Below are positions 1 through 58,610 of a stretch of DNA of 58,610 nucleotides, in pieces. Each line of letters starts with the position of its first letter. Within the stretch, counting starts at the first letter, position 1. The DNA is from a virus. Lineage: Duplodnaviria > Caudoviricetes. Under the pieces are notes generated by a model. That model was not told where the DNA came from. It made no database searches and worked only from the letters and a program-made list of their open reading frames with translations. The stretch spans positions 1-58,610 of the IMG/VR virus record IMGVR_UViG_3300031716_000009. One strand, 5' to 3'. Both the position numbers and the translations under genes were made by a program.

Positions 1-127
1 ACCAATTGCACGGGCCTGCCGGTGTCCACCGGCATCTCGGGCCTGGGCACGGGTGCCGCGACGTTCTTGGCCACGCCCACGAGTGCGAACCTGGCGGCGA
101 TGCTGACCGACGAGACCGGCACGGGCG
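1..127. repeat. Terminal direct repeat (left copy), identical to 58484-58610; probable assembly overlap of a circular contig
   Basis: 127-nt exact match to the window end; the reading frame continues across the junction. Confidence 0.95.
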
Positions 128-525
128 CCAACGTGTTCGCCGCCTCGCCGGCGCTCACCGGCACGCCGACGATCAATGGCACGGCCGCGGCGATCGTCAA
201 CACGATCTCGACGCAGAGCGCCGCCTACACGTTCGTGCTGGCCGATGGCAACACGACGATCATGCACCCGAGCGCTGACACGACGGCGCGGACGTGGACG
301 ATCCCGGCCAATTCGAGCGTCGCATACCCGGTCGGCACGATCCTGCACATCAAGAACCAACTGTCCGCAGGCGTGCTGACGATCGCCATCACGACCGACA
401 CGCTCACCTGGGCGCGCGCGGCGGGCGGCACGGGTTCGCGGACGCTGGCCGCGGGTGGCGAGGCGTCGATCATGAAGGTCGACTCCACACACTGGGAAAT
501 CGTCGGTTCGCCGGAGCTCACCTGA
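1..525 (+). CDS. 3' part of a fibre-like virion protein that starts at 56498 and crosses the junction (836 aa total)
   Basis: Frame 1 reads [11 protein letters not shown]..., in frame with ATG 56498 (1986 nt to the junction); C-terminal beta-rich domain TWTIPANSSVAYPVGT...IMKVDSTHWEIVG. Confidence 0.85.
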   Translation, partial: TNCTGLPVSTGISGLGTGAATFLATPTSANLAAMLTDETGTGANVFAASPALTGTPTINGTAAAIVNTISTQSAAYTFVLADGNTTIMHPSADTTARTWTIPANSSVAYPVGTILHIKNQLSAGVLTIAITTDTLTWARAAGGTGSRTLAAGGEASIMKVDSTHWEIVGSPELT

Positions 526-526
526 C

Positions 527-1249
527 ATGGCAAACGCACTCTTGCTCCGGCGCCGGCTTCTGATCGCCATGGGCGTGGCGGCGGCCGCGCCCGTCGTCTC
601 TCTCGTCTACGCTGCGCAATCGGTAGGTGGTGCGTACACCACGGAATCCGGCTCGGCGACCTTCAGCCTGTCGGGTGGTGAGACGATCGCCGTCTACTTC
701 ACCGGACTGGGCAATGCCGATCTCGGGGATCCGACGATCAGCGGCATGACGCTGGCCAAGCAGACGGGCGCGTTCAATGCATGGACGTCGAGCGGCAACG
801 CCTACGGCGGTTGGTACGCCGTGGCCAACGCCAGTTCGGGTTCGCACACGATCACGCCGCCGACAATCGCCGGCGGTCAGGACGGGCTGATCCGTGTCCT
901 GAAGATCACGAACATGACCGCAACGTTGACCGTGCGCACAACGGGCAAGACGGCGCAGACCAGCTCGTCGACGACGATTAGCGTCACCACGCTGGCCAAC
1001 GTGAACGCGGGCGATGTGATGCTGGGCGGTCGGCAGCACGAGAACAACGTGGGCTCCACCAGCACGATCACGCAGCCGTCGGGGTGGACCAGCCTGATCC
1101 AGTACTTGAACGGCAGCGTGAACCTGCCTACCGACGTCTCCTACAAGATCGCAACTTCTGGTGGCAGTACGGTCACTGCGACGTGGACCAGCAGTGATGG
1201 ATCGATCCACGATACCGAGGCAGCCGTGCTCGTGCTGTCGCCGACATGA
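527..1249 (+). CDS. Thr/Ser/Gly-rich virion accessory or receptor-binding protein
   Basis: 240-aa ORF tightly packed with neighbours; short hydrophobic N-terminus, beta-rich composition. Confidence 0.7.
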   Translation: MANALLLRRRLLIAMGVAAAAPVVSLVYAAQSVGGAYTTESGSATFSLSGGETIAVYFTGLGNADLGDPTISGMTLAKQTGAFNAWTSSGNAYGGWYAVANASSGSHTITPPTIAGGQDGLIRVLKITNMTATLTVRTTGKTAQTSSSTTISVTTLANVNAGDVMLGGRQHENNVGSTSTITQPSGWTSLIQYLNGSVNLPTDVSYKIATSGGSTVTATWTSSDGSIHDTEAAVLVLSPT

Positions 1250-3126
1250 TGCTCACCAACATCGCGCTGGCGGCCGCGCTGGCCATCGGCCGGCCGGTGC
1301 TGCCACCCGCGGTTACGCCCGGCGCAGCGCCGGTGATCATGTTCACCGACTTCGTCGCCGGCCCGACGACCGGCGGCGACGGCAACAACGGTGCGTTCCT
1401 GTCGATCTACGGCTTCAACCTCGACACCTACTCGAACTGGGGCATCTCGAACCACGTCACCATCGGCGGCGTCGAGGTGGCGAACTACCGCTGCCTGGTC
1501 AGCGCGTGCGGGAGTGGATCGGGCATCGGCCGTGGCGTCTATGACACCTGGGGCCTGCAGTGCCTGACAGTGCAGGTCGGCGCGCTAGGTTCGCCCACCG
1601 CCGGCACGGCGTTGAAGATCGACATGACGATCAACGGTGTCCATCCGCTCAACGCCACCGACGGCAGCGGCAACTATCTCGGCTACGCCGAGGCGATGGA
1701 CGGCACGCGCCCAGCGCTGACGTTCACGCCGCAGCCCGGCCTGATCCAGTACATCGACCGCATCAACGGCAGCGACGCCAACGACGGCTTGACCTCGGCC
1801 AACCCGAAGAAGACCTTGCAGGGCTCGACTGGTTTCACGGGCGTGTTCTTCTGCGCGACTGGCGCCGGCCAGACCAACGGCATGAAGCCCGGCACCCATG
1901 TCTACGACATGGGCGGCACAGCCAACGCGGGCGGCCTGAGCGGCTCGGCGGTCGGCCTGTTTCGCATCAGCGGGACGCTCCCCACCGGCGGCACGAACCG
2001 CGGGCCCATCTGCTACAGCCGGTTCCCCGGTGCGATCGGTGCGAACGCGCCGGCGACCGTCGTCATCCAGGGCGTCATCGACGGCAGCGGCAACGGTGGC
2101 GGCGGGTTCTTCGGCAATGACACGGCACGGGCCGGCGAGACCAACCCCTACGACGGGCTGACCGGTTGGGGCCGCTCGATCCACATCTCCAACGTCAAGA
2201 TCATCTCGTCGGCCAACGGCGCACGCGATGGATGCCCGATCAACCTCGCATCGAGCGCCGACGACTGGCGCATCACCAACTGCGACCTGTCGTGGCCGTG
2301 GATCAGCAGCGCGTCCAACATCACCAACGCCGCGGGCATCGCAGGCAACGGCAAGGGCGTGACGATCCAGGGCAACTACATCCACGACATCCAAGGTGTG
2401 CTCGCCGACAACCAGAACCACGGCATTTACATCGACGGCTCGGTGGTCTGCGCCGACGGGGTGCGTGTGTTCATGAACTGCATCTACCGCATCACCGCAG
2501 GCAACGGGATCCAGACGTTCAACTCGCAGGCCAGTGGCGAGATCCTGAACGTCATGGTGCTGAGCAACTGGGTCGAAAACATGCGCAAGCACGGCCTGAA
2601 CGTCGGCCAGAACACCGGCAGCCGCTACGACGTCAACAACATCGTGATCGACTCGGGTGAGTCCATCTACCACATCGCTGGCGGCACTGTCGCCGGTGCC
2701 AACGCGGTGCGCAGCGCCAACAACGTGGGCTACGGGTTCGCGCAGGTCGTGGGCACGCGTGCGGCATGGTGGAACGAAGGCGGCAACCCCGGCGGGTCGA
2801 CCGATCATCGCAACAACATCTACACGCAGAAGACCGGGACCGCGGCGGGCTATTCGTTCGTCGTGGCCGACGTCGGCCCAGACAACTTCTCCAACAACAT
2901 CTTCTACGACTACGCCGGCCACCTGGCCAGCGTCTCGGCTACCTACGGCACCTACCACGACCCGCAGCTGACCAGTGTCAGCACGCACGATTTCACGCCA
3001 GCTGCCGGCTCGTTTGCCATCGACTTCGGCACGTCGCCGCTCGTGGCGCGCGCCTTCGATTTCTTCGCTCACGCGGTCAGCGGAACGCCGGACGCCGGCG
3101 CCATCGAACGCGGCGCATCGTACTGA
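1246..3126 (+). CDS. Right-handed beta-helix (pectin-lyase-like) spike/depolymerase
   Basis: Asn-ladder repeats (TIQGNYIHD, HGIYIDG, NGIQTF, NNIVID) and a YID.NGSDANDG.T.PKKT motif; ATGA overlap. Confidence 0.75.
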   Translation: MMLTNIALAAALAIGRPVLPPAVTPGAAPVIMFTDFVAGPTTGGDGNNGAFLSIYGFNLDTYSNWGISNHVTIGGVEVANYRCLVSACGSGSGIGRGVYDTWGLQCLTVQVGALGSPTAGTALKIDMTINGVHPLNATDGSGNYLGYAEAMDGTRPALTFTPQPGLIQYIDRINGSDANDGLTSANPKKTLQGSTGFTGVFFCATGAGQTNGMKPGTHVYDMGGTANAGGLSGSAVGLFRISGTLPTGGTNRGPICYSRFPGAIGANAPATVVIQGVIDGSGNGGGGFFGNDTARAGETNPYDGLTGWGRSIHISNVKIISSANGARDGCPINLASSADDWRITNCDLSWPWISSASNITNAAGIAGNGKGVTIQGNYIHDIQGVLADNQNHGIYIDGSVVCADGVRVFMNCIYRITAGNGIQTFNSQASGEILNVMVLSNWVENMRKHGLNVGQNTGSRYDVNNIVIDSGESIYHIAGGTVAGANAVRSANNVGYGFAQVVGTRAAWWNEGGNPGGSTDHRNNIYTQKTGTAAGYSFVVADVGPDNFSNNIFYDYAGHLASVSATYGTYHDPQLTSVSTHDFTPAAGSFAIDFGTSPLVARAFDFFAHAVSGTPDAGAIERGASY

Positions 3127-3133
3127 GGGAGCC

Positions 3134-5035
3134 ATGCTCTCGGTCCTCAACTTCGCCTGCAATCGCATCGTCGGCGCGATCCAGACGCCCGCCGTGGCGC
3201 TGCTGGCCGTCATCCTGGCCAACCCGGTCATCGGTCAGCCACTGAGCTACGTCGTCCAGGGCGGTACGCCTGCCGGCATCACGAGCCAGCAGTGGTATCG
3301 CAACACTGGCAGCGGGCCCGTACTGATCCCGGGCGCGACGGACGTCACCTACACGCCCACCAAGACCAGTCCGATCAGCGGCAGCGACGTCGGGGCGTGG
3401 TTCAGCGTGCGCGGCGCCGGTCCAGGTTTCACCTTCACCAGCCAGGAGTTCGCGACAACCGGTCAGGTCCTCGCGCCAGCGGCGCTGAGTTCCACCGCTT
3501 CACCGCAGAGCGGCACGAACTACATCGCCACCGTCGCCACAACGGTGACTTTCACGTCCGTAGTATCCGTGCGCATGACGGGCACCGGCACGACGAACTA
3601 TTTCGAGACGATCGTGGCGCCCGGTACCTATCCCGGTGGCACCACGACCTTCGGCGATCCGGCGCAGATCGTGGCTGGCGGCACGCAGTTCAACTGCAAC
3701 CTCTACTCGCACTTGTCGCTGTGCCCGCCGCCGTGCATCGACCAGGTCGTCGACTCGACGCCGGCGACGACCACGCGCCCGGCTGCGAGCACGGGTGTGG
3801 GCTTTTTCAACAAGGGCGGCGAGCTTTACGATGCCAATGGCACCAAGTGCCGCTTGCGTGGTCTGAACCGCTTGCACTACGACGCCAACCCGCCGACCTC
3901 GAGCACGGGGCTATTCAACGCCAAGGCCAACGTGCACCGGTTGAACATGTACTTCCATCGCGACTGGGCGACCATCAACAAGCCGTTGATGGACGACATG
4001 ATCGCGACGAACCACAAGACGATCCCGATGCCGGCGATCTGGTATGTCAACGCCGTCTTCACGGGCACGGTCAGCGGCACCACGCTGACCGTCACGGCGA
4101 TGACCTCGGGCACAATCTGCGTCAGTGGCGTGCGAAGCAGCAGCGTGTCGACGACGTTCGCATCGGGTTCTGGCGTCTCTACGACGGAACTCATCGCGCA
4201 ACAGCTCACGAACACGAACACGAACGGGATACCGGGCAAAGAAGGCACGTATCGCCTGCTCGGGTCGTACACGATTTCGACGCCGACCTCGTTCAACTAC
4301 ACGAACTCACCCACCGGTCTGCAGAACGCCGAGTCGATGATCGCCGCGGCGCAGCTCTGGTGCGACAACTACTCGAACTTCGCACCCTACGAGCGGTGGA
4401 TGATTCTGAACATCGCCAACGAGTGGGGGCCGGTAGGCAGCGGTGCCAGCACCGTCTGGCGCGACACGGCGATCACCTGCATCAGCATGCTGCGCGCAGC
4501 AGGCTACAAGTGTCCGATCGTCGTCGATGCGCCGGGCAATGGCCAGGACGGCGCCACGGGTGGCCGCGCGTGGACGCTGCTCAATCACGGCGCCGCCGTG
4601 GCGGCGTCCGACTCGCAGGCCAACACGATGCTGTCGCTGCACTGCTACGGCGTCTACCAGGCGGGCGCGCTGGCCGCCGTCGCCGCGTCGCTGCGCACTT
4701 TCGCCACGACCAACGGCGTCACGGTGATCATCGGCGAGTTCGGCCCGGCGAACCAGAACATCGCTCCGGGCAGCGTCACCACGGCGCAGACGCTCGAGAC
4801 GCTGGCGGTTGCCGAGGCGTGTCAGCTCGGTCACATCTGGTGGGCCTGGGATGATCCGGCCAGCGCCACGAGCGGGGCCTACACCTACAGCAGCTACGCT
4901 GCCTGCATCCAGGCCGGCTCGGACGGTTTCAACACGAGCGACCCAGCGCAGCTGACCTACTCGGGCAACCAGATCGTGCTCGATCCGGTCTACGGCTTGG
5001 TCAACGCCGCGGTTCCTGCGACCGTATTCCCATAG
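3134..5035 (+). CDS. Virion protein with C-terminal GH5-like (mannanase/cellulase-type) glycoside hydrolase domain
   Basis: RLRGLN, ILNIANEWG (acid/base Glu), IVVDAP, SLHCY, IIGEFG (nucleophile Glu), WWAW; SD GAGGGAG before ATG 3134. Confidence 0.8.
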   Translation: MLSVLNFACNRIVGAIQTPAVALLAVILANPVIGQPLSYVVQGGTPAGITSQQWYRNTGSGPVLIPGATDVTYTPTKTSPISGSDVGAWFSVRGAGPGFTFTSQEFATTGQVLAPAALSSTASPQSGTNYIATVATTVTFTSVVSVRMTGTGTTNYFETIVAPGTYPGGTTTFGDPAQIVAGGTQFNCNLYSHLSLCPPPCIDQVVDSTPATTTRPAASTGVGFFNKGGELYDANGTKCRLRGLNRLHYDANPPTSSTGLFNAKANVHRLNMYFHRDWATINKPLMDDMIATNHKTIPMPAIWYVNAVFTGTVSGTTLTVTAMTSGTICVSGVRSSSVSTTFASGSGVSTTELIAQQLTNTNTNGIPGKEGTYRLLGSYTISTPTSFNYTNSPTGLQNAESMIAAAQLWCDNYSNFAPYERWMILNIANEWGPVGSGASTVWRDTAITCISMLRAAGYKCPIVVDAPGNGQDGATGGRAWTLLNHGAAVAASDSQANTMLSLHCYGVYQAGALAAVAASLRTFATTNGVTVIIGEFGPANQNIAPGSVTTAQTLETLAVAEACQLGHIWWAWDDPASATSGAYTYSSYAACIQAGSDGFNTSDPAQLTYSGNQIVLDPVYGLVNAAVPATVFP

Positions 5036-5047
5036 TCGAGATTCCCG

Positions 5048-5061
5048 GCTACACTGCGCGG
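5048..5061 (+). promoter_or_regulatory. Putative late promoter -10 element GCTACACTGCGCGG (leaderless start likely)
   Basis: Identical 14-mer at 54205-54218; TACACT lies 8 nt before ATG 5064, no SD. Confidence 0.5.
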
Positions 5062-5063
5062 CA

Positions 5064-5321
5064 ATGCAGCTGAAGTCCGACGAGCTCCAATTCCTGGCCC
5101 GGTTGTCCCGGACGCCCGATGGAGCCACCCTCTTGAAGCTGCTGCGAGCCAAGTTGGCCGAGGCCGACGGGGAACTGCGCAAGGCCCAGGGCGAGAACGT
5201 CTATCGAGCCCAGGGACACGCGCAGGAGCTGGACGAGCTCATCTCCCTGATCGTCGACGCCGAGCAACAGCTCAAACGCATCGAGGCATCGCGCCCGCGA
5301 CTCCCCTCGTATGCGCCCTGA
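5064..5321 (+). CDS. Small head-module protein preceding the scaffold
   Basis: 85-aa helical ORF with YRAQG motif, in the position typical of portal-scaffold linker genes. Confidence 0.75.
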   Translation: MQLKSDELQFLARLSRTPDGATLLKLLRAKLAEADGELRKAQGENVYRAQGHAQELDELISLIVDAEQQLKRIEASRPRLPSYAP

Positions 5322-5323
5322 CA

Positions 5324-5388
5324 GGGAACCGCGCTGCGCATCCCGTGCGAACCCCGGTACCGCCCTCGTAGCGGTGAGCCTGGATCGT
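5324..5388 (+). promoter_or_regulatory. Two tandem stem-loops with GA-ACC / A-UC internal loop in the scaffold 5' leader
   Basis: GGGA-ACC-GCG(CTG)CGC-A-TCCC and GCGA-ACC-CCGG...CTGG-A-TCGT directly before the GGAG SD; third copy at 54289. Confidence 0.45.
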
Positions 5389-5398
5389 GGAGATTTGA

Positions 5399-6355
5399 AT
5401 GCCGGCTTCCCAAGCCCGAACTGAAACTCGCCTCCCTCGCGCCGTGATGCGCATCGCTGCCGACGTCCAATCGCGCATCGACGCTCGCAACGCCGCCCGA
5501 ACCGGGGACGTCGATCCCGAAATCCCGCCCGCGCCGACCCCGGTCGCCGCGAGCCCTGCAGAGACACCGCCCGCGCCGACGCCGCCAGCAGACCCTCGCG
5601 AAAGCGATCCGGGCTACTGGAAGCAGCGGTTCAACGTCACCGAAGGGATGCTGCGCCGCGAGCGCACCGACCACCAGGCGGCGATCCGGACGCTGAATCA
5701 GCAGGTTGCCGAATTGCAAGAGTCCAATCGGACGCTGCAAGCCAGCAAACCCGCTGCACCGATCGAACTGTCCGCGTTCTTCACGCCCGATCAGATCGAG
5801 AAGTACGGCGAGGAGCAGTGCCAGGTGATGGCGAACGCGGCGCAAGCCGCAGCGGCCAAGCAGGTCAAGGAACTGCAGGCGGACTTCGATGCGCGGCTCA
5901 AGCCGATCGCCGAAGCCCGCAAGCAAGACCAGGCCGAGGCTGCCGCCGCCGCCACGCGCGAGTTCGAGGACAAGCTCACCGAGCTGGTCCCGACCTGGCG
6001 CGATGTCGATACCGACCAGCACTGGCTCGCATGGCTCGCGCAGCTGGACGATGCGACCGAGGTACCGCGCCAGGAGATCCTGAACCGGCACGTGGCGTAC
6101 AAGAACGTCGCGGCCGTGGGCAAGATGTTCCAGACGTTCCTGAAGCTTCGCACCCCGCCGGCGCCCCCGATGACGCCGCACGGGGGCGCCGCCAGCACGC
6201 CGACGCCTCCCGCGCCGACGCCGCCGGCTGACGCCGCAGGTGTGCCCTCGGACGCCGAGGTCAGGGACTTCTTCAAGCGGGCCGCAATTGGCAAGATCAA
6301 GGACGACGAGCGCGTCAAGTTCGAAGCTCGGATGAAGCTCCGCGGCGGCCGCTAG
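5399..6355 (+). CDS. Capsid scaffolding protein
   Basis: Coiled-coil, Pro-rich linkers, immediately upstream of the major capsid gene. Confidence 0.75.
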   Translation: MPASQARTETRLPRAVMRIAADVQSRIDARNAARTGDVDPEIPPAPTPVAASPAETPPAPTPPADPRESDPGYWKQRFNVTEGMLRRERTDHQAAIRTLNQQVAELQESNRTLQASKPAAPIELSAFFTPDQIEKYGEEQCQVMANAAQAAAAKQVKELQADFDARLKPIAEARKQDQAEAAAAATREFEDKLTELVPTWRDVDTDQHWLAWLAQLDDATEVPRQEILNRHVAYKNVAAVGKMFQTFLKLRTPPAPPMTPHGGAASTPTPPAPTPPADAAGVPSDAEVRDFFKRAAIGKIKDDERVKFEARMKLRGGR

Positions 6356-6393
6356 AGGCCGCCACCACTTTGCAGCTTCACTAGGAGAGCGTC

Positions 6394-7326
6394 ATGACTG
6401 GCGTTGCACGCGCGTCGGGCCTGCCCGACTACGGCCCTTCGGGCACCATCAACTACGACCCCGTCCTGTACTCGGGCAAGCTGGTCGAGAAGTTCTACAA
6501 GTCCACCGTGTTTGGCGAGATCGCCTCGACCGACTACGAAGGCGAGATCTCGGGCTACGGTGCGCAGGTCGTCATCCGCACGATCCCCGACGTCATCGTC
6601 TCGGACTACGTTGTGGGTGCGGGCCTGGGCCAGCAGTACCCGACGTCCAACTCGACCAACCTGACGATCAACCGCGCCAAGTCGTTCGCGGTGGCGCTGA
6701 CCACGGTCGACGCCCGCCAGGCCGACGTCGACATGGCCGACATCTTCGCCAACGACGGCTCGATCCAGCTGCGCATCGCGGCCGACGCCGACGTCCTGAC
6801 GACGATCCCGGCCGAGGTCGCCGCGGCCAACCAGGGCACGCACGCGGGCGCCGACTCGGGCTCGATCAACCTGGGCGATTCCACGACGCCGTTCGTCATC
6901 ACCCCGACCAACGTCACGAACTTCCTCGTGGACTGCGGCACGGTGCTGGACGAGCAGAACGTCCCGGACGAAGGTCGCTGGTTCGTGGCCCCGCCGTGGT
7001 TCATGGGCGCGCTCAAGAAGTCCGACCTGCGCATCGCGTCGCTGTCGGGCGACGGCGTGTCGATCATGCGCAACGGCAAGGTCGGCGAGGTCGATCGCTT
7101 CACGCTGTACCAGTCGCGTAACCTGCTCACGCAGGTCAGCCCGGGCGCGGCGGCCTACTGCATGTTCGGCCACTCGGCCGGCCTGACGTTCGCCGCCCAG
7201 ATCGTCGAGAACGAGATGATCACCAACCCGAACGACTTCGGCTACATCATCCGCGGCCTCATGGTCTACGGCTTCAACGTGATCGACGGCCAGTACGTCG
7301 GTACCGCGGTCGTTCAGCGCGGCTGA
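6394..7326 (+). CDS. Major capsid protein (HK97 fold, podovirus type)
   Basis: 310 aa; DYEGEI, LDEQNVPDEGRWFV, NGKVGEVDRF, RGLMVYG motifs; strong SD and codon bias. Confidence 0.9.
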   Translation: MTGVARASGLPDYGPSGTINYDPVLYSGKLVEKFYKSTVFGEIASTDYEGEISGYGAQVVIRTIPDVIVSDYVVGAGLGQQYPTSNSTNLTINRAKSFAVALTTVDARQADVDMADIFANDGSIQLRIAADADVLTTIPAEVAAANQGTHAGADSGSINLGDSTTPFVITPTNVTNFLVDCGTVLDEQNVPDEGRWFVAPPWFMGALKKSDLRIASLSGDGVSIMRNGKVGEVDRFTLYQSRNLLTQVSPGAAAYCMFGHSAGLTFAAQIVENEMITNPNDFGYIIRGLMVYGFNVIDGQYVGTAVVQRG

Positions 7327-7396
7327 TGGTGACGGGTAGTGCCAAAAGCGCTACCCTTCCCGTGTCCTTCCTCGCAGCTTCACCGGAGATCCCATC

Positions 7397-7615
7397 ATGG
7401 GCACCCTCAGCACCAAGAACCCCTACGTGTCCTCGGACACGTTCAAGACCGACCCCGACATCATCTCGGGCGAGCGTTCCAAGGCCGGCAAGAAGGCCGT
7501 GGCGCGCTACCCCAGCGGCAAGCTCGGCAACCAGCCGGGCGGCGGCGCCGGCGGCAATGCCGGCAAGATGAAGGTGCGCGCGCTGACCCCCGGCACCTCG
7601 CCGACGGGCTCCTGA
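7397..7615 (+). CDS. Small basic Gly-rich virion protein
   Basis: 72 aa, SD GGAGA, highly biased codons, follows MCP. Confidence 0.7.
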   Translation: MGTLSTKNPYVSSDTFKTDPDIISGERSKAGKKAVARYPSGKLGNQPGGGAGGNAGKMKVRALTPGTSPTGS

Positions 7616-7682
7616 GCCGCCCTGCCCCTGACCGGCGCCACGCGGCGCCGGTTCTCCATTCCACGTCAACCGAGGATTCCTC

Positions 7683-8087
7683 ATGGCCGTCAACGAAGAA
7701 GCCCTGTCGCGCAGCATGCAACCCAAGCAGGACAAGAACGTCCCGCTGTGCATCAACATCCACGACGGTCGGCTGATCGCCAACGTCAAGAACGTGCGCG
7801 ACAACCTGAACTACCGTCCGTACCGGGGCAACCCCAAGGCGTCGCTCGAGGAACGGATGGCCTACATCTCCTCGTCGCTGACCACGGGCGGCCGTGCGCG
7901 CGTGATCAACACCGCAGACGAGGATCAGGAAGTCTTCGACCTGGCCAAGGCCACCAAGCCGGACCTGATCGCCTTCGCGCTCAAGGAGTTCAACACCCCG
8001 CTGTCGGAGGCCTCCGACATCCGCACCCTGCGCAAGCAGGTGCAGTCGCTGGCCGAGCGCGCCGCGGCGGACAACCTGAGCGGCTGA
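7683..8087 (+). CDS. Hypothetical head-associated protein
   Basis: 134 aa, SD GAGGA; ends ADNLSG. Confidence 0.7.
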   Translation: MAVNEEALSRSMQPKQDKNVPLCINIHDGRLIANVKNVRDNLNYRPYRGNPKASLEERMAYISSSLTTGGRARVINTADEDQEVFDLAKATKPDLIAFALKEFNTPLSEASDIRTLRKQVQSLAERAAADNLSG

Positions 8088-8088
8088 C

Positions 8089-8730
8089 ATGACCATCACG
8101 GCGGGCGACATCACCGGGCCGGCGCGCAAGCTGCTGCTGGACGTCGCCGCCGTCACGTGGCCAGCCAGCGAACTGCACGACTACCTCAACGAGGGCATCC
8201 GCGCGACCTGCCTCATCAAGCCGGACGTCTACACCACGCAGGCGCCGTTGACGCTGATCACCGGCATCGAACAGCAGCTGCCGTCCGACTCCACCGGCCT
8301 GGTCAGCATCATCCGCAACACAGCCTCCAAGTCGACCATCACGCAGGTCGACACCGAGCTGCTGGTGGAGGCCAACCGCTTCTACCCCGCCGGCACGACC
8401 AGCGTCGACGTCGAGCACTTCACGTTCGATCCGCGCCAGCCGCGGCGCTTCCTGGTCTACCCGCCGGCCACCAACACGTCCTCGGTGATCGCGGTCTACG
8501 GCATCACGCCGGCCGAGATCGCCGCTGACAGCGACGACTTTCCGCTGCCCGAGGCGTACCAGGCACCGCTGATCGACTACGTGCTCGCGCGCGCCTACGG
8601 CAAGAACAGCAAGAAGCAAGATCTGACGAAGGAAACCTACCACATGCAGGCGTGGGGCAAGGCGCTGGGCATGAAGGCGAGCGCGCAAGTCACGTTGTCG
8701 CCGCGCGTCTCGCAGAGCCCGGGGGAGTGA
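8089..8730 (+). CDS. Head-to-tail adaptor (DUF6682-like)
   Basis: W..SELHDYLNEG, FLVYPP, LIDYVLARAY.K motifs; synteny. Confidence 0.75.
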   Translation: MTITAGDITGPARKLLLDVAAVTWPASELHDYLNEGIRATCLIKPDVYTTQAPLTLITGIEQQLPSDSTGLVSIIRNTASKSTITQVDTELLVEANRFYPAGTTSVDVEHFTFDPRQPRRFLVYPPATNTSSVIAVYGITPAEIAADSDDFPLPEAYQAPLIDYVLARAYGKNSKKQDLTKETYHMQAWGKALGMKASAQVTLSPRVSQSPGE

Positions 8731-8731
8731 G

Positions 8732-9400
8732 ATGGACTTCGTCAACGTCAATGACCAACTGGCCAACATCGCGCAGGTCGCGCGGCGCTGCCCGGGCCCG
8801 ACGCTGCGGCGCGCCTACACGCGCGCGCTGCGCGAGTGGTGCCAGCAGACGCAATGGCTGCGCGTGTCGCTGCCCGGCCAGACCACGGCCAACGAGCCGC
8901 TATACAACCTGGGCACGGACCTGAACCTGGACATCATGGGCCTGCGCGCGGTCAGCCTGACGCAGGTCATCGGCACGCAGCCCACCGTGCGCGGTCTGTC
9001 GCCGTCGGACTCTACGACCTGGAATCCGAACGTCCCGGCCGGCGTGCCGCGCCGCTACGCCTACATCCCTGAGGGCCAGATCGCGCTGAACCCGACGCCT
9101 AACGCGGTGTTTACATTCAACATGAGCCTGATCGTCGCGCCCAAGGAATCGATGGCGCTCAACGCGCAGGTGCCCGCGACCCCGCTGGTCAAGTACAGCA
9201 ACGACATCGAGGCCGGCGCGCTCGCCTACCTGCTGGCCATCCCCGGCCAGCCGTGGAGCAACCCCAACATGGCCGCGCAGTACGCGCGCGACTTCAAGGC
9301 TGCGATCTCCAACGGCAAGGCCGAGGCACAGCGTGCCTACAACACCGGTTCGCAGCGCGTGCGCGCGGGCCCGTTCGTGACCGCAGGGAGGGTGCTATGA
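8732..9400 (+). CDS. Second adaptor / tail tubular protein
   Basis: CP...REWC, IEAGALAYLLAIPGQPWSNP motif typical of podovirus adaptors. Confidence 0.7.
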   Translation: MDFVNVNDQLANIAQVARRCPGPTLRRAYTRALREWCQQTQWLRVSLPGQTTANEPLYNLGTDLNLDIMGLRAVSLTQVIGTQPTVRGLSPSDSTTWNPNVPAGVPRRYAYIPEGQIALNPTPNAVFTFNMSLIVAPKESMALNAQVPATPLVKYSNDIEAGALAYLLAIPGQPWSNPNMAAQYARDFKAAISNGKAEAQRAYNTGSQRVRAGPFVTAGRVL

Positions 9401-11550
9401 GCTTCGACGTGACGGTCGGCTCGGCCGACACGGGTGGCTTTAGCGTGTCCGACGTGCCGCAGGCCGACGGCAGCGGCGAGGACTTCGACTCGGTGCTGCG
9501 CGGCCAGCTGGCTGACCCGGCGCAGGGCGCAGGCTTGGTGGCCTACGATCCGCTCGTGGCTTACGCCCCGGGCACCGTGGGCGCGACTCTCGAGACGCTC
9601 GACCAGACGCTGCGCACCGATCTGGCGGACTCGTCCGACGCGGACGAGGGCGCTGCCCTGATTGGCTACAACGCCGCGCTCGCCTACGCCGACGGGACGC
9701 TCGGCGCCGCGGTGCGCGCGCAGGGCACCGCGTTGACCGACCTGGCCAACCACACCGACGCCACGAAGGGCGCCGCCGAGGTAGGCTTCGGCACGGCACT
9801 CGACTACGTGTCGGCCGCGCCCAACAGTGTGGGCGCCGAACTGCAGCTCGATCACGCGCTGCGCACGAACCTGCCGCTCGTCGACGATCCAGCGCACGGC
9901 GCTGGCATGGTGGGCTTCGCCTACTCGCTGACCTACGGCGCGAACACCGTCGGCAAGTGGCTCAAGGATCTGGCTCTGGCTGCCGGATCCAGCTTCATCG
10001 GCTGGGCTCAGTCGGGCATCAACGCCGTCACGCGCGCGGTGCAATCGCGCCTGCGCGACACGGTGCACGTGACCGACTACGCCACGGTGCAGGATGCGTT
10101 CAACGACGCCTATCTCAAGGGCGCGGTGCTGTTCTTCCCGCCTGGCGACTATCCGGTCGGATCTTCTATCGCGCACTTCAACGATGTGCGCAAGGTGGGC
10201 AACGCCACCGTCTCACGTGGTGGCTACGCGTTTCACATCGATCCGGTCTACTCTGACGTCAACCAGATGTTCGTCGACGTTGGCAGCGGCAACGACGCCA
10301 ACGACGGCATCACGCCGGGCGCGGCGCTCAAGACCACAGCGCGTCTGTTCGCCATCATGGCGCTGTATCGGCTGTGGGGCTCGTGGACGATCTCGTGGAC
10401 CGCGGGCACCGAGGCCAACGGCGGCCTGCAGACGTTCCCCGAGAGCACGTGGGTCTTCGGCCTGAATCGACTTACGCTGCAAGGCCCGATCGTCAATGAC
10501 CCCAACGTGCCCACGTTCATCGTCGACGGCGGTGGCACGCAGGCCTACGGCTGGAACTTCAACAGCCAGAACAAGCTGACGCTGTCGAACATCAAGTTCG
10601 CGAATTTCACGACGTTCGGCTGGGTCTCGCAGGACGGCTGCGACATCACCGACGTCAACGTGCACGTGACGGGTGTGCCCAACGGTCCGGGCAAGAAGAT
10701 GCAGGGCCCCGGCCGTTGGCGCTCGATCGGCGGCATCTCGTCGTTCTGCCAGTCGGGCCTGGCCGCGATCGGCAACGTGGTCTTCACGTTCTCGAGCATC
10801 AAGTCGAACAACAACACGCAGGCCGGCGTCGCGCTGCAAGAAGGCGCGACGGGTCACATCGACAACAGCACGCTCGGCAACAACCCGGTGCACGTCGACG
10901 CGACGGTGCGCTCGCGTGCGCATATCCTGGGCAGCGTCTTCACGAACGCCATCACGGCGCACTGCCGCGGTCAGGTGGCCAGCGACTTCTACGACAGTCC
11001 GACGACGCCCAACAGCTTCGACACCTCGGCACCGCCGTTCCTCATGTACAGCGGCAGCGTCCTGACCGCGACGCAGTCGATGTACACGAGCTGGATGGAC
11101 TGGCCAGTTGACCAGACCTTCGTCACGCTCACCGGCACGACCGCGGCCACGACGGTCAAGACCTACGCCAACGCGATCCCGGCCAACAGTTTCGAATCGC
11201 CGGTCAAGGCAATCGCGATCGAGATCAACGGCAACCGCACGACTGCCACGGGCACGCACAACGTCGTGGTCAACGTCGCCGGCTCGGCCTGGTTCGGCTT
11301 CACGATGCCTGCCGCCGCAAGCGGGCCCTACAGCATCAAGGCCATCCTCAACGCGAACGGCCAGGCTGCGCAGGGCTATGAGGCGACCTGCCAGTGTGGC
11401 GTCTACGTGCCGCCAGCAGAAGGCTCGCGCAGCATCAACATGTACACGGGCTCGGCACTGCCGATCACCGTGGTCGTCACGCCCAACACCTCGGGCGACT
11501 CGATCACCGTGCGTCGGGTGCAGATCAAGGTGCGCGGAGGCGCCGCCTGA
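9397..11550 (+). CDS. Tailspike/tail fibre with repeated N-terminal anchor modules and beta-helix
   Basis: 4-5 copies of LA....GA..VG/AY...Y..GT.G; RAVQSRLRDTVHVTDY and FFPPGDY tailspike motifs; ATGA overlap. Confidence 0.8.
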   Translation: MSFDVTVGSADTGGFSVSDVPQADGSGEDFDSVLRGQLADPAQGAGLVAYDPLVAYAPGTVGATLETLDQTLRTDLADSSDADEGAALIGYNAALAYADGTLGAAVRAQGTALTDLANHTDATKGAAEVGFGTALDYVSAAPNSVGAELQLDHALRTNLPLVDDPAHGAGMVGFAYSLTYGANTVGKWLKDLALAAGSSFIGWAQSGINAVTRAVQSRLRDTVHVTDYATVQDAFNDAYLKGAVLFFPPGDYPVGSSIAHFNDVRKVGNATVSRGGYAFHIDPVYSDVNQMFVDVGSGNDANDGITPGAALKTTARLFAIMALYRLWGSWTISWTAGTEANGGLQTFPESTWVFGLNRLTLQGPIVNDPNVPTFIVDGGGTQAYGWNFNSQNKLTLSNIKFANFTTFGWVSQDGCDITDVNVHVTGVPNGPGKKMQGPGRWRSIGGISSFCQSGLAAIGNVVFTFSSIKSNNNTQAGVALQEGATGHIDNSTLGNNPVHVDATVRSRAHILGSVFTNAITAHCRGQVASDFYDSPTTPNSFDTSAPPFLMYSGSVLTATQSMYTSWMDWPVDQTFVTLTGTTAATTVKTYANAIPANSFESPVKAIAIEINGNRTTATGTHNVVVNVAGSAWFGFTMPAAASGPYSIKAILNANGQAAQGYEATCQCGVYVPPAEGSRSINMYTGSALPITVVVTPNTSGDSITVRRVQIKVRGGAA

Positions 11551-13316
11551 TGCGCATCGCGCAAGACATGTTCCAGGGCGTCGTGCCGCGCACGGCGTCG
11601 CATCGTCTTGCGCCGTCGCAAGGCCAGGACGCGACCAACGCCAAGTTGCTCTCGGGCGACCTCGAGGCGTGGCGCCAGTTCGCCGCGCTGCACACGCTGG
11701 CCACCGCGCCGCCGGTCAAGTCGATCTACCTGTTGGGCGACAAGTGGCTGTCGTGGGGTGCCGACGTCGACGCCGCGCGCGGCCCGATCCCCGGTGACAC
11801 GACCATGCGGTTGTACCTGACCGGCCCGGACGTCTACTCACAGCCGCAGTTCACCGACTACACCATGGCCACGACGGGCGCGGAGCCCTATCCGGTGCTG
11901 ACGCGCCCGTTGGGTGTGCCCGCGCCAGAGCAGCACGCGCGCGGCGACGACACGTTCATCACGTTCCTGGCTCTGATCTACGTTCCTGCATCGGGAGACG
12001 AGCCGTCGACGGTGACGGAATACCTGTACACCTATGTCAACGACCTGGGTCAGGAGTCGGCGCCGTCGCTGCCCGAAGCCTACTACCACAATGGACTCAC
12101 TGGTCGAACCTACCCCGTCTACACGCCCACGCCAGGCGGCAGCTTCAACGAGCTCGAGATCTACCCCGTGCCGCCGGCGCTCGACAGCTATGGCATCGTG
12201 AGCTTCCGGCTCTACCGCGCGGCCACAGGCGCCACCGGCACCGCCTTCCGTTTCGTGCTCGAGGCGCCGTTCAACTCCGGTGGCAGCGTCACGCTCGTGG
12301 TGGACAACATCACCGACGACGGACTGGGCGAGGTGCTGCCGACCAGCGACTGGGATCTGCCACCAGCGGACCTGCGCGGCATCCTGGCGCTGCCCAACGG
12401 CGTGATGGCCGGTTTCAGCGGCAACCAGCTGTGCCTGTCGGCGCAGAACTACCCGCACGCCTGGCCCGTGGCCAACCGCTACACGACCGACACCGACGTC
12501 GTGGGCATCGGCAACATCGACACGACGGTCGTGATCTTCACCGAGAGCTTCATCTACGTGGCCACGGGCACCGACCCGGGCCAGTACAGCATGGCCAAGT
12601 TCGAGGTGCCTTACGCTGGCGTGTCCAAGCGCTCGGTGGGCTACGTCGACGGTGTCGGCGTGGTCGGCGCCACGCCGGATGGCCTACGCGCGGTGGCCGG
12701 GGTGGGCCAGTCGCTGAACCTGACCAAGCAGCTGTTCACGCGCAAGCAGTGGCAAGCGCTCAAGCCCGAGTCGATGACCGGCATCGCGCACGACGGCGTC
12801 TACTTCCTGTTCTACGACACCGGCACCGCCAAGGGCTGCTACGCCTTCGACATGAGCCAGGGCGGCGCCGGCGTGACGCCGATGGCCTTCCACGCCAGCG
12901 CCGTGTTCGCCGACCCGGAGACCGACAACCTGTGCCTCGTCCTGGACGAAAACGACGAGCCGACCGACGGCCTGCTGCCGGCGGGCAGCACCGCCGTGCC
13001 GGCGGACGGCCAGACGATCTACGAGTTCGACTCCCCTGACAGCGGCAGCCTCATGGTCTACCGCTACCGCAGCAAGCTCAACATCCTCGGCTACGAGGCT
13101 GCCTTCATCGCTGCGCAGGTGCGCTGCGCCGACTTCGACAACGTGGTCTGGCGTGTCTACGGCAACGGCTCGATGCTGTTCGAGCAGCAGCTCACAACCA
13201 ACACCGAGTTCACGATGCCGGAGATGGACACACAGGCCACCCTCGAGATCGAGTTCGTTGGCACGTCCACCGTGCGCAACGTGCAGGTCGCCGAGGACAT
13301 GCAGGAACTGGTCTGA
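11550..13316 (+). CDS. Tail nozzle / packaged-DNA stabilisation protein
   Basis: 588 aa; FQGVVPR, YTYVNDLGQESAPS, LPNGVMAGF...PHAWP motifs. Confidence 0.8.
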   Translation: MRIAQDMFQGVVPRTASHRLAPSQGQDATNAKLLSGDLEAWRQFAALHTLATAPPVKSIYLLGDKWLSWGADVDAARGPIPGDTTMRLYLTGPDVYSQPQFTDYTMATTGAEPYPVLTRPLGVPAPEQHARGDDTFITFLALIYVPASGDEPSTVTEYLYTYVNDLGQESAPSLPEAYYHNGLTGRTYPVYTPTPGGSFNELEIYPVPPALDSYGIVSFRLYRAATGATGTAFRFVLEAPFNSGGSVTLVVDNITDDGLGEVLPTSDWDLPPADLRGILALPNGVMAGFSGNQLCLSAQNYPHAWPVANRYTTDTDVVGIGNIDTTVVIFTESFIYVATGTDPGQYSMAKFEVPYAGVSKRSVGYVDGVGVVGATPDGLRAVAGVGQSLNLTKQLFTRKQWQALKPESMTGIAHDGVYFLFYDTGTAKGCYAFDMSQGGAGVTPMAFHASAVFADPETDNLCLVLDENDEPTDGLLPAGSTAVPADGQTIYEFDSPDSGSLMVYRYRSKLNILGYEAAFIAAQVRCADFDNVVWRVYGNGSMLFEQQLTTNTEFTMPEMDTQATLEIEFVGTSTVRNVQVAEDMQELV

Positions 13317-13732
13317 TGGCCACGATCCCGGCAATCAACCAGCTGCGCCCGGGCTACTCCCTGCGCGAGCTCAACGCCGTCATCGGCGCGATTGCGCTGC
13401 ACATCAAGGCGATCGAGGCGCAGCTGCAGCTGTCGTCCACGGCGACGGTGCAGGCGACGCTGACCAACCTGCTGAATCAGGCCGACGGCCTGGTGGGCAA
13501 GGTCGCCGGCGCGTTCGTGATCGTCGAGCCGCAACCGGGCTTGGCACTGGCCAAGCAAGCCAGCACCCTGGCCGGCTACCAGCTGTCGCTGGACTTCGAC
13601 ACGGACAGCGACGGCCTGGTCGTCCGCCTGGACACGGGCCTGACCACGCGCACCCTGCTGGCGGCCAGCGGCTACGCCGGCTCGATCGAGAATCCCGACG
13701 GCGTCGCGGGCGACCCGACTTTCCACTCGTGA
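13316..13732 (+). CDS. Hypothetical tail protein
   Basis: 138 aa, overlapping start/stop with both neighbours. Confidence 0.65.
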   Translation: MATIPAINQLRPGYSLRELNAVIGAIALHIKAIEAQLQLSSTATVQATLTNLLNQADGLVGKVAGAFVIVEPQPGLALAKQASTLAGYQLSLDFDTDSDGLVVRLDTGLTTRTLLAASGYAGSIENPDGVAGDPTFHS

Positions 13733-14127
13733 TCAGCGGGACCCGTTTCCTGATCGAGGAAACCCCCGAGATCCTGGACGCGGTCTACCGCGGTCTTCGC
13801 CACCCGATCGCCCAGGCTTCCGAGATCCAGGATTTGAAGGCACAATGCGATGCACGGACAGCCATGTGCATCTCGTGCGACGACGGTGTCGTCGTCGTCA
13901 CGCTACGGCCCTTCGGCGACGCACTCGAGCTGTTCGTATTGCTAGCCGTGGCGTTTCGCCATGGCGCCTTTCAGCGACAAGAAGCCGCGCTGCGCGCCAT
14001 CGCACGCGATCTCGGAGCCCAGACCATCGCTTTCGAGGCCCGCCGTCTAGGCTGGGGCCGGCGGTTGGGGCCGCAGTGGCGACGCCGCGGCTCCCAGGAG
14101 TTCGTGAGGTACGTCAATGAGTGGTAA
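13729..14127 (+). CDS. Putative GNAT-like virion assembly protein
   Basis: GTGA overlap; LELFVLLAV...ARDLGAQTIAFEARRLGW, position before the ejection genes. Confidence 0.55.
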   Translation: MISGTRFLIEETPEILDAVYRGLRHPIAQASEIQDLKAQCDARTAMCISCDDGVVVVTLRPFGDALELFVLLAVAFRHGAFQRQEAALRAIARDLGAQTIAFEARRLGWGRRLGPQWRRRGSQEFVRYVNEW

Positions 14128-14746
14128 GGGCAGTGGCCAGGTGCAGGAGACTTCCGCGCAAGTCGCGCTGGCGCAGCACGCCCAGCTGATGATGGACGAC
14201 TACAAAAAGCGCTGGCTCCCGGTGCAGCAGAACCTCGCCTCGCAAATCGAGGCTGAGGGCGCGCCCAATTCGTGGCAGCGCGCCGAGGCCAAGGGCAAGG
14301 CGTCCACCGACTCGGCGATCCAGTTCTCGCAGGCCGAGGGCGGCGTCGAAAAGGCACTCTCCAACAAGGGCGTGCTGCCCGGCTCGGGCCGCTTTGACAC
14401 GGCGGTCACGGGCATGGGTGCCGACCAGGCCAAGTCGTCGGGCCTGGACCAGATGGTCAGCGACCAGCGCATCACCCAGGCCTACACCGAGGGCCTGGGC
14501 GCGCTCACCGCCATCGGCCAGGGCCAGAGCGCTCAGGTCTCGAACGGCATGCAGCAGCAGGCCCGCGACAGCGCCATGCAGGCCGAGGCCGACGCGCGTT
14601 CGTCACTGATGGCCGAGGAAGGCATCGGCGGCGCAGTCGGCACGGCGCTCGGCTACGCCGGTCAGCAAGGCCTGAAGGCCTGGAACGCGCCGCCGGCGCC
14701 GCGCGCGCCCCTGAGCGCAGGCGTACCTGTGGGGAACGGACCATGA
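14117..14746 (+). CDS. DNA ejection (internal virion) protein
   Basis: MSGKGSG start, Gln/Ala/Gly-rich, synteny. Confidence 0.65.
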   Translation: MSGKGSGQVQETSAQVALAQHAQLMMDDYKKRWLPVQQNLASQIEAEGAPNSWQRAEAKGKASTDSAIQFSQAEGGVEKALSNKGVLPGSGRFDTAVTGMGADQAKSSGLDQMVSDQRITQAYTEGLGALTAIGQGQSAQVSNGMQQQARDSAMQAEADARSSLMAEEGIGGAVGTALGYAGQQGLKAWNAPPAPRAPLSAGVPVGNGP

Positions 14747-15285
14747 GCTTCCTCGGCAACCTCGGCGATTCGATCACGGGCGGCTTCAAGGCCGTCAACG
14801 ACGGGTCGTTCAAGAATCCGTTCAAGGGGATCACCGAAGGGGTGGGCTCCATCAAGACGGGGATCTCCGGTCCGCCGCCTCCGCCCCCCGCGACGACGGC
14901 CAGTGACATCTATGCCAATCTCACGCGCGAGCAGTGGGCGAACTACGTCAACGTGTTCCAGCCGATCGAAAACCAGCTGATCCAGTACGCGACCGACAAG
15001 TCGCTACCGGGGCAGGCCATGCAAGAGGCGCGCACCGACGTGGACAACGCCTACAGCACGCAGGCCGGTCAGCAGGCACGCAAGCTCCAGGGCATGGGCA
15101 TCGCGCTGGATCCGTCTGAGCAAGCTGCGACGACGCGGGCCACGGGCCTGTCGCACGCGCTGGCCAGCGTGCAGGCGCAGAACACGGCTCGCGATCTGAC
15201 GATCGGGAACCAGCAATCGATCCTTGGCAATCCGGCGCCGACGACCTCGTCGATCGCCCAACAGGCCGCCGGCCTGGGAGTCTGA
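14743..15285 (+). CDS. Internal virion protein
   Basis: 180 aa, Gln/Ala-rich, ATGA overlap. Confidence 0.6.
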   Translation: MSFLGNLGDSITGGFKAVNDGSFKNPFKGITEGVGSIKTGISGPPPPPPATTASDIYANLTREQWANYVNVFQPIENQLIQYATDKSLPGQAMQEARTDVDNAYSTQAGQQARKLQGMGIALDPSEQAATTRATGLSHALASVQAQNTARDLTIGNQQSILGNPAPTTSSIAQQAAGLGV

Positions 15286-15287
15286 AC

Positions 15288-15572
15288 ATGGCCCGGAGTT
15301 ACGGTGTCGGTGCCTCGCTCGCGTCCTACGGGATCAACGAACAGAAACAGGCGATGGATCTGTACGGCGAGGCCGCCAGCGAGGAGGCCAAGCGCAACGC
15401 ACAGAACACGGAAATCGAGGCGCAGCGCAAGGCCGGCAACGCGCAACTGGGCGCCACGGTGGGCGGCATGGCCGGCGGCGCGATCGCGGGCGCCGAGTTC
15501 GGCAGCGCCGCGGGGCCGTGGGGCACCTTGATCGGCGGTCTGGTCGGCGCCCTCGGCAGCCGGCTTTTCTAG
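15288..15572 (+). CDS. Small glycine-zipper ejection protein
   Basis: GATVGGMAGGAIAG...GPWGTLIGGLVG. Confidence 0.65.
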   Translation: MARSYGVGASLASYGINEQKQAMDLYGEAASEEAKRNAQNTEIEAQRKAGNAQLGATVGGMAGGAIAGAEFGSAAGPWGTLIGGLVGALGSRLF

Positions 15573-15581
15573 GAGAACGAC

Positions 15582-18248
15582 ATGCCGCTCGGCGTCGGTG
15601 GTGCAATCGCGGAGGGCCTGCGCAGTGGCTGGCAGATGGGTCTGGAATCGGACGCGGCCCAGGAGCACAAGCGCGAGTTCGACATCGAATCGAAGCGCCG
15701 GCAGGAGGGCGAGGATCGCCTGCGCAAGCAGGAAGACGACCGCTACGGTCGCATGCAGGACGCCGCGCGCGTGCAGGCCATGGAGGCGCGCCAGGCCGCG
15801 CTCGAGAAGCTGGCCAAGGATGCCGCGACCGCCGGCCACCCGCTGGACCACAACTCGCCCGTGATGCAGGAGCGCGCGCGGCTGGCCGTGCAGCTCGAGG
15901 ACGCGCAACAGCAGATCGCGACGACCGGGCGGCTCGCGCCCGTGGGCACCGGCGTGACCGCGCCCGCGCCGCGCCCGGATGCGTCGGCGATGCCCACCGC
16001 CCCGACCGCCCCGCCGGTGGACCAGGGCGCCGTGCAGGCGGCCGTGGCCGCTCCCGTGGCGCCGGTAGCGGCTTCTCCGGTCGGCGGGACGGGCCTGGGC
16101 CCTTCCCGCGGCCCTGCAGGCGGCGCCGCGCCGCTGGACACGTCCATGGGTGGCGACACCGCATCGGCGCCGAGCCCGGCAATCGCCGGTGGTGCGCCGG
16201 CCGCAGCCGCCGTGGCCTCGCCCACGACGAGCGCCGTCACGCCGGCGCAAAAGCTCGTCACCGACACCGACCAGCACGTGCAGAACATCGCCTCGAAGCT
16301 GCACGCCGGCCAGATGAGCTTCGACGACGTCGCCCCTGGCGATTTCGCCCTCATGGTGGCCAGCGCCACGAAACGGCCACCTGGCGAGCTCGCGCAGGTG
16401 CGCCAGCACGTCAACGACTGGCAGGCCGGCATGCAGACCGGCAACAACGGCCTGACGATCCAGGGCCTGAACGGTATCTTCGGGCCGCAGCTGGCTCAGG
16501 GCGTGGGCACGCCCAGCGCCTACGGCGGCACGATCACAGGCAAGTCGATCGTGGGTCTGGACCCGGCCGCCAGCGCCGACGGATCTATCCACACCGACAA
16601 GGTGATCCCGCGCCTGCAGATCACGACCGACCTCAAGGGCCCGGACGGTCAGCCGCTGACCTACCACGCTCCGCTCACGCAGAACCGCAGCACGGACCCG
16701 AACGACCCCGTTTCGGCAGTCTCGGTAGGCGATGCGGTCAACCATGTCGGCGCACTCAGCACGCTGGTGACGGCCGCCGCGCATCCCGAGGTGCAGGCCA
16801 AGCTGCAGGAAGGCGCGGCCGACCCGCGCGTGCAGGCCTACCTGGACGCCTACCAGAACCAGACCGACGCGGCCAACCCGGCGATCGTCAAGGAAAACCA
16901 GATCAAGGCCTACATGAAGGCCGCCGGCATCACCGACCGCGACGAGGCCGTCTCGCGCATGATCGACCTAGGCGCGCTGCCGCGGCCGCCGATGACCAAG
17001 GGCGTCGTGGCCCAGACCATGGACGCGGCCTACCAGATGGTCCAGGACGGCTCGGCGCCGGATCTGCAGACCGCGCTGCGCACGCTGCAGGCCACGGGCG
17101 TGACCAAGCAGCCCACCAAGTACAGCCCGGGCGCGCGCATCGCCGTGCCGGGTAGCGGCGCGCCGGGCGCCGTGGGCGGCACCGGCCAGGCGATCAGCAC
17201 CAGCGGCGTGCCGCTGACGGGCGACCAGTTCCTCAAGACGCTGGGCAAGGAAGACCAGCGCCTGGTGCAGATGGTGGCCGCCGATCCGTCGACGGCCAAG
17301 GACATCTCGATGAAGGACAACCAGCGCGCGCACATCATGACGCTGGTCCACCAGTACAACGACGCGGTGCAGCTGGGCAAGGGCTCGCCTGGCGTCGACG
17401 CGCACGGCAACCCGATCGGCGGCATCAGCCCGCAGACGGTGGATTTCTACGCCACGCAGTCGCTCGCGGGCGACAACTCCTGGCAAGTCGGCCTCGCGCG
17501 CGGTCAGGTCGGTCAACGCCTGATCTCGGCTGTCAAGGACCGCATCCCGCAGATGGCCAGCGAGCTGGGCCTGTCGCCACAGGACGTCGGCACGAACAAG
17601 GCCACCAATGTCGCACTGACCAAGACGCTGGCCGACCGCACGAAGTACGTCACCGCGGTGCAGCAGCTCAATGGCACACTGGATCGTCAGGCCGCACTCG
17701 TCGAGTCGCTGCTGGCCAAGGGCGGCGCCACCGAGGGCGGCCCGCTATTCAACGCGCCCTACAACAAGATCCGGGAAGCCCTGGGCTCGGTCGACGCGCA
17801 CAACCTGGATGTCGCGCTCACGGGCTTGGCGCGCGAGCACCAGCGCGTGCTGGTCGGCCCGATGTCCAACGGTCAGCTGGCCGTCTCGGCGCAGAACACC
17901 GGCGACCGGCTGGCGGGCCTGAACCTGTCGCCCAGCCAGATCCGTGGCACGATCCAAGTCATGCGCCAGGAAGCCCAGAACGGCCTGGCGCAAGGCAACG
18001 AGACGCTGTCCAGCATCAAGGGCCAGCTGTCGGCGCTGGGCAAGCCGCAAGGCGGCGTCGGCGCGGCGCTGGGGGCGGCTCCGGCTGCGCCCGCAGCCCC
18101 GGCCGGCGTGCCGACGCGGCCCGGCGCTGCGCCGGCACCCGCGCCCGCTGGCAGCCCTGTGCAGATTCGTGATGCGGCCGGCTACGCCGCACTGCCCCCG
18201 GGCGCGCATTACATCGACCCGAACGGCGTGGCCCGGATCAAGCAATGA
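15582..18248 (+). CDS. Large DNA ejection protein
   Basis: 888 aa; SD AGGAG; C-terminal YAALPPGAHYIDPNG..RIK motif. Confidence 0.7.
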   Translation: MPLGVGGAIAEGLRSGWQMGLESDAAQEHKREFDIESKRRQEGEDRLRKQEDDRYGRMQDAARVQAMEARQAALEKLAKDAATAGHPLDHNSPVMQERARLAVQLEDAQQQIATTGRLAPVGTGVTAPAPRPDASAMPTAPTAPPVDQGAVQAAVAAPVAPVAASPVGGTGLGPSRGPAGGAAPLDTSMGGDTASAPSPAIAGGAPAAAAVASPTTSAVTPAQKLVTDTDQHVQNIASKLHAGQMSFDDVAPGDFALMVASATKRPPGELAQVRQHVNDWQAGMQTGNNGLTIQGLNGIFGPQLAQGVGTPSAYGGTITGKSIVGLDPAASADGSIHTDKVIPRLQITTDLKGPDGQPLTYHAPLTQNRSTDPNDPVSAVSVGDAVNHVGALSTLVTAAAHPEVQAKLQEGAADPRVQAYLDAYQNQTDAANPAIVKENQIKAYMKAAGITDRDEAVSRMIDLGALPRPPMTKGVVAQTMDAAYQMVQDGSAPDLQTALRTLQATGVTKQPTKYSPGARIAVPGSGAPGAVGGTGQAISTSGVPLTGDQFLKTLGKEDQRLVQMVAADPSTAKDISMKDNQRAHIMTLVHQYNDAVQLGKGSPGVDAHGNPIGGISPQTVDFYATQSLAGDNSWQVGLARGQVGQRLISAVKDRIPQMASELGLSPQDVGTNKATNVALTKTLADRTKYVTAVQQLNGTLDRQAALVESLLAKGGATEGGPLFNAPYNKIREALGSVDAHNLDVALTGLAREHQRVLVGPMSNGQLAVSAQNTGDRLAGLNLSPSQIRGTIQVMRQEAQNGLAQGNETLSSIKGQLSALGKPQGGVGAALGAAPAAPAAPAGVPTRPGAAPAPAPAGSPVQIRDAAGYAALPPGAHYIDPNGVARIKQ

Positions 18249-20887
18249 ACCCGTGGGACAACGACCCTCCTGCCGCTTCCGCGGCCCCGTGGCTCAAGGA
18301 TGCGCCAGCGCAACCTGCCGCGCCAGCGACGCAACCTGCCGCCGCGCCACCGGCCGGGGGTGGCTTCCTGGACAGCGTCGTCGGCGCCGTGCAGGCCGGC
18401 CTGCGTGTGGCCTCGGGCACTCTGGACAGCATCGGCGGCTACAGCGGCCAGGTCGCAGGCACGCTCGGCGGCATGGCCGGCGCGCTGCACACCAAGCTGA
18501 CCGGCGGCGTGCAGCCGGACGACCCGCGCGTGCTGGCCGTGACCGGCGACAACCGGCCGCGACAGTGGGCGTCTGGCGAGGCACCGCGCCCAGTCGATGC
18601 GATCAATGAGGCGGGCCAGCAGGGCGCGCAGCAGGTCGTGGGCGCGCTGAACTCGGGCTACCAGATCCCCAACACGGACACCGGCGAGCAGTACACCAAG
18701 AGCGCGATGGGCGCTCTGCAGACGCTGGCCAATGCGTACCCGACCGGACCGACGCCAGAGATGAACGCAGGCATCGCCAGCCTGCCGGCTGCGGTCACGA
18801 TGGCGCGCGCGTCCCCTGCCGGCCAGGCTGTCGAGGGCACCGTGCGTCAGGTCGCCGCCAACGCCAAGCCAATCGCGCGGTTCGTCGGCAAGGGCGTGGC
18901 CGAGGGCGCCAAGGACGCCGTGGCTGGCGGCATCGCCAAGGCGATGGGCAAGCCCGATCCCGAACTCGTCAAGACCGCGCAGCTGGCCGAGCAGTTCCCG
19001 CACGAAATGACGATCCCGCCGGACCGCCTCTACCAGCCCGGCACGGCCAAGTCCGGCGGCCAGGCGCTGAGCGAGGCGACGGGCGGTGGCGGCCACGCGC
19101 TCGAGGCCGCGAACAAGGAAGCGTTCACCAAGAACGTGATCAGCCTGATCGATCCGGACAGCACCGCGGCGCGCCTGACGCCCGAAGTGCTAGCTGACGC
19201 GATGGACAAGTCCGGCAAGACGATCGGCGACATCGCGCGCTCGACCGACCTGCCCTCGGCCGACCTGGCCAGCGCGCTGGAATCGCATGCGCGTGATGCC
19301 GCGCGCACGGGCGCCGGCGACGTGCCGCGCATCGTGCCCAACCTGATCGAGGATCTGCTGGAAAAAGCAGATGCCGATGGCAAGATCTCGGGTGACGCCT
19401 ACCAGAACTGGGACTCCAACCTGGGCACGCGGATCCGCCGCACGACCGACTCGGAGCTCGCCGGCGCGCTGTCGGATCTGCAGGAGGCCGGCCGCGACAT
19501 CCTCGAAAAGCAGGTCGCGGCCAAGGATCCGGCCCAGGTGCAGGCGCTCACCGACGCGCGCCGGCGCTACGCCTATGGCAAGCTCGTGGCGCCCGACATC
19601 GGCAAGACGATCGACGGCCTGGTGCAGCCGGGCTCGCTCATGTCGCGCGTCAATGCCACGCGCACCGGCAAGGGCTACATGGCGGCCAACGCCGGCGGTC
19701 CGATCGGCGACCTGGCCAAGGTCGGCAAGCTGCTGGACAACACCCACAAGCCTGAAGGCGTCGTGGCCTCGGGCGTGGAGAAGATGCTCACCGCGGTGCC
19801 CAAGGCCGCCGCCGGCCAGGTCTATAACCGCGCCGCGGGCCGCGTGACCGAACGACTCGTGCCCAAGAAGGCCGCGCCGCCGGCACCGGCCGCCGGTGCG
19901 CCCACCAAGCCGCTCATGCTGACCTACGAGCCCAAGATCAGTCCGGAGCCGGTCCCCGTGACCCCGGAAGGGCAGGCTCTGGTCGGTGATCAGCCGCAGG
20001 CTCGCGAAGACCTGGGCACGTCGCAGCGGGCCGCAGGCGGCACCGGCGCGCCACCGCGCGCCACGACGTTCGCCGACTACGACCTGTCGACGCCGGAGTT
20101 CCAGCCGCCGCAGACGACCGTGCCGGCCGCTCCGCCCGTGTCCGACCTGCGCGCATTGCCGCAAGAAGACTTCCCGGCCGCGCCCTCGCGCGGCGAGCGC
20201 GAGGTGCCTGAGCTGAGCTTCCCGCACGAGATCACCGAGCCCGACACGGCGCCGGTGATGGTCTCGGGCCGCCCGGGCGAGACCGCGGCCACCGAGGCCG
20301 GCAACGCCGCGATGAACGAGCCGGGCGCCGTCGCCGCGCGCGCCGCGCAGACCAAGGCAACCGAGGATGCGGCCGCGGCCGACAAGGCGGCCGCGGCCGA
20401 AAAGAAGGCCCAGGCCGCCAAGGATGCGCTCCCGCAAATCCAATACGAGGACGCGGTGGAGTGGCGCAAGGCGCACGGCATCGGCAACGACTCCGAAGCC
20501 CATCGCGCGATCCTCACGCGCCAGGCCCACGACATCGATCCCGAGACGATCGAAGCCGCTGCGGTGCAGCACAACCACAACCCGCGCGCTTTCGACAAGG
20601 TTGTCGACCGCGTGCTCGCCAAGGGGAAGCAACATGCGAATGAAGTCCAGCCTGCTGCTCAAGGCAGCCAAAGCGCTGCGGCCAAACCCGCTGAGCCCGG
20701 CGGGGCAACTGGCGCCGCTGACAAGCCAGCCGGGTCCGACGGCGCTGCAGCGCCCGGAGCCGACGGTCACCAAGCTGCTGCCGACGGACAGACCGCCCAA
20801 GACCCCGTAGCCGAAGCGGCGCGCAAGGCCGAATTCGAGAAGCAGCATCCGCGCGCGGACGACGGCAAGTTCGTCGAAAAGAAATGA
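18245..20887 (+). CDS. Large DNA ejection protein
   Basis: 880 aa; MNPWDND start; C-terminal HPRADDGKF motif. Confidence 0.65.
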   Translation: MNPWDNDPPAASAAPWLKDAPAQPAAPATQPAAAPPAGGGFLDSVVGAVQAGLRVASGTLDSIGGYSGQVAGTLGGMAGALHTKLTGGVQPDDPRVLAVTGDNRPRQWASGEAPRPVDAINEAGQQGAQQVVGALNSGYQIPNTDTGEQYTKSAMGALQTLANAYPTGPTPEMNAGIASLPAAVTMARASPAGQAVEGTVRQVAANAKPIARFVGKGVAEGAKDAVAGGIAKAMGKPDPELVKTAQLAEQFPHEMTIPPDRLYQPGTAKSGGQALSEATGGGGHALEAANKEAFTKNVISLIDPDSTAARLTPEVLADAMDKSGKTIGDIARSTDLPSADLASALESHARDAARTGAGDVPRIVPNLIEDLLEKADADGKISGDAYQNWDSNLGTRIRRTTDSELAGALSDLQEAGRDILEKQVAAKDPAQVQALTDARRRYAYGKLVAPDIGKTIDGLVQPGSLMSRVNATRTGKGYMAANAGGPIGDLAKVGKLLDNTHKPEGVVASGVEKMLTAVPKAAAGQVYNRAAGRVTERLVPKKAAPPAPAAGAPTKPLMLTYEPKISPEPVPVTPEGQALVGDQPQAREDLGTSQRAAGGTGAPPRATTFADYDLSTPEFQPPQTTVPAAPPVSDLRALPQEDFPAAPSRGEREVPELSFPHEITEPDTAPVMVSGRPGETAATEAGNAAMNEPGAVAARAAQTKATEDAAAADKAAAAEKKAQAAKDALPQIQYEDAVEWRKAHGIGNDSEAHRAILTRQAHDIDPETIEAAAVQHNHNPRAFDKVVDRVLAKGKQHANEVQPAAQGSQSAAAKPAEPGGATGAADKPAGSDGAAAPGADGHQAAADGQTAQDPVAEAARKAEFEKQHPRADDGKFVEKK

Positions 20888-21264
20888 CGCAGACTCCGCG
20901 CCTAGCGGCTCTGCTGCTTCTGACGATCTGCGTCACGCACTACGGCTACGACCCGTTGTGCGCGCTGATCCCGTCGCTTGCCGGCCAAGCCAAGGGCGTC
21001 TTCTACGTACTGCGCGGGTTCGAGGGCGCGATTCTGTTTGCCGTGATCTGGCGGCTGCAACCTATACTCTGGCCTGTATGCGCATGGGGCGCCACAGAGG
21101 AAACCGAAACGGCAGTCTGTCGTCTCTCGGCCGGGTTTCCCGCCTCCCCAACCGGCTCGCCGTGGAACGGCCTGTGCAGCGATGTCACGCACTGGCCGCT
21201 TTCGATGCTTGGGATCGTCGTCGCAGCGATCCTGGTGACTCGAGTCAAGGGAGACCTGAAATGA
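20884..21264 (+). CDS. Membrane protein at the start of the lysis cassette
   Basis: 126 aa with several hydrophobic segments; ATGA overlaps. Confidence 0.6.
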   Translation: MTQTPRLAALLLLTICVTHYGYDPLCALIPSLAGQAKGVFYVLRGFEGAILFAVIWRLQPILWPVCAWGATEETETAVCRLSAGFPASPTGSPWNGLCSDVTHWPLSMLGIVVAAILVTRVKGDLK

Positions 21265-21584
21265 GCAGTCCCGATCCGGACCTGATCGCCGGCAACACCT
21301 ACCTCGCGGCGCTAGCCGGCGCGATCCTCGGCCTGAAGGCCATCCCCGGCACGAGCGTCAAGGAGCGCTGGGGCAACCTGTTGATGGGCGCGCTGCTTGC
21401 CATCTACATCGGCCCGGCCATGGTCGACTACCTGCACATCACCTCGGTGCGTGTTGCAGCTGGTATCACCTTCGCGCTCGGCGCGGCGGGCCTGGTGGCG
21501 TTCGCCGCTATCATCGACGGCATCCGCCAGACCCAGTTCGGCGCCATCATTTCGAGCTGGTTGTCGCGCAACAAAGGGGCCTGA
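21261..21584 (+). CDS. Holin (3 TM)
   Basis: 107 aa, three hydrophobic helices, basic C-terminus, upstream of endolysin. Confidence 0.7.
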   Translation: MSSPDPDLIAGNTYLAALAGAILGLKAIPGTSVKERWGNLLMGALLAIYIGPAMVDYLHITSVRVAAGITFALGAAGLVAFAAIIDGIRQTQFGAIISSWLSRNKGA

Positions 21585-21587
21585 AAG

Positions 21588-21899
21588 ATGATCTCCATCG
21601 CCATCGCCGTTCTGGCAGGCCTGTGCCTCTGGACCATCCTCTCCCCGCAGATCCACACCGGTGTGCTGCCTACCACAGGCTTGTTCCTGGTGCTGTGCGC
21701 CTGCGGCGCCTCGCTCGATGACTCGGCCTACATCTACCGCGCCTTCGTGGTCATGGTGTACGGTTGCCTACTGATCGGTATCGGCGTATTGTGGCGGCAG
21801 TTCGGCGCGCCCTGGTTTGCCCGGTTCCAGTTCGCGAAGGTGCTCGAAGCCGAGAGCCGGGCCTGGCAGAAACGTCAGGAACGCCGCCATGGCCCGTGA
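21588..21899 (+). CDS. Second holin-like / antiholin membrane protein
   Basis: 103 aa, about three TM segments, basic tail. Confidence 0.55.
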   Translation: MISIAIAVLAGLCLWTILSPQIHTGVLPTTGLFLVLCACGASLDDSAYIYRAFVVMVYGCLLIGIGVLWRQFGAPWFARFQFAKVLEAESRAWQKRQERRHGP

Positions 21900-22329
21900 T
21901 CTGCGCTCGATGCTCCAACGCGAGGAAAGTTGCGTCCTAACGGCGTATCCGGATCCCGTCTCGCACGGCGATCCCTGGACCATCGGCTGGGGTCACACCG
22001 GCCCTGATGTGCACCCCGGTCTCGTTTGGACGCAGGAGCAGGCCGACAGCCAGCTCGATACCGACATCGCGCACGCGATGAGCTTCTGCGCAACGCACTT
22101 TCCCTGGTCGGAGCAGTTGAAGGCCGACGCGCCACGCTACGCCGTCCTGGCGGGCATGGCCTTCCAGATGGGTGCACGACTGCTCCCGTTCGTCAACACG
22201 CTCGCCGCGATGCGCGACGGACGCTGGAACGACGCCGCCGGCGGCATGCTGGCGAGTCTCTGGGCCAAGCAAACTCCCGGTCGGGCCAGGCGCATGGCGC
22301 GCCAGATCGAGACCGGACAGTGGCAGTGA
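21889..22329 (+). CDS. Endolysin, T4-type lysozyme (GH24)
   Basis: REES....AYPD......WTIGWGH (E/D/T triad), MAFQMG, SLWAKQTPGRA. Confidence 0.9.
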   Translation: MARDLRSMLQREESCVLTAYPDPVSHGDPWTIGWGHTGPDVHPGLVWTQEQADSQLDTDIAHAMSFCATHFPWSEQLKADAPRYAVLAGMAFQMGARLLPFVNTLAAMRDGRWNDAAGGMLASLWAKQTPGRARRMARQIETGQWQ

Positions 22330-22346
22330 ACCTGAAAGGTACCTGA

Positions 22347-22661
22347 ATGGACTCGACCAACGTCATCCTGCTCCTGATCGCCGTGGCGGTCGTCGTCGCC
22401 CTTGTGGTGCATTTTGTCCACGTGAAGTGGCCGGCGGCCACCGTCAAGTCGGTTGTGGGCGTTGTCCGTGACGAGGCCATCGACCTCGAGGCAGCCGCCG
22501 AAGCCGATGCCGTCAACGCGCTCACACGCGTCGTGGCGTGGGCCACCGACAAGTCGGGCGAGCAGGCCAAGATCGCGCAGGCCACGGCCGCCATGGCACG
22601 CAAGGATGCGATGCGCGCACACGCCGCGGCGATGCTCTCGGGCACCGACACGAAGTCGTGA
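22347..22661 (+). CDS. Single-TM membrane protein in the lysis cassette
   Basis: N-terminal hydrophobic helix; SD GAAAGG. Confidence 0.65.
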   Translation: MDSTNVILLLIAVAVVVALVVHFVHVKWPAATVKSVVGVVRDEAIDLEAAAEADAVNALTRVVAWATDKSGEQAKIAQATAAMARKDAMRAHAAAMLSGTDTKS

Positions 22662-23155
22662 TCACCGGCCTGGAGCTCCGGCTCATCGGCATCGCTGCGC
22701 TGGTGCTGACGCTGCTGGGCGGCTACGCTTGGTGGCACCACCACGTGACCCAGCAGGCGCGCGAAGCCGCGCAAGCCGAGCAGCACGAGGCCGACGCGCG
22801 TCAGGCGGCCGCCAACCAGGCTGCGCGCGACGCGCAAGCCCAGACCCAACGGGAGGCCGCCGATGAAGCGACTCGAATCGACACCGCACGCGCCGCTGGT
22901 GCTCGTGCTCTTGACGTTGGCGTGCAGCGCCTGCACGACGCTGCCCGCACCGTCCGTCCAGCCGCTGCAGGCAGCGCCACCGCTGCCTGCGCGAGCACGC
23001 CCGCAAGCGTGCCCGGTTCCGCCTGTGTGTCAACCGACCTGTACCTCCGGGCTGTTGACGTGGCTCGGGATCTCGCCGAATATGCCGACTGCCTCCGCAC
23101 CGGAGGCCAACTCTGCGTCACCGACTACGACGCCCTGACGAAAGGATCTCCATGA
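22658..23155 (+). CDS. i-spanin (Rz-like)
   Basis: N-terminal TM, coiled coil, LAEYAD..R..G..C...YDAL; GTGA overlap. Confidence 0.8.
   Translation: MITGLELRLIGIAALVLTLLGGYAWWHHHVTQQAREAAQAEQHEADARQAAANQAARDAQAQTQREAADEATRIDTARAAGARALDVGVQRLHDAARTVRPAAAGSATAACASTPASVPGSACVSTDLYLRAVDVARDLAEYADCLRTGGQLCVTDYDALTKGSP
22863..23138 (+). CDS. o-spanin (Rz1-like lipoprotein) embedded in the i-spanin gene
   Basis: Alternative frame; signal peptide ending LACSA-C, Pro/Cys-rich mature part. Confidence 0.75.
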   Translation: MKRLESTPHAPLVLVLLTLACSACTTLPAPSVQPLQAAPPLPARARPQACPVPPVCQPTCTSGLLTWLGISPNMPTASAPEANSASPTTTP

Positions 23156-23592
23156 CCGACGACACCCAGGACAGCTCGGCCCACGCGCCGGTCGAAGCCG
23201 ATCCGCGCGACGCCACGATCACGAACCTGGAAGGCACGGTCGCCGCCCTGCAGGCGCACGTGGCCAACCACGAGAGCGCGATCGCAACCCTGCACCTGCA
23301 GGCCAAGACCGACGCCCAGACGATCGCGAACCTGCGCGACCAGACCACCAGCGATGGCGCCCAGATCACCGAGCTGCAAGCCCAGCTGACCGCCACGGGC
23401 CAGGTCGTCGCGGACCAGAAGGCCCGGATCCACGCGCTCGAGACCGCGCACGCCGGTGCCGCCTCCAAGCACGACCGGTTGCGCCAGCTCGCGCGCAACG
23501 CCGGCGCACCGCGTGCGGACATCGAGGCCGTCACGGGCGAGCCCGAACCCGAGCCGGTGGTCGCCGGCGGTGGTGGCCCCGGCGAGGAATGA
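23152..23592 (+). CDS. Coiled-coil hypothetical protein
   Basis: 146 aa with heptad pattern; ATGA overlap. Confidence 0.65.
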   Translation: MTDDTQDSSAHAPVEADPRDATITNLEGTVAALQAHVANHESAIATLHLQAKTDAQTIANLRDQTTSDGAQITELQAQLTATGQVVADQKARIHALETAHAGAASKHDRLRQLARNAGAPRADIEAVTGEPEPEPVVAGGGGPGEE

Positions 23593-23608
23593 CGGCGCCG
23601 CGCCCATG

Positions 23609-23641
23609 AAAAACGCCACCTGAGGGTGGCGTTTTCTTTTG
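23609..23641. terminator. Bidirectional intrinsic terminator between convergent operons
   Basis: AAAACGCCACC-TGAG-GGTGGCGTTTT followed by CTTTT. Confidence 0.85.
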
Positions 23642-23654
23642 TGGGCTCGGGGCC

Positions 23655-23783
23655 TTACTTCTTGCCCTTGACCTTGGGCGGCACGGCCTTGGCCACGGGC
23701 ATCTTCGGACCGCCCTTCTTGGCGCCGGCGCCCGGAGGCATCGCCTTGCCGGTGGCGGCTTGGGTCGGGAGTGCTTTCTTCAT
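23655..23783 (-). CDS. 42-aa Lys/Pro/Ala-rich basic peptide (not in ORF track)
   Basis: MKKALPTQAATGKAMPPGAGAKKGGPKMPVAKAVPPKVKGKK; ATGA overlap with the upstream gene. Confidence 0.65.
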   Translation of the reverse strand: MKKALPTQAATGKAMPPGAGAKKGGPKMPVAKAVPPKVKGKK

Positions 23784-23998
23784 CGCTTGCCTTTCGACTT
23801 GCCCAGGATCTTGTTCGCCTTCGCGTCGATCTTGGACTCGGTGGACGGGCTCATGCGGCCCGCGTTGACCGCCTGCGAAGCACGGGCCTTCGCATTGGCG
23901 GCGTGACTCTTATCCGGCATCGGGTACGCCCGCTTGCCGGGCTCCCCGAAGCTGGACTTGGGCAGCGCCTTGCGCGCTTTGGTGGTGAGCTTGGCCAT
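23780..23998 (-). CDS. Small basic phage protein (DUF6582-like)
   Basis: L...RKALPKSSF..P..RAYP.PDKSHAANA.ARA. Confidence 0.75.
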   Translation of the reverse strand: MAKLTTKARKALPKSSFGEPGKRAYPMPDKSHAANAKARASQAVNAGRMSPSTESKIDAKANKILGKSKGKR

Positions 23999-24001
23999 GG
24001 A

Positions 24002-24421
24002 TCAGCCTCCGAGCGACGGTTTCACAACCTGCGCACTGTACTGCTCCATCAGCTCCTGGGCAATCCACTGGATCGAGTAGGCCTCGAACTCTGAACTTGG
24101 GTTGACCTCGCCGATGCGATCGCAGGTGCGCTGGAAGATGTGCACGGCCTCGTGCACCAGGAGTCCCGCGACCTGGATCGCGGTGCGGCCTTGTGCCTTC
24201 GCAGGATTCAGCGACACGATCGCGAACAGGTCACCGTCGGCGTCAGCCAGAAAAGTGGTCGTCGCGTGGCTGTCCGCGTGCTGCAGCCAAGTGCCCGCCT
24301 CCATGCGCGAGATCTTCGAATTCGCGCACTCTTCGTAGTAGGCCTCCTCGCTGATCACGAGGGCGTAATAGATCGGCGTGACGAAGAGATTGCGGCTACA
24401 CCAGCGCGTGTAGTCGCTCAC
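24002..24421 (-). CDS. HExxH metallopeptidase-like protein
   Basis: LLVHEAVH...EFEAY; GTGA overlap. Confidence 0.6.
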   Translation of the reverse strand: MSDYTRWCSRNLFVTPIYYALVISEEAYYEECANSKISRMEAGTWLQHADSHATTTFLADADGDLFAIVSLNPAKAQGRTAIQVAGLLVHEAVHIFQRTCDRIGEVNPSSEFEAYSIQWIAQELMEQYSAQVVKPSLGG

Positions 24422-25095
24422 TTCGCCGCCTCCAGCCAGATCTCGTCGTGCTCGGCGCCGATCCAGCCTGGCGTGAACGGGCCGCCGAGGGTGAAGTGCG
24501 CAATGCCGGTGGGCTGCGGCCGCGCCTGCTCGCCCACGAGCCAGTTCCAGCCACGCCACAGGTCACCGATCTCCTCGTCGGCCAGCCAGTAGAACTGGTG
24601 CAGGTCGCGTCCCGGTCGCTCGTTGACGTCACGCAGCGACAGGCGGCGGTTGGCCGGATGGTCGCAGTTGAACAGCATCACGCTCGACCAGTTTTTGCGG
24701 CCGTAGACGGTCTGGGCCTGACTGTCCATCTTCATGAGGGTCTTGGGCACGTAGCCGTGCTTGACGACGTTCACCGCGTTGCGCAAGTTGACGATGTCGA
24801 TCATGTGCCGCGGGTCGTCGAGAAACACCACGTCGGCGTCGACGAACAGCGTGAGGCCCGTGCCGATGATCGGCGTCAGGAAGCGCGAGTTCGAGAACTC
24901 GGTGGCGCACGGCGCCTGGCTCGTGAAGTCGTAGCGCTGGCCGCCGCGCACATCCTCGGCGCGCCAGAACAGGCCCTGGTCGCGCAGCCGCTGCGTGTCC
25001 AGCACCTCGCCCTCGATCCCGAACTTGCGCAGCGATGCCAGCGCCACGCGCGTGGCCTCGGGCTCGCGGCTGTCGTGGCCGATGATGACTCTCAT
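24418..25095 (-). CDS. GT-A fold glycosyltransferase (GT8-like)
   Basis: IIGHDSRE, TEFSNSRFL, LFVDAD (DxD), RKNWSSVMLFNC, WNWLVG, HFTLGGP. Confidence 0.85.
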   Translation of the reverse strand: MRVIIGHDSREPEATRVALASLRKFGIEGEVLDTQRLRDQGLFWRAEDVRGGQRYDFTSQAPCATEFSNSRFLTPIIGTGLTLFVDADVVFLDDPRHMIDIVNLRNAVNVVKHGYVPKTLMKMDSQAQTVYGRKNWSSVMLFNCDHPANRRLSLRDVNERPGRDLHQFYWLADEEIGDLWRGWNWLVGEQARPQPTGIAHFTLGGPFTPGWIGAEHDEIWLEAAK

Positions 25096-25295
25096 GCCAG
25101 TGCCTTTCGAAATCGCGCGAACCAGATTTCCTCGGGCTTCGGAGGCGGCTCGTGCGCGCGACGCCATGCGTCTTGGAGCTCTGAGCCGCCTTGCAAGGTA
25201 GGCGGATAGACCGTGCCCCGCTCTTCCGCCCAGCGCACGGCGATTAGCCACTCCTCGCGTGTCCACCCCAGCAACGCGTACTCACCGAAATTCAT
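25092..25295 (-). CDS. Hypothetical protein (67 aa)
   Basis: ATGA overlaps on both sides. Confidence 0.55.
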   Translation of the reverse strand: MNFGEYALLGWTREEWLIAVRWAEERGTVYPPTLQGGSELQDAWRRAHEPPPKPEEIWFARFRKALA

Positions 25296-26074
25296 CGCTT
25301 CACGCCTTTCCAGTAGTCCTCGCTGCGCGGCGCCTTGAGGTCGCTCGCGCGCGAGATGCCCTTGGTCTTGCGGTCGCCCTTCATGTGGTCCATGACGGCG
25401 CCCAACGGGCTGTTGATGAACGGATGGCTGGTCAGGTAGCCCACCGGCCCGCTGATCGACTTGCGGCCCAGGTGCATCTTCTTGATGAGCGTCTCGAGCA
25501 CGTAGCTGTCGTGCCACTCGGGCAGGTGGAACAGCAGGTCGCTCGTGTACAGCGCCTTCCACTCGCGGATCAGCGCCATGGTCTCGGGGTTGCGCAGGTT
25601 CAGGATGTAGAAGCCGCACTCGGGATACTTGAATTGCCGATCGAGCCACGAGATGACGTGCGCGGCGCCGGGCGCGAGCTCGCGCAGGAACTCGATCGTG
25701 ACCTGCGAGTGCGTGACCGTGTCGGCGTCGATCCAGATCAGCAGGTCGCGCTCGCTGCGCTCGGCCGCGTCGATCACGGCGGCCGTCTTGTGGGCGAAGC
25801 GCACGGCGTCGAACCGGAAGTTGTAGGCCGTGTTGGCCATCTTGCCGTGAGCCTTGCCGTTCTTGCGGTGGCGCTCCTTGAAGTCGAACAGCCACTGCGG
25901 CAACCTGCACGGGGCATCGATGCTCGCCAGCACGGGTGTGAAGTCCCCTTCGGTGTAGAGCGTCAGGGGCACCTCGGCGGGCCAGTAGTGCCGGAAAGCA
26001 CGCGTCATGCGCGCGCCGTAGGCGTTCCAGCCGTCGACGCTGCACGTCGTGATCGCCTCGAACTGGCGGGCCAT
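25292..26074 (-). CDS. GT-A fold glycosyltransferase
   Basis: DAVRFAHK, IWIDAD (DxD), ECGF, EWHDSY, MDHMKG. Confidence 0.8.
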   Translation of the reverse strand: MARQFEAITTCSVDGWNAYGARMTRAFRHYWPAEVPLTLYTEGDFTPVLASIDAPCRLPQWLFDFKERHRKNGKAHGKMANTAYNFRFDAVRFAHKTAAVIDAAERSERDLLIWIDADTVTHSQVTIEFLRELAPGAAHVISWLDRQFKYPECGFYILNLRNPETMALIREWKALYTSDLLFHLPEWHDSYVLETLIKKMHLGRKSISGPVGYLTSHPFINSPLGAVMDHMKGDRKTKGISRASDLKAPRSEDYWKGVKR

Positions 26075-26559
26075 CAGAACGCCCCCGGCGCGACTTGGAA
26101 GCACGGTACACCAGCTGCGCGCCACATCTGCACGACGCGATCACGATCCTCGAACACCGCGGTAAGTCGCTTGTACTCTGGCGGTTCGATTTGCGCGAGC
26201 CATTCGGACTTGAGTTCGTGGTCGGGCCGGTGGTCACCCGCTTTGCGCATCATGAAGCGCTCGGGCGCCGCGAACGGCCACCGCGGTAGCGTACCGACGG
26301 ATCGACCGAAGCAGTGGTTCTTGCACAGCCACTCGATGGTTTGTGCGCGTACTTCGTCGCTACGGCCTGTCCAGATCCAAGTTTCCGCGCCAGCGGTACG
26401 CAACGCGTTCAGCGTCGCGATCGTGGCTTCGATCGGCTTGTCGTCTTTGCAGGCCGCGAAGAACGCAGGCCAGTCCTTGACCGCGCCCATGATGTGGTGC
26501 TTGCGGTGCTCGATGTCGGCGAGCGTGCCATCCAGGTCGAAAATGTAAAGCGGCTTCAC
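26074..26559 (-). CDS. HAD phosphatase (PNKP 3'-phosphatase-like)
   Basis: IFDLDGTLAD, WTGR, MR..GDHRPD..LK, FEDR..VV.MWR..G.PCFQV. Confidence 0.85.
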   Translation of the reverse strand: MKPLYIFDLDGTLADIEHRKHHIMGAVKDWPAFFAACKDDKPIEATIATLNALRTAGAETWIWTGRSDEVRAQTIEWLCKNHCFGRSVGTLPRWPFAAPERFMMRKAGDHRPDHELKSEWLAQIEPPEYKRLTAVFEDRDRVVQMWRAAGVPCFQVAPGAF

Positions 26560-27062
26560 GGCGTCTCCATCAGGTAGAAGGGCTTGCCGTCAGCGTGCTC
26601 CCTGAACGTGTCCTCCCACCACTGTAGCGGCTTCTGGGTCACGTGCAGGTTGGTGCCGTCGGGGAACGTCTTGCCGGCCGGGCGCGAGCACACCGAGGCC
26701 CAGACGAACTTGCGCGCGTGCCGGAACAGCGTGCGCACGGTCTCGTCGACCTCGTCCTCGGGCACGTGTTCCAGGACGTCCGAGCACAGCACGCCGTCGT
26801 AGCGCTCGGTGATCGTGTGGCGCCAGTGCGGGAACGCCGGGTCGTACAGCCGGATCTTGAGCTTGGAGATGCCCCAGGCTTTCCAGACCTCGTGTGGCGC
26901 GTGGTAGGCGTCGCCGGCACCGCAGCCGTAGTCCAGCAGCGAACGCGCGTCGTGCTCGCGGATGATCTCGGCGATCTGCGACTTGTGCTGCAGGATCGAC
27001 AGGCCGCGGAAGTACAGGCCGCCCTTGGCCATGTCGCGGTAGAGAGGGACGAGCTTGTTCAC
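26556..27062 (-). CDS. Class I SAM-dependent methyltransferase
   Basis: LLDYGCGAG, YDPA, CSDVLEHVP; GTGA overlap. Confidence 0.85.
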   Translation of the reverse strand: MNKLVPLYRDMAKGGLYFRGLSILQHKSQIAEIIREHDARSLLDYGCGAGDAYHAPHEVWKAWGISKLKIRLYDPAFPHWRHTITERYDGVLCSDVLEHVPEDEVDETVRTLFRHARKFVWASVCSRPAGKTFPDGTNLHVTQKPLQWWEDTFREHADGKPFYLMETP

Positions 27063-27625
27063 TTGCGCCTCCGGTAGTAGCCGACCCACTCACCGAACGG
27101 GCCGTCGTTGGTGGCCAGCTCCAGGTCGAACCCGGCCTTGAGCATCACGTCGCCGATGTGGTGCGGCTCGCTCCCCGAGCGCTCGTCGATGATCGTGGGC
27201 GCGTGCTCGGGCGGCAGGCGGATCACGACGAGGTCGGTGGCGGAGGCCACGATGCGTGCGCACGCGGCCGTCGGATTCTTGAGCTTGTGCAGCACCGCCA
27301 GCAGCAGGACGATGTCGTAGTCCTGGGTCGGCGTGTAGACGTTGGCATCGCCGAGCACGAAACGCACGTGGCGATCGTAGATGAAATTCGAGTTGTCTTG
27401 CCACCGCGAAGCGGCGTCCTTGACGGCCTGTTCACGGATCTCGACACCGCGCACGAATGCCGCACCCGACTTGGCGCACTCGATCGAGAGCAGCCCCTCG
27501 GCACAGCCGACGTCGAGCACGGTCTTGCCCTCGACCTGGGCGAACAGCCGGTCCAGGCCCATCATCTGCTGCGCAAGGGTCCGGTCGTGGCCGAACCAGG
27601 GCGTCAGCGGTTTACCTGCTGCCAT
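27059..27625 (-). CDS. Class I SAM-dependent methyltransferase
   Basis: VLDVGCAEG, GVE, YDIVLLLAVLH. Confidence 0.85.
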   Translation of the reverse strand: MAAGKPLTPWFGHDRTLAQQMMGLDRLFAQVEGKTVLDVGCAEGLLSIECAKSGAAFVRGVEIREQAVKDAASRWQDNSNFIYDRHVRFVLGDANVYTPTQDYDIVLLLAVLHKLKNPTAACARIVASATDLVVIRLPPEHAPTIIDERSGSEPHHIGDVMLKAGFDLELATNDGPFGEWVGYYRRRK

Positions 27626-28308
27626 GCGGTGCCATCCTTCATCTCATTCAAACTGAACTGATTGTCGGCGAGCACGCCCGCCCAGTGCAACCGATCGTCC
27701 CACAGCCGATCACCGTAGGCCACGCAGAACGGACTGCAGCTGACCGGGATGCCGGCCATCACGGCCATCACGCCGGCGGCGCTGGAGTGCGTCACGACGT
27801 GGTTGGCGCCGGCCAGGTCGGCAGCCAGCGTGGCCATGAGCGTGGGCTTATTGGCGTGCCACTCGCGCGTGCGCGTCTTGTGCTTGGCGCGCAGATACTT
27901 GCACAGCGCGTAGAACTGGCTCGCGTCCTCGGCCACGTAGTCCATGTGATCGGGTGACTGCTCCACGATCAGCGTGTAGCCCTTCGGGCGATCGACCAGC
28001 GGCTCGACCTCTGCGCCGACCAAGCCCCACAGCCGCTGCAGATCAGTCTCGTCATCGAGCCGAGCCGTGCACTGGAACGCGTTCTTCGTGACTCGGAACA
28101 TTGTGCCGCGGGTCTGGTCGTAGTAGCTATTGTCAATTGCGTAGAAATCCGCGCCGCTCCGTCGCATCGCGCGATAAGCTTCGGCGTTGCTGGCTTTTAC
28201 GCCGTAAAGCACGAAGCCTTTGGCTTCGCGCGGCGCGCCCGCGATGAACGCCTCGCAAAGCATCTTGCTCTTGGCCTTGCCCGGGACAGGAATCGCGATC
28301 AAGGCCAC
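27604..28308 (-). CDS. GT-B-like protein resembling capsule KpsS/KpsC domains
   Basis: IDNSYY; C-terminal VVTHSSAAGV.A...GIPV; QFSLNEM.DG. Confidence 0.6.
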   Translation of the reverse strand: MALIAIPVPGKAKSKMLCEAFIAGAPREAKGFVLYGVKASNAEAYRAMRRSGADFYAIDNSYYDQTRGTMFRVTKNAFQCTARLDDETDLQRLWGLVGAEVEPLVDRPKGYTLIVEQSPDHMDYVAEDASQFYALCKYLRAKHKTRTREWHANKPTLMATLAADLAGANHVVTHSSAAGVMAVMAGIPVSCSPFCVAYGDRLWDDRLHWAGVLADNQFSLNEMKDGTAWQQVNR

Positions 28309-29060
28309 GTCGGCCCCCAGTTCTCTTCTCGCATCCGAGCGAAAGGCTCGCCAGCAGCGATCTCGGAAACCGCCCACTGTGCGTGGGCCATGCGGTGCAG
28401 CGCGATGCGCTTTTCCTCGTCGGAGACGAGCCCAGCGCCGCCCTCGCAGATCCAGCGCGGCGCGCTGTAGGTGACGACCAGGCCCATCGTGAGCGCGAGC
28501 ACGCCGCACGCCGAACTCCAGATCATGCACGTGTCGGCGCGCGCCAAGTCGTCAGCAATCGCCACCCTGGGCTTGGTCACGCCCGGGTGCACGCGCAGAC
28601 GGCCGTTGCACGAGCGCGCGGTGCGCTCGCCCCAGCCCGGCGGGCTGCGCATGAGCGACGAGCCGATGCCGCGCTGTCCGATCACGATGGTGCCCTGGCC
28701 GCCGAAGTGTCGGCGCTCGTGGATCGGAAAGCCCAGGCGGCTGAACCGGTCCTCGCGCGGATCCCACGGGAACCAGCCACTGCCATTGTGCCCGTGCGTC
28801 GAGATGGCATAGTGCGTCTTGTCGACCTTTTGCAGATAACCGTTTTCCGTCGTGATGAACGTGCCTCCGCATCGTTCGAACCACAGTGCGTCCTGCTCCT
28901 CGGAGCCGGCCTTCACGTTCCACGCGATGTACAGGTCGTCGCGCGACTCCGGTCGGAACAGCCGCGACTCGAATGTATAGCCGAGACGTTTGAGGCCTTG
29001 CTCGAAGGCGTCGCGCCGGTAGAACGGCTCCGGCCGGATCTTCAGGTAGGCGCGCGGCAT
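28299..29060 (-). CDS. Second GT-B-like (KpsS/KpsC-like) protein
   Basis: ENGY, RVHPG, IWSSACGVLAL..G, AQW...EI..G; paralog-like to the neighbour. Confidence 0.6.
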   Translation of the reverse strand: MPRAYLKIRPEPFYRRDAFEQGLKRLGYTFESRLFRPESRDDLYIAWNVKAGSEEQDALWFERCGGTFITTENGYLQKVDKTHYAISTHGHNGSGWFPWDPREDRFSRLGFPIHERRHFGGQGTIVIGQRGIGSSLMRSPPGWGERTARSCNGRLRVHPGVTKPRVAIADDLARADTCMIWSSACGVLALTMGLVVTYSAPRWICEGGAGLVSDEEKRIALHRMAHAQWAVSEIAAGEPFARMREENWGPTWP

Positions 29061-29668
29061 GCGAGTTCCTCCTCGAGATCGCCGCACCGGAAGCACGTGA
29101 GCGCCGTCTCGATGCTGCAGTTGACAACGTCGCATCCCGCGGCCCGAAGATCGTCGGCCAGGGCGTTTGCTTTATGCAGCCACTCCCCGAACTGCGAGAC
29201 TTGCAGCAGCGGCTTGGGGTGCTCGTCGTGCCAGTGGCGCCGACCATCCGGCGCGGCCTTCATGTCGAACCCGATCAGGACGATCTTGCGCGCGCCGAAC
29301 AGGAACGCCAGATTCACGGCCTGCGCGCCCGAGTTGCCGTTCATGGCCACACCGCGGCGGCCCAGGCCCTCTTGCGTCAGGCCCTGGACGTAGCTGGCCT
29401 GGTGCTGCTCGGCACCCAGACGTGAGCACGTCCACAGCTCGAGCCGCATCTTGTGCACGTCCGCGGCGTAGTACTTCACCGCCTGGTAGTCGCCCATGTA
29501 GACCAGATCCACCCAGGCGCCCTGCGCGCGCCGGTACGATGCGTTGACCGCGATCGTGCGCACGTGCGGCTGCATCGTGGCCAGGCATTGCGCTTCGGTC
29601 AGCGACGGGCCGCTGGCGGCGATGACCGCCGTGCAACCCGTCCAGTCCAGGAGCTTTGCTGCGTCCAT
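29042..29668 (-). CDS. DUF115 / Maf / MptE-like protein (putative CMP-sugar transferase)
   Basis: IAASGPSL, IAVN, NSGAQAVNLA...GA.KIVLIGFDM, HWH, VVNCS. Confidence 0.75.
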   Translation of the reverse strand: MDAAKLLDWTGCTAVIAASGPSLTEAQCLATMQPHVRTIAVNASYRRAQGAWVDLVYMGDYQAVKYYAADVHKMRLELWTCSRLGAEQHQASYVQGLTQEGLGRRGVAMNGNSGAQAVNLAFLFGARKIVLIGFDMKAAPDGRRHWHDEHPKPLLQVSQFGEWLHKANALADDLRAAGCDVVNCSIETALTCFRCGDLEEELACRAPT

Positions 29669-30033
29669 CACCCGGCGTAGAAGCGGCGCAGAGTGCACTG
29701 GTCGCACGGGCAGTTCACGGGTGTCAGCGGGCTGCCGACAGTCGACGCGAAGCCGATCATGCCGGTACCTTGGATACCGACCATGCCCTGGACGAACTTC
29801 TCGAGCACCGGGTTCCGCGGCTCGTCGGCCAGCATCATCGCCGTGTCGACGGCAACGAATTCCGGCTCCGGCAGGCATGTGCGCATCTGCCCCAGGCCGT
29901 TGATCTGGACCTGCGAGTTGCCCTCGACGGGCTTCCACAGGTTCATCGGATGGACGGGCGCCGGCGGCACCGGAACCTCGGCCTTGAGGCCCGGCATCGG
30001 CCCTAAGGGCATCGCAAACAGCATGTCTCGCAT
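29668..30033 (-). CDS. Pro-rich hypothetical protein with C-terminal CxCxxC
   Basis: SD AGGAGAG; first gene after the promoter at 30059-30094. Confidence 0.55.
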   Translation of the reverse strand: MRDMLFAMPLGPMPGLKAEVPVPPAPVHPMNLWKPVEGNSQVQINGLGQMRTCLPEPEFVAVDTAMMLADEPRNPVLEKFVQGMVGIQGTGMIGFASTVGSPLTPVNCPCDQCTLRRFYAG

Positions 30034-30058
30034 GATCGTCTCTCCTTCGGGTGACGTT

Positions 30059-30094
30059 GGTACCACATGGTACCGCCGGCCGCTGGGCTGTCAA
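30059..30094 (-). promoter_or_regulatory. Sigma70-like promoter TTGACA-16-TACCAT overlapped by operator palindrome GGTACCA-CA-TGGTACC
   Basis: Read directly; same palindrome at 41636-41649. Confidence 0.7.
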
Positions 30095-30531
30095 CGCTTT
30101 TCTTTCGCGTAATCTAGAAGTTGCCGTAGTCGCTCAGGCCCTTCGTCTATCACGCCCATGGCGATATTGCACTTCGAACACAGTAAGCCTCGCACGGCGC
30201 CGGTTCGGTGATCGTGGTCTGTATGGAACCTGCGTGCACCTGGTTCGCAACGGCATATCGCGCACTGACCCCCTTGCGCAGCGAGAATGGCCTCGAAATC
30301 GGTAGTCGAGATCCCGTACCTATGCCGTAATACACGATCTCGCCGAACGGCTTTGAAGTCTGCAGCGGCAGTAGTACCAGCTTGAATCTTCTTTTGCCAC
30401 GCCTTGCGCGCACGTTCGAGCGCCCGTGCGTAGTACTCCGGATTGGTCTCGCACAGGTGCCGGTGATAGCACGCCCCGCAGAGTCCACGGGCCTTCGCTA
30501 CGCGTTCAGGGTGTCTTGCGCACGTCGCCAT
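30091..30531 (-). CDS. Endonuclease VII-family (His-Me) homing-type nuclease
   Basis: RYGI...F......Q.G.CAIC, DHDH.TG.VRGLLC..CN. Confidence 0.85.
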   Translation of the reverse strand: MATCARHPERVAKARGLCGACYHRHLCETNPEYYARALERARKAWQKKIQAGTTAAADFKAVRRDRVLRHRYGISTTDFEAILAAQGGQCAICRCEPGARRFHTDHDHRTGAVRGLLCSKCNIAMGVIDEGPERLRQLLDYAKEKR

Positions 30532-31189
30532 GTCGAAGTTGCAGTTCAAGAGATGCGAGCACGTTCCACGCCACCTGCGCGAGATGCAGACACTCGGTAC
30601 CACCAGGCCCGTCGTCTACGACGTTACCCTTGCCGATCTCGAGAAGATGTCGCGCCGCGGCTTCGAGGTATCGCGATTCGCCATCCGGGACTTCCATCCA
30701 GCTGTTCGGCGCGTACTTCTCGGCGCCCTTGGTCGTGACCAGCGCCACCTGTTCCAGGGCCTGGGAGAAGCCCGAGACGCACAGCCAGACGCGCGTCTTG
30801 CCAGCGTCGAGCTTGGCACCCGCGTCGTGCGCGCCGCGACCTGTCGGATCGGCTTCGATGGATTTCGACACGTTGTTGATGGCGCAAGGCTGGCTCTCGG
30901 GGACGTGACCCATTGCGTTCTCCTGTACCGGCATCGGACCCCAATCCGCGCACCACACGCCACGACACTGCGGATCCGCTTCGACGTCGTTGTAAGCGCG
31001 ACGTTGGCCATTCCACGGATTGAACTGCCAGCCGCCAGCGTAGAAGCGATCGCGGCGCAGCACCTCGACAGGTGCAGGTTCGTGCAGCACGCTCCCGTTG
31101 GTTGGACTGAATCCGCAGCGCGGCTGCGTTGCCGGGAGCGGGAGGACCTGGCCTGTAGGCGCTACGCGTCCAGAAATCTCGATCATCAC
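30506..31189 (-). CDS. dATP/dGTP diphosphohydrolase domain protein (DUF5664) with an extra N-terminal domain
   Basis: GAK.DAGK, GAEKY..NSW, RY..AA.RH, HLAQVAWN. Confidence 0.8.
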   Translation of the reverse strand: MMIEISGRVAPTGQVLPLPATQPRCGFSPTNGSVLHEPAPVEVLRRDRFYAGGWQFNPWNGQRRAYNDVEADPQCRGVWCADWGPMPVQENAMGHVPESQPCAINNVSKSIEADPTGRGAHDAGAKLDAGKTRVWLCVSGFSQALEQVALVTTKGAEKYAPNSWMEVPDGESRYLEAAARHLLEIGKGNVVDDGPGGTECLHLAQVAWNVLASLELQLRHGDVRKTP

Positions 31190-32589
31190 ATCTTCCTTTT
31201 CATGGCCTCGAGCAGGATGTCCTGCACCGAGCGCTTGGTGGCGTGCCTTTGCAGCACGAGTTCGTCGACCGTGTCCTTGGCGACGATGTCGTAGATGAAG
31301 AATGGGTCGGTCTTGCCGGCCTGCATCTGGCGCACGGGGCCGACGCGCGCGATGAACTGCTCGCGCTGGTCATAGTCCCACCAGTGCCCCCAGAAGCACG
31401 CGATCCGGCAGTGCGCCTGCAGACCGTCGACGCCGTGGCCCATGCTAGCCGGGTGGCCGAAGCCGACCTCGGCGTCACCGGCCATGAAGCGCGCCATGCC
31501 CTCGCGAGTGGACAGGTCAGCGCCTTTGGGAAAGGCCTTGAGCAGACGCGCCAAGTCGTGCTTGAAGTGGTAAGCCGTCAGCACCGGCTCGCCACAGGCC
31601 TCGGCCAGGATCGAGCGCAGGGCCTCGATCTTCTCGTCGTGGGTCTCGATCCACGACGCGTTGTCCTCGCCCACGTAGGCCGCGCCGTTGGCCAGCTGCA
31701 GGCACTTGATCGTCTTGCCAGCCGCAGCGAACGCCTCGACCTCGTTGCCCTCCAGCTCGGTGAACATGTCGCGCTCCATCTCGCGATAGCGCGCCCAGGC
31801 CTCGCCCCGGAGCTCGACCTCCACGCGCCGGCAGATCGGCTCGTCCAGGTCGAACCAGTCCTTGGGGTCGATGGTCAGGCAGATGTCCTTGAGCAGCGCC
31901 TCGATCTCGGCTTGCGAGTGGTCGAAAATGACCGTCTGGATGTTGGTCTTGTGCGCGTCGATCGCGTCGCGCACCCGGCGATAGCCGAACCAACGCTCCT
32001 CGAACGCGGAGTAGGTGCGCCCCAGGCGCTTGCCCTGGTCCAGGAACCAGGTCTGGCCCCACAGGTCCTTGAGGCCGTTGGGCGCCGGCGCGCCGGTCAG
32101 GTTGACCCAGCGGCGCACCTTGGTGAAGGCGACCTGCGACAGGGCTTGCGTGCGCTTGCCGCCCTGCTTGGGGCGGTAGTTCTTGAGCCGGATCGCCTCG
32201 TCGGCGATCACGTTGCGGAACGGCCAGTTGTCGCCGAGATGATCGACGAGCCACGGCAGGTTGTCGTAGTTCATCGTGTAGATGTCGGCCTTGTCGTTGC
32301 GCAGCGCCACGATGCGCTCGCTGGCGGTGCCGATGACCGGCTGCACTTTCAGGTGCTCGAAGTTCTCCCACTTCCTGACCTCGGCCGGCCAGACATCGCG
32401 CGCGACGCGCAGCGGCCCGAGCACGAGCGTCGGGCCAGGCTCACCGGCCATGTCGAGACCGGCCAGCAGCGCCAGCGTGCCCGAGGTCTTGCCCAGGCCC
32501 ATGCCGGCCCAGACCGCGTTGCGCGGGTGGTCGAGCATGTGGCCCACCATCATCGGGTGGTAGTCACGGGGCGTCCAGACGCGGCTCAC
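31186..32589 (-). CDS. SNF2-like DNA helicase
   Basis: GMGLGKT, VIADEA, LTGAPAPNGL.DLW.Q, HPAS.GHG..GLQ, R.G..RQ. Confidence 0.9.
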   Translation of the reverse strand: MSRVWTPRDYHPMMVGHMLDHPRNAVWAGMGLGKTSGTLALLAGLDMAGEPGPTLVLGPLRVARDVWPAEVRKWENFEHLKVQPVIGTASERIVALRNDKADIYTMNYDNLPWLVDHLGDNWPFRNVIADEAIRLKNYRPKQGGKRTQALSQVAFTKVRRWVNLTGAPAPNGLKDLWGQTWFLDQGKRLGRTYSAFEERWFGYRRVRDAIDAHKTNIQTVIFDHSQAEIEALLKDICLTIDPKDWFDLDEPICRRVEVELRGEAWARYREMERDMFTELEGNEVEAFAAAGKTIKCLQLANGAAYVGEDNASWIETHDEKIEALRSILAEACGEPVLTAYHFKHDLARLLKAFPKGADLSTREGMARFMAGDAEVGFGHPASMGHGVDGLQAHCRIACFWGHWWDYDQREQFIARVGPVRQMQAGKTDPFFIYDIVAKDTVDELVLQRHATKRSVQDILLEAMKRKM

Positions 32590-32873
32590 AGCACGTAGCC
32601 CTCCAGCACGTCGTCGACGTCCTCGATCGATTCCAGCACGTGCACGATCAGACCGGCGGCGCGCATACGCTCGTGCTCGCGCCACTGCGCGCGCTCGTGC
32701 GCGTCGCGAGGGAACTTGCCCGGCAGGTCGTCGCGCTTGATCTCGGCGAAAAACGCCGGGTTCAGCAGCACCAGCCGGTCGGGCGCCTTGGCGCGGCCGA
32801 TCCACGCAACCTTGCGGATACGCTTCTCGCCCACGCGCTCGACGAGATGGCCCTCGATCTTGTTCTCACGCAT
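32586..32873 (-). CDS. VRR-NUC nuclease
   Basis: MRE..IE..L, APDRLVL, FAEIK, Q.REH..M. Confidence 0.8.
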   Translation of the reverse strand: MRENKIEGHLVERVGEKRIRKVAWIGRAKAPDRLVLLNPAFFAEIKRDDLPGKFPRDAHERAQWREHERMRAAGLIVHVLESIEDVDDVLEGYVL

Positions 32874-33243
32874 CGGTCTGCCGCTCCTGGTAGGCCCTGA
32901 GCTCAGTGAGTGCCGTTTCCAGACCCGAAATCAGACTATCGAGGCTGGATTGCTTGCGCGCCATCGTCATCGCGACACGGTTACCGCCGGCCACGTAAGC
33001 GACCTCCATGTTGTAGATTGTGAACGCGCGGCCTGGAGCGTAGGGGTCGGCGTAGGCTCGCGGCACCCAGCGTTGGAAGTTGTCACCTTCCTCTGGGTGC
33101 TTGGCGAATTCGATTTCGCGAATCCGATTTTCCAGTTCAATGAACTTGCCGACGAGTCCGTCTCTCAGACTCACGGCAAGCCGGCTGTCGCCGTTGCAGC
33201 GAGCCGTGGCGAAGGCCTCTAGGTCCATCCAGGTGATCGTCAT
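32866..33243 (-). CDS. Hypothetical protein
   Basis: 125-aa ORF filling the gap between pol and VRR-NUC. Confidence 0.6.
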   Translation of the reverse strand: MTITWMDLEAFATARCNGDSRLAVSLRDGLVGKFIELENRIREIEFAKHPEEGDNFQRWVPRAYADPYAPGRAFTIYNMEVAYVAGGNRVAMTMARKQSSLDSLISGLETALTELRAYQERQTDA

Positions 33244-33246
33244 GGC

Positions 33247-35529
33247 TCAATCGTCCTTCCTGTAGCGATAGGTCTCGAACCCTGCCGCGGCGAGCGGCAA
33301 GCCGTCGTTCCAGTCCAGTGGACTCACCATGATCTCAGCGAGACGTTGCGAGCTGAAACGGTCATCGTCAGGCGTCTCGCACACCCATTCGTCATGGACA
33401 TCAAATCCACCGATGTCCAGGTAACCCTCGGCGTCCAGCATGGGCAGCACCTCCATGAACTGGTCACACGCTGCGGCCTGGACAACGTTCTCGAAGATCT
33501 TGCCGCCGTAGGTGCGGACTTCCCCCCAAGCTCTCGAATACTGGTTTTGCCCTGTGTAGGCGATGCTGCCGTCCTTGGTCAGGTGGATGCCGGGGTAGCA
33601 CAGCGCGCGGCCCGATGGCAGGCCGATGCGCAGCCACGAGCCATCGCGGCGGATCTTGAGCTTGCGCGCACGGAACGTGACGCCCAGGTTGGCGATGGCC
33701 TCGCGGATCGTCTCTTCCAGCTCGGGCCAGTAGCTCGAGATGCGCGGGTGCGCGGCGCGCCACAGGCGCTTGAGCGAATCGCAAACCACGAACACCTTTT
33801 CGGACAGGCCGAACCGGGCCTTGACCTTGGCGGTCTCGCGCGAGGCCTCGATCGTGGCCAGCCGCTGAGCGTCGCCCGCGGCCTTGCGCGCCATCATGTC
33901 GTGCTTCTCGTCGACCAGGCTGTACTGCCAGTCCAGGAAGCCGCGCGCGGCCTCCAGCACCTCGGGGTCGATCGTGTCGTGCACGGCGTCGGCCATGGCC
34001 ACCAGGTCGATGCCGTAGGTCGCGGCTCCCGTGATCCAGGCACCGACACCGCCGCCGTACTGGAACATCAGCTCCTCGACCTTACCGATCTGGCGCTGCA
34101 GGTAGTACTCGTGCGGGTCGTCGGAGAGCCGGTCGACGTTGAACGAGGCCATGTAGGCGCGCACGTACAGGTCCAGGCCCTTGCGCTTGGGCTTGCCCTT
34201 TTTGTCGACCTCGCCCGGGATGATCGTGTCGAAGTCGCGAAAGGCCTGGATCTTCCAGTCCTCGCCGGCCAGCCACGCGGCCATGCGGCCCTCGATGTTG
34301 GACAGGTCGGCGATGCACAGCTTGTTGCCTTCGCTCGCCACGATCACGCCGCGCACCGAGGACGCGAGCATCTCCATCTCGTTTTCGACCACGAGATCGA
34401 GGCACCCGGCCTTGATCGCCGCGATGCCCTGCTCGATGAACTTCCACGAGTAAGCCGGCCGCGGCATATTGCCGTACTGCATGGCGCGGTGGCCGGTGCG
34501 GCCGGTGCGGCCCGCGCCGCGGAACTGCGAGCCGCCGCGGAACCGTCCGTCGGCGCTGACGATGCGCAGCGCGGTCTTGTACTTGGTGGCCGAGTTCATC
34601 GACGCGCGCAGGCGGATGCGCAGCAGCTCCTTGACCGTGTCGGGCAGCTCAGGATCCTCGAGCCGGCGCTCCAGGGTGTCGGCTCGCATGTCGGGCAGCT
34701 CTACGCCGTGGGACTCGAGGATCCACTTGAGCAGCAGGTCGCGCTGGGTCGTCGAGCCCACGCCGCCGTCGGTCAGTTCCACGGTGCGCTTGGCCATGTC
34801 GCGCTTTGCCTTGTCCGCGGCCTCGATGGCCTTGGCCGCGAGCTCCTGGTCGATGCGCACGCCGCCGTAGTTCATCTTCAGGTGCAGGTGCCACAGCTCG
34901 ACCTGCTTGCCGGTTTTGTAGTTCCAGGTCGGCATCTTGCGGTGCGCCGCGCGCATCGTGGTGATGTCGCGCGCCGCGTAGACGATGAAGCGCTGCCACT
35001 CAGCCGGGTGCGACTTCTTGTCGTTGTAGGTGCCGTCGGCCTTGGGAATGCAGAACAGGCGGATCAGCTTCTTGCCCTCGTCGAGCTTGCGGTCGCCGTC
35101 GACCAGCTTCAGGATCTCGCCGAGCTTGTCCAGTGCGCCAGGCAGCGAGTGCGCATAGGCCTGGACCATCGTGTCGCGGCGGCGGTGCATCGGAATTGAC
35201 TGGCCGACAACGGGCAGCGTCTTGTCGATGACGACGAAGTCGAACATGCCGCCGTTGTGGAACCAGACCAGGCACTCGTCATCGTTGATGAAGTGACACA
35301 GGTGCCCCGGCATGGCTTGGTGGTTCAACGGAACCTCGACCCACGAGTCGGAGAGCTCGTCCAGGTAGTTGTCGGTACGGTTGAGCCTGTCCCAGACTCG
35401 CGGCTCGCCCTCGTCGCCTGCGTAGGCCCAAAGCATGATCTCGGCTTTCTCGGCGTAGGCATGCGAGCCGTTGGTGATCGGCACCGGGGACCGGGTCTCC
35501 AGGTCGTGGAACGAGTTGCGTTCGGTCAT
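33247..35529 (-). CDS. polA: Family A DNA polymerase with 3'-5' exonuclease
   Basis: Exo DLET / HN..FD / Y...D; motif A ADLSNIEGR, motif B RQIGKVEELMFQYG, motif C VHDE. Confidence 0.93.
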   Translation of the reverse strand: MTERNSFHDLETRSPVPITNGSHAYAEKAEIMLWAYAGDEGEPRVWDRLNRTDNYLDELSDSWVEVPLNHQAMPGHLCHFINDDECLVWFHNGGMFDFVVIDKTLPVVGQSIPMHRRRDTMVQAYAHSLPGALDKLGEILKLVDGDRKLDEGKKLIRLFCIPKADGTYNDKKSHPAEWQRFIVYAARDITTMRAAHRKMPTWNYKTGKQVELWHLHLKMNYGGVRIDQELAAKAIEAADKAKRDMAKRTVELTDGGVGSTTQRDLLLKWILESHGVELPDMRADTLERRLEDPELPDTVKELLRIRLRASMNSATKYKTALRIVSADGRFRGGSQFRGAGRTGRTGHRAMQYGNMPRPAYSWKFIEQGIAAIKAGCLDLVVENEMEMLASSVRGVIVASEGNKLCIADLSNIEGRMAAWLAGEDWKIQAFRDFDTIIPGEVDKKGKPKRKGLDLYVRAYMASFNVDRLSDDPHEYYLQRQIGKVEELMFQYGGGVGAWITGAATYGIDLVAMADAVHDTIDPEVLEAARGFLDWQYSLVDEKHDMMARKAAGDAQRLATIEASRETAKVKARFGLSEKVFVVCDSLKRLWRAAHPRISSYWPELEETIREAIANLGVTFRARKLKIRRDGSWLRIGLPSGRALCYPGIHLTKDGSIAYTGQNQYSRAWGEVRTYGGKIFENVVQAAACDQFMEVLPMLDAEGYLDIGGFDVHDEWVCETPDDDRFSSQRLAEIMVSPLDWNDGLPLAAAGFETYRYRKDD

Positions 35530-35783
35530 GCCGGAGTGACCTCGTCGGTCGCCGTGTTGACGACGTACAGCGGAGCATCGCGACCCGAGTCGTAAAACGT
35601 GACGATGTGGCGCAGCTTGCGTAGCCGGCTGCAATCAGCGAACCAGTCAGGCATGTCGAGCGCCTTGGTTACTGCCTTGTCGGCCGCGTCCATCTCGGGC
35701 AGATGGTGCATCTCCGAACGAGGCCACAGGCTCACGTAGAGCTTCGCGTACTCACGCAGCACTGGATAGAGCTTGTCGTTCAT
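35526..35783 (-). CDS. Hypothetical protein (85 aa)
   Basis: ATGA overlaps on both sides. Confidence 0.6.
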   Translation of the reverse strand: MNDKLYPVLREYAKLYVSLWPRSEMHHLPEMDAADKAVTKALDMPDWFADCSRLRKLRHIVTFYDSGRDAPLYVVNTATDEVTPA

Positions 35784-35989
35784 TTCAGCCACCCGTCCTC
35801 GAAAGCCTTGGCCGCGAGCTCCGCGCACTGCGCAGCCACCGTGTAATGCTCCGCGCGCTGCGGCTCGCAGTCGGCGGCCAGCAGGCGCAGGCCCTCGGCC
35901 GATGTCTGCAGCTCCTGCAGCACGCGGCGGTCGCGCCAGTAGCGCTGGTGCGCCACGCGCTCGGTGTGCCTGTCGGGGATACGTCTCAC
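35780..35989 (-). CDS. Hypothetical protein (69 aa)
   Basis: Overlapping start/stop with neighbours. Confidence 0.55.
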   Translation of the reverse strand: MRRIPDRHTERVAHQRYWRDRRVLQELQTSAEGLRLLAADCEPQRAEHYTVAAQCAELAAKAFEDGWLK

Positions 35990-36465
35990 AGCAGCCCCGG
36001 GTTCGCAATCCAGCTGGTGTTGTCGCGAGGTGGCGCCAGCGTCTTGATCAGCTCGGGGATCGACGTCACGATCTTGTCGGCCTCCAGATACATCAGCTCA
36101 GGCGTGTCCAGCAGTTGCCACAGGATGATCGTGCGCTTGCCCTTGCCGCACGCCCATCCGAGTTCCAGGTGCGCCGACTTGCCGCACGGCAGGACCATGA
36201 CGAACGTGTCGGCCCACTCCATCGCGCCGTGGTCAGCCGCGAAGCCTTCCTTGGCGCGTGGGTGCTCGAGCGCCGTGATCAGTTCCTCGGCTTTGACGAC
36301 CTGGCGGTTGCCCATGTCGAGCGCGACCTGTTCCCAGCCGAACCCGGCCTTGTTCGGCGGGTTGCGGAAGTCGTAGACCTGGTGACCGTGCTGACGCAAC
36401 GCGTCGACGACGGCCGGTTGCCACTGGTTGCGCCAGCTGCTGGCGACGTAGATCTTGGCCATCAC
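35986..36465 (-). CDS. Nucleoside 2-deoxyribosyltransferase / N-glycosidase-like protein
   Basis: KIYVASSWRN, D...M.WAD, PCGKSAHLELGWA. Confidence 0.7.
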   Translation of the reverse strand: MMAKIYVASSWRNQWQPAVVDALRQHGHQVYDFRNPPNKAGFGWEQVALDMGNRQVVKAEELITALEHPRAKEGFAADHGAMEWADTFVMVLPCGKSAHLELGWACGKGKRTIILWQLLDTPELMYLEADKIVTSIPELIKTLAPPRDNTSWIANPGLL

Positions 36466-36653
36466 ACGCCCCTGCCGTTGGCTTTGCAGGCGGCCAAGAA
36501 CGTACGCACGGCGCCCTCATAGACGTGGCGGCACGCCGGGTAGTCGTCATCGACGACGGCCGGCAAGTTGCGGTACGCCTTCACGAGCGCGTTGAGCGCG
36601 TCGAACTCATCGCTCTGCGGCTTCATGCGCGCAAGGAAGTCATCGATGTCCAT
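36462..36653 (-). CDS. Hypothetical protein (63 aa)
   Basis: SD GAAAGGA; VVDDDYP motif. Confidence 0.6.
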   Translation of the reverse strand: MDIDDFLARMKPQSDEFDALNALVKAYRNLPAVVDDDYPACRHVYEGAVRTFLAACKANGRGV

Positions 36654-36690
36654 AGCGTTTCCTTTCGAGTAAAGACTCTTCACAATTCAA

Positions 36691-36793
36691 AGGTGGGAGG
36701 CGGCCGGAATCGAACCGGCCTTCGGGGCATGGGATGCCTACCCCGCTTTCGCGTCTCGGACTTCCCCGGGCCGACCACCGGCCCACGCCTCCC
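36691..36793 (-). ncRNA. tRNA-like RNA (8/5 acceptor/T, 6-bp D arm) with no canonical anticodon arm
   Basis: GGGAGGCG/CGCCTCCC-A-CCT; D arm GGGCCG-GTGGT-CGGCCC; T arm GCCGG-TTCGATT-CCGGC; intergenic. Confidence 0.7.
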
Positions 36794-36802
36794 TGGTGGA
36801 AC

Positions 36803-37429
36803 TCAGTCCAGGTCGTCGGCCTCGATGCCTTCGGCGACTTCCTCGAAGCCGTCGGCCGACGGCGCCGCGCCGCCGCCGAACGCATCGCCGGCGCGCGAGC
36901 GCTGGATCACCTGCAGGGTGGCGCGCACGCCCTTGCCGTTCTTGTTGTCCTGCGCCCAGATCTCGACCTTGGCGTTGACGTAGCAGCCGCCGTAGATGCG
37001 GCCGCCCTTGCCCGGCATGAGCTCGTTGTCGGCCGCGTAGACCGGCGACTTGTCGTTGTCCATGACGATCGGGCGGCCCTTGTCGGCGTAGCGGTAGGCC
37101 GTCAGCGCCATGTTGCCTTCGTACCCGTCGTAGGGCTTCTTGTCGCCGTTGACCCAGCAGGTGGCCTTCTTGTCGGCCAGGATCTCGTCGATCAGGTCAT
37201 CGAGCACCTGCTGTGCCGACTTCTTGGCGGTGGCCTTGCACTTCGAAGCGAACTTCTCGGTAAGCACCGCGCGGATCAGCTTGTCGACGGCCTTGTGCTG
37301 CTCGGAGTCCTGCGGCACGAGCAGCGTGGCGCCCCAGCGCGGCGCCGCGTCGGGGTTGTCCTGGTAGCGCTTGGGCTCACCCAGGTCGGGAAAGGACAGT
37401 CGCACGTCCTTGAGGATGATTTCAGCCAT
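36803..37429 (-). CDS. ssb: Single-stranded DNA-binding protein (DUF2815-like)
   Basis: VRLSFP.L, IYGGCYVNA...W.Q.N..GKG, GDAFGGG, acidic tail ADDLD. Confidence 0.88.
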   Translation of the reverse strand: MAEIILKDVRLSFPDLGEPKRYQDNPDAAPRWGATLLVPQDSEQHKAVDKLIRAVLTEKFASKCKATAKKSAQQVLDDLIDEILADKKATCWVNGDKKPYDGYEGNMALTAYRYADKGRPIVMDNDKSPVYAADNELMPGKGGRIYGGCYVNAKVEIWAQDNKNGKGVRATLQVIQRSRAGDAFGGGAAPSADGFEEVAEGIEADDLD

Positions 37430-37501
37430 GGTTTGGTGGTTCTCAGGTTAGGTGGTTGGAAGGTTGTCAGGCTGCGCGAGGGCCCGGGTAGCGCGGGGAA
37501 A

Positions 37502-37876
37502 TCAGATGTTGGAGAACAGGTCCGCAGCGACGCGATCATCGGCCAGTCGCGTGCGCAGCTCGTAGCCCATGAGCGGCCAGATCTTGGCCACGGCGGCCTG
37601 GCGCGCGATGCGCCTGCCGATCTCGGCGTCGAAGTTTTCGGGCGCGGCGCACGCGGACTCGCCGGTGACGGTGAAGCCGTTGCGCAGCACGAGGACGCAG
37701 AAGGTGAGCAGCTTCAGCGCCTGCGGCATTTTGGCGTCGGTCATCTCCGGATCGGCCATATCGACGCCCTGCGCCGCAGTGAAGTAGTGCTCGCTGATGA
37801 TGTTGGCCTCGATGTCGGCCGGCGTGATGCGCGGGCCGCGGTTCGGGATCTCGGCGTCGGTGACGGGTTGGTTCAT
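37502..37876 (-). CDS. Phage Gp49-family protein (N4 gp49 / Sf6 gp66 type)
   Basis: TFCVLVLRNGFTVTGESAC..PENFDAEIG..IAR......IWPLMGY. Confidence 0.8.
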   Translation of the reverse strand: MNQPVTDAEIPNRGPRITPADIEANIISEHYFTAAQGVDMADPEMTDAKMPQALKLLTFCVLVLRNGFTVTGESACAAPENFDAEIGRRIARQAAVAKIWPLMGYELRTRLADDRVAADLFSNI

Positions 37877-37889
37877 GGTTCTCTCCTGG

Positions 37890-38714
37890 TCAGTCGAGCG
37901 AATCGTCGCCCGGGGTTGCGGTGAATCCTTCGTCTGAGAGCAGCGGCGGCACCCAGCGCGTCTTGATCTGCGACTCGGGCATCACACTCGGCTTGGGGTC
38001 GTCGCGCACGACGCGCTCGCTCAGCTTGGCCCACTGCACGGGGCCGATGACCGGGTCCTTGCCCTTGGTGAGCTTCTCGATCTGGGTGGGCGAACGCAGC
38101 TTGAACGAGTAGACGTCCTCGATCTTGAGCCGCATCGTCTTGCGCAGGTAGTGCTCGATGGCCTCCTCGTCCGTCCACTTGCGGTTGCCCTGGCGGCCCA
38201 GCCCCAGGCCGTAGCCGGGGATCTCGCGGCCGGCCATGAGGTTGCGCTCGGTCTCGGCTCGCACGGCCTTGCACCAGGCTTCCATGAGCGGCACGATCTT
38301 CATGGCCGTGGCCAGCTTGACCGGCGGCAGCAGGGCTGGGTCGGGCGCCATCTCGTCGTCGGCCACGACATCGAAGTCGCACTCCGAAGCCTTTTGCAGG
38401 TTGCCCTGCACGCTCGGGCACGTGGGCATCGCGCGGCAGAACGCGCACTCCTCGTCGTTGGGCTTGGGATTCAGGTACTTCTGCGACCAGATCGCCAGCG
38501 GGATCGTGTTGTAGGCCTTCTCGGCGTCGACCGTGCGGCCAGCGTTGATCTCCAGCAGCTCGGCGAAGTCGCGCAGGTCATCGAGCGAGCACGTCCACTC
38601 GGTCGTGCCCGCGACCTTGGGCTGGTGGATCACGAGGCGGATCTGCGTGAGGCCCTGATCCCGGGCCCACGCGAACACGCGCTCGCGGTATTCAGCCGGC
38701 GAGATCGTCGTCAT
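37890..38714 (-). CDS. C-terminal half of split Cas4-like DUF2800 exonuclease
   Basis: IRLVIHQPK, CAFCRAMPTCP, PGY.L..GR..NRKW, L.SPTQ.EKL; own SD AAAGGA. Confidence 0.8.
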   Translation of the reverse strand: MTTISPAEYRERVFAWARDQGLTQIRLVIHQPKVAGTTEWTCSLDDLRDFAELLEINAGRTVDAEKAYNTIPLAIWSQKYLNPKPNDEECAFCRAMPTCPSVQGNLQKASECDFDVVADDEMAPDPALLPPVKLATAMKIVPLMEAWCKAVRAETERNLMAGREIPGYGLGLGRQGNRKWTDEEAIEHYLRKTMRLKIEDVYSFKLRSPTQIEKLTKGKDPVIGPVQWAKLSERVVRDDPKPSVMPESQIKTRWVPPLLSDEGFTATPGDDSLD

Positions 38715-38922
38715 CGTCGGTTCCTTTCTGTAGTAGGGCGTTGGGGATGGTCTGGACTTCCTTGATCGCATCGTGGTTGAGCGATCGGGCGATGTCCTGG
38801 CGGCCCAGCATGACCAGGTTATCGCACGCGCGCCTGACGATGGCCTGGTAGACAGCAATCGCGCGGCGCGAGACGTTCAGCTGCGCCTGCAGGTCGGCGA
38901 TGCGGTCAGCCGGCGAGGTCAT
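38692..38922 (-). CDS. 76-aa ORF between the DUF2800 halves, ending DDDDDLAG
   Basis: SD GGGAGG plus ATG within the tail of the upstream gene. Confidence 0.65.
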   Translation of the reverse strand: MTSPADRIADLQAQLNVSRRAIAVYQAIVRRACDNLVMLGRQDIARSLNHDAIKEVQTIPNALLQKGTDDDDDLAG

Positions 38923-39526
38923 CGTCGTCCTCCCAGCTCGCTGCGTCCAGCACCTCTCCGCACTCACGCAGCGCCTTGATCGTCTGCGCCTTGACCGTCT
39001 GCGCGCGCTCGTACATGTCGCCCAGCGCCCCGAGCGCGTAGGTCAGGGCCTGCGAGTTGCGCTCGACGGAGACCGGCTTGTGGCCGGTCTTGAGGTCGCC
39101 CACGATCAGCTCGCCCTGCTCGCGCGCCACGATGATGAAGTCGGCCGTGCCGAACTGGTCGGGCAAGTCGACGAACTTGGAGAACTCGACGCGTTGCTCG
39201 ACGTGCAGCTCGCGACCGGCGGCCACGTGGCGCACCATGTCGACGTACTCCTGCACCAGATCGGCCATGTCCTCGGTGATCTGCACCTTGCGCACCGGCT
39301 CGTCGCCGTGGCTGACCACGACCCACTCGCCGATGAAGTCGGCCGCGGCCTTGTCGCCGGTGAGCACGCGCGCGGCGATGTCATGCATCGCGGTGCCGTC
39401 GTCGCTGTACTCGTTGGACTTGTTCGGGAACGGCGCTTCGAGGGTCAGCGAGCCGGGGCACGCGAACCAGCGCTTGGAACCGCTGGGGGACAGCCGCGCG
39501 TGCGCGGCGGGGGTTTTTTCAGTCAT
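38906..39526 (-). CDS. N-terminal half of split Cas4-like DUF2800 exonuclease
   Basis: HARLSPS...RW..CPGS, GT..H, VEQRV, GTAD, DLKTG, N.Q...YALGA; ends EDDDDLAG. Confidence 0.85.
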   Translation of the reverse strand: MTEKTPAAHARLSPSGSKRWFACPGSLTLEAPFPNKSNEYSDDGTAMHDIAARVLTGDKAAADFIGEWVVVSHGDEPVRKVQITEDMADLVQEYVDMVRHVAAGRELHVEQRVEFSKFVDLPDQFGTADFIIVAREQGELIVGDLKTGHKPVSVERNSQALTYALGALGDMYERAQTVKAQTIKALRECGEVLDAASWEDDDDLAG

Positions 39527-39710
39527 TCGGGTTCTCCTCGTCTTCATCGATGGCGCGGCACAGGCGCCGAAGCGCTTCGGCCAGCGACATGCAGTTGATC
39601 TGGTCTTCGATGAACTCGTCACCGCGCCTCGACTCCTTCGCGCGCTCGTAGTAGCAGTGCTTGTCGAACTCGGCCTCGATCCGCGCCACGAAACGTTGGT
39701 AGGTGTTCAT
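39519..39710 (-). CDS. Hypothetical protein (63 aa)
   Basis: SD GGAGG; acidic C-terminus. Confidence 0.55.
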   Translation of the reverse strand: MNTYQRFVARIEAEFDKHCYYERAKESRRGDEFIEDQINCMSLAEALRRLCRAIDEDEENPND

Positions 39711-39871
39711 GGGGTTAGCCCTCCGCACTCAGGATGTCGCGTAACCGGCCGCAGGCGGCCAGAAACTTGATCAGATGGAACGTCTCGGTCTGCGTGAACA
39801 CGATCGGCTCGTGCCGTGATCTTGGCCGCGCCGGTGCCGATGGCCGGCTGGTAGTTCTCAGTTCGGGTCAC
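39707..39871 (-). CDS. Hypothetical 54-aa protein (not in ORF track)
   Basis: GTGA and ATGA overlaps fill the gap exactly. Confidence 0.4.
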   Translation of the reverse strand: MTRTENYQPAIGTGAAKITARADRVHADRDVPSDQVSGRLRPVTRHPECGGLTP

Positions 39872-40383
39872 GCCGCGACCTTGTCCTTGGGCCAGCCAGC
39901 CTTGATGAAGTCGGCGACCACGTTGGCCACGACCGGCAGGGTGCGGATCGCGGCGGCCTCGTCGGGCGGCAGGTACTTGACGAACTCAGGCAGCGCATCG
40001 GCGAGTGCCTTGCGCGTGGTGACGCTGTAGGCCACGCTACGCAACTTGGTTTCGAGCGTCTTGCGCTGCTCGGCCTGCGACGCCTCGACAGCGCACAGAT
40101 CCTTGAGCGCGCCATCAGCCTTGACCGCCTCCTTGTGCGTCTCGCGGGCGTCGTATGCTTCGGGCGTGGGAATCATCACGCTGCGCGAGCCGACGAAGAC
40201 GCTGCTCGTGTTCAGCCACCGACGCTGCTCGGGGTCGGCCCACAGTTTGCGGACGGCCGGGGGCGCCAGAGCCAAGGCTATCTTGAGCGTGAGTGCGCGG
40301 ATGCGCTCGTCGTAGTCGATCTGCGGGACGTCGTTCATCACGCGACGGATGAACGCGTCGCGCATGTAGTTGGTCAGCTTCAT
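39868..40383 (-). CDS. Nmad5-like (nucleotide-modification-associated domain 5) protein
   Basis: MKLT...RDAF...VM.DVP..DY, TT.K.L...LPEF.KYLP, AGWPK; recognised from memory. Confidence 0.6.
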   Translation of the reverse strand: MKLTNYMRDAFIRRVMNDVPQIDYDERIRALTLKIALALAPPAVRKLWADPEQRRWLNTSSVFVGSRSVMIPTPEAYDARETHKEAVKADGALKDLCAVEASQAEQRKTLETKLRSVAYSVTTRKALADALPEFVKYLPPDEAAAIRTLPVVANVVADFIKAGWPKDKVAA

Positions 40384-40425
40384 GATTCGTTTTCTCCTGT
40401 AGCGGGGCTCGCGCCCCGCGGTTGG

Positions 40426-40956
40426 TCAGTCCAGCGCCGTGTCGTCGCCGATGATCTTGCCCAGCAGCGCGGCCAGGTCGGCGTAGTTCTCGGGCGGCAC
40501 CGACGAGCCCTTGGTCTTGCCCTCGTCGTTGACGCCGCCGGCGCCGCGGATGGCCGCGATGGTGGCGTCCTTGTCCTTGAGCTGCGCCTTGGCGATCAGC
40601 TCGGACAGGCCCGACTCGGCGTAGGTGGGCAGCGTAGTCGTGCTGCTGGCGACGATCGCGTCGGCCGTGGCCTGCGTGGGCGTCTTGGTCTCGGCCTTGG
40701 GTTCCTTGGTCTCGGGCTTGGGTTCCTTGGTCTCGGGCTTGGGTTCCTTGGGCGGCTTGGGATCCTTGACCGGCTTGCCCGTGGCGCCGGCCGCCGTGCC
40801 CTGGGCCACGCTGTCGCGCGCGGCCTGCTGGGCTTCCGGTGACAGCGTGGTGGCGATGCCGGGCGCCGTCGCACCGCTGCGCGCCGGCTCGGTGACGCAG
40901 GCAAAGAACTGCGCCGCCTCGGCGATGCTCGTGAAATTGATCTTGACTTCGATCAT
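40426..40956 (-). CDS. Hypothetical protein with KEPKPET tandem repeats
   Basis: Three 21-bp repeats near 40686-40750; typical gene upstream of DUF2800; ends DDTALD. Confidence 0.7.
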   Translation of the reverse strand: MIEVKINFTSIAEAAQFFACVTEPARSGATAPGIATTLSPEAQQAARDSVAQGTAAGATGKPVKDPKPPKEPKPETKEPKPETKEPKAETKTPTQATADAIVASSTTTLPTYAESGLSELIAKAQLKDKDATIAAIRGAGGVNDEGKTKGSSVPPENYADLAALLGKIIGDDTALD

Positions 40957-40982
40957 GGGGTCTCTTTCGTGGTTGGGGGAAA

Positions 40983-41042
40983 TGGTGGGGGAGGGCGGCT
41001 CTCACCTGTTCGCCGCCTGTTTCGTCCGGACGCGGCTCCCCC
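40983..41042 (-). ncRNA. 60-nt mini tRNA-like element ending in ACCA
   Basis: GGGGGAG/CTCCCCC-ACCA; hairpin CGT-CCGG-ACG; 6-bp GGCGGC/GCCGCC arm stacked on the acceptor-like stem. Confidence 0.55.
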
Positions 41043-41051
41043 GTTGAGGGG

Positions 41052-41237
41052 TCAGTCGTTGAGGATCTTGTTGATCCGGTTGCAGAAATCAGTCTCGACT
41101 CGGGTGAGCATCTCACGATGCCGCGCCTTGTCGATCTCGCCCCACGCCAAGCGCTGCGACAGCTTCTTTTTCTTGACGTGGATCGTCTTGGCGGCGTAGG
41201 CGATCTGGCGCGCCTGTTCGATCGTGACGACGGTCAC
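41052..41237 (-). CDS. Hypothetical protein (61 aa)
   Basis: GTGA overlap. Confidence 0.55.
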   Translation of the reverse strand: MTVVTIEQARQIAYAAKTIHVKKKKLSQRLAWGEIDKARHREMLTRVETDFCNRINKILND

Positions 41238-41593
41238 GATTGCCTCAGCTCGAAGTCAAGCCGTTGGATCTTGGCGATGCACACGCGCCGCTGCTCGTAC
41301 AGATGCTCGAGGAAATCTTGATGGGCGGCGTGCAGCATGAAGTCATGGTCGAACAGCGCTTCTTCGATCTGCTCGCGCGTCTCGAAGATCGTGCGATCGA
41401 TCATCGACAGATGGCGGCGGTGGCCCCACAGTTTGATGCGCCTGAAGCCGCGTGTCACGTTCAGGTGGTTGTAGGCGAACATGCCCAGGACGACCAGCAG
41501 CGCCAAGCCGATCCAGGGGTTGCCTATGGCAAAGCACGCCACGATCAGGATCAGCGCGAAGGCGATGAGCGAAGCGAAAGCGGTGGTCTCCAT
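41234..41593 (-). CDS. Membrane protein, first gene of the leftward operon
   Basis: SD GAGGAGG; two TM segments. Confidence 0.7.
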   Translation of the reverse strand: METTAFASLIAFALILIVACFAIGNPWIGLALLVVLGMFAYNHLNVTRGFRRIKLWGHRRHLSMIDRTIFETREQIEEALFDHDFMLHAAHQDFLEHLYEQRRVCIAKIQRLDFELRQS

Positions 41594-41632
41594 GATGTCC
41601 TCCTCAAAGGATTTCGTTGCGGTGTGGGGATG

Positions 41633-41663
41633 AATGTACCACCTGGTACCGCGACCGTGTCAA
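41633..41663 (-). promoter_or_regulatory. Leftward promoter TTGACA-19-TACATT (extended -10) overlapped by operator GTACCA-CC-TGGTAC
   Basis: Read directly; upstream A/T tract. Confidence 0.7.
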
Positions 41664-41678
41664 GCACTTTTTTACGTG

Positions 41679-41713
41679 AAAAATTGCGGGATCAGCGTTT
41701 CCACTGATCCCGC
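41679..41713 (-). terminator. Intrinsic terminator
   Basis: GCGGGATCAGTG-GAAA-CGCTGATCCCGC followed by AATTTTT on the minus strand. Confidence 0.7.
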
Positions 41714-41778
41714 GAGAAGCCCTACTCGCGTGCTCGTTGGGTCAGCGCCTCATGCCTGGCGCCTGGCGAGCAGGGGAG
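41679..41778 (-). ncRNA. Candidate ~100-nt small RNA or attenuator leader
   Basis: Own promoter TTGATA-17-TAGGAT, several stems, terminator at the 3' end, only a 3-codon ORF; 5' end estimated. Confidence 0.55.
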
Positions 41779-41783
41779 CCTCG

Positions 41784-41822
41784 ATCCTACGCCTTGCGGT
41801 GTTAGTTATCAAGTGGTACATT
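41784..41822. promoter_or_regulatory. Overlapping divergent promoters: leftward TTGATA-17-TAGGAT, rightward TTGCGG-17-TACATT, with degenerate operator TTATCA-AG-TGGTAC
   Basis: Read directly; rightward -10 lies 8 nt before ATG 41831 (leaderless). Confidence 0.65.
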
Positions 41823-41830
41823 GCGGCCTC

Positions 41831-42058
41831 ATGAAACATCTTGCCGACCTCACACCCGACCAACTGCGCGCCGTCGCCGTCAAGATCCCCACGTCCGTGC
41901 GCTACCTGCAGCACATCGTCGCGGGCCGGCGCACGCCGTCCGTGGACATGGCCGTGGCCATCGAGAACGCGACTCGCGGGGCCGTGCCTCGCGAGTCGTT
42001 CGCCTCGCTGCCGTGCGCGCGGTGCAAGTACCTCAAGTCCTGCAAAGGAGGAAAGTAG
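41831..42058 (+). CDS. Cro-like HTH regulator
   Basis: TSVRYLQHI..GRR.PS..MA..IE..T.GAV.R, C-terminal CxxC. Confidence 0.8.
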   Translation: MKHLADLTPDQLRAVAVKIPTSVRYLQHIVAGRRTPSVDMAVAIENATRGAVPRESFASLPCARCKYLKSCKGGK

Positions 42059-42059
42059 C

Positions 42060-42257
42060 ATGCCGCAATTCAAGGTGCACGCCGAGAACCAAGTCTATCG
42101 AGGCGGCGTCTTCAAGGCGAAATGCCTCACCGGTCAGGATGCGCGTCGCTTGGTCTACCTGCTCAATCAGGGCCTGCAGGTCGAGGCCGAGATCAAGGCG
42201 AAACGCAAGGCGCGCAAAGCGCATCTGGCTCAACCCCGGCTGTATGCCGACGACTAG
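42060..42257 (+). CDS. Hypothetical basic protein (65 aa)
   Basis: SD AGGAGG. Confidence 0.6.
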   Translation: MPQFKVHAENQVYRGGVFKAKCLTGQDARRLVYLLNQGLQVEAEIKAKRKARKAHLAQPRLYADD

Positions 42258-42269
42258 AAGGAGGAAACC

Positions 42270-42437
42270 GTGATCATCGATTTCTCATGGCTGCGTCGCA
42301 GCCTGCGGCGCCCGCGCCGCTTCCCCGAGCCGTGCGAAGACGCTTACCGGGCCGGCTGGTCCTGGGGCGTGATCTGCGGCTTGTGCCCCGGGCTGCTCGG
42401 GGTGATGATCGTCGTGCTGTGGAGGGTCGGATCGTGA
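42270..42437 (+). CDS. Small membrane protein (55 aa, not in ORF track)
   Basis: SD AAGGAGG + GTG; C-terminal TM; GTGA overlap. Confidence 0.55.
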   Translation: MIIDFSWLRRSLRRPRRFPEPCEDAYRAGWSWGVICGLCPGLLGVMIVVLWRVGS

Positions 42438-42985
42438 GCGACAACATCGAACTGCCGCCGCTGCCTGCCACCCATCTTCGCTTCGAGGTCTCTGTCACGC
42501 CGCGAGGAGAGCGGTTGGACTACACCGCGGAGGATATGAAGGCCTACGCCCGCGCCGCCATCCTCGCCGACCGCGCCCGCCAGGCTCCTGCCCCGGTCGA
42601 AGTGTCGAGGCTGAAAGACGAGCTGCAACAGAAGATCGAAAAGTACGTTGACGATTGCATCGCCGATGCGGCAACACACCGACCCTACACCGGCAACGCG
42701 TGGGCAGAATGCACCGCCACCATCGACCGCCTCGCTGCTGCGGCATCCACCCCGGTGGGTGAAGTGCCGGCCGGGCACGACCTCGACATCGCGGCGCAAG
42801 GCGTGCAATCGCTGCTGGACTCACTGATGCCCAGCTTCGAGTACGTCGGCGTCTCGCTGCGTGTCAGCGCCGAAGATCACGCCGCGATCCGGTCTGCGAT
42901 GGCTGGCGCGCGCACGTCGCTCCAATTGATCCGCAACGCCATCGCCGCTTCTGCCCGCGCTCAGTCTTCATCTAAGGGCTCTTGA
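42434..42985 (+). CDS. Hypothetical protein
   Basis: ELPPLP...YTAEDM.AYARAA motif common in phage accessory genes. Confidence 0.6.
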   Translation: MSDNIELPPLPATHLRFEVSVTPRGERLDYTAEDMKAYARAAILADRARQAPAPVEVSRLKDELQQKIEKYVDDCIADAATHRPYTGNAWAECTATIDRLAAAASTPVGEVPAGHDLDIAAQGVQSLLDSLMPSFEYVGVSLRVSAEDHAAIRSAMAGARTSLQLIRNAIAASARAQSSSKGS

Positions 42986-43419
42986 AAATGCCCCGCGGTG
43001 ACAACTTCCGCCAGCACTCCTCGGTCTATGCCAAGCTGGTGGCCAACGTGACCGAGGACGGCGACTGCTGGCTGGGCACCGAGCGCGAGCGCGCGAGCTA
43101 CGGCTACGTGCGCACGTCCCTGCGCATCGGGCACCGCCAGGTCAAGGTCATGGCCCACATCCTCATGTACTGCATCGTGCAGCTGCGCAAGGAGCTGGAG
43201 CTGCACGAGCCCACGAACGTGGAGCTCTACGCCGCGTACCTGGAGTTCCGAGAGTCGGGGCTGGAGATCGACCACAAGTGCAACAACCCGGCCTGTCGTT
43301 TTCCCGATCACCTGCAACCGGTCACTCGGTTGGAGAATGAGAAGCTCAAGCACGAGCGGCGACTTGCGCTGCCCGTGCCTGAGAACATCGAACACGATCC
43401 TGCTGAACTCATGTTCTGA
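42982..43419 (+). CDS. HNH endonuclease
   Basis: DCWL, YG, AH..MY, IDHKCNNPAC..PDHL..VT..EN. Confidence 0.8.
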   Translation: MKMPRGDNFRQHSSVYAKLVANVTEDGDCWLGTERERASYGYVRTSLRIGHRQVKVMAHILMYCIVQLRKELELHEPTNVELYAAYLEFRESGLEIDHKCNNPACRFPDHLQPVTRLENEKLKHERRLALPVPENIEHDPAELMF

Positions 43420-43423
43420 CGCC

Positions 43424-43861
43424 ATGAAGACCTGTTTCCGCTGTCACCTTGCGAAGCCTCGGAGCGAGTTCTACGCGCACCCGAAGATGGCCGACGGTCT
43501 GTTCGGGAAGTGCAAGACGTGCACGCGCTCAGATAACGCGGCTCGCTACGCCGCACTCACGCCGGAAGAACGTCACGCCGAACAGGAAACCACGAAAAAC
43601 CGACCGGGCTATCGTGAGTATCGCAAGCAGCAACTGCGCAGTTGGCGCGCTCAGAACGCACGCAAGGTTAAGTGCCACCGTGCGGTGGAACGCGCTGTCA
43701 GGGCCGGGAAGCTGGTCGTGCAACCGTGCGCCGTCTGTGGCTGCATCACTTCCGTGGCGCATCACGAGTCTTACGACGCGCCGCTGGTTGTCGTCTGGTA
43801 CTGCCAACTGCATCACGTCGCGCGCCACAAAGAAATGGCAATGGAGGACCGCAAGCCGTGA
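43424..43861 (+). CDS. Zn-finger / HNH-like endonuclease
   Basis: KTCFRC...KP.SEFY, CKTC, PCAVCG, HH.SY, W.C..HH..RH. Confidence 0.7.
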   Translation: MKTCFRCHLAKPRSEFYAHPKMADGLFGKCKTCTRSDNAARYAALTPEERHAEQETTKNRPGYREYRKQQLRSWRAQNARKVKCHRAVERAVRAGKLVVQPCAVCGCITSVAHHESYDAPLVVVWYCQLHHVARHKEMAMEDRKP

Positions 43862-44175
43862 GCCAACGCGAGCTGACGTCTTTCATCTACCATCGGGACC
43901 ATCGGCGCTGCCGGTACTGCGAGCGCGTGCTGCGCCGCAACGAGGCGACGGTCGACCACTACCTCGCGCGCACGCACGGCGGGGGCGACGAGGGCGAGAA
44001 CCTGCGCCTGTCGTGCCTGCCTTGCAACCACGAGAAGGCCGACATGCTGCCCGAGGACTGGGAGGCGGTGCTCACCCATCGCCGCGCCGTGGCCGCGCGG
44101 CGTGAGCAGCGCCGGCCGCTTTCGAAACTTGAACTGTTGGCGCGCTGCGCGCCGTTTTGGAGGGAACGCACATGA
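43858..44175 (+). CDS. HNH endonuclease
   Basis: RD..RC.YC, TVDH......GG....NL..SC..CN..K. Confidence 0.8.
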   Translation: MSQRELTSFIYHRDHRRCRYCERVLRRNEATVDHYLARTHGGGDEGENLRLSCLPCNHEKADMLPEDWEAVLTHRRAVAARREQRRPLSKLELLARCAPFWRERT

Positions 44176-44489
44176 GGTGTCAACCGAACGACCTGGCGAT
44201 TGTCATTGGCGCGCCCTCGGACGTGTCTCCGCCGTCCCTTGCGCAAGCGCTGCGTGAGCACACGCTAGGCGCCACGGTGCGCGTCTTGCACGTGGCGCGC
44301 CACGGGGTGAGGGGTCCGATCTGGCAGATCGAGCGCGAGATCGGGGTGCCTTTCGGTATCGGCGTCGTCACGGTCTGGGGAATCGCCGATTGCGATCTGC
44401 AACCGATCCGCGGCACGCACGCGCCGACCAGTGTTCAGCAACCCGAGGATCTCACCGCCGATCACCTCCAGGAGGGCCGCAGTGCCTGA
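44172..44489 (+). CDS. Hypothetical protein
   Basis: MRCQP.DLAIV...D..LQPIR; ATGA overlap. Confidence 0.6.
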   Translation: MRCQPNDLAIVIGAPSDVSPPSLAQALREHTLGATVRVLHVARHGVRGPIWQIEREIGVPFGIGVVTVWGIADCDLQPIRGTHAPTSVQQPEDLTADHLQEGRSA

Positions 44490-44556
44490 CTCCACCCACA
44501 TCGCCGCGGCGCTGGCGCCGCTCATCGAGCGCGTGCGCACGGACGTGACGGCCTGA
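44482..44556 (+). pseudogene. 24-codon remnant resembling the primase N-terminus
   Basis: MPDSTHIAAALAPLIERVRTDVTA* versus primase MTDFSNPLIAALAPLVARVRHDIS; SD GGAGG. Confidence 0.7.
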
Positions 44557-44614
44557 GCTACCATCAACCCCTCGCCATGGGCCGATCGTCGGCCCCAGCA
44601 ACTGGAGAAGCACG

Positions 44615-45124
44615 ATGCTGCACCGAGCCATCGAAACGCGCTACCGTGGGCGCAAGTTTCGCAGCCGATTGGAAGCCCGCTATGCGGTGCTGTTCGACAA
44701 CCTGGGCGTGCCCTGGGACTACGAGCCCGAGGGCTTCGAGCTCGGAGGTGGCCTGCGCTACCTGCCTGACTTCTTCATCCCCGCGCACGCGCTGCGCCAG
44801 CGGTGGCCGGACGCCGGCTACTGGGTCGAGATCAAGCCCACGCCCCCGACCGAGCCTGAGATCTTGAAGATGCGGCGCCTGGTCGACCAGACCGGGCATC
44901 ACGGTTACATCTTCTGCGGCGCGCCCGACAAGGCGCAGGTCTGGCTCGCGGCGCTGGGCAAGACCGACGTGCGTCCCTTGAGCGATGGCGGCCGTGCCCG
45001 CGCCCTTCAACTGTCGGCGCCGATGCTGTGCAGCGCCACGCCCAACAGCTTCGACGTCTGGTCGCGCGCCGTCACGCGCGCCCTGTCGGCACGATTCGAG
45101 TTCGGCGAGAACGGAATCGCATGA
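44615..45124 (+). CDS. PD-(D/E)xK endonuclease
   Basis: FRSRLEAR, WDYEPE, YLPDF, WVEIK. Confidence 0.8.
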   Translation: MLHRAIETRYRGRKFRSRLEARYAVLFDNLGVPWDYEPEGFELGGGLRYLPDFFIPAHALRQRWPDAGYWVEIKPTPPTEPEILKMRRLVDQTGHHGYIFCGAPDKAQVWLAALGKTDVRPLSDGGRARALQLSAPMLCSATPNSFDVWSRAVTRALSARFEFGENGIA

Positions 45125-47544
45125 CCGACTTCTCCAATCCCCTGATCGCCGCGCTCGCCCCGCTGGTCGCGCGCGTGCGCCACGACATTTCAGGCCTACG
45201 CCAGGCCGCCGGCCACTACACCAAGACGAACGTCGCGCTCGACGATGAGACGATCGCGCGGCACCTGAACGGCGGCCCGGTGCGCGGGGCCTACCCCATG
45301 CTCCCGGGATCGCAGGAAACGCTCGTGGCCGTGCTCGACTTCGACGACCACGACAAGGACATGCCATGGGACCAGATGAGCGACAAGGTCGAGCGCGTGG
45401 CCGACCTGCTCGAGCTGTCGTGGGGCCTGTCGCCGATCCTGTTTCGCTCAGGCGGCGGCCGTGGCGTGCACCTGTATCTGCTCTGGGACGAGCCTCAGGA
45501 CGCCTACTCGGTGCGCATGCTGCTCAAGCAGGCGCTGGCGTGCGTGGGTCTGGAGGACGGCCCTGGCGGCGTGCGCAAGGGCAAGTGCGAGTGCTTCCCG
45601 AAACAGGATCGGCTCAACGCCGAGGGTGCCGGGTCGGTCGGCAACCTGTTCATGCTGCCGTTCGCGCGGGCGTCCGAGTGGCTCGTCATCGACTCGTTGG
45701 CCGGCATGCTAGTGCCCGCGGGCCGGCCGTTCACCGCGGCCGACTGGGTGCTGTCCGACCCGGTGCCCGTGCACGAGCGGCCGCGGCGCGCGCTCGCGGT
45801 GCGGGATGAATCGGTGAGCGCGGGCGGCGCCGTGGTGCCCTGGCAAGCCGCGCCGTGGCGCGCGGCGCTGGACGTGCTGGCTGCCGAGGGCTCGCCCTGG
45901 CGCGCGGGCGTGGAGCGCAGCGCGTGGGTCGCGTGCGTGTTCGCCATCCACTACGAGACCGGCGGCAGCGAGGACGGGCGCGAGCTCGCGCACGCGTGGA
46001 GCGCGCAGCTGCCCGGCTACGACGGGCAGCGGCTGGACTACGAGTGGGAACGCCTGGACGCCTCGCGGCCGGACGCCACGCGCGCCGGCACCATCCTGCG
46101 CTACGCGCGCGAGGTACGCGGCTGGGAGCCGCCGATCGACGTGTCGGGGTTCGACGTGGTCGTCGACCCGGTGGACACCGCGCGGGCCGCGGAGCGCGAG
46201 AAGCAAACTCCTGGCGCGAGCGCCTGGCCGGGCGAGGACGCCGATGACCCGCACTACGACCGGGAGCGCTCGGGCGCGATCAAGGCGACGGTGACCAACA
46301 CCGTGAACGCCGTTCGCATTCCCCGAATCGTCGGCACGCGGGTCGCGTGGGACGAGTTTCGCGACGAGATCACGGTGAGCGCGCCTGGCGTGGACGAGTG
46401 GGCGCCGATGACCGACGCGGACGCCGTGCGCATCCGCATGAAGCTGGAGATGGTGGGTTTCAAGTCCGCGGGCAAGGAGCAGGTGCGCGACGCCGTCGTG
46501 CTCGTGGCTGCCGAGCACCGCTACGACAGCGCGCGCATGTGGCTGCAAGGCGTGGTCGGGCGCTGGGACGGCGTGCGGCGCGTGGATTCGTTCATGGTGC
46601 GCTACCTGGGCGTGGCCGACTCACCCTACGCCCGCGCCGTGGGCCGCTACGTCTGGACGGCGCTGGCTGGGCGCGTGCTGCAGCCCGGGTGCCAGGCCGA
46701 CATGGTACCTATCCTGTCGGGCGCGCAGGGCCTGCGCAAGTCGAGCGCGATTGCTGCGCTGTCGCCCGCGCCCGAGTTCTTCACCGAGGTCGACCTGGCC
46801 GAGGACGAGGACAAGACGGTGCGCAAGTTGCGGGGCACGCTCGTGGCTGAGTTGGCCGAATTGAGCGGGTTGGGCACGCGGGCGCTGGAGGACATCAAGA
46901 AGTACGTCACGCGCCGGCGCGAAAAGTGGGTGCCCAAGTACAAGGAGTTCCCGACGACGTTCCACCGGCGCGTGGTGCACTTCGGCACCACGAACCGCAC
47001 GGACATCCTGGCCGACGAGACCGGTGAGCGGCGGTGGCTGCCCGTGACGATTACGTGCACGGACGTCGAGGCCATCGAACGGGATCGCGAGCAGCTGTGG
47101 GCCGAGGGTGCGCTCATGTTCTCCGGGGCGCTGGCCGCCGAGACGGGCGCCGACGTTGGCGACGGATGCGGGGTGGTGGTCTGGGGCCGGGCGGATGGCG
47201 AGGTGGCGGGCGTGGCTTGGCGCGACGCCGAGATGCTGGCCGTCACTTGCGAAGTGCACGCTAACTACACAGCGGACGACCCTTGGGCCGATGCCGTCGA
47301 GGCGTGGCTCGCGGGGCACGATCCTGCCGACGAGATGACGGGCTCAGGGGTCGGGCCGGTGCGGAGCACGACAGACTTCGCGATGGCGGACGTGCTTACC
47401 GGTGCGATCGGACTGCCGCTGCGCGAGCAAGGCATGCGCGAGCAAAAGCGCGCGGCGGCGATTCTGCGGCGGTTCGGATACGACAACAAGCCGATGCGGC
47501 GAGGCGGCCGGCTCGCAAAACGATGGTGGCGTGGCGAGGGGTAG
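45121..47544 (+). CDS. AEP-type primase fused to VirE/VapE-like helicase
   Basis: LDFDDH, SGGGRGVHLY, GAQGLRKSS (Walker A), ELAEL, GTTN, DETGERRW. Confidence 0.88.
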   Translation: MTDFSNPLIAALAPLVARVRHDISGLRQAAGHYTKTNVALDDETIARHLNGGPVRGAYPMLPGSQETLVAVLDFDDHDKDMPWDQMSDKVERVADLLELSWGLSPILFRSGGGRGVHLYLLWDEPQDAYSVRMLLKQALACVGLEDGPGGVRKGKCECFPKQDRLNAEGAGSVGNLFMLPFARASEWLVIDSLAGMLVPAGRPFTAADWVLSDPVPVHERPRRALAVRDESVSAGGAVVPWQAAPWRAALDVLAAEGSPWRAGVERSAWVACVFAIHYETGGSEDGRELAHAWSAQLPGYDGQRLDYEWERLDASRPDATRAGTILRYAREVRGWEPPIDVSGFDVVVDPVDTARAAEREKQTPGASAWPGEDADDPHYDRERSGAIKATVTNTVNAVRIPRIVGTRVAWDEFRDEITVSAPGVDEWAPMTDADAVRIRMKLEMVGFKSAGKEQVRDAVVLVAAEHRYDSARMWLQGVVGRWDGVRRVDSFMVRYLGVADSPYARAVGRYVWTALAGRVLQPGCQADMVPILSGAQGLRKSSAIAALSPAPEFFTEVDLAEDEDKTVRKLRGTLVAELAELSGLGTRALEDIKKYVTRRREKWVPKYKEFPTTFHRRVVHFGTTNRTDILADETGERRWLPVTITCTDVEAIERDREQLWAEGALMFSGALAAETGADVGDGCGVVVWGRADGEVAGVAWRDAEMLAVTCEVHANYTADDPWADAVEAWLAGHDPADEMTGSGVGPVRSTTDFAMADVLTGAIGLPLREQGMREQKRAAAILRRFGYDNKPMRRGGRLAKRWWRGEG

Positions 47545-47550
47545 CACAGG

Positions 47551-47576
47551 AAACGGGCGCTTCGGCGCCCGTTTTT
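47551..47576 (+). terminator. Intrinsic terminator after the primase
   Basis: AAACGGGCGC-TTCG-GCGCCCGTTTTT. Confidence 0.85.
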
Positions 47577-47637
47577 ACGTCCGGGATGGGAGCGGCGCTT
47601 GCAAATTCCTACGCGCGGAGCGCCTGAGCTGACAGAT

Positions 47638-47760
47638 GGGGTAGCGGCTACCTCAAGTGGCATATGAGGTAACGGCGCTAAGTCTATGATTTAACGGCTT
47701 TGTTTCCCCGTTACCTCTGTAACCCCTTACATAAAGGGTTAGTGTAATAATAGTGTATAT
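47638..47760. other. Putative replication origin
   Basis: AT-rich non-coding region with three GGTA(A/G)C-type inverted repeats and an IHF-like site. Confidence 0.5.
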
Positions 47761-47906
47761 GGGTGTGTGGGTACTCCCATAGGACTCTTGGAGTTTGCGT
47801 TTTCAGGGGTATCAAGGGGTCACGGGTAGCGGTTCGGGTATCGCGTGTGGGACGCTGCGAACCCGGGCGCTGCCGCGGTCGTGCGGTTCTCGCGTGTTGC
47901 GTCTCC

Positions 47907-48008
47907 CTAGCCAGCGGCCGACCAGCCCCAGACGAGCAGCACGGCACCCCAGACGCCGAGCACGACAGCGCAGGCCACGGACGGCCAGTCGATGCGGCGC
48001 CGGGTCAC
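47907..48008 (-). CDS. 33-aa membrane peptide (not in ORF track)
   Basis: GTGA overlap; single TM. Confidence 0.45.
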   Translation of the reverse strand: MTRRRIDWPSVACAVVLGVWGAVLLVWGWSAAG

Positions 48009-48259
48009 AATCCGATGCCCAGCCGGAACTCGCCGCGTGGCACGATGGTGTAGTCCGTGACCAGCTGGGCGGCTGTGGCCTCGGCAGCGGCCGGCAGCAT
48101 GCCCGCGTCGATCAGGGTCAGGGCCAACACGGCGCGCATGCTGGCGCGGTGGGCGTCGCCGAAGCAGCGATGCGCCCCGTCGCCCAGGTCGAGGAAGTCG
48201 ACACCCCCGTCGGGGCGCTGCTGGCGGCGCACGAGGGGCGATATCGTGTTGGTGATCAT
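48005..48259 (-). CDS. Hypothetical protein
   Basis: SD GGGGAG; overlaps both neighbours. Confidence 0.55.
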   Translation of the reverse strand: MITNTISPLVRRQQRPDGGVDFLDLGDGAHRCFGDAHRASMRAVLALTLIDAGMLPAAAEATAAQLVTDYTIVPRGEFRLGIGL

Positions 48260-48393
48260 TTCGAGTGCTCCCCTTGCGTGACGGGCTCCACGGTCTCGTC
48301 AGGCTTGTCGAACGGGGAGGCGATGTCGCCCCCGCAGGCTTGCAGCAGCGCGCACAGCAGCGCGGCCAGCATGATGGACAGGACGGTCTTCAT
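48256..48393 (-). CDS. 45-aa predicted lipoprotein (not in ORF track)
   Basis: MKTVLSIMLAALLCALLQA-CGG lipobox; ATGA overlap. Confidence 0.6.
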   Translation of the reverse strand: MKTVLSIMLAALLCALLQACGGDIASPFDKPDETVEPVTQGEHSK

Positions 48394-48396
48394 GGC

Positions 48397-49176
48397 TCAG
48401 GGTTCCAGCCGACCACTGGCGCGAGCCAGGCCGAGCAACAGGGGTTTGTGGGCGGCCCAGAACTTGAGGGCTCCGCGGTCCATCTCGGCGATCTGCGCAT
48501 CGGTGAACTCAGCCCACGCCTTGAGGGTGTGGAATTGGCAACCGATGGCCATGTGATCGTCCGTGATCGTCACGTACCAGGCCAGGCCCGACACGCAGAT
48601 CGGGATTTGGGTGCATTTGCCGTAGACCCACGCGTCGCCGTAGACCCACGCGTTGCCGTAGACCCACGCGTTGCCGGAGACCTGCGCGTTGCCGTAGACC
48701 CACGCGTTGCCGGAGACCTGCGCGTTGCCGGAGACCTGCGCGTCGCCGTAGACCCGCGCGTTGCCGGAGACCTGCGCGTCGCCGTAGACCCACGCGTTGC
48801 CGGAGACCTGCGCGTTGCCGGAGACCTGCGCGTCGCCGTAGACCTGCGCGTCGCCGTAGACCCACGCGTCGCCGGAGACCTGCGCGTCGCCGTAGACCCG
48901 CGCGTTGCCGGAGACCTGCGCGTCGCCGTAGACCCACGCGTTGCCGGAGACCCACGCGTTGCCGGAGACCTGCGCGTCGCCGTAGACCTGCGCGTCGCCG
49001 GAGACCCACGCGTCGCCGGAGACCTGTAGATTGGTTTCGGACTCGATGTAGCCACCGAGATCGCCGACGCGCACACCCAGCGCTGCGATAGCCACGAGTG
49101 CGCGGATGCGCTTGAGGGTGCGGCCGTCAACGGTCTTGGTGTCGCCGTCAACGAATTCATACTTGGTGTTTACCAT
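48397..49176 (-). CDS. Hexapeptide-repeat beta-helix protein
   Basis: KYE...L.RIRAL...GDLGGYIESE.NL followed by 23 hexapeptides; C-terminal IGCQ.H domain. Confidence 0.85.
   Translation of the reverse strand: MVNTKYEFVDGDTKTVDGRTLKRIRALVAIAALGVRVGDLGGYIESETNLQVSGDAWVSGDAQVYGDAQVSGNAWVSGNAWVYGDAQVSGNARVYGDAQVSGDAWVYGDAQVYGDAQVSGNAQVSGNAWVYGDAQVSGNARVYGDAQVSGNAQVSGNAWVYGNAQVSGNAWVYGNAWVYGDAWVYGKCTQIPICVSGLAWYVTITDDHMAIGCQFHTLKAWAEFTDAQIAEMDRGALKFWAAHKPLLLGLARASGRLEP
48613..49026 (-). repeat. 23 x 18-bp tandem repeat encoding (Q/W/R)V(S/Y)G(D/N)A
   Basis: Counted from the translation; last unit degenerate. Confidence 0.9.
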
Positions 49177-49198
49177 GATGGGTTTGCCTTTCGAGGGG

Positions 49199-49483
49199 TT
49201 AGTCAGGACAGGTCTGCGACCACGTCATGTCGACGTCGTCACGGGTGGAGGTGAAGTGCTGGCCATCGCGCACCACGTCGGGCGCAACGATCGGCAGCCC
49301 GCCGCTCAGGTGCTCGGCGTGCATCTGGTCGCACCAGCCGATGAACGCACCGTCGTCGGCGCGCACCAGGTAGCGCGTATCGCCGACCATGTGCCAGGTG
49401 TGCGGGCCAGCCTGGAGCACGTGCACGGGTTGCGTGCACGCGGCCAGCGTGGCGAGGATCGTGAGGAGCAGGGCGCGGGCCAT
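49199..49483 (-). CDS. Predicted lipoprotein (94 aa)
   Basis: MARALLLTILATLAA-C lipobox. Confidence 0.65.
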   Translation of the reverse strand: MARALLLTILATLAACTQPVHVLQAGPHTWHMVGDTRYLVRADDGAFIGWCDQMHAEHLSGGLPIVAPDVVRDGQHFTSTRDDVDMTWSQTCPD

Positions 49484-49570
49484 GGCGTCAGGCCTTGCGG
49501 GTCAGGAGCCACGCGAACAGGGCCGGATGGCGCCGCGCGATGGCCAGGACGGTGTAGGTGCGGGCGTGGG

Positions 49571-49867
49571 TCACGATTGCGCTCGCTTGGCGAATTCGAG
49601 GCCGTCGATGAACGAATGCAGGCGTTGCCACAGCTCGCGGCGCGTGGTGTGGTAGCTCACGAGCGGAGTCGACACGCCGCCGGACTCGTTGGACATGCGA
49701 TGCAGGCACACGCCACCGTAGGCAAATGACAAGTGGAAGTTGCCGATCTGGGCGCGGTTGCGGCCGCTCGCGTCGGGCTTCCAGGATTCGGCGGGGCTGT
49801 CGGTCATGGTGTTGAGTCGGTCGACCAGCGATTGCAGATCGCGGTCGGTGATGCGAGTGGTGGTCAC
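49571..49867 (-). CDS. Hypothetical early protein
   Basis: SD GAAGGA; RIT...L...V..LN, G..HL..AYGG..L. Confidence 0.7.
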   Translation of the reverse strand: MTTTRITDRDLQSLVDRLNTMTDSPAESWKPDASGRNRAQIGNFHLSFAYGGVCLHRMSNESGGVSTPLVSYHTTRRELWQRLHSFIDGLEFAKRAQS

Positions 49868-49967
49868 GGTGAGATTTCCTTCGTGGGTTGGTGACTGGTG
49901 AGACTTGATTGTCAGGACTGCGGGAGAGGCAGTCCAATTGCATTTGGCAATCGGACTGAGTCAGTGG

Positions 49968-50249
49968 TTAGGCGGGCAGCATGTCGATCATGATGCGCTC
50001 GCCACTGTCAGCCAATCGGCCGATGTAGGCGACGTGGCGCGTCGGGTCGCGCATGTCCAGGTACACACGGCGCTGCCGGCCATGGAACACGACGACGAAT
50101 CGTGAAGGCGTGCGCGCCTTGTTGCTCCGCGGCTTGCGCGGGACTGACAAAGGCTTTTCGATGCAGAGCACGCCGCCGAGTGACCAGAACGTGTCAGAAC
50201 TGCCGTTGAGTCGGCGGGTGTGAGCGAGCAAACGCACAGCGGTTCGCAT
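49968..50249 (-). CDS. Hypothetical early protein
   Basis: SD GAAAGGG; basic, GRQRRVY motif. Confidence 0.55.
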   Translation of the reverse strand: MRTAVRLLAHTRRLNGSSDTFWSLGGVLCIEKPLSVPRKPRSNKARTPSRFVVVFHGRQRRVYLDMRDPTRHVAYIGRLADSGERIMIDMLPA

Positions 50250-50400
50250 GATGGTCCCTTTCAGCGAAAGAACGACAGGAGGAATGACGCGAGCCACGAG
50301 CGCGGCGCGCGGCTGGGTGTGGCGTGCGGCCGGCGCGGCGCCGGTTGCGGCGTGGTGCTGAGCGACCAGTTGGCGGTGGCTTCGGAGCGGAGATCGCGGG

Positions 50401-50595
50401 TCATGGAGAGCGGGCCTGGTTGCGGTGGTTGAACTCGGCGAGCCACTGAGCAGTGGTCAGCACCTCGAATTGCGGTTCGTTGTCCGCGATGCGGTCGGCT
50501 AGAGCCTGGTTGAACGTCTCGTGTACCACGTCGCGCGTGGTGCGCTGGACGATGACCCAGGAGCCGCAGTGGGGTTCGAGCTTCGGTGCAGGCAT
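50401..50595 (-). CDS. Hypothetical early protein (64 aa)
   Basis: Leader ACGAAAGAG; SWVIV......V.ETF, WL..FN. Confidence 0.6.
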   Translation of the reverse strand: MPAPKLEPHCGSWVIVQRTTRDVVHETFNQALADRIADNEPQFEVLTTAQWLAEFNHRNQARSP

Positions 50596-50787
50596 GGCGC
50601 TCTTTCGTGTTGGTGAGTCTCCATTCTCGTGATCACGGGAGCGGGTGGCCAATTGATTGTCACGATGGGCGGCGTGTAAAAAATAACAGACGCCTATGGC
50701 ATAGGCTTGCGGATCGCATTCCTTGCGAGTTTGGCGATACCAAATCCCAATCAGCGATTCCCAAGGAGCGTTTGACGATACCGACCG

Positions 50788-51096
50788 TTGCGCACGCGCC
50801 CAACAGGCCGCACAATGCGCCCCATGCCCACGCTGCACCGCCTCGAAGACCCCACAAACCGCCTGCGAGCCGGGATCCTGTTCACTTGGGATGACGGCAC
50901 GTCGAAACAAGCAAGCTTTGCCGTAGCATCTGATACCGACGTCCAGGGCACCAGCAAGGCGATCGCGGTTCAGATGCTCCAGACGCTGATGGACAGCGGT
51001 CGAGCAGACCTGGCAAACGCCACGAACTGGGTCTCGGTGGTTGCAGGGTGCGCGAAGCACGTGCGCGACGCGGTATCGCGATTGGAGATTCACTAG
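50788..51096 (+). CDS. Hypothetical protein (start may be a downstream ATG)
   Basis: Protein-like composition; only plausible ORF in this interval. Confidence 0.45.
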   Translation: MRTRPTGRTMRPMPTLHRLEDPTNRLRAGILFTWDDGTSKQASFAVASDTDVQGTSKAIAVQMLQTLMDSGRADLANATNWVSVVAGCAKHVRDAVSRLEIH

Positions 51097-51138
51097 TGGT
51101 CGCTACGGAAGTCGGGATCTCCTGGGTCTGTTTTCGGC

Positions 51139-51194
51139 GGGGGTGGGGTGGCGGGGGAGGGGCTCGCGGCTCGAGGGGGCCTTACCCCCTCCCC
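51139..51194 (+). other. G-quadruplex-competent tract with competing hairpins upstream of terS
   Basis: G5-T-G4-TGGC-G5-A-G4; downstream CCCCCTCCCC can pair with two G tracts. Confidence 0.5.
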
Positions 51195-51291
51195 GGCGAC
51201 AGTGCCCTCGCGAACCCCAAACCTAAATTCGCAATTCCAAAATTTTTGAGTTGCTGAAATCGACGAACTTGTAGAATTTTTCAATTTTTGA

Positions 51292-52227
51292 ATGGCAGCG
51301 CTACAAGACACCGCCCACGAACTGTTCGCGCGAAACCTCGCGCTGACGGGCCATTGCCGCAAATCGGCCATCACGGCAGGCTTTGCGGCGAGCTACGGGG
51401 CGGCGCTGGCGGGACGCCCGGACATCGAGGCGCGCGTCAGCGAGCTGGTGCAGCAGCGCTTCGCCAAGGAGAACGTGACGGCCGCGCGCGTCGTGCGCGA
51501 GCTGGCCCGCATCGCCTTCAGCGACCCGCGAGACCTGGTCGATGACGACACGGGCGAGTTCCTGCCGATCCATGAGCTCAGCGACGACGCAGCCGCCGCG
51601 GTCAACCGCATCGAAGTTGAGATCCGCTCCGAAGGCCACGGGGAGGACAAGCAGGTCTACCTGCTCAAGAAGGTGCGCACGCACGACAAGATGGCCGCCC
51701 TCTCGCTCCTGGCCCGGCACTTCAAGATCGTGGGCGAGGACTCCGACGGCGTGAACGCACTCGCCAACGCGCTGGCCGACCGGATCAAGGCTGCGCGCGT
51801 GCGCCAGGCCAGCGCCAATCGCGAGCAGGCCATCCGCGAGGCCGAGGACGCGGTGATCCTGCCGCACCCCACGGTCCAGGGCAGCCGCATCGAGTACGGC
51901 ATCCCCGATGACCCGTCCAGCGCCGGCGACGTGACCGCGCCGACCCTCGCATTCGAGGCCCCCGAGCCCGACAGCATCGCGCTACACTCAGGGCCGCAGC
52001 GCGCCGTGGCGCTGCCCACCGTGCCGGCGCCGCCGGCCGCTGAAGCCAAGCCCGAACCTGCGCCGTCCCCGCCGCCACCCCCGGCGCCCGAACCCGAGCC
52101 GCTCGACCCGTACCGGCCGCGGCTCCGGCCCGAGCCCAGGCCCCGGCCGCCGCCACAGGTCAGGTCTCGGCCCGGCGCCAAACCCCCCGCGGCCAGTGAG
52201 GATGACGATGAAGATCTCGCCGGATGA
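51292..52227 (+). CDS. terS: Terminase small subunit with long Pro-rich C-terminal extension
   Basis: SAITAGFA, VVRELARIAFSDP..L.D..G...PI.EL, K....DK.AAL.LLARH; ends EDDDEDLAG. Confidence 0.85.
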   Translation: MAALQDTAHELFARNLALTGHCRKSAITAGFAASYGAALAGRPDIEARVSELVQQRFAKENVTAARVVRELARIAFSDPRDLVDDDTGEFLPIHELSDDAAAAVNRIEVEIRSEGHGEDKQVYLLKKVRTHDKMAALSLLARHFKIVGEDSDGVNALANALADRIKAARVRQASANREQAIREAEDAVILPHPTVQGSRIEYGIPDDPSSAGDVTAPTLAFEAPEPDSIALHSGPQRAVALPTVPAPPAAEAKPEPAPSPPPPPAPEPEPLDPYRPRLRPEPRPRPPPQVRSRPGAKPPAASEDDDEDLAG

Positions 52228-52504
52228 CTCCACGACCCACCGCGCCCGCGCCGTGGATCCCCAGCAGTTCCGTGCGCAGGCCACAGGCATCGGCATGACG
52301 CGCACCGCGTCCCTGGCCACCGGCCGCGGCCGCGCGCAGCGCGTGGTCGACCAGACCGACCCCGAGTGCTTGGCGGCCGTCCCCGAGGCCGAGGGGCTGC
52401 CGTCTCGCACCGAGGCGGCCATGGGCTACGGCCTGCTGTCCTCGGCGCCCAACGCCATCGGCCAGACCACGAGCCCGGGGCGTTTCAAGCGCCGTGGCGG
52501 TTGA
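52208..52504 (+). CDS. Hypothetical protein between terS and terL
   Basis: SD GAGGA plus ATG inside the terS tail. Confidence 0.55.
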   Translation: MKISPDDSTTHRARAVDPQQFRAQATGIGMTRTASLATGRGRAQRVVDQTDPECLAAVPEAEGLPSRTEAAMGYGLLSSAPNAIGQTTSPGRFKRRGG

Positions 52505-54194
52505 GCGCCAGCCGCCCAAGTCCCACGCGCGCCATGAGCGGCGGCCGCGCGCGCCGTTCGATCCGGACTTCGATGGGAGTCAGGCCGAGCGGCGGCGCTT
52601 CGTGCCGCTCACGCGCGCCGGCATGGGGCCGATGCCCGGTGAGGACGATGTGCCCACTGCCGGCATCGCGCCTATTCGCATTCGGGAGGTGGACGTGACC
52701 AACGAGGCGATCTCGGGCTCGCCGCTCGATCAGCTGTTCGATCAGCTCGCCGCCTTCGGCGACGATTACGAGGGCTTCGTGCAATGGGCCTTCCCGTGGG
52801 GCGAGCCCGGTACGCCGCTGGCCGACATGGACGGCCCCGAGGCCTGGCAGCGCGACCAGCAGCGCCGCATCTCGGCGGCCGTGCGCGAGGGCGGCCTGGA
52901 GGGCTGCATGGTCGAGGAGGACATCGCCGCGGGCCACGGCGTGGGCAAGTCCGCGCAGGTCAGCTGGCTGATCCTGTGGGGCATCTCCACGTTCGAGGAC
53001 ACGCGCGGCGTGGTCACGGCCAACACCGACCTGCAGCTGCGCACCAAGACCTGGGCCGAGCTCGGGAAGTGGTACAGCCTGTTCATCGCCAAGCACCTGT
53101 TCACGATGACGGCCACGGCCATCTACATCGCCGACGACGAGGAGCGCGCCAAGACCTGGCGCATCGACCAGGTGCCCTGGTCGGCCGAGAAGACCGAGGC
53201 TTTCGCCGGCCTGCACAACCAGGGCAAGCGCCTTCTCCTGATCTTCGACGAGGCCTCCAACATCCACGACAACATCTGGACGGTGGCGCGCGGCGCGCTG
53301 ACCGACGCCAAGACCCAGATCATCTGGGCGCGCTACGGCAACCCCACGCGCACGTCGGGCGAGTTCTTCAACCAGTGCACCAAGCCGCGGCGCCACAAGC
53401 ACTCGACCTACGCCCGCGTGGACAGCCGCACGGTGCGGTTCACCAACCGCAAGGTCATCGACGCGTGGATCCAGGAGTACGGCGAGGATTCGGACTTCGT
53501 GCGGGTGCGCGTCAAGGGCATGTTCCCGCGCGCGGGCTACGACAACTTCATCGCCCCGGGCGTCGTCACCGAGGCGCGCCGGCGCCGGATCGACCCGCGC
53601 ATCTACGCGACCCACCAGAAGTTCCTGTCGATCGACCCGGCGCGGTTCGGCGACGACTCCACGGTCATCACGCTGCGCCAGGGCTTGCGCGTGCCTTGGC
53701 AGCTCGAGCTCAAGGGCTTCGATGGGTTCGACATCGGCAACCGCGCGGTCAACATCGCGCGCGAACACGGGCCGATCTCGGCCATCGTCTACGACGCGAT
53801 CGGCAACGGCGCTGAGCTCGATGGCGTGCTGCGCCGCATCCCGGGCCTGGCCATCCCGCTGATCCCGGTCATGTGGGGCCAGCCGGCCAAGGACGCGCTG
53901 CAGTATTTCAACCAGCGCTCCGAAGCCTGGGGCAAGATGCGCGAGTGGCTCGAGAACGGCCAGATCCCCGACGACGACGAGTTGGCCGAGCAGCTCACGA
54001 GCCTGTCCTACGGCTACGACGGCAAGATGCGAATCCAGCTCGAGGCCAAGAAAGACGCCAAGAAACGCGGCATCTCCTCGCCTGACAAGGCCGACTCGCT
54101 GGCCCTGTCGTTCATCCCCGAGCTGATCGACCGCAAAGTGCACGTGGCCAAGGTGCGCCCGGTCACGCATCGCAAGGTGGTCTGGACGAGGTAG
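52494..54194 (+). CDS. terL: Terminase large subunit (alternative start GTG 52695)
   Basis: AGHGVGKS (Walker A), LIFDEAS (Walker B), GNP, IDPARFGDD, SPDKADSLAL. Confidence 0.93.
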   Translation: MAVERQPPKSHARHERRPRAPFDPDFDGSQAERRRFVPLTRAGMGPMPGEDDVPTAGIAPIRIREVDVTNEAISGSPLDQLFDQLAAFGDDYEGFVQWAFPWGEPGTPLADMDGPEAWQRDQQRRISAAVREGGLEGCMVEEDIAAGHGVGKSAQVSWLILWGISTFEDTRGVVTANTDLQLRTKTWAELGKWYSLFIAKHLFTMTATAIYIADDEERAKTWRIDQVPWSAEKTEAFAGLHNQGKRLLLIFDEASNIHDNIWTVARGALTDAKTQIIWARYGNPTRTSGEFFNQCTKPRRHKHSTYARVDSRTVRFTNRKVIDAWIQEYGEDSDFVRVRVKGMFPRAGYDNFIAPGVVTEARRRRIDPRIYATHQKFLSIDPARFGDDSTVITLRQGLRVPWQLELKGFDGFDIGNRAVNIAREHGPISAIVYDAIGNGAELDGVLRRIPGLAIPLIPVMWGQPAKDALQYFNQRSEAWGKMREWLENGQIPDDDELAEQLTSLSYGYDGKMRIQLEAKKDAKKRGISSPDKADSLALSFIPELIDRKVHVAKVRPVTHRKVVWTR

Positions 54195-54203
54195 CTCAGC
54201 CAC

Positions 54204-54218
54204 TGCTACACTGCGCGG
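54204..54218 (+). promoter_or_regulatory. Putative late promoter, extended -10 TGCTACACT
   Basis: 14-mer identical to 5048-5061, directly after the terL stop. Confidence 0.5.
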
Positions 54219-54288
54219 GCGGCGAATGCCCGGCGGGTCTACATCGCATCCTGCTCGACTCGTCACCCTCCTTGTCGCCGCCCTCTCG

Positions 54289-54314
54289 CGGAACCCGCGC
54301 GTCCACGCGATCCG
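54289..54314 (+). promoter_or_regulatory. GA-ACC / A-UC internal-loop hairpin in the portal leader
   Basis: CGGA-ACC-CGCG-CGTCCA-CGCG-A-TCCG. Confidence 0.45.
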
Positions 54315-54344
54315 GCCTGCCCTCTCACACGGTAGCCCGACCCG

Positions 54345-56501
54345 ATGGCCGCTGCGCAATCCAATCCGCTCGTGCGATCCTTAGGGCTGCAGGAAGTCCT
54401 GCAGCGCGACGCCGCGGCGTCGGTGTCCGAACCCACGCGTGAACTCTCCGGCGACCTGCTGGAATCGGCCTTGGCCGGCCACGTGCGCCTGGCCTGGTCG
54501 CGCAACAAGCTGTCCAAGTGGATCGTCGACCGCAAGCTGCTGGCCGACCTGCGCGCGCGCCGCGGCGTGTACTCGCCCGACGAGGTCGCGCTGATGCAGA
54601 CGGCCTCGGGCGGCGGGATGAACATCATCTACGCGCCGCTGACCGAGACCAAGTGCCGCGCGGCGTCCGCGTGGATCCGCGAGATCGTGCTGCCCGTGGG
54701 CGAGCAGCCGTGGGGCATCGACCCCAGCCCGCGACCCGACCTGCCCAAGGAGCTCAAGCAATCGGTGGTCAACCAGGCACTGACTAAGGCCAAGCAGGTC
54801 ATGGCCCAGGCCCACCAGGCCGGCGCTGGCGTGATGGATGCCGGCGAGTTCCGCGACATGGTGCGCATGATCGGCGACAAGCTGCGCGAGGACGCGGAGA
54901 AGTCGCTCGACAAGATGGCCAAGGACCGCGCCGAGCGCATGGAGAAGGTCATCGGCGACCGACTCGAGGATGGCGGTTACGCCCAGGCCATGGACGGCTT
55001 CGTCGAGGACTTCGTCACGTTCCCGGCGGCGATCCTGAAAGGCCCGATCTACTCGCGCCGCAAGGAGCTGCACTGGGAGGACGGCTGGAAGCCCGTGGTG
55101 CGCGACGTGCCGATCCAGACCTGGTACCGCGTCTCGCCGTTCGATGCCTACCCCGCTGCCGCGGCCACCAGTCCGCAAAAGGGCGACTTCATCGAGCGCA
55201 CGCGGTTCCGCCGCGACGAGCTGTACGACTACAAGGGCATGCCCGGGTGGAAGGACGACCAGATCGACGGCGCGCTGCGCGACTACACGAACGGCCACCT
55301 GGAAGCCTGGCTATGGACCGAGTCCGAGCGCCAGAGGCTTGAACAGGAGACCACGTTCATGTGGCTCGCGCCCCCGGGCGTGATCGACGCGCTGTGCTTC
55401 TGGGGCTCGGTACCCGGCTGGAAGCTCATGAGCTGGGGCCTGGAGGGCCTGGAAGAGACCAAGGATTACGAGTGCAACGTCGTGATCTGCGGCAGCTACG
55501 TGCTGTACGCCGCGCTCAACCCCAGCCTCATGGGCACGCGCCCCTACCGCAAGGCCTGCTATGACGAGATTCCGGGCGCCTTCTGGGGCCGCTCGATTCC
55601 TGACCTGATGCGCACGCCCCAGCAGATGTGCAACTCGACCCTGTGCCGGCTGGCCGACAACCTGTCGATCGCCTCGGGCCCGCAGGTCTGGGTACACGCC
55701 GACCGATTCGCCGATGGCGAGCAGTCCATGGAGATGTTCCCGTGGAAGCTCTGGCAGCTCAAGTCCGACCCGACCCAAGGCGTCAACCCAGGCATCGGCT
55801 TTTTCCAGCCTGACGACCGCTCGGGTCCGCTCATGGCGGTCTACGAGAAGTTCTCGCTCGAGGCCGACGACGCCACGGGCATCCCGCGCTACACCTACGG
55901 CAACGAGCAGTCGGGCGGCTCGGCCGACACGCTGGGCGGCCTGTCGATGCTGATGAACAACGCGGCCAAGGGCCTGCGCCGCGCGATCTCCAACATCGAC
56001 GGCAACGTGATCGCGCCCACGATCAACGACACGTTCGTGCACGAGATGCTCTACAACCCCGACGAGTCGATCAAGGGCGACTGCATCGTGGTGCCGCGCG
56101 GCGCCGCGGCGATCCTGATCCGCGAATCGGCGCAACAACGGCGCTTGCAGTTCCTGACGCTGACGGCCAACCCGATCGACGCGCCCATCATCGGCCCGAA
56201 GCACCGCGCCGCGCTGCTGCGCGCCACTGCCGCGGCGATGGACCTGCCCGCCGATGACGTCGTGCCCACTGATGACGAGATCGACGCCAAGATGCAGGCC
56301 GACGCACAGGCCATGCAGGCCAACCAAGAGCAGCTCCAGCAGATGGAAGCCGCCAAGGAGCAGGCGATCGCCCAGCGCGAGAACATGGCCCAGCAGACCA
56401 AGGCGCTAGGCGGCATCGTGCAGACGGCCGTGGCCAAGGGTCTGGACGCCCATCGCAATAACCAGGGCGCGAGCCCATTGAGTCTCGGAGGCCCGCAATG
56501 A
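54345..56501 (+). CDS. Portal protein
   Basis: 718 aa after terL; FWGRSI, DNL.IASGPQ, D.TGIPRY.YG, T.GGLSMLM. Confidence 0.9.
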
Positions 56502-58610
56502 GCAATTTCCCCAACCAGGCCGTCGTCTACCTCGAGGGCAATCCCGTCGAGTTGGTCTCGCTGCTGACCGACGCGGCCACGCCGCAGAACTCGCCCAAGG
56601 TGATCAACGGCAGCGAGCGCCGCCAGATCATGCTGTGCGACCCGCTGACCGGCGCGGCGCTCGACCTGCAGAACAACTCCGGTGGCGGCAACGTGGCCAC
56701 CGACAACATCTGGCAGGCCCCCGGCGACATCGTCGTCGGTACGGGGTTCCATACCGCCGCGCGTCTGGCCGTCGGCTCGCCGTTCCAGGTGCCGCAGGTC
56801 AACGCCGCAGGCACCGGCCTGCAGTACGTCACGCTCACAGCCGGCGGCAACGCGCTCACGTCGCAGCCACTGAGCCAGTTCGCGTCCACCACGTCGGCGC
56901 AGTTGGCCGGCGTCATGTCCGACGAGACCGGCACAGGCTCACTCGTCTTCGGCACGTCGCCCACCCTCGTCACGCCTCTCCTGGGGGTGCCGACGTCGGG
57001 CACGCTGACCAACTGCACCGGCCTGCCGATCAGCACGGGTGTCTCAGGTCTGGCGGCCAACGTGGCCGCGTTCCTGGCCACGCCCTCGAGCGTCAACCTG
57101 GCCGCCGCCGTCACCAACGAGACCGGTTCGGGCGCGCTCGTGTTCGCGAACTCGCCGGTGCTGGTCACGCCCAACCTGGGCACGCCGTCGGCGGGCACGC
57201 TCACCAATTGCACGGGCTTGCCCGTGGCCACCGGCATCTCGGGCCTGGGCACTGGCGTGGCCACGGCGCTCGCGGTGGCGGTCACCGGCAGCGGCGCCCC
57301 GGTGCTGGCGACCGCGCCGACGATCTCGGCGGCCACGCTCTCGGGCATCACCGTCACCGACGGCGCCAACGTGACGACGGCCAGCGCGATGGCCGCGCTC
57401 GCGATCGACGTCACCAAGGGCCTGAACACCAAGACGATCGCCGCCGATTCGACCTTCACGTTCAGCGGCACGCCGGCCAACTCCAACCAGTGGTTCTCGG
57501 TGCACGTGACCAACTCGGACACGAACCTGCACACGCTGAGCTTCCCGAGCGCGTTCTCGGTGGTGACGCAGGCCGCGCGCACGAGCTGCCCGATCCCGGC
57601 CAGCGGCCAGCTCTGGCTGATGTTCCGCTATGACGGGTCGACGTACCACGTCTTTGGCGACAGCCCGAACGTGAACAACTTCACCGCGACGACCAATCCA
57701 GCGGTGACCGACGACGGCACCAAGGGCTACGGTGCCGGTTCGCTCTGGGGCAACACGAGCGCCAACACGCTCTACTGGTGCGAGAGCAACGCCACCGGCG
57801 CCGCGGTGTGGAACCAGGTCGCCGGCACGGGCTCGGGCGACATGCTGCTGGCCAGCGCGCAGACCGTCACGGGCGCCAAGACGTTCAACGACGCGACACT
57901 CGTGCTGGCCGGCTCGACCAGCGGCACGCTGACGTTGCACGCCATCGCTGTGGCGGGCACCGGCTCGCTCACGTTCCCCGCGGGTACCGACACGCTGGTG
58001 GGCAAGGCGACGACCGACACGCTGACCAACAAGACGCTGACCAGCCCGACGATGACCACGCCGGTGCTGGGCACGCCCGCCAGCGGCACGCTCACGAACT
58101 GCACGGGCCTGCCTGTGTCGACCGGTGTCTCGGGCTTGGCAACGGGCGTGGCCACGCTGCTGGCCACGTTCTCGAGCGCTAACCTGGCCGCGGCGCTCAC
58201 TGACGAGACCGGCAGCGGCGCGGCGGTGTTCGCCACGTCGCCTACGCTCGTCACGCCGCTGCTGGGCACGCCCACTAGCGGCACGCTGACCAACTGCACG
58301 GGCCTGCCGGTGTCCACCGGCATTTCCGGGCTGGCCGCGGGCGCCGCGACGTTCCTGGCCACGCCCTCGAGCGTCAACCTGGCCGCGCTGATGACCGACG
58401 AGACCGGTTCGGGCGCCAACGTGTTCGCCAACACACCCACGCTGGTCACCCCGATCCTGGGCACGCCCACCAGCGGCACGCTCACCAATTGCACGGGCCT
58501 GCCGGTGTCCACCGGCATCTCGGGCCTGGGCACGGGTGCCGCGACGTTCTTGGCCACGCCCACGAGTGCGAACCTGGCGGCGATGCTGACCGACGAGACC
58601 GGCACGGGCG
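56498..58610 (+). CDS. 5' part of an 836-aa repetitive fibre-like virion protein (continues at 128-525 across the junction; absent from ORF track)
   Basis: ATGA overlap with portal stop, SD GGAGG; open frame to the window end. Confidence 0.85.
57008..58610 (+). repeat. 195-bp (65-aa) imperfect repeats in two blocks
   Basis: TNCTGLP starts at 57008, 57203, 58094, 58289 and 58484. Confidence 0.9.

Follow-up and report, generated by a model that had tools for sequence, protein, structure and literature searches.

Intercistronic hairpins are a common means by which phages and bacteria set the relative stability of the different parts of an operon mRNA. The REP hairpins of malEFG and the hairpins of the puf operon are stem-loops of this kind, which determine segmental stability within their polycistronic operons. 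In phage T7, hairpins between the early cistrons are cut by RNase III into stable segments, and this enzyme requires about 20 bp of near-continuous double-stranded RNA, roughly two helical turns. Bacterial RNase P cleaves hairpin-like substrates that have no T-loop, among which 4.5S RNA, the C4 RNAs of P1 and P7, the CI RNA of P4 and the M3 RNA of phi80 are described, together with a hairpin of the hisCD mRNA as a proposed substrate (PMC5499578, PMC10731613). In the same accounts, the RCC of the RCCA end pairs with L15 (PMC5499578, PMC10731613). Finally, the PeSLs of T4-type phages are cassettes made up of a promoter and a stem-loop that lie at shuffled early genes and mediate their shuffling (PMC2839356).

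The element that interests us here is a branched hairpin located in a gap of a phage early operon. As in the intercistronic stem-loops, it is GC-rich, it lies on the sense strand of an untranslated gap and it lacks a U-tract; unlike them, it is branched, comes from a phage, has a unique sequence and precedes a C/A-rich leader. It shares with the RNase III sites of T7 a position between the cistrons of a host-transcribed early operon, but its stack measures 13 bp and contains a junction, and only one of the hairpins discussed below (e1 of the relative G001, whose arms add to a closing stem of 14 bp) has the length that this enzyme requires. The hairpin substrates of RNase P are described as discrete small RNAs or as a known mRNA site, whereas the element occupies an intercistronic gap. 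With PeSLs it has in common that the stem-loops border early genes which are small and variable, and that close relatives have gained, lost or replaced genes at these borders; yet a PeSL, as portrayed in PMC2839356 and PMC4122927, joins a strong sigma-70 promoter to a terminator stem-loop and is repeated in sequence, and in the present case the scan finds neither a promoter nor a U-tract, nor do the hairpins repeat one another in sequence. The explanation favored here, with a probability of about 0.5, is that this hairpin acts in cis, between cistrons of the mRNA, and determines the stability or the processing of the message.

Position and fold of the element

The window, that is, the whole stretch of 58,610 bp that was analyzed, is the complete virus record of a soil phage, with direct terminal repeats and a GC content of about 66%. 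Its early/replication operon runs leftwards on the minus strand from about 41.6 kb. It starts with a 119-aa and a 61-aa gene, which are followed by the hairpin, a 176-aa PKE-rich protein, an Nmad5-domain protein, a DUF2800/PD-(D/E)XK nuclease in two ORFs, a gp49/66-family protein and an Enc34-type SSB; a tRNA-Sec-like element, a 73-aa ORF and a deoxyribosyltransferase-like protein come after the SSB. The features of the region are the following:

41813-42058: small divergent gene with a weak HTH_3 match (20.5 bits, below the Pfam cut-off of 23)
41594-41812: divergent regulatory region, upstream of the 119-aa gene
41234..41593, minus strand: 119-aa gene with a hydrophobic N-terminus, first in the leftward early operon (ORF analysis)
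41052..41237, minus strand: upstream gene, 61 aa, basic, no family match, GC3 0.89, with a 73% identical homologue in the metagenome contig L017
41043..41051, minus strand: 9-nt spacer from the stop codon of the 61-aa gene to the hairpin (sequence)
40983..41042, minus strand: 60-nt branched hairpin with ACCA tail (sequence; fold of -28 kcal/mol, z-score -2.01)
41036..41042, minus strand: 5' strand of the closing stem, GGGGGAG, 7 bp with 40993-40987 (fold)
41026..41035, minus strand: mini-hairpin CCG/CGUC/CGG, 3 bp (fold)
41025-41018, minus strand: 8-nt linker 3' of the mini-hairpin (fold)
40994..41017, minus strand: arm GGCGGC/GCCGCC, 6 bp, with the 12-nt loop GAACAGGUGAGA (fold and sequence reading)
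40987..40993, minus strand: 3' strand of the closing stem, CUCCCCC (fold)
40983..40986, minus strand: single-stranded ACCA, running on into the C/A-rich leader (sequence and fold)
40957..40982, minus strand: leader of 26 nt, rich in C and A and poor in G (UUUCCCCCAACCACGAAAGAGACCCC), with a weak Shine-Dalgarno sequence, up to the ATG of the 176-aa gene (sequence)
40426..40956, minus strand: downstream gene, 176 aa, PKE-rich repeats, no family match, with homologues in G001, L017 and L018

An exact sequence check places the element on the minus strand from 41042 to 40983. It folds into a three-way junction composed of the 7-bp closing stem, the mini-hairpin and the 6-bp arm, followed by the single-stranded ACCA. 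The minimum-energy structure of the 60 nt (-28 kcal/mol) is identical to the centroid, has an ensemble frequency of 0.53 and agrees with the fold put forward in the sequence-only reading of this DNA. The 6-bp arm continues into the 3' strand of the closing stem with zero linker, which gives a stack of 7+6 = 13 bp, and on the 5' side the helix is broken by an 18-nt insert. Direct reading reveals no T-loop motif in the 12 nt of the arm loop. The ACCA is unpaired in the fold and the bases at -1 and -2 do not pair with the tail; the base at -1 to G41042 is a C and that at +1 is a G. The sequence 3' of the hairpin reads ACCAUUUCCCCC. There are no G-U pairs in the window's hairpin, so its pairing does not directly indicate the strand.

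The gap that holds the element is 95 nt long and both genes that flank it have a high GC3. About 600 nt, with the first two small genes of the operon, separate the element from the early promoter region upstream. The genome has little intergenic space, and several of its other gaps carry hairpins as well. One of them, at 40384-40425, has a 7-bp stem with a GCGA loop and a z-score of -3.3, and a Shine-Dalgarno sequence follows it. In the late region, a simple 7-bp hairpin surrounds a stop codon at 6344-6363 and is followed by ACCAC-UUU; in its G001 orthologue the ACCAC is kept and a stem G-C pair has become G-U. Within the regulatory region at 41594-41812, the terminator scan detects a canonical hairpin with a T-run at 41713-41686, and the host-type terminators of this phage therefore do carry U-tracts. 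A promoter-like site, TTGACA...TACATT, with a GGTACC/GGTACA palindrome, can also be seen by eye in that region.

Relatives and their analogous hairpins

The relative G001, a phage of 59,786 bp that also has direct terminal repeats, shows synteny with the window, with amino-acid identities of 45-94%. In this phage a 199-aa gene replaces the 61-aa gene and is flanked by two branched hairpins, here called e1 and e2. The metagenome contig L018 has the same two hairpins on either side of the 199-aa gene, and an extra small ORF after e2. Their positions are:

G001, L013 8006-8092: e1, 14-bp closing stem and two inner hairpins
G001, L013 8720-8771: e2, 5-bp closing stem, 14-nt 5' bulge and 6-bp arm
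L018, 1979-2062: e1
L018, 2687-2738: e2

The arm of e2 in G001 has a 7-nt loop and abuts the 3' strand. The closest relative at the junction itself is L017, whose 61-aa and 176-aa proteins are respectively 73% and 52% identical to those of the window. There, the junction consists of the stop codon, 2 nt and the start codon, and it holds no hairpin. A 3020-nt contig of another relative (X3, from a public DNA metagenome run) has 100 other bases in place of 40983-41273, a replacement that covers both the hairpin and the 61-aa gene; homology resumes at 40982, directly after the ACCA, and the leader at 40957..40982 is kept although the hairpin is not there. The stem plus ACCA is not conserved in these two relatives.

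No homologue of the element was detected by blastn or with covariance models of the relatives' hairpins. An exact search with 31 nt of the element produced 0 matches in the viral contig collection, and neither did the 176-aa, 61-aa and nuclease proteins used as anchors find anything there. In the same collection, the Nmad5 gene led to 6 loci, none of them with upstream synteny, the SSB alignment to G001 and 2 distant loci only, and the 119-aa gene to G001. The 176-aa and 199-aa alignments retrieved no relative from the genome contig collection, and the element and the e1 of G001 had only chance matches in coding regions (E>=0.4) among 50,697 phage records searched with blastn. The lineage is rare in the searched collections. 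Within the window, the 25 nt of tail and leader occur a single time at up to 3 mismatches.

The e1 and e2 covariance models recover their own copies at 78-110 bits. The e1 model (R1), run on 19 sources with 238,142 bases, has no match in the window; it finds the 2 copies on which it was trained, one of these also in antisense, and the locus L026 at 13.5 bits (E 3.7). The e2 model (R2) returns its training copies and weak noise only from the 19 sources with default filters, and with filters off it gives 29 noise matches at 35000-43000 (E 0.93-9.4), none of them on the element. A joint model of the four asymmetric hairpins was dropped after MAFFT yielded a structurally inconsistent alignment. 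Since both models miss the element at E<=10, the window's hairpin should be regarded as an analogue of e1 and e2 and not as a demonstrable homologue; judging by the sequences compared, it is itself unconserved. Pair-preserving change was examined in the analogues, since the window's hairpin has no homologue with which to compare it.

In the two copies of e1, all 53 of the 53 pair cells of the 28 pairs stay paired. In 4 pairs one partner has changed and in 1 pair both have (C-G to U-A), while the first inner hairpin has a rewritten loop. Controls in which the partners were slid by 1-3 columns retain 30-49% pairing; the comparison involves n=2 sequences and the shuffle control was uninformative (243/500). 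Several e1 pairs are G-U and would be mismatched on the opposite strand, which points to a structure formed by the sense-strand RNA, not by DNA or antisense RNA.

In every analogue, R-CC follows the closing stem of the minimum-energy fold. The tails are GCCA in e1 and e2 of L018 and in e2 of G001, ACC-U in e1 of G001 and ACC-C in L026; according to the fold, the GCCA is partly paired in e1 of G001. The analogues differ in stacked length (about 11, 13, 17 and >20 bp). R-CC(A) comes right after several closing stems, namely in the window, in e1 and e2 of L018, in e2 of G001 and in the late-gene hairpin at 6344-6363 with its G001 orthologue, and this recurrence may suggest a more specific role than that of a passive barrier. 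In G001 and L018, the hairpins lie at cassette junctions, with R-CC(A) tails and C/A-rich leaders. The element belongs to a pattern of this phage group: where exchangeable gene cassettes of this operon meet, related genomes have branched hairpins that are not homologous and that come with a C-rich leader.

A scan of the viral contigs for the leader motif gave 27 loci. On reading them, a GC-rich hairpin directly upstream of the motif and a start codon downstream were found in L021, L026 (= L028), L030 and L041 (= e1 of G001). L036 and L044 have the upstream hairpin, and no clear start codon was seen in them at the usual distance; the remaining loci appear to be chance hits. When the 73 window ORFs were compared with 10 loci by tblastn (E<1e-4), only L017 and L018 matched. 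No proteins are shared with the window in six motif loci (L021, L026, L028, L030, L036 and L044), and these therefore show a common layout, not homology.

Chance expectation and likeness to tRNA

With a z-score of -2.01, the fold of the element is equalled by 4 of 200 shuffles, and the z-score drops to -0.69 for the whole gap (98 nt) and to -0.43 in 141 nt of context. Its architecture was described as a closing stem of at least 7 bp, an inner hairpin of at least 6 bp and zero 3' linker, and the window was scanned against 60 dinucleotide shuffles. The window has 13 such places, one of which, the element, carries an NCCA tail; the shuffles average 8.1 places, and in 7 of the 60 an NCCA tail follows at least one of them. 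Looser limits produce 87 places in the window, 4 of them with NCCA, and stems of at least 7 bp within 85 nt that are followed by RCCA number 48 in the window and 48 in G001. In the last 40 nt of leaders, CCA occupies 29 of 675 positions (0.043), twice its genome-wide frequency (0.020), and the gap at 37430-37501 is rich in CCA and ACC without any hairpin. The element exceeds chance only weakly. Its distinction is its place in a sense-strand intergenic gap, not the hairpin-ACCA pattern, and the ACCA is most simply seen as the start of the C/A-rich leader.

The sequence-only reading took the element for one of two anticodon-less tRNA mimics in the operon. Its likeness to tRNAs, tRNA-like RNAs and tmRNA (Rfam CL00001) consists of the 7-bp stem, the discriminator A and the CCA, as well as an arm that adjoins the 3' strand in the fashion of a T-arm. 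The acceptor-like part is indeed there, GGGGGAG/CUCCCCC followed by an unpaired A-CCA, with the same pattern in 7 of 60 shuffles. On the other hand, the element has no covariance-model match, T-loop, D-arm or anticodon arm. The T-loop motif is UUCRANY in a 7-nt loop on a 5-bp T-stem, and the arm of the element has 6 bp and a 12-nt loop. ARAGORN predicts 0 tRNA or tmRNA genes in the window and cmscan gives 0 Rfam matches at gathering thresholds; at E<=10, the 221 nt from 40900 to 41120 have 2 weak unrelated matches, none of them to the element on its own strand. The mimicry of tRNA is thus not convincing for this hairpin.

The other element, at 36793-36695, is more tRNA-like. It reaches 34.6 bits against tRNA-Sec (gathering threshold 47) and has an acceptor stem, a 6-bp D-stem, a long variable arm and the T-arm GGUUCGAUUCC, without a proper anticodon stem. 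The 13 bp attributed to both elements are correct (7+6 here, 8+5 there). It is also true that the two bracket the nuclease-ssb block, since the Nmad5 gene, the split DUF2800 nuclease, the gp49/66 gene and the Enc34-type SSB lie between them. Nevertheless, the idea that they form a system is unsupported because they do not co-occur in the relatives: in G001, which lacks the 36.7-kb element, the SSB gene is directly followed by the next gene, and L017 lacks the hairpin (co-occurrence was judged on G001 and L017, as L018 could be followed only to a point short of the SSB). Nothing speaks in favor of the decoy role suggested for them, through binding of EF-Tu or a synthetase. The proposal that the early transcript is segmented fares better, in part: the element is a structure on the sense strand and lies in a gap of the early operon that is not translated, which makes a role in segmenting or processing plausible.

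Explanations of the hairpin

Several scenarios may explain the presence of this hairpin. The preferred one, an intercistronic mRNA hairpin that affects stability or processing, is in line with what was found at the locus: the hairpin is stable, it lies on the sense strand in an untranslated stretch between two genes of one operon, and a divergent regulatory region precedes it. GC-rich hairpins with a Shine-Dalgarno sequence behind them also occur in further gaps of the operon and of the genome, the analogous e1 hairpin has undergone pair-preserving substitutions, and the terminator scan, which calls the site at 41713-41686, calls nothing at the element, which is not a standard terminator. In this scenario, the element would be transcribed within the polycistronic early-left mRNA, where the folded block would stop 3'-to-5' exonucleases and protect the upstream segment. 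After an endonucleolytic cut, the hairpin could cap the 5' end of the downstream segment, and it may also keep the adjoining ribosome-binding leader unpaired. The net result would be to uncouple the expression and decay of the flanking cistrons. Against this reading stand the z-score of just -2 and the fact that the hairpin could be a neutral by-product of recombination, since the arrangement of L017 works without it. In the only RNA run found (X2; contigs only), contigs that derive from relatives cover parts of 40401-40809, including part of the 176-aa gene, and of 41320-41574 at a depth of 0.06-9.9, with zero cover over the element. A further run, X1, may come from the source sample of the window, and X1, X2 and X3 reveal neither transcription nor RNA ends. 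The element is a real but ordinary feature. As found, it matters little, being unique in sequence and dispensable in a sibling phage.

Among the alternatives, cleavage by RNase P is doubtful. The closing stem and the A-CCA would mimic an acceptor end, and a cut between C41043 and G41042 would segment the early transcript. The sequence-only reading had pointed out that RNase P cleaves hairpin-type phage RNAs such as C4 and CI, and the literature agrees (PMC5499578, PMC10731613). In those sources, hairpins lacking a T-loop are cleaved by the bacterial enzyme, and the element resembles the substrates described (4.5S, C4, CI, M3, hisCD) in its G-rich stem, in the unpaired RCC(A/C) after the 3' strand and in having no equivalent of a T-loop. 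Its helix ends in an unpaired 3' RCC(A) that is free of the 5' leader, as such a substrate should: the 7-bp G-rich stem starts with G and precedes a discriminator A and an unpaired CCA, with -1 and -2 free of the tail. The R-CC tails of the analogues, the ACCA after the 7-bp hairpin at 6344-6363 and in its G001 orthologue, and the presence of a strongly tRNA-like element in the same operon are also in its favor. Yet chance often puts RCCA behind a stem of at least 7 bp (48 cases per genome), and CCA is enriched in all leaders of the phage. The stacked length, from about 11 to >20 bp, keeps no acceptor/T-stem ruler, and part of the GCCA is paired in e1 of G001. The 18-nt 5' insert sets the element apart from the described substrates, as does the absence of a match to the tRNA clan or any other Rfam family; its base at -1 is a C, where U is preferred (with G, which it does have, at +1; PMC10731613), and L017 does without the hairpin. 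The element is at most a candidate site.

A broader version of this idea is unlikely but would be of more general interest. A GC-rich hairpin with an unpaired RCCA(C) behind it, and then a stretch rich in U and C, would be a recurrent punctuation mark in this soil phage group, resembling a tRNA 3' end and cut by the tRNA-processing enzymes of the host. RNase P would cut on the 5' side, RNase E and exonucleases would trim the 3' side back to the CCA, and both early and late polycistronic mRNAs would be carved into stable segments, with the tRNA-Sec-like element at 36.7 kb as the full-blown version of the device. Because of their place at the borders of cassettes, each incoming gene would bring a processing signal of its own. 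The hairpin-RCCA arrangement occurs at two loci in the window phage and at up to three in G001. If it were read by the host's tRNA-processing machinery, mRNA punctuation by RNase P would become a modular, cassette-borne device and would extend beyond a few E. coli operons and small phage RNAs.

It is quite unlikely that the hairpin is a functionless junction scar or a chance structure that arrived with the recombination that joined the cassettes. Its absence from L017, its replacement in the X3 relative, the lack of a homologue anywhere searched, the modest z-score and the reproduction of its pattern by shuffles would all fit such a neutral origin. Nevertheless, intergenic space is scarce and other gaps hold hairpins too, the analogous hairpins of the relatives show pair-preserving change, and the minimum-energy fold, at a frequency of 0.53, dominates the ensemble.

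A regulatory site early in the operon, either an attenuator or pause site or the nut- or put-like target of an antitermination or regulatory protein, has a still lower probability. The element lies some 600 nt after the early promoter region and two small genes, a basic 61-aa protein is encoded just upstream, and the element would be a branched RNA, as are some RNA-based antitermination elements. But there is no U-tract, the C-rich RNA before the next start, of only about 30 nt, would be short for a Rho loading site, L017 has the 61-aa gene and not the hairpin, and there is no Rfam match; the terminator call at 41713-41686 lies elsewhere.

Finally, it is very unlikely that the hairpin acts at the DNA level as a PeSL-like recombination module, in which repeated hairpin-plus-leader units would provide short homologies for cassette shuffling. 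The hairpins do edge variable genes (those for the 61-aa and 199-aa proteins and the extra ORF of L018), the homology with X3 resumes exactly after the ACCA, at 40982, and the leader motif recurs at other genes, in keeping with the shuffling attributed to PeSLs (PMC2839356). Yet no sigma-70 promoter is called beside the hairpin, the hairpins are not repeats of one another, and the G-U pairs of the analogues point to RNA instead of DNA. Membership among the PeSL cassettes proper was rejected, with no promoter at the site and a tail and leader that are single-copy at <=3 mismatches. The comparison does provide a clean small example of the gain, loss and replacement of cassettes at hairpin/leader borders in an early operon.

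Other candidates can be dismissed briefly: an intrinsic terminator (the scan of 35000-43000 lists 5 sites, with 5.2 expected by shuffling, none at the element), an RNase III site (7+6 bp with a junction insert), sequestration of the Shine-Dalgarno sequence by the CCACC/UUCC tail (just 3-4 bp possible, and inconsistent), a CsrA site (no GGA in the loops), an N4-type DNA hairpin promoter (no giant virion RNA polymerase, the largest ORF being of 888 aa) and a plus-strand terminator (no T-run). As for the leader, a similar sequence, CAACC(C)ACGAA(A)GGA, is present in the gap at 49868-49967 and in relatives.

A tRNA-Sec-like element downstream of the SSB gene

The gap downstream of the SSB gene contains a second structured element of the leftward strand.

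36695-36793 (-), tRNA-Sec-like element

The score of this element with the tRNA-Sec model is 34.6 bits, below the gathering threshold of 47, and ARAGORN makes no call for it. It combines an acceptor stem of 8 bp, a T-stem of 5 bp with the T-loop GGUUCGAUUCC and a 6-bp D-stem whose loop is UGGU. Its variable arm is long; the anticodon region spans 21 nt and lacks a canonical stem. The encoded 3' tail is made up of ACC only, the next base being U. In a blastn search against phage records the sole matches of the element were tRNA T-arms (E ~0.3). Both the element and the 73-aa open reading frame that follows it are absent from G001, the syntenic 59,786-bp phage relative.

Hairpins and leaders in other gaps

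Simpler hairpins are found in two other places, and both have counterparts in G001.

40384-40425 (-), hairpin in the next operon gap (G001: L013 9295-9333, in early-operon locus coordinates)
6344-6363 (+), 7-bp GC hairpin (G001: 41072-41055, -)

The first, GCGGGGC-GCGA-GCCCCGC, has 7 bp and a z-score of -3.3, and is followed by a Shine-Dalgarno sequence, without a CCA tail; G001 retains a similar hairpin with a different loop. The second holds the stop codon of a 318-aa gene inside its loop and is followed on its 3' side by ACCAC-UU and then by the leader of a 310-aa gene; G001 keeps this hairpin, with G-U in place of one G-C pair. Several genes of the window are preceded by the motif CAACC(C)ACGAA(A)GGA or, more generally, by leaders that are rich in C/A and poor in G, as in the following gaps.

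49868-49967 (-), gap with recurring leader
37430-37501 (-), gap with recurring leader

Unrelated viral contigs of high GC content (loci L021, L026 and L030) also have such leaders, located there 3' of GC-rich hairpins.

Gene exchange and a split nuclease

The following genes bear on the comparison of gene content with G001 and on possible base modification.

39868-40383 (-), Nmad5-domain gene
35986-36465, deoxyribosyltransferase-like gene
37890-38858 and 38906-39622 (-), DUF2800/PD-(D/E)XK nuclease in two open reading frames (Pfam profile)

The Nmad5-domain gene was not detected in G001 by tblastx, and the matching interval is occupied by an unrelated 154-aa open reading frame (L013 9334-9798). 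This difference between the window and G001 is a further cassette exchange within the same operon. Together, the Nmad5-domain and deoxyribosyltransferase-like genes hint at DNA base modification. The two nuclease open reading frames cover positions 1-163 and 171-365 of the profile and are separated by 47 nt. G001 shows the same split and has one additional open reading frame of 79 aa there (L013 9814-10476, 10454-10693 and 10668-11504). The split could be natural, or could result from a frameshift or an insertion.

The divergent regulatory region

41594-41812, divergent regulatory region
42982-43419 (+), HNH / His-Me finger endonuclease gene, adjoining this region

The regulatory region carries a canonical terminator-like hairpin followed by a T-run (41713-41686, -), and a scan called a TTGATA/TAGGAT promoter at 41812-41784. 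By eye, a promoter-like TTGACA...TACATT overlapping the palindrome GGTACC/GGTACA can also be recognized, and is conserved in G001. The adjoining endonuclease has a homologue with 84% identity in L018, a metagenome contig of a related phage.
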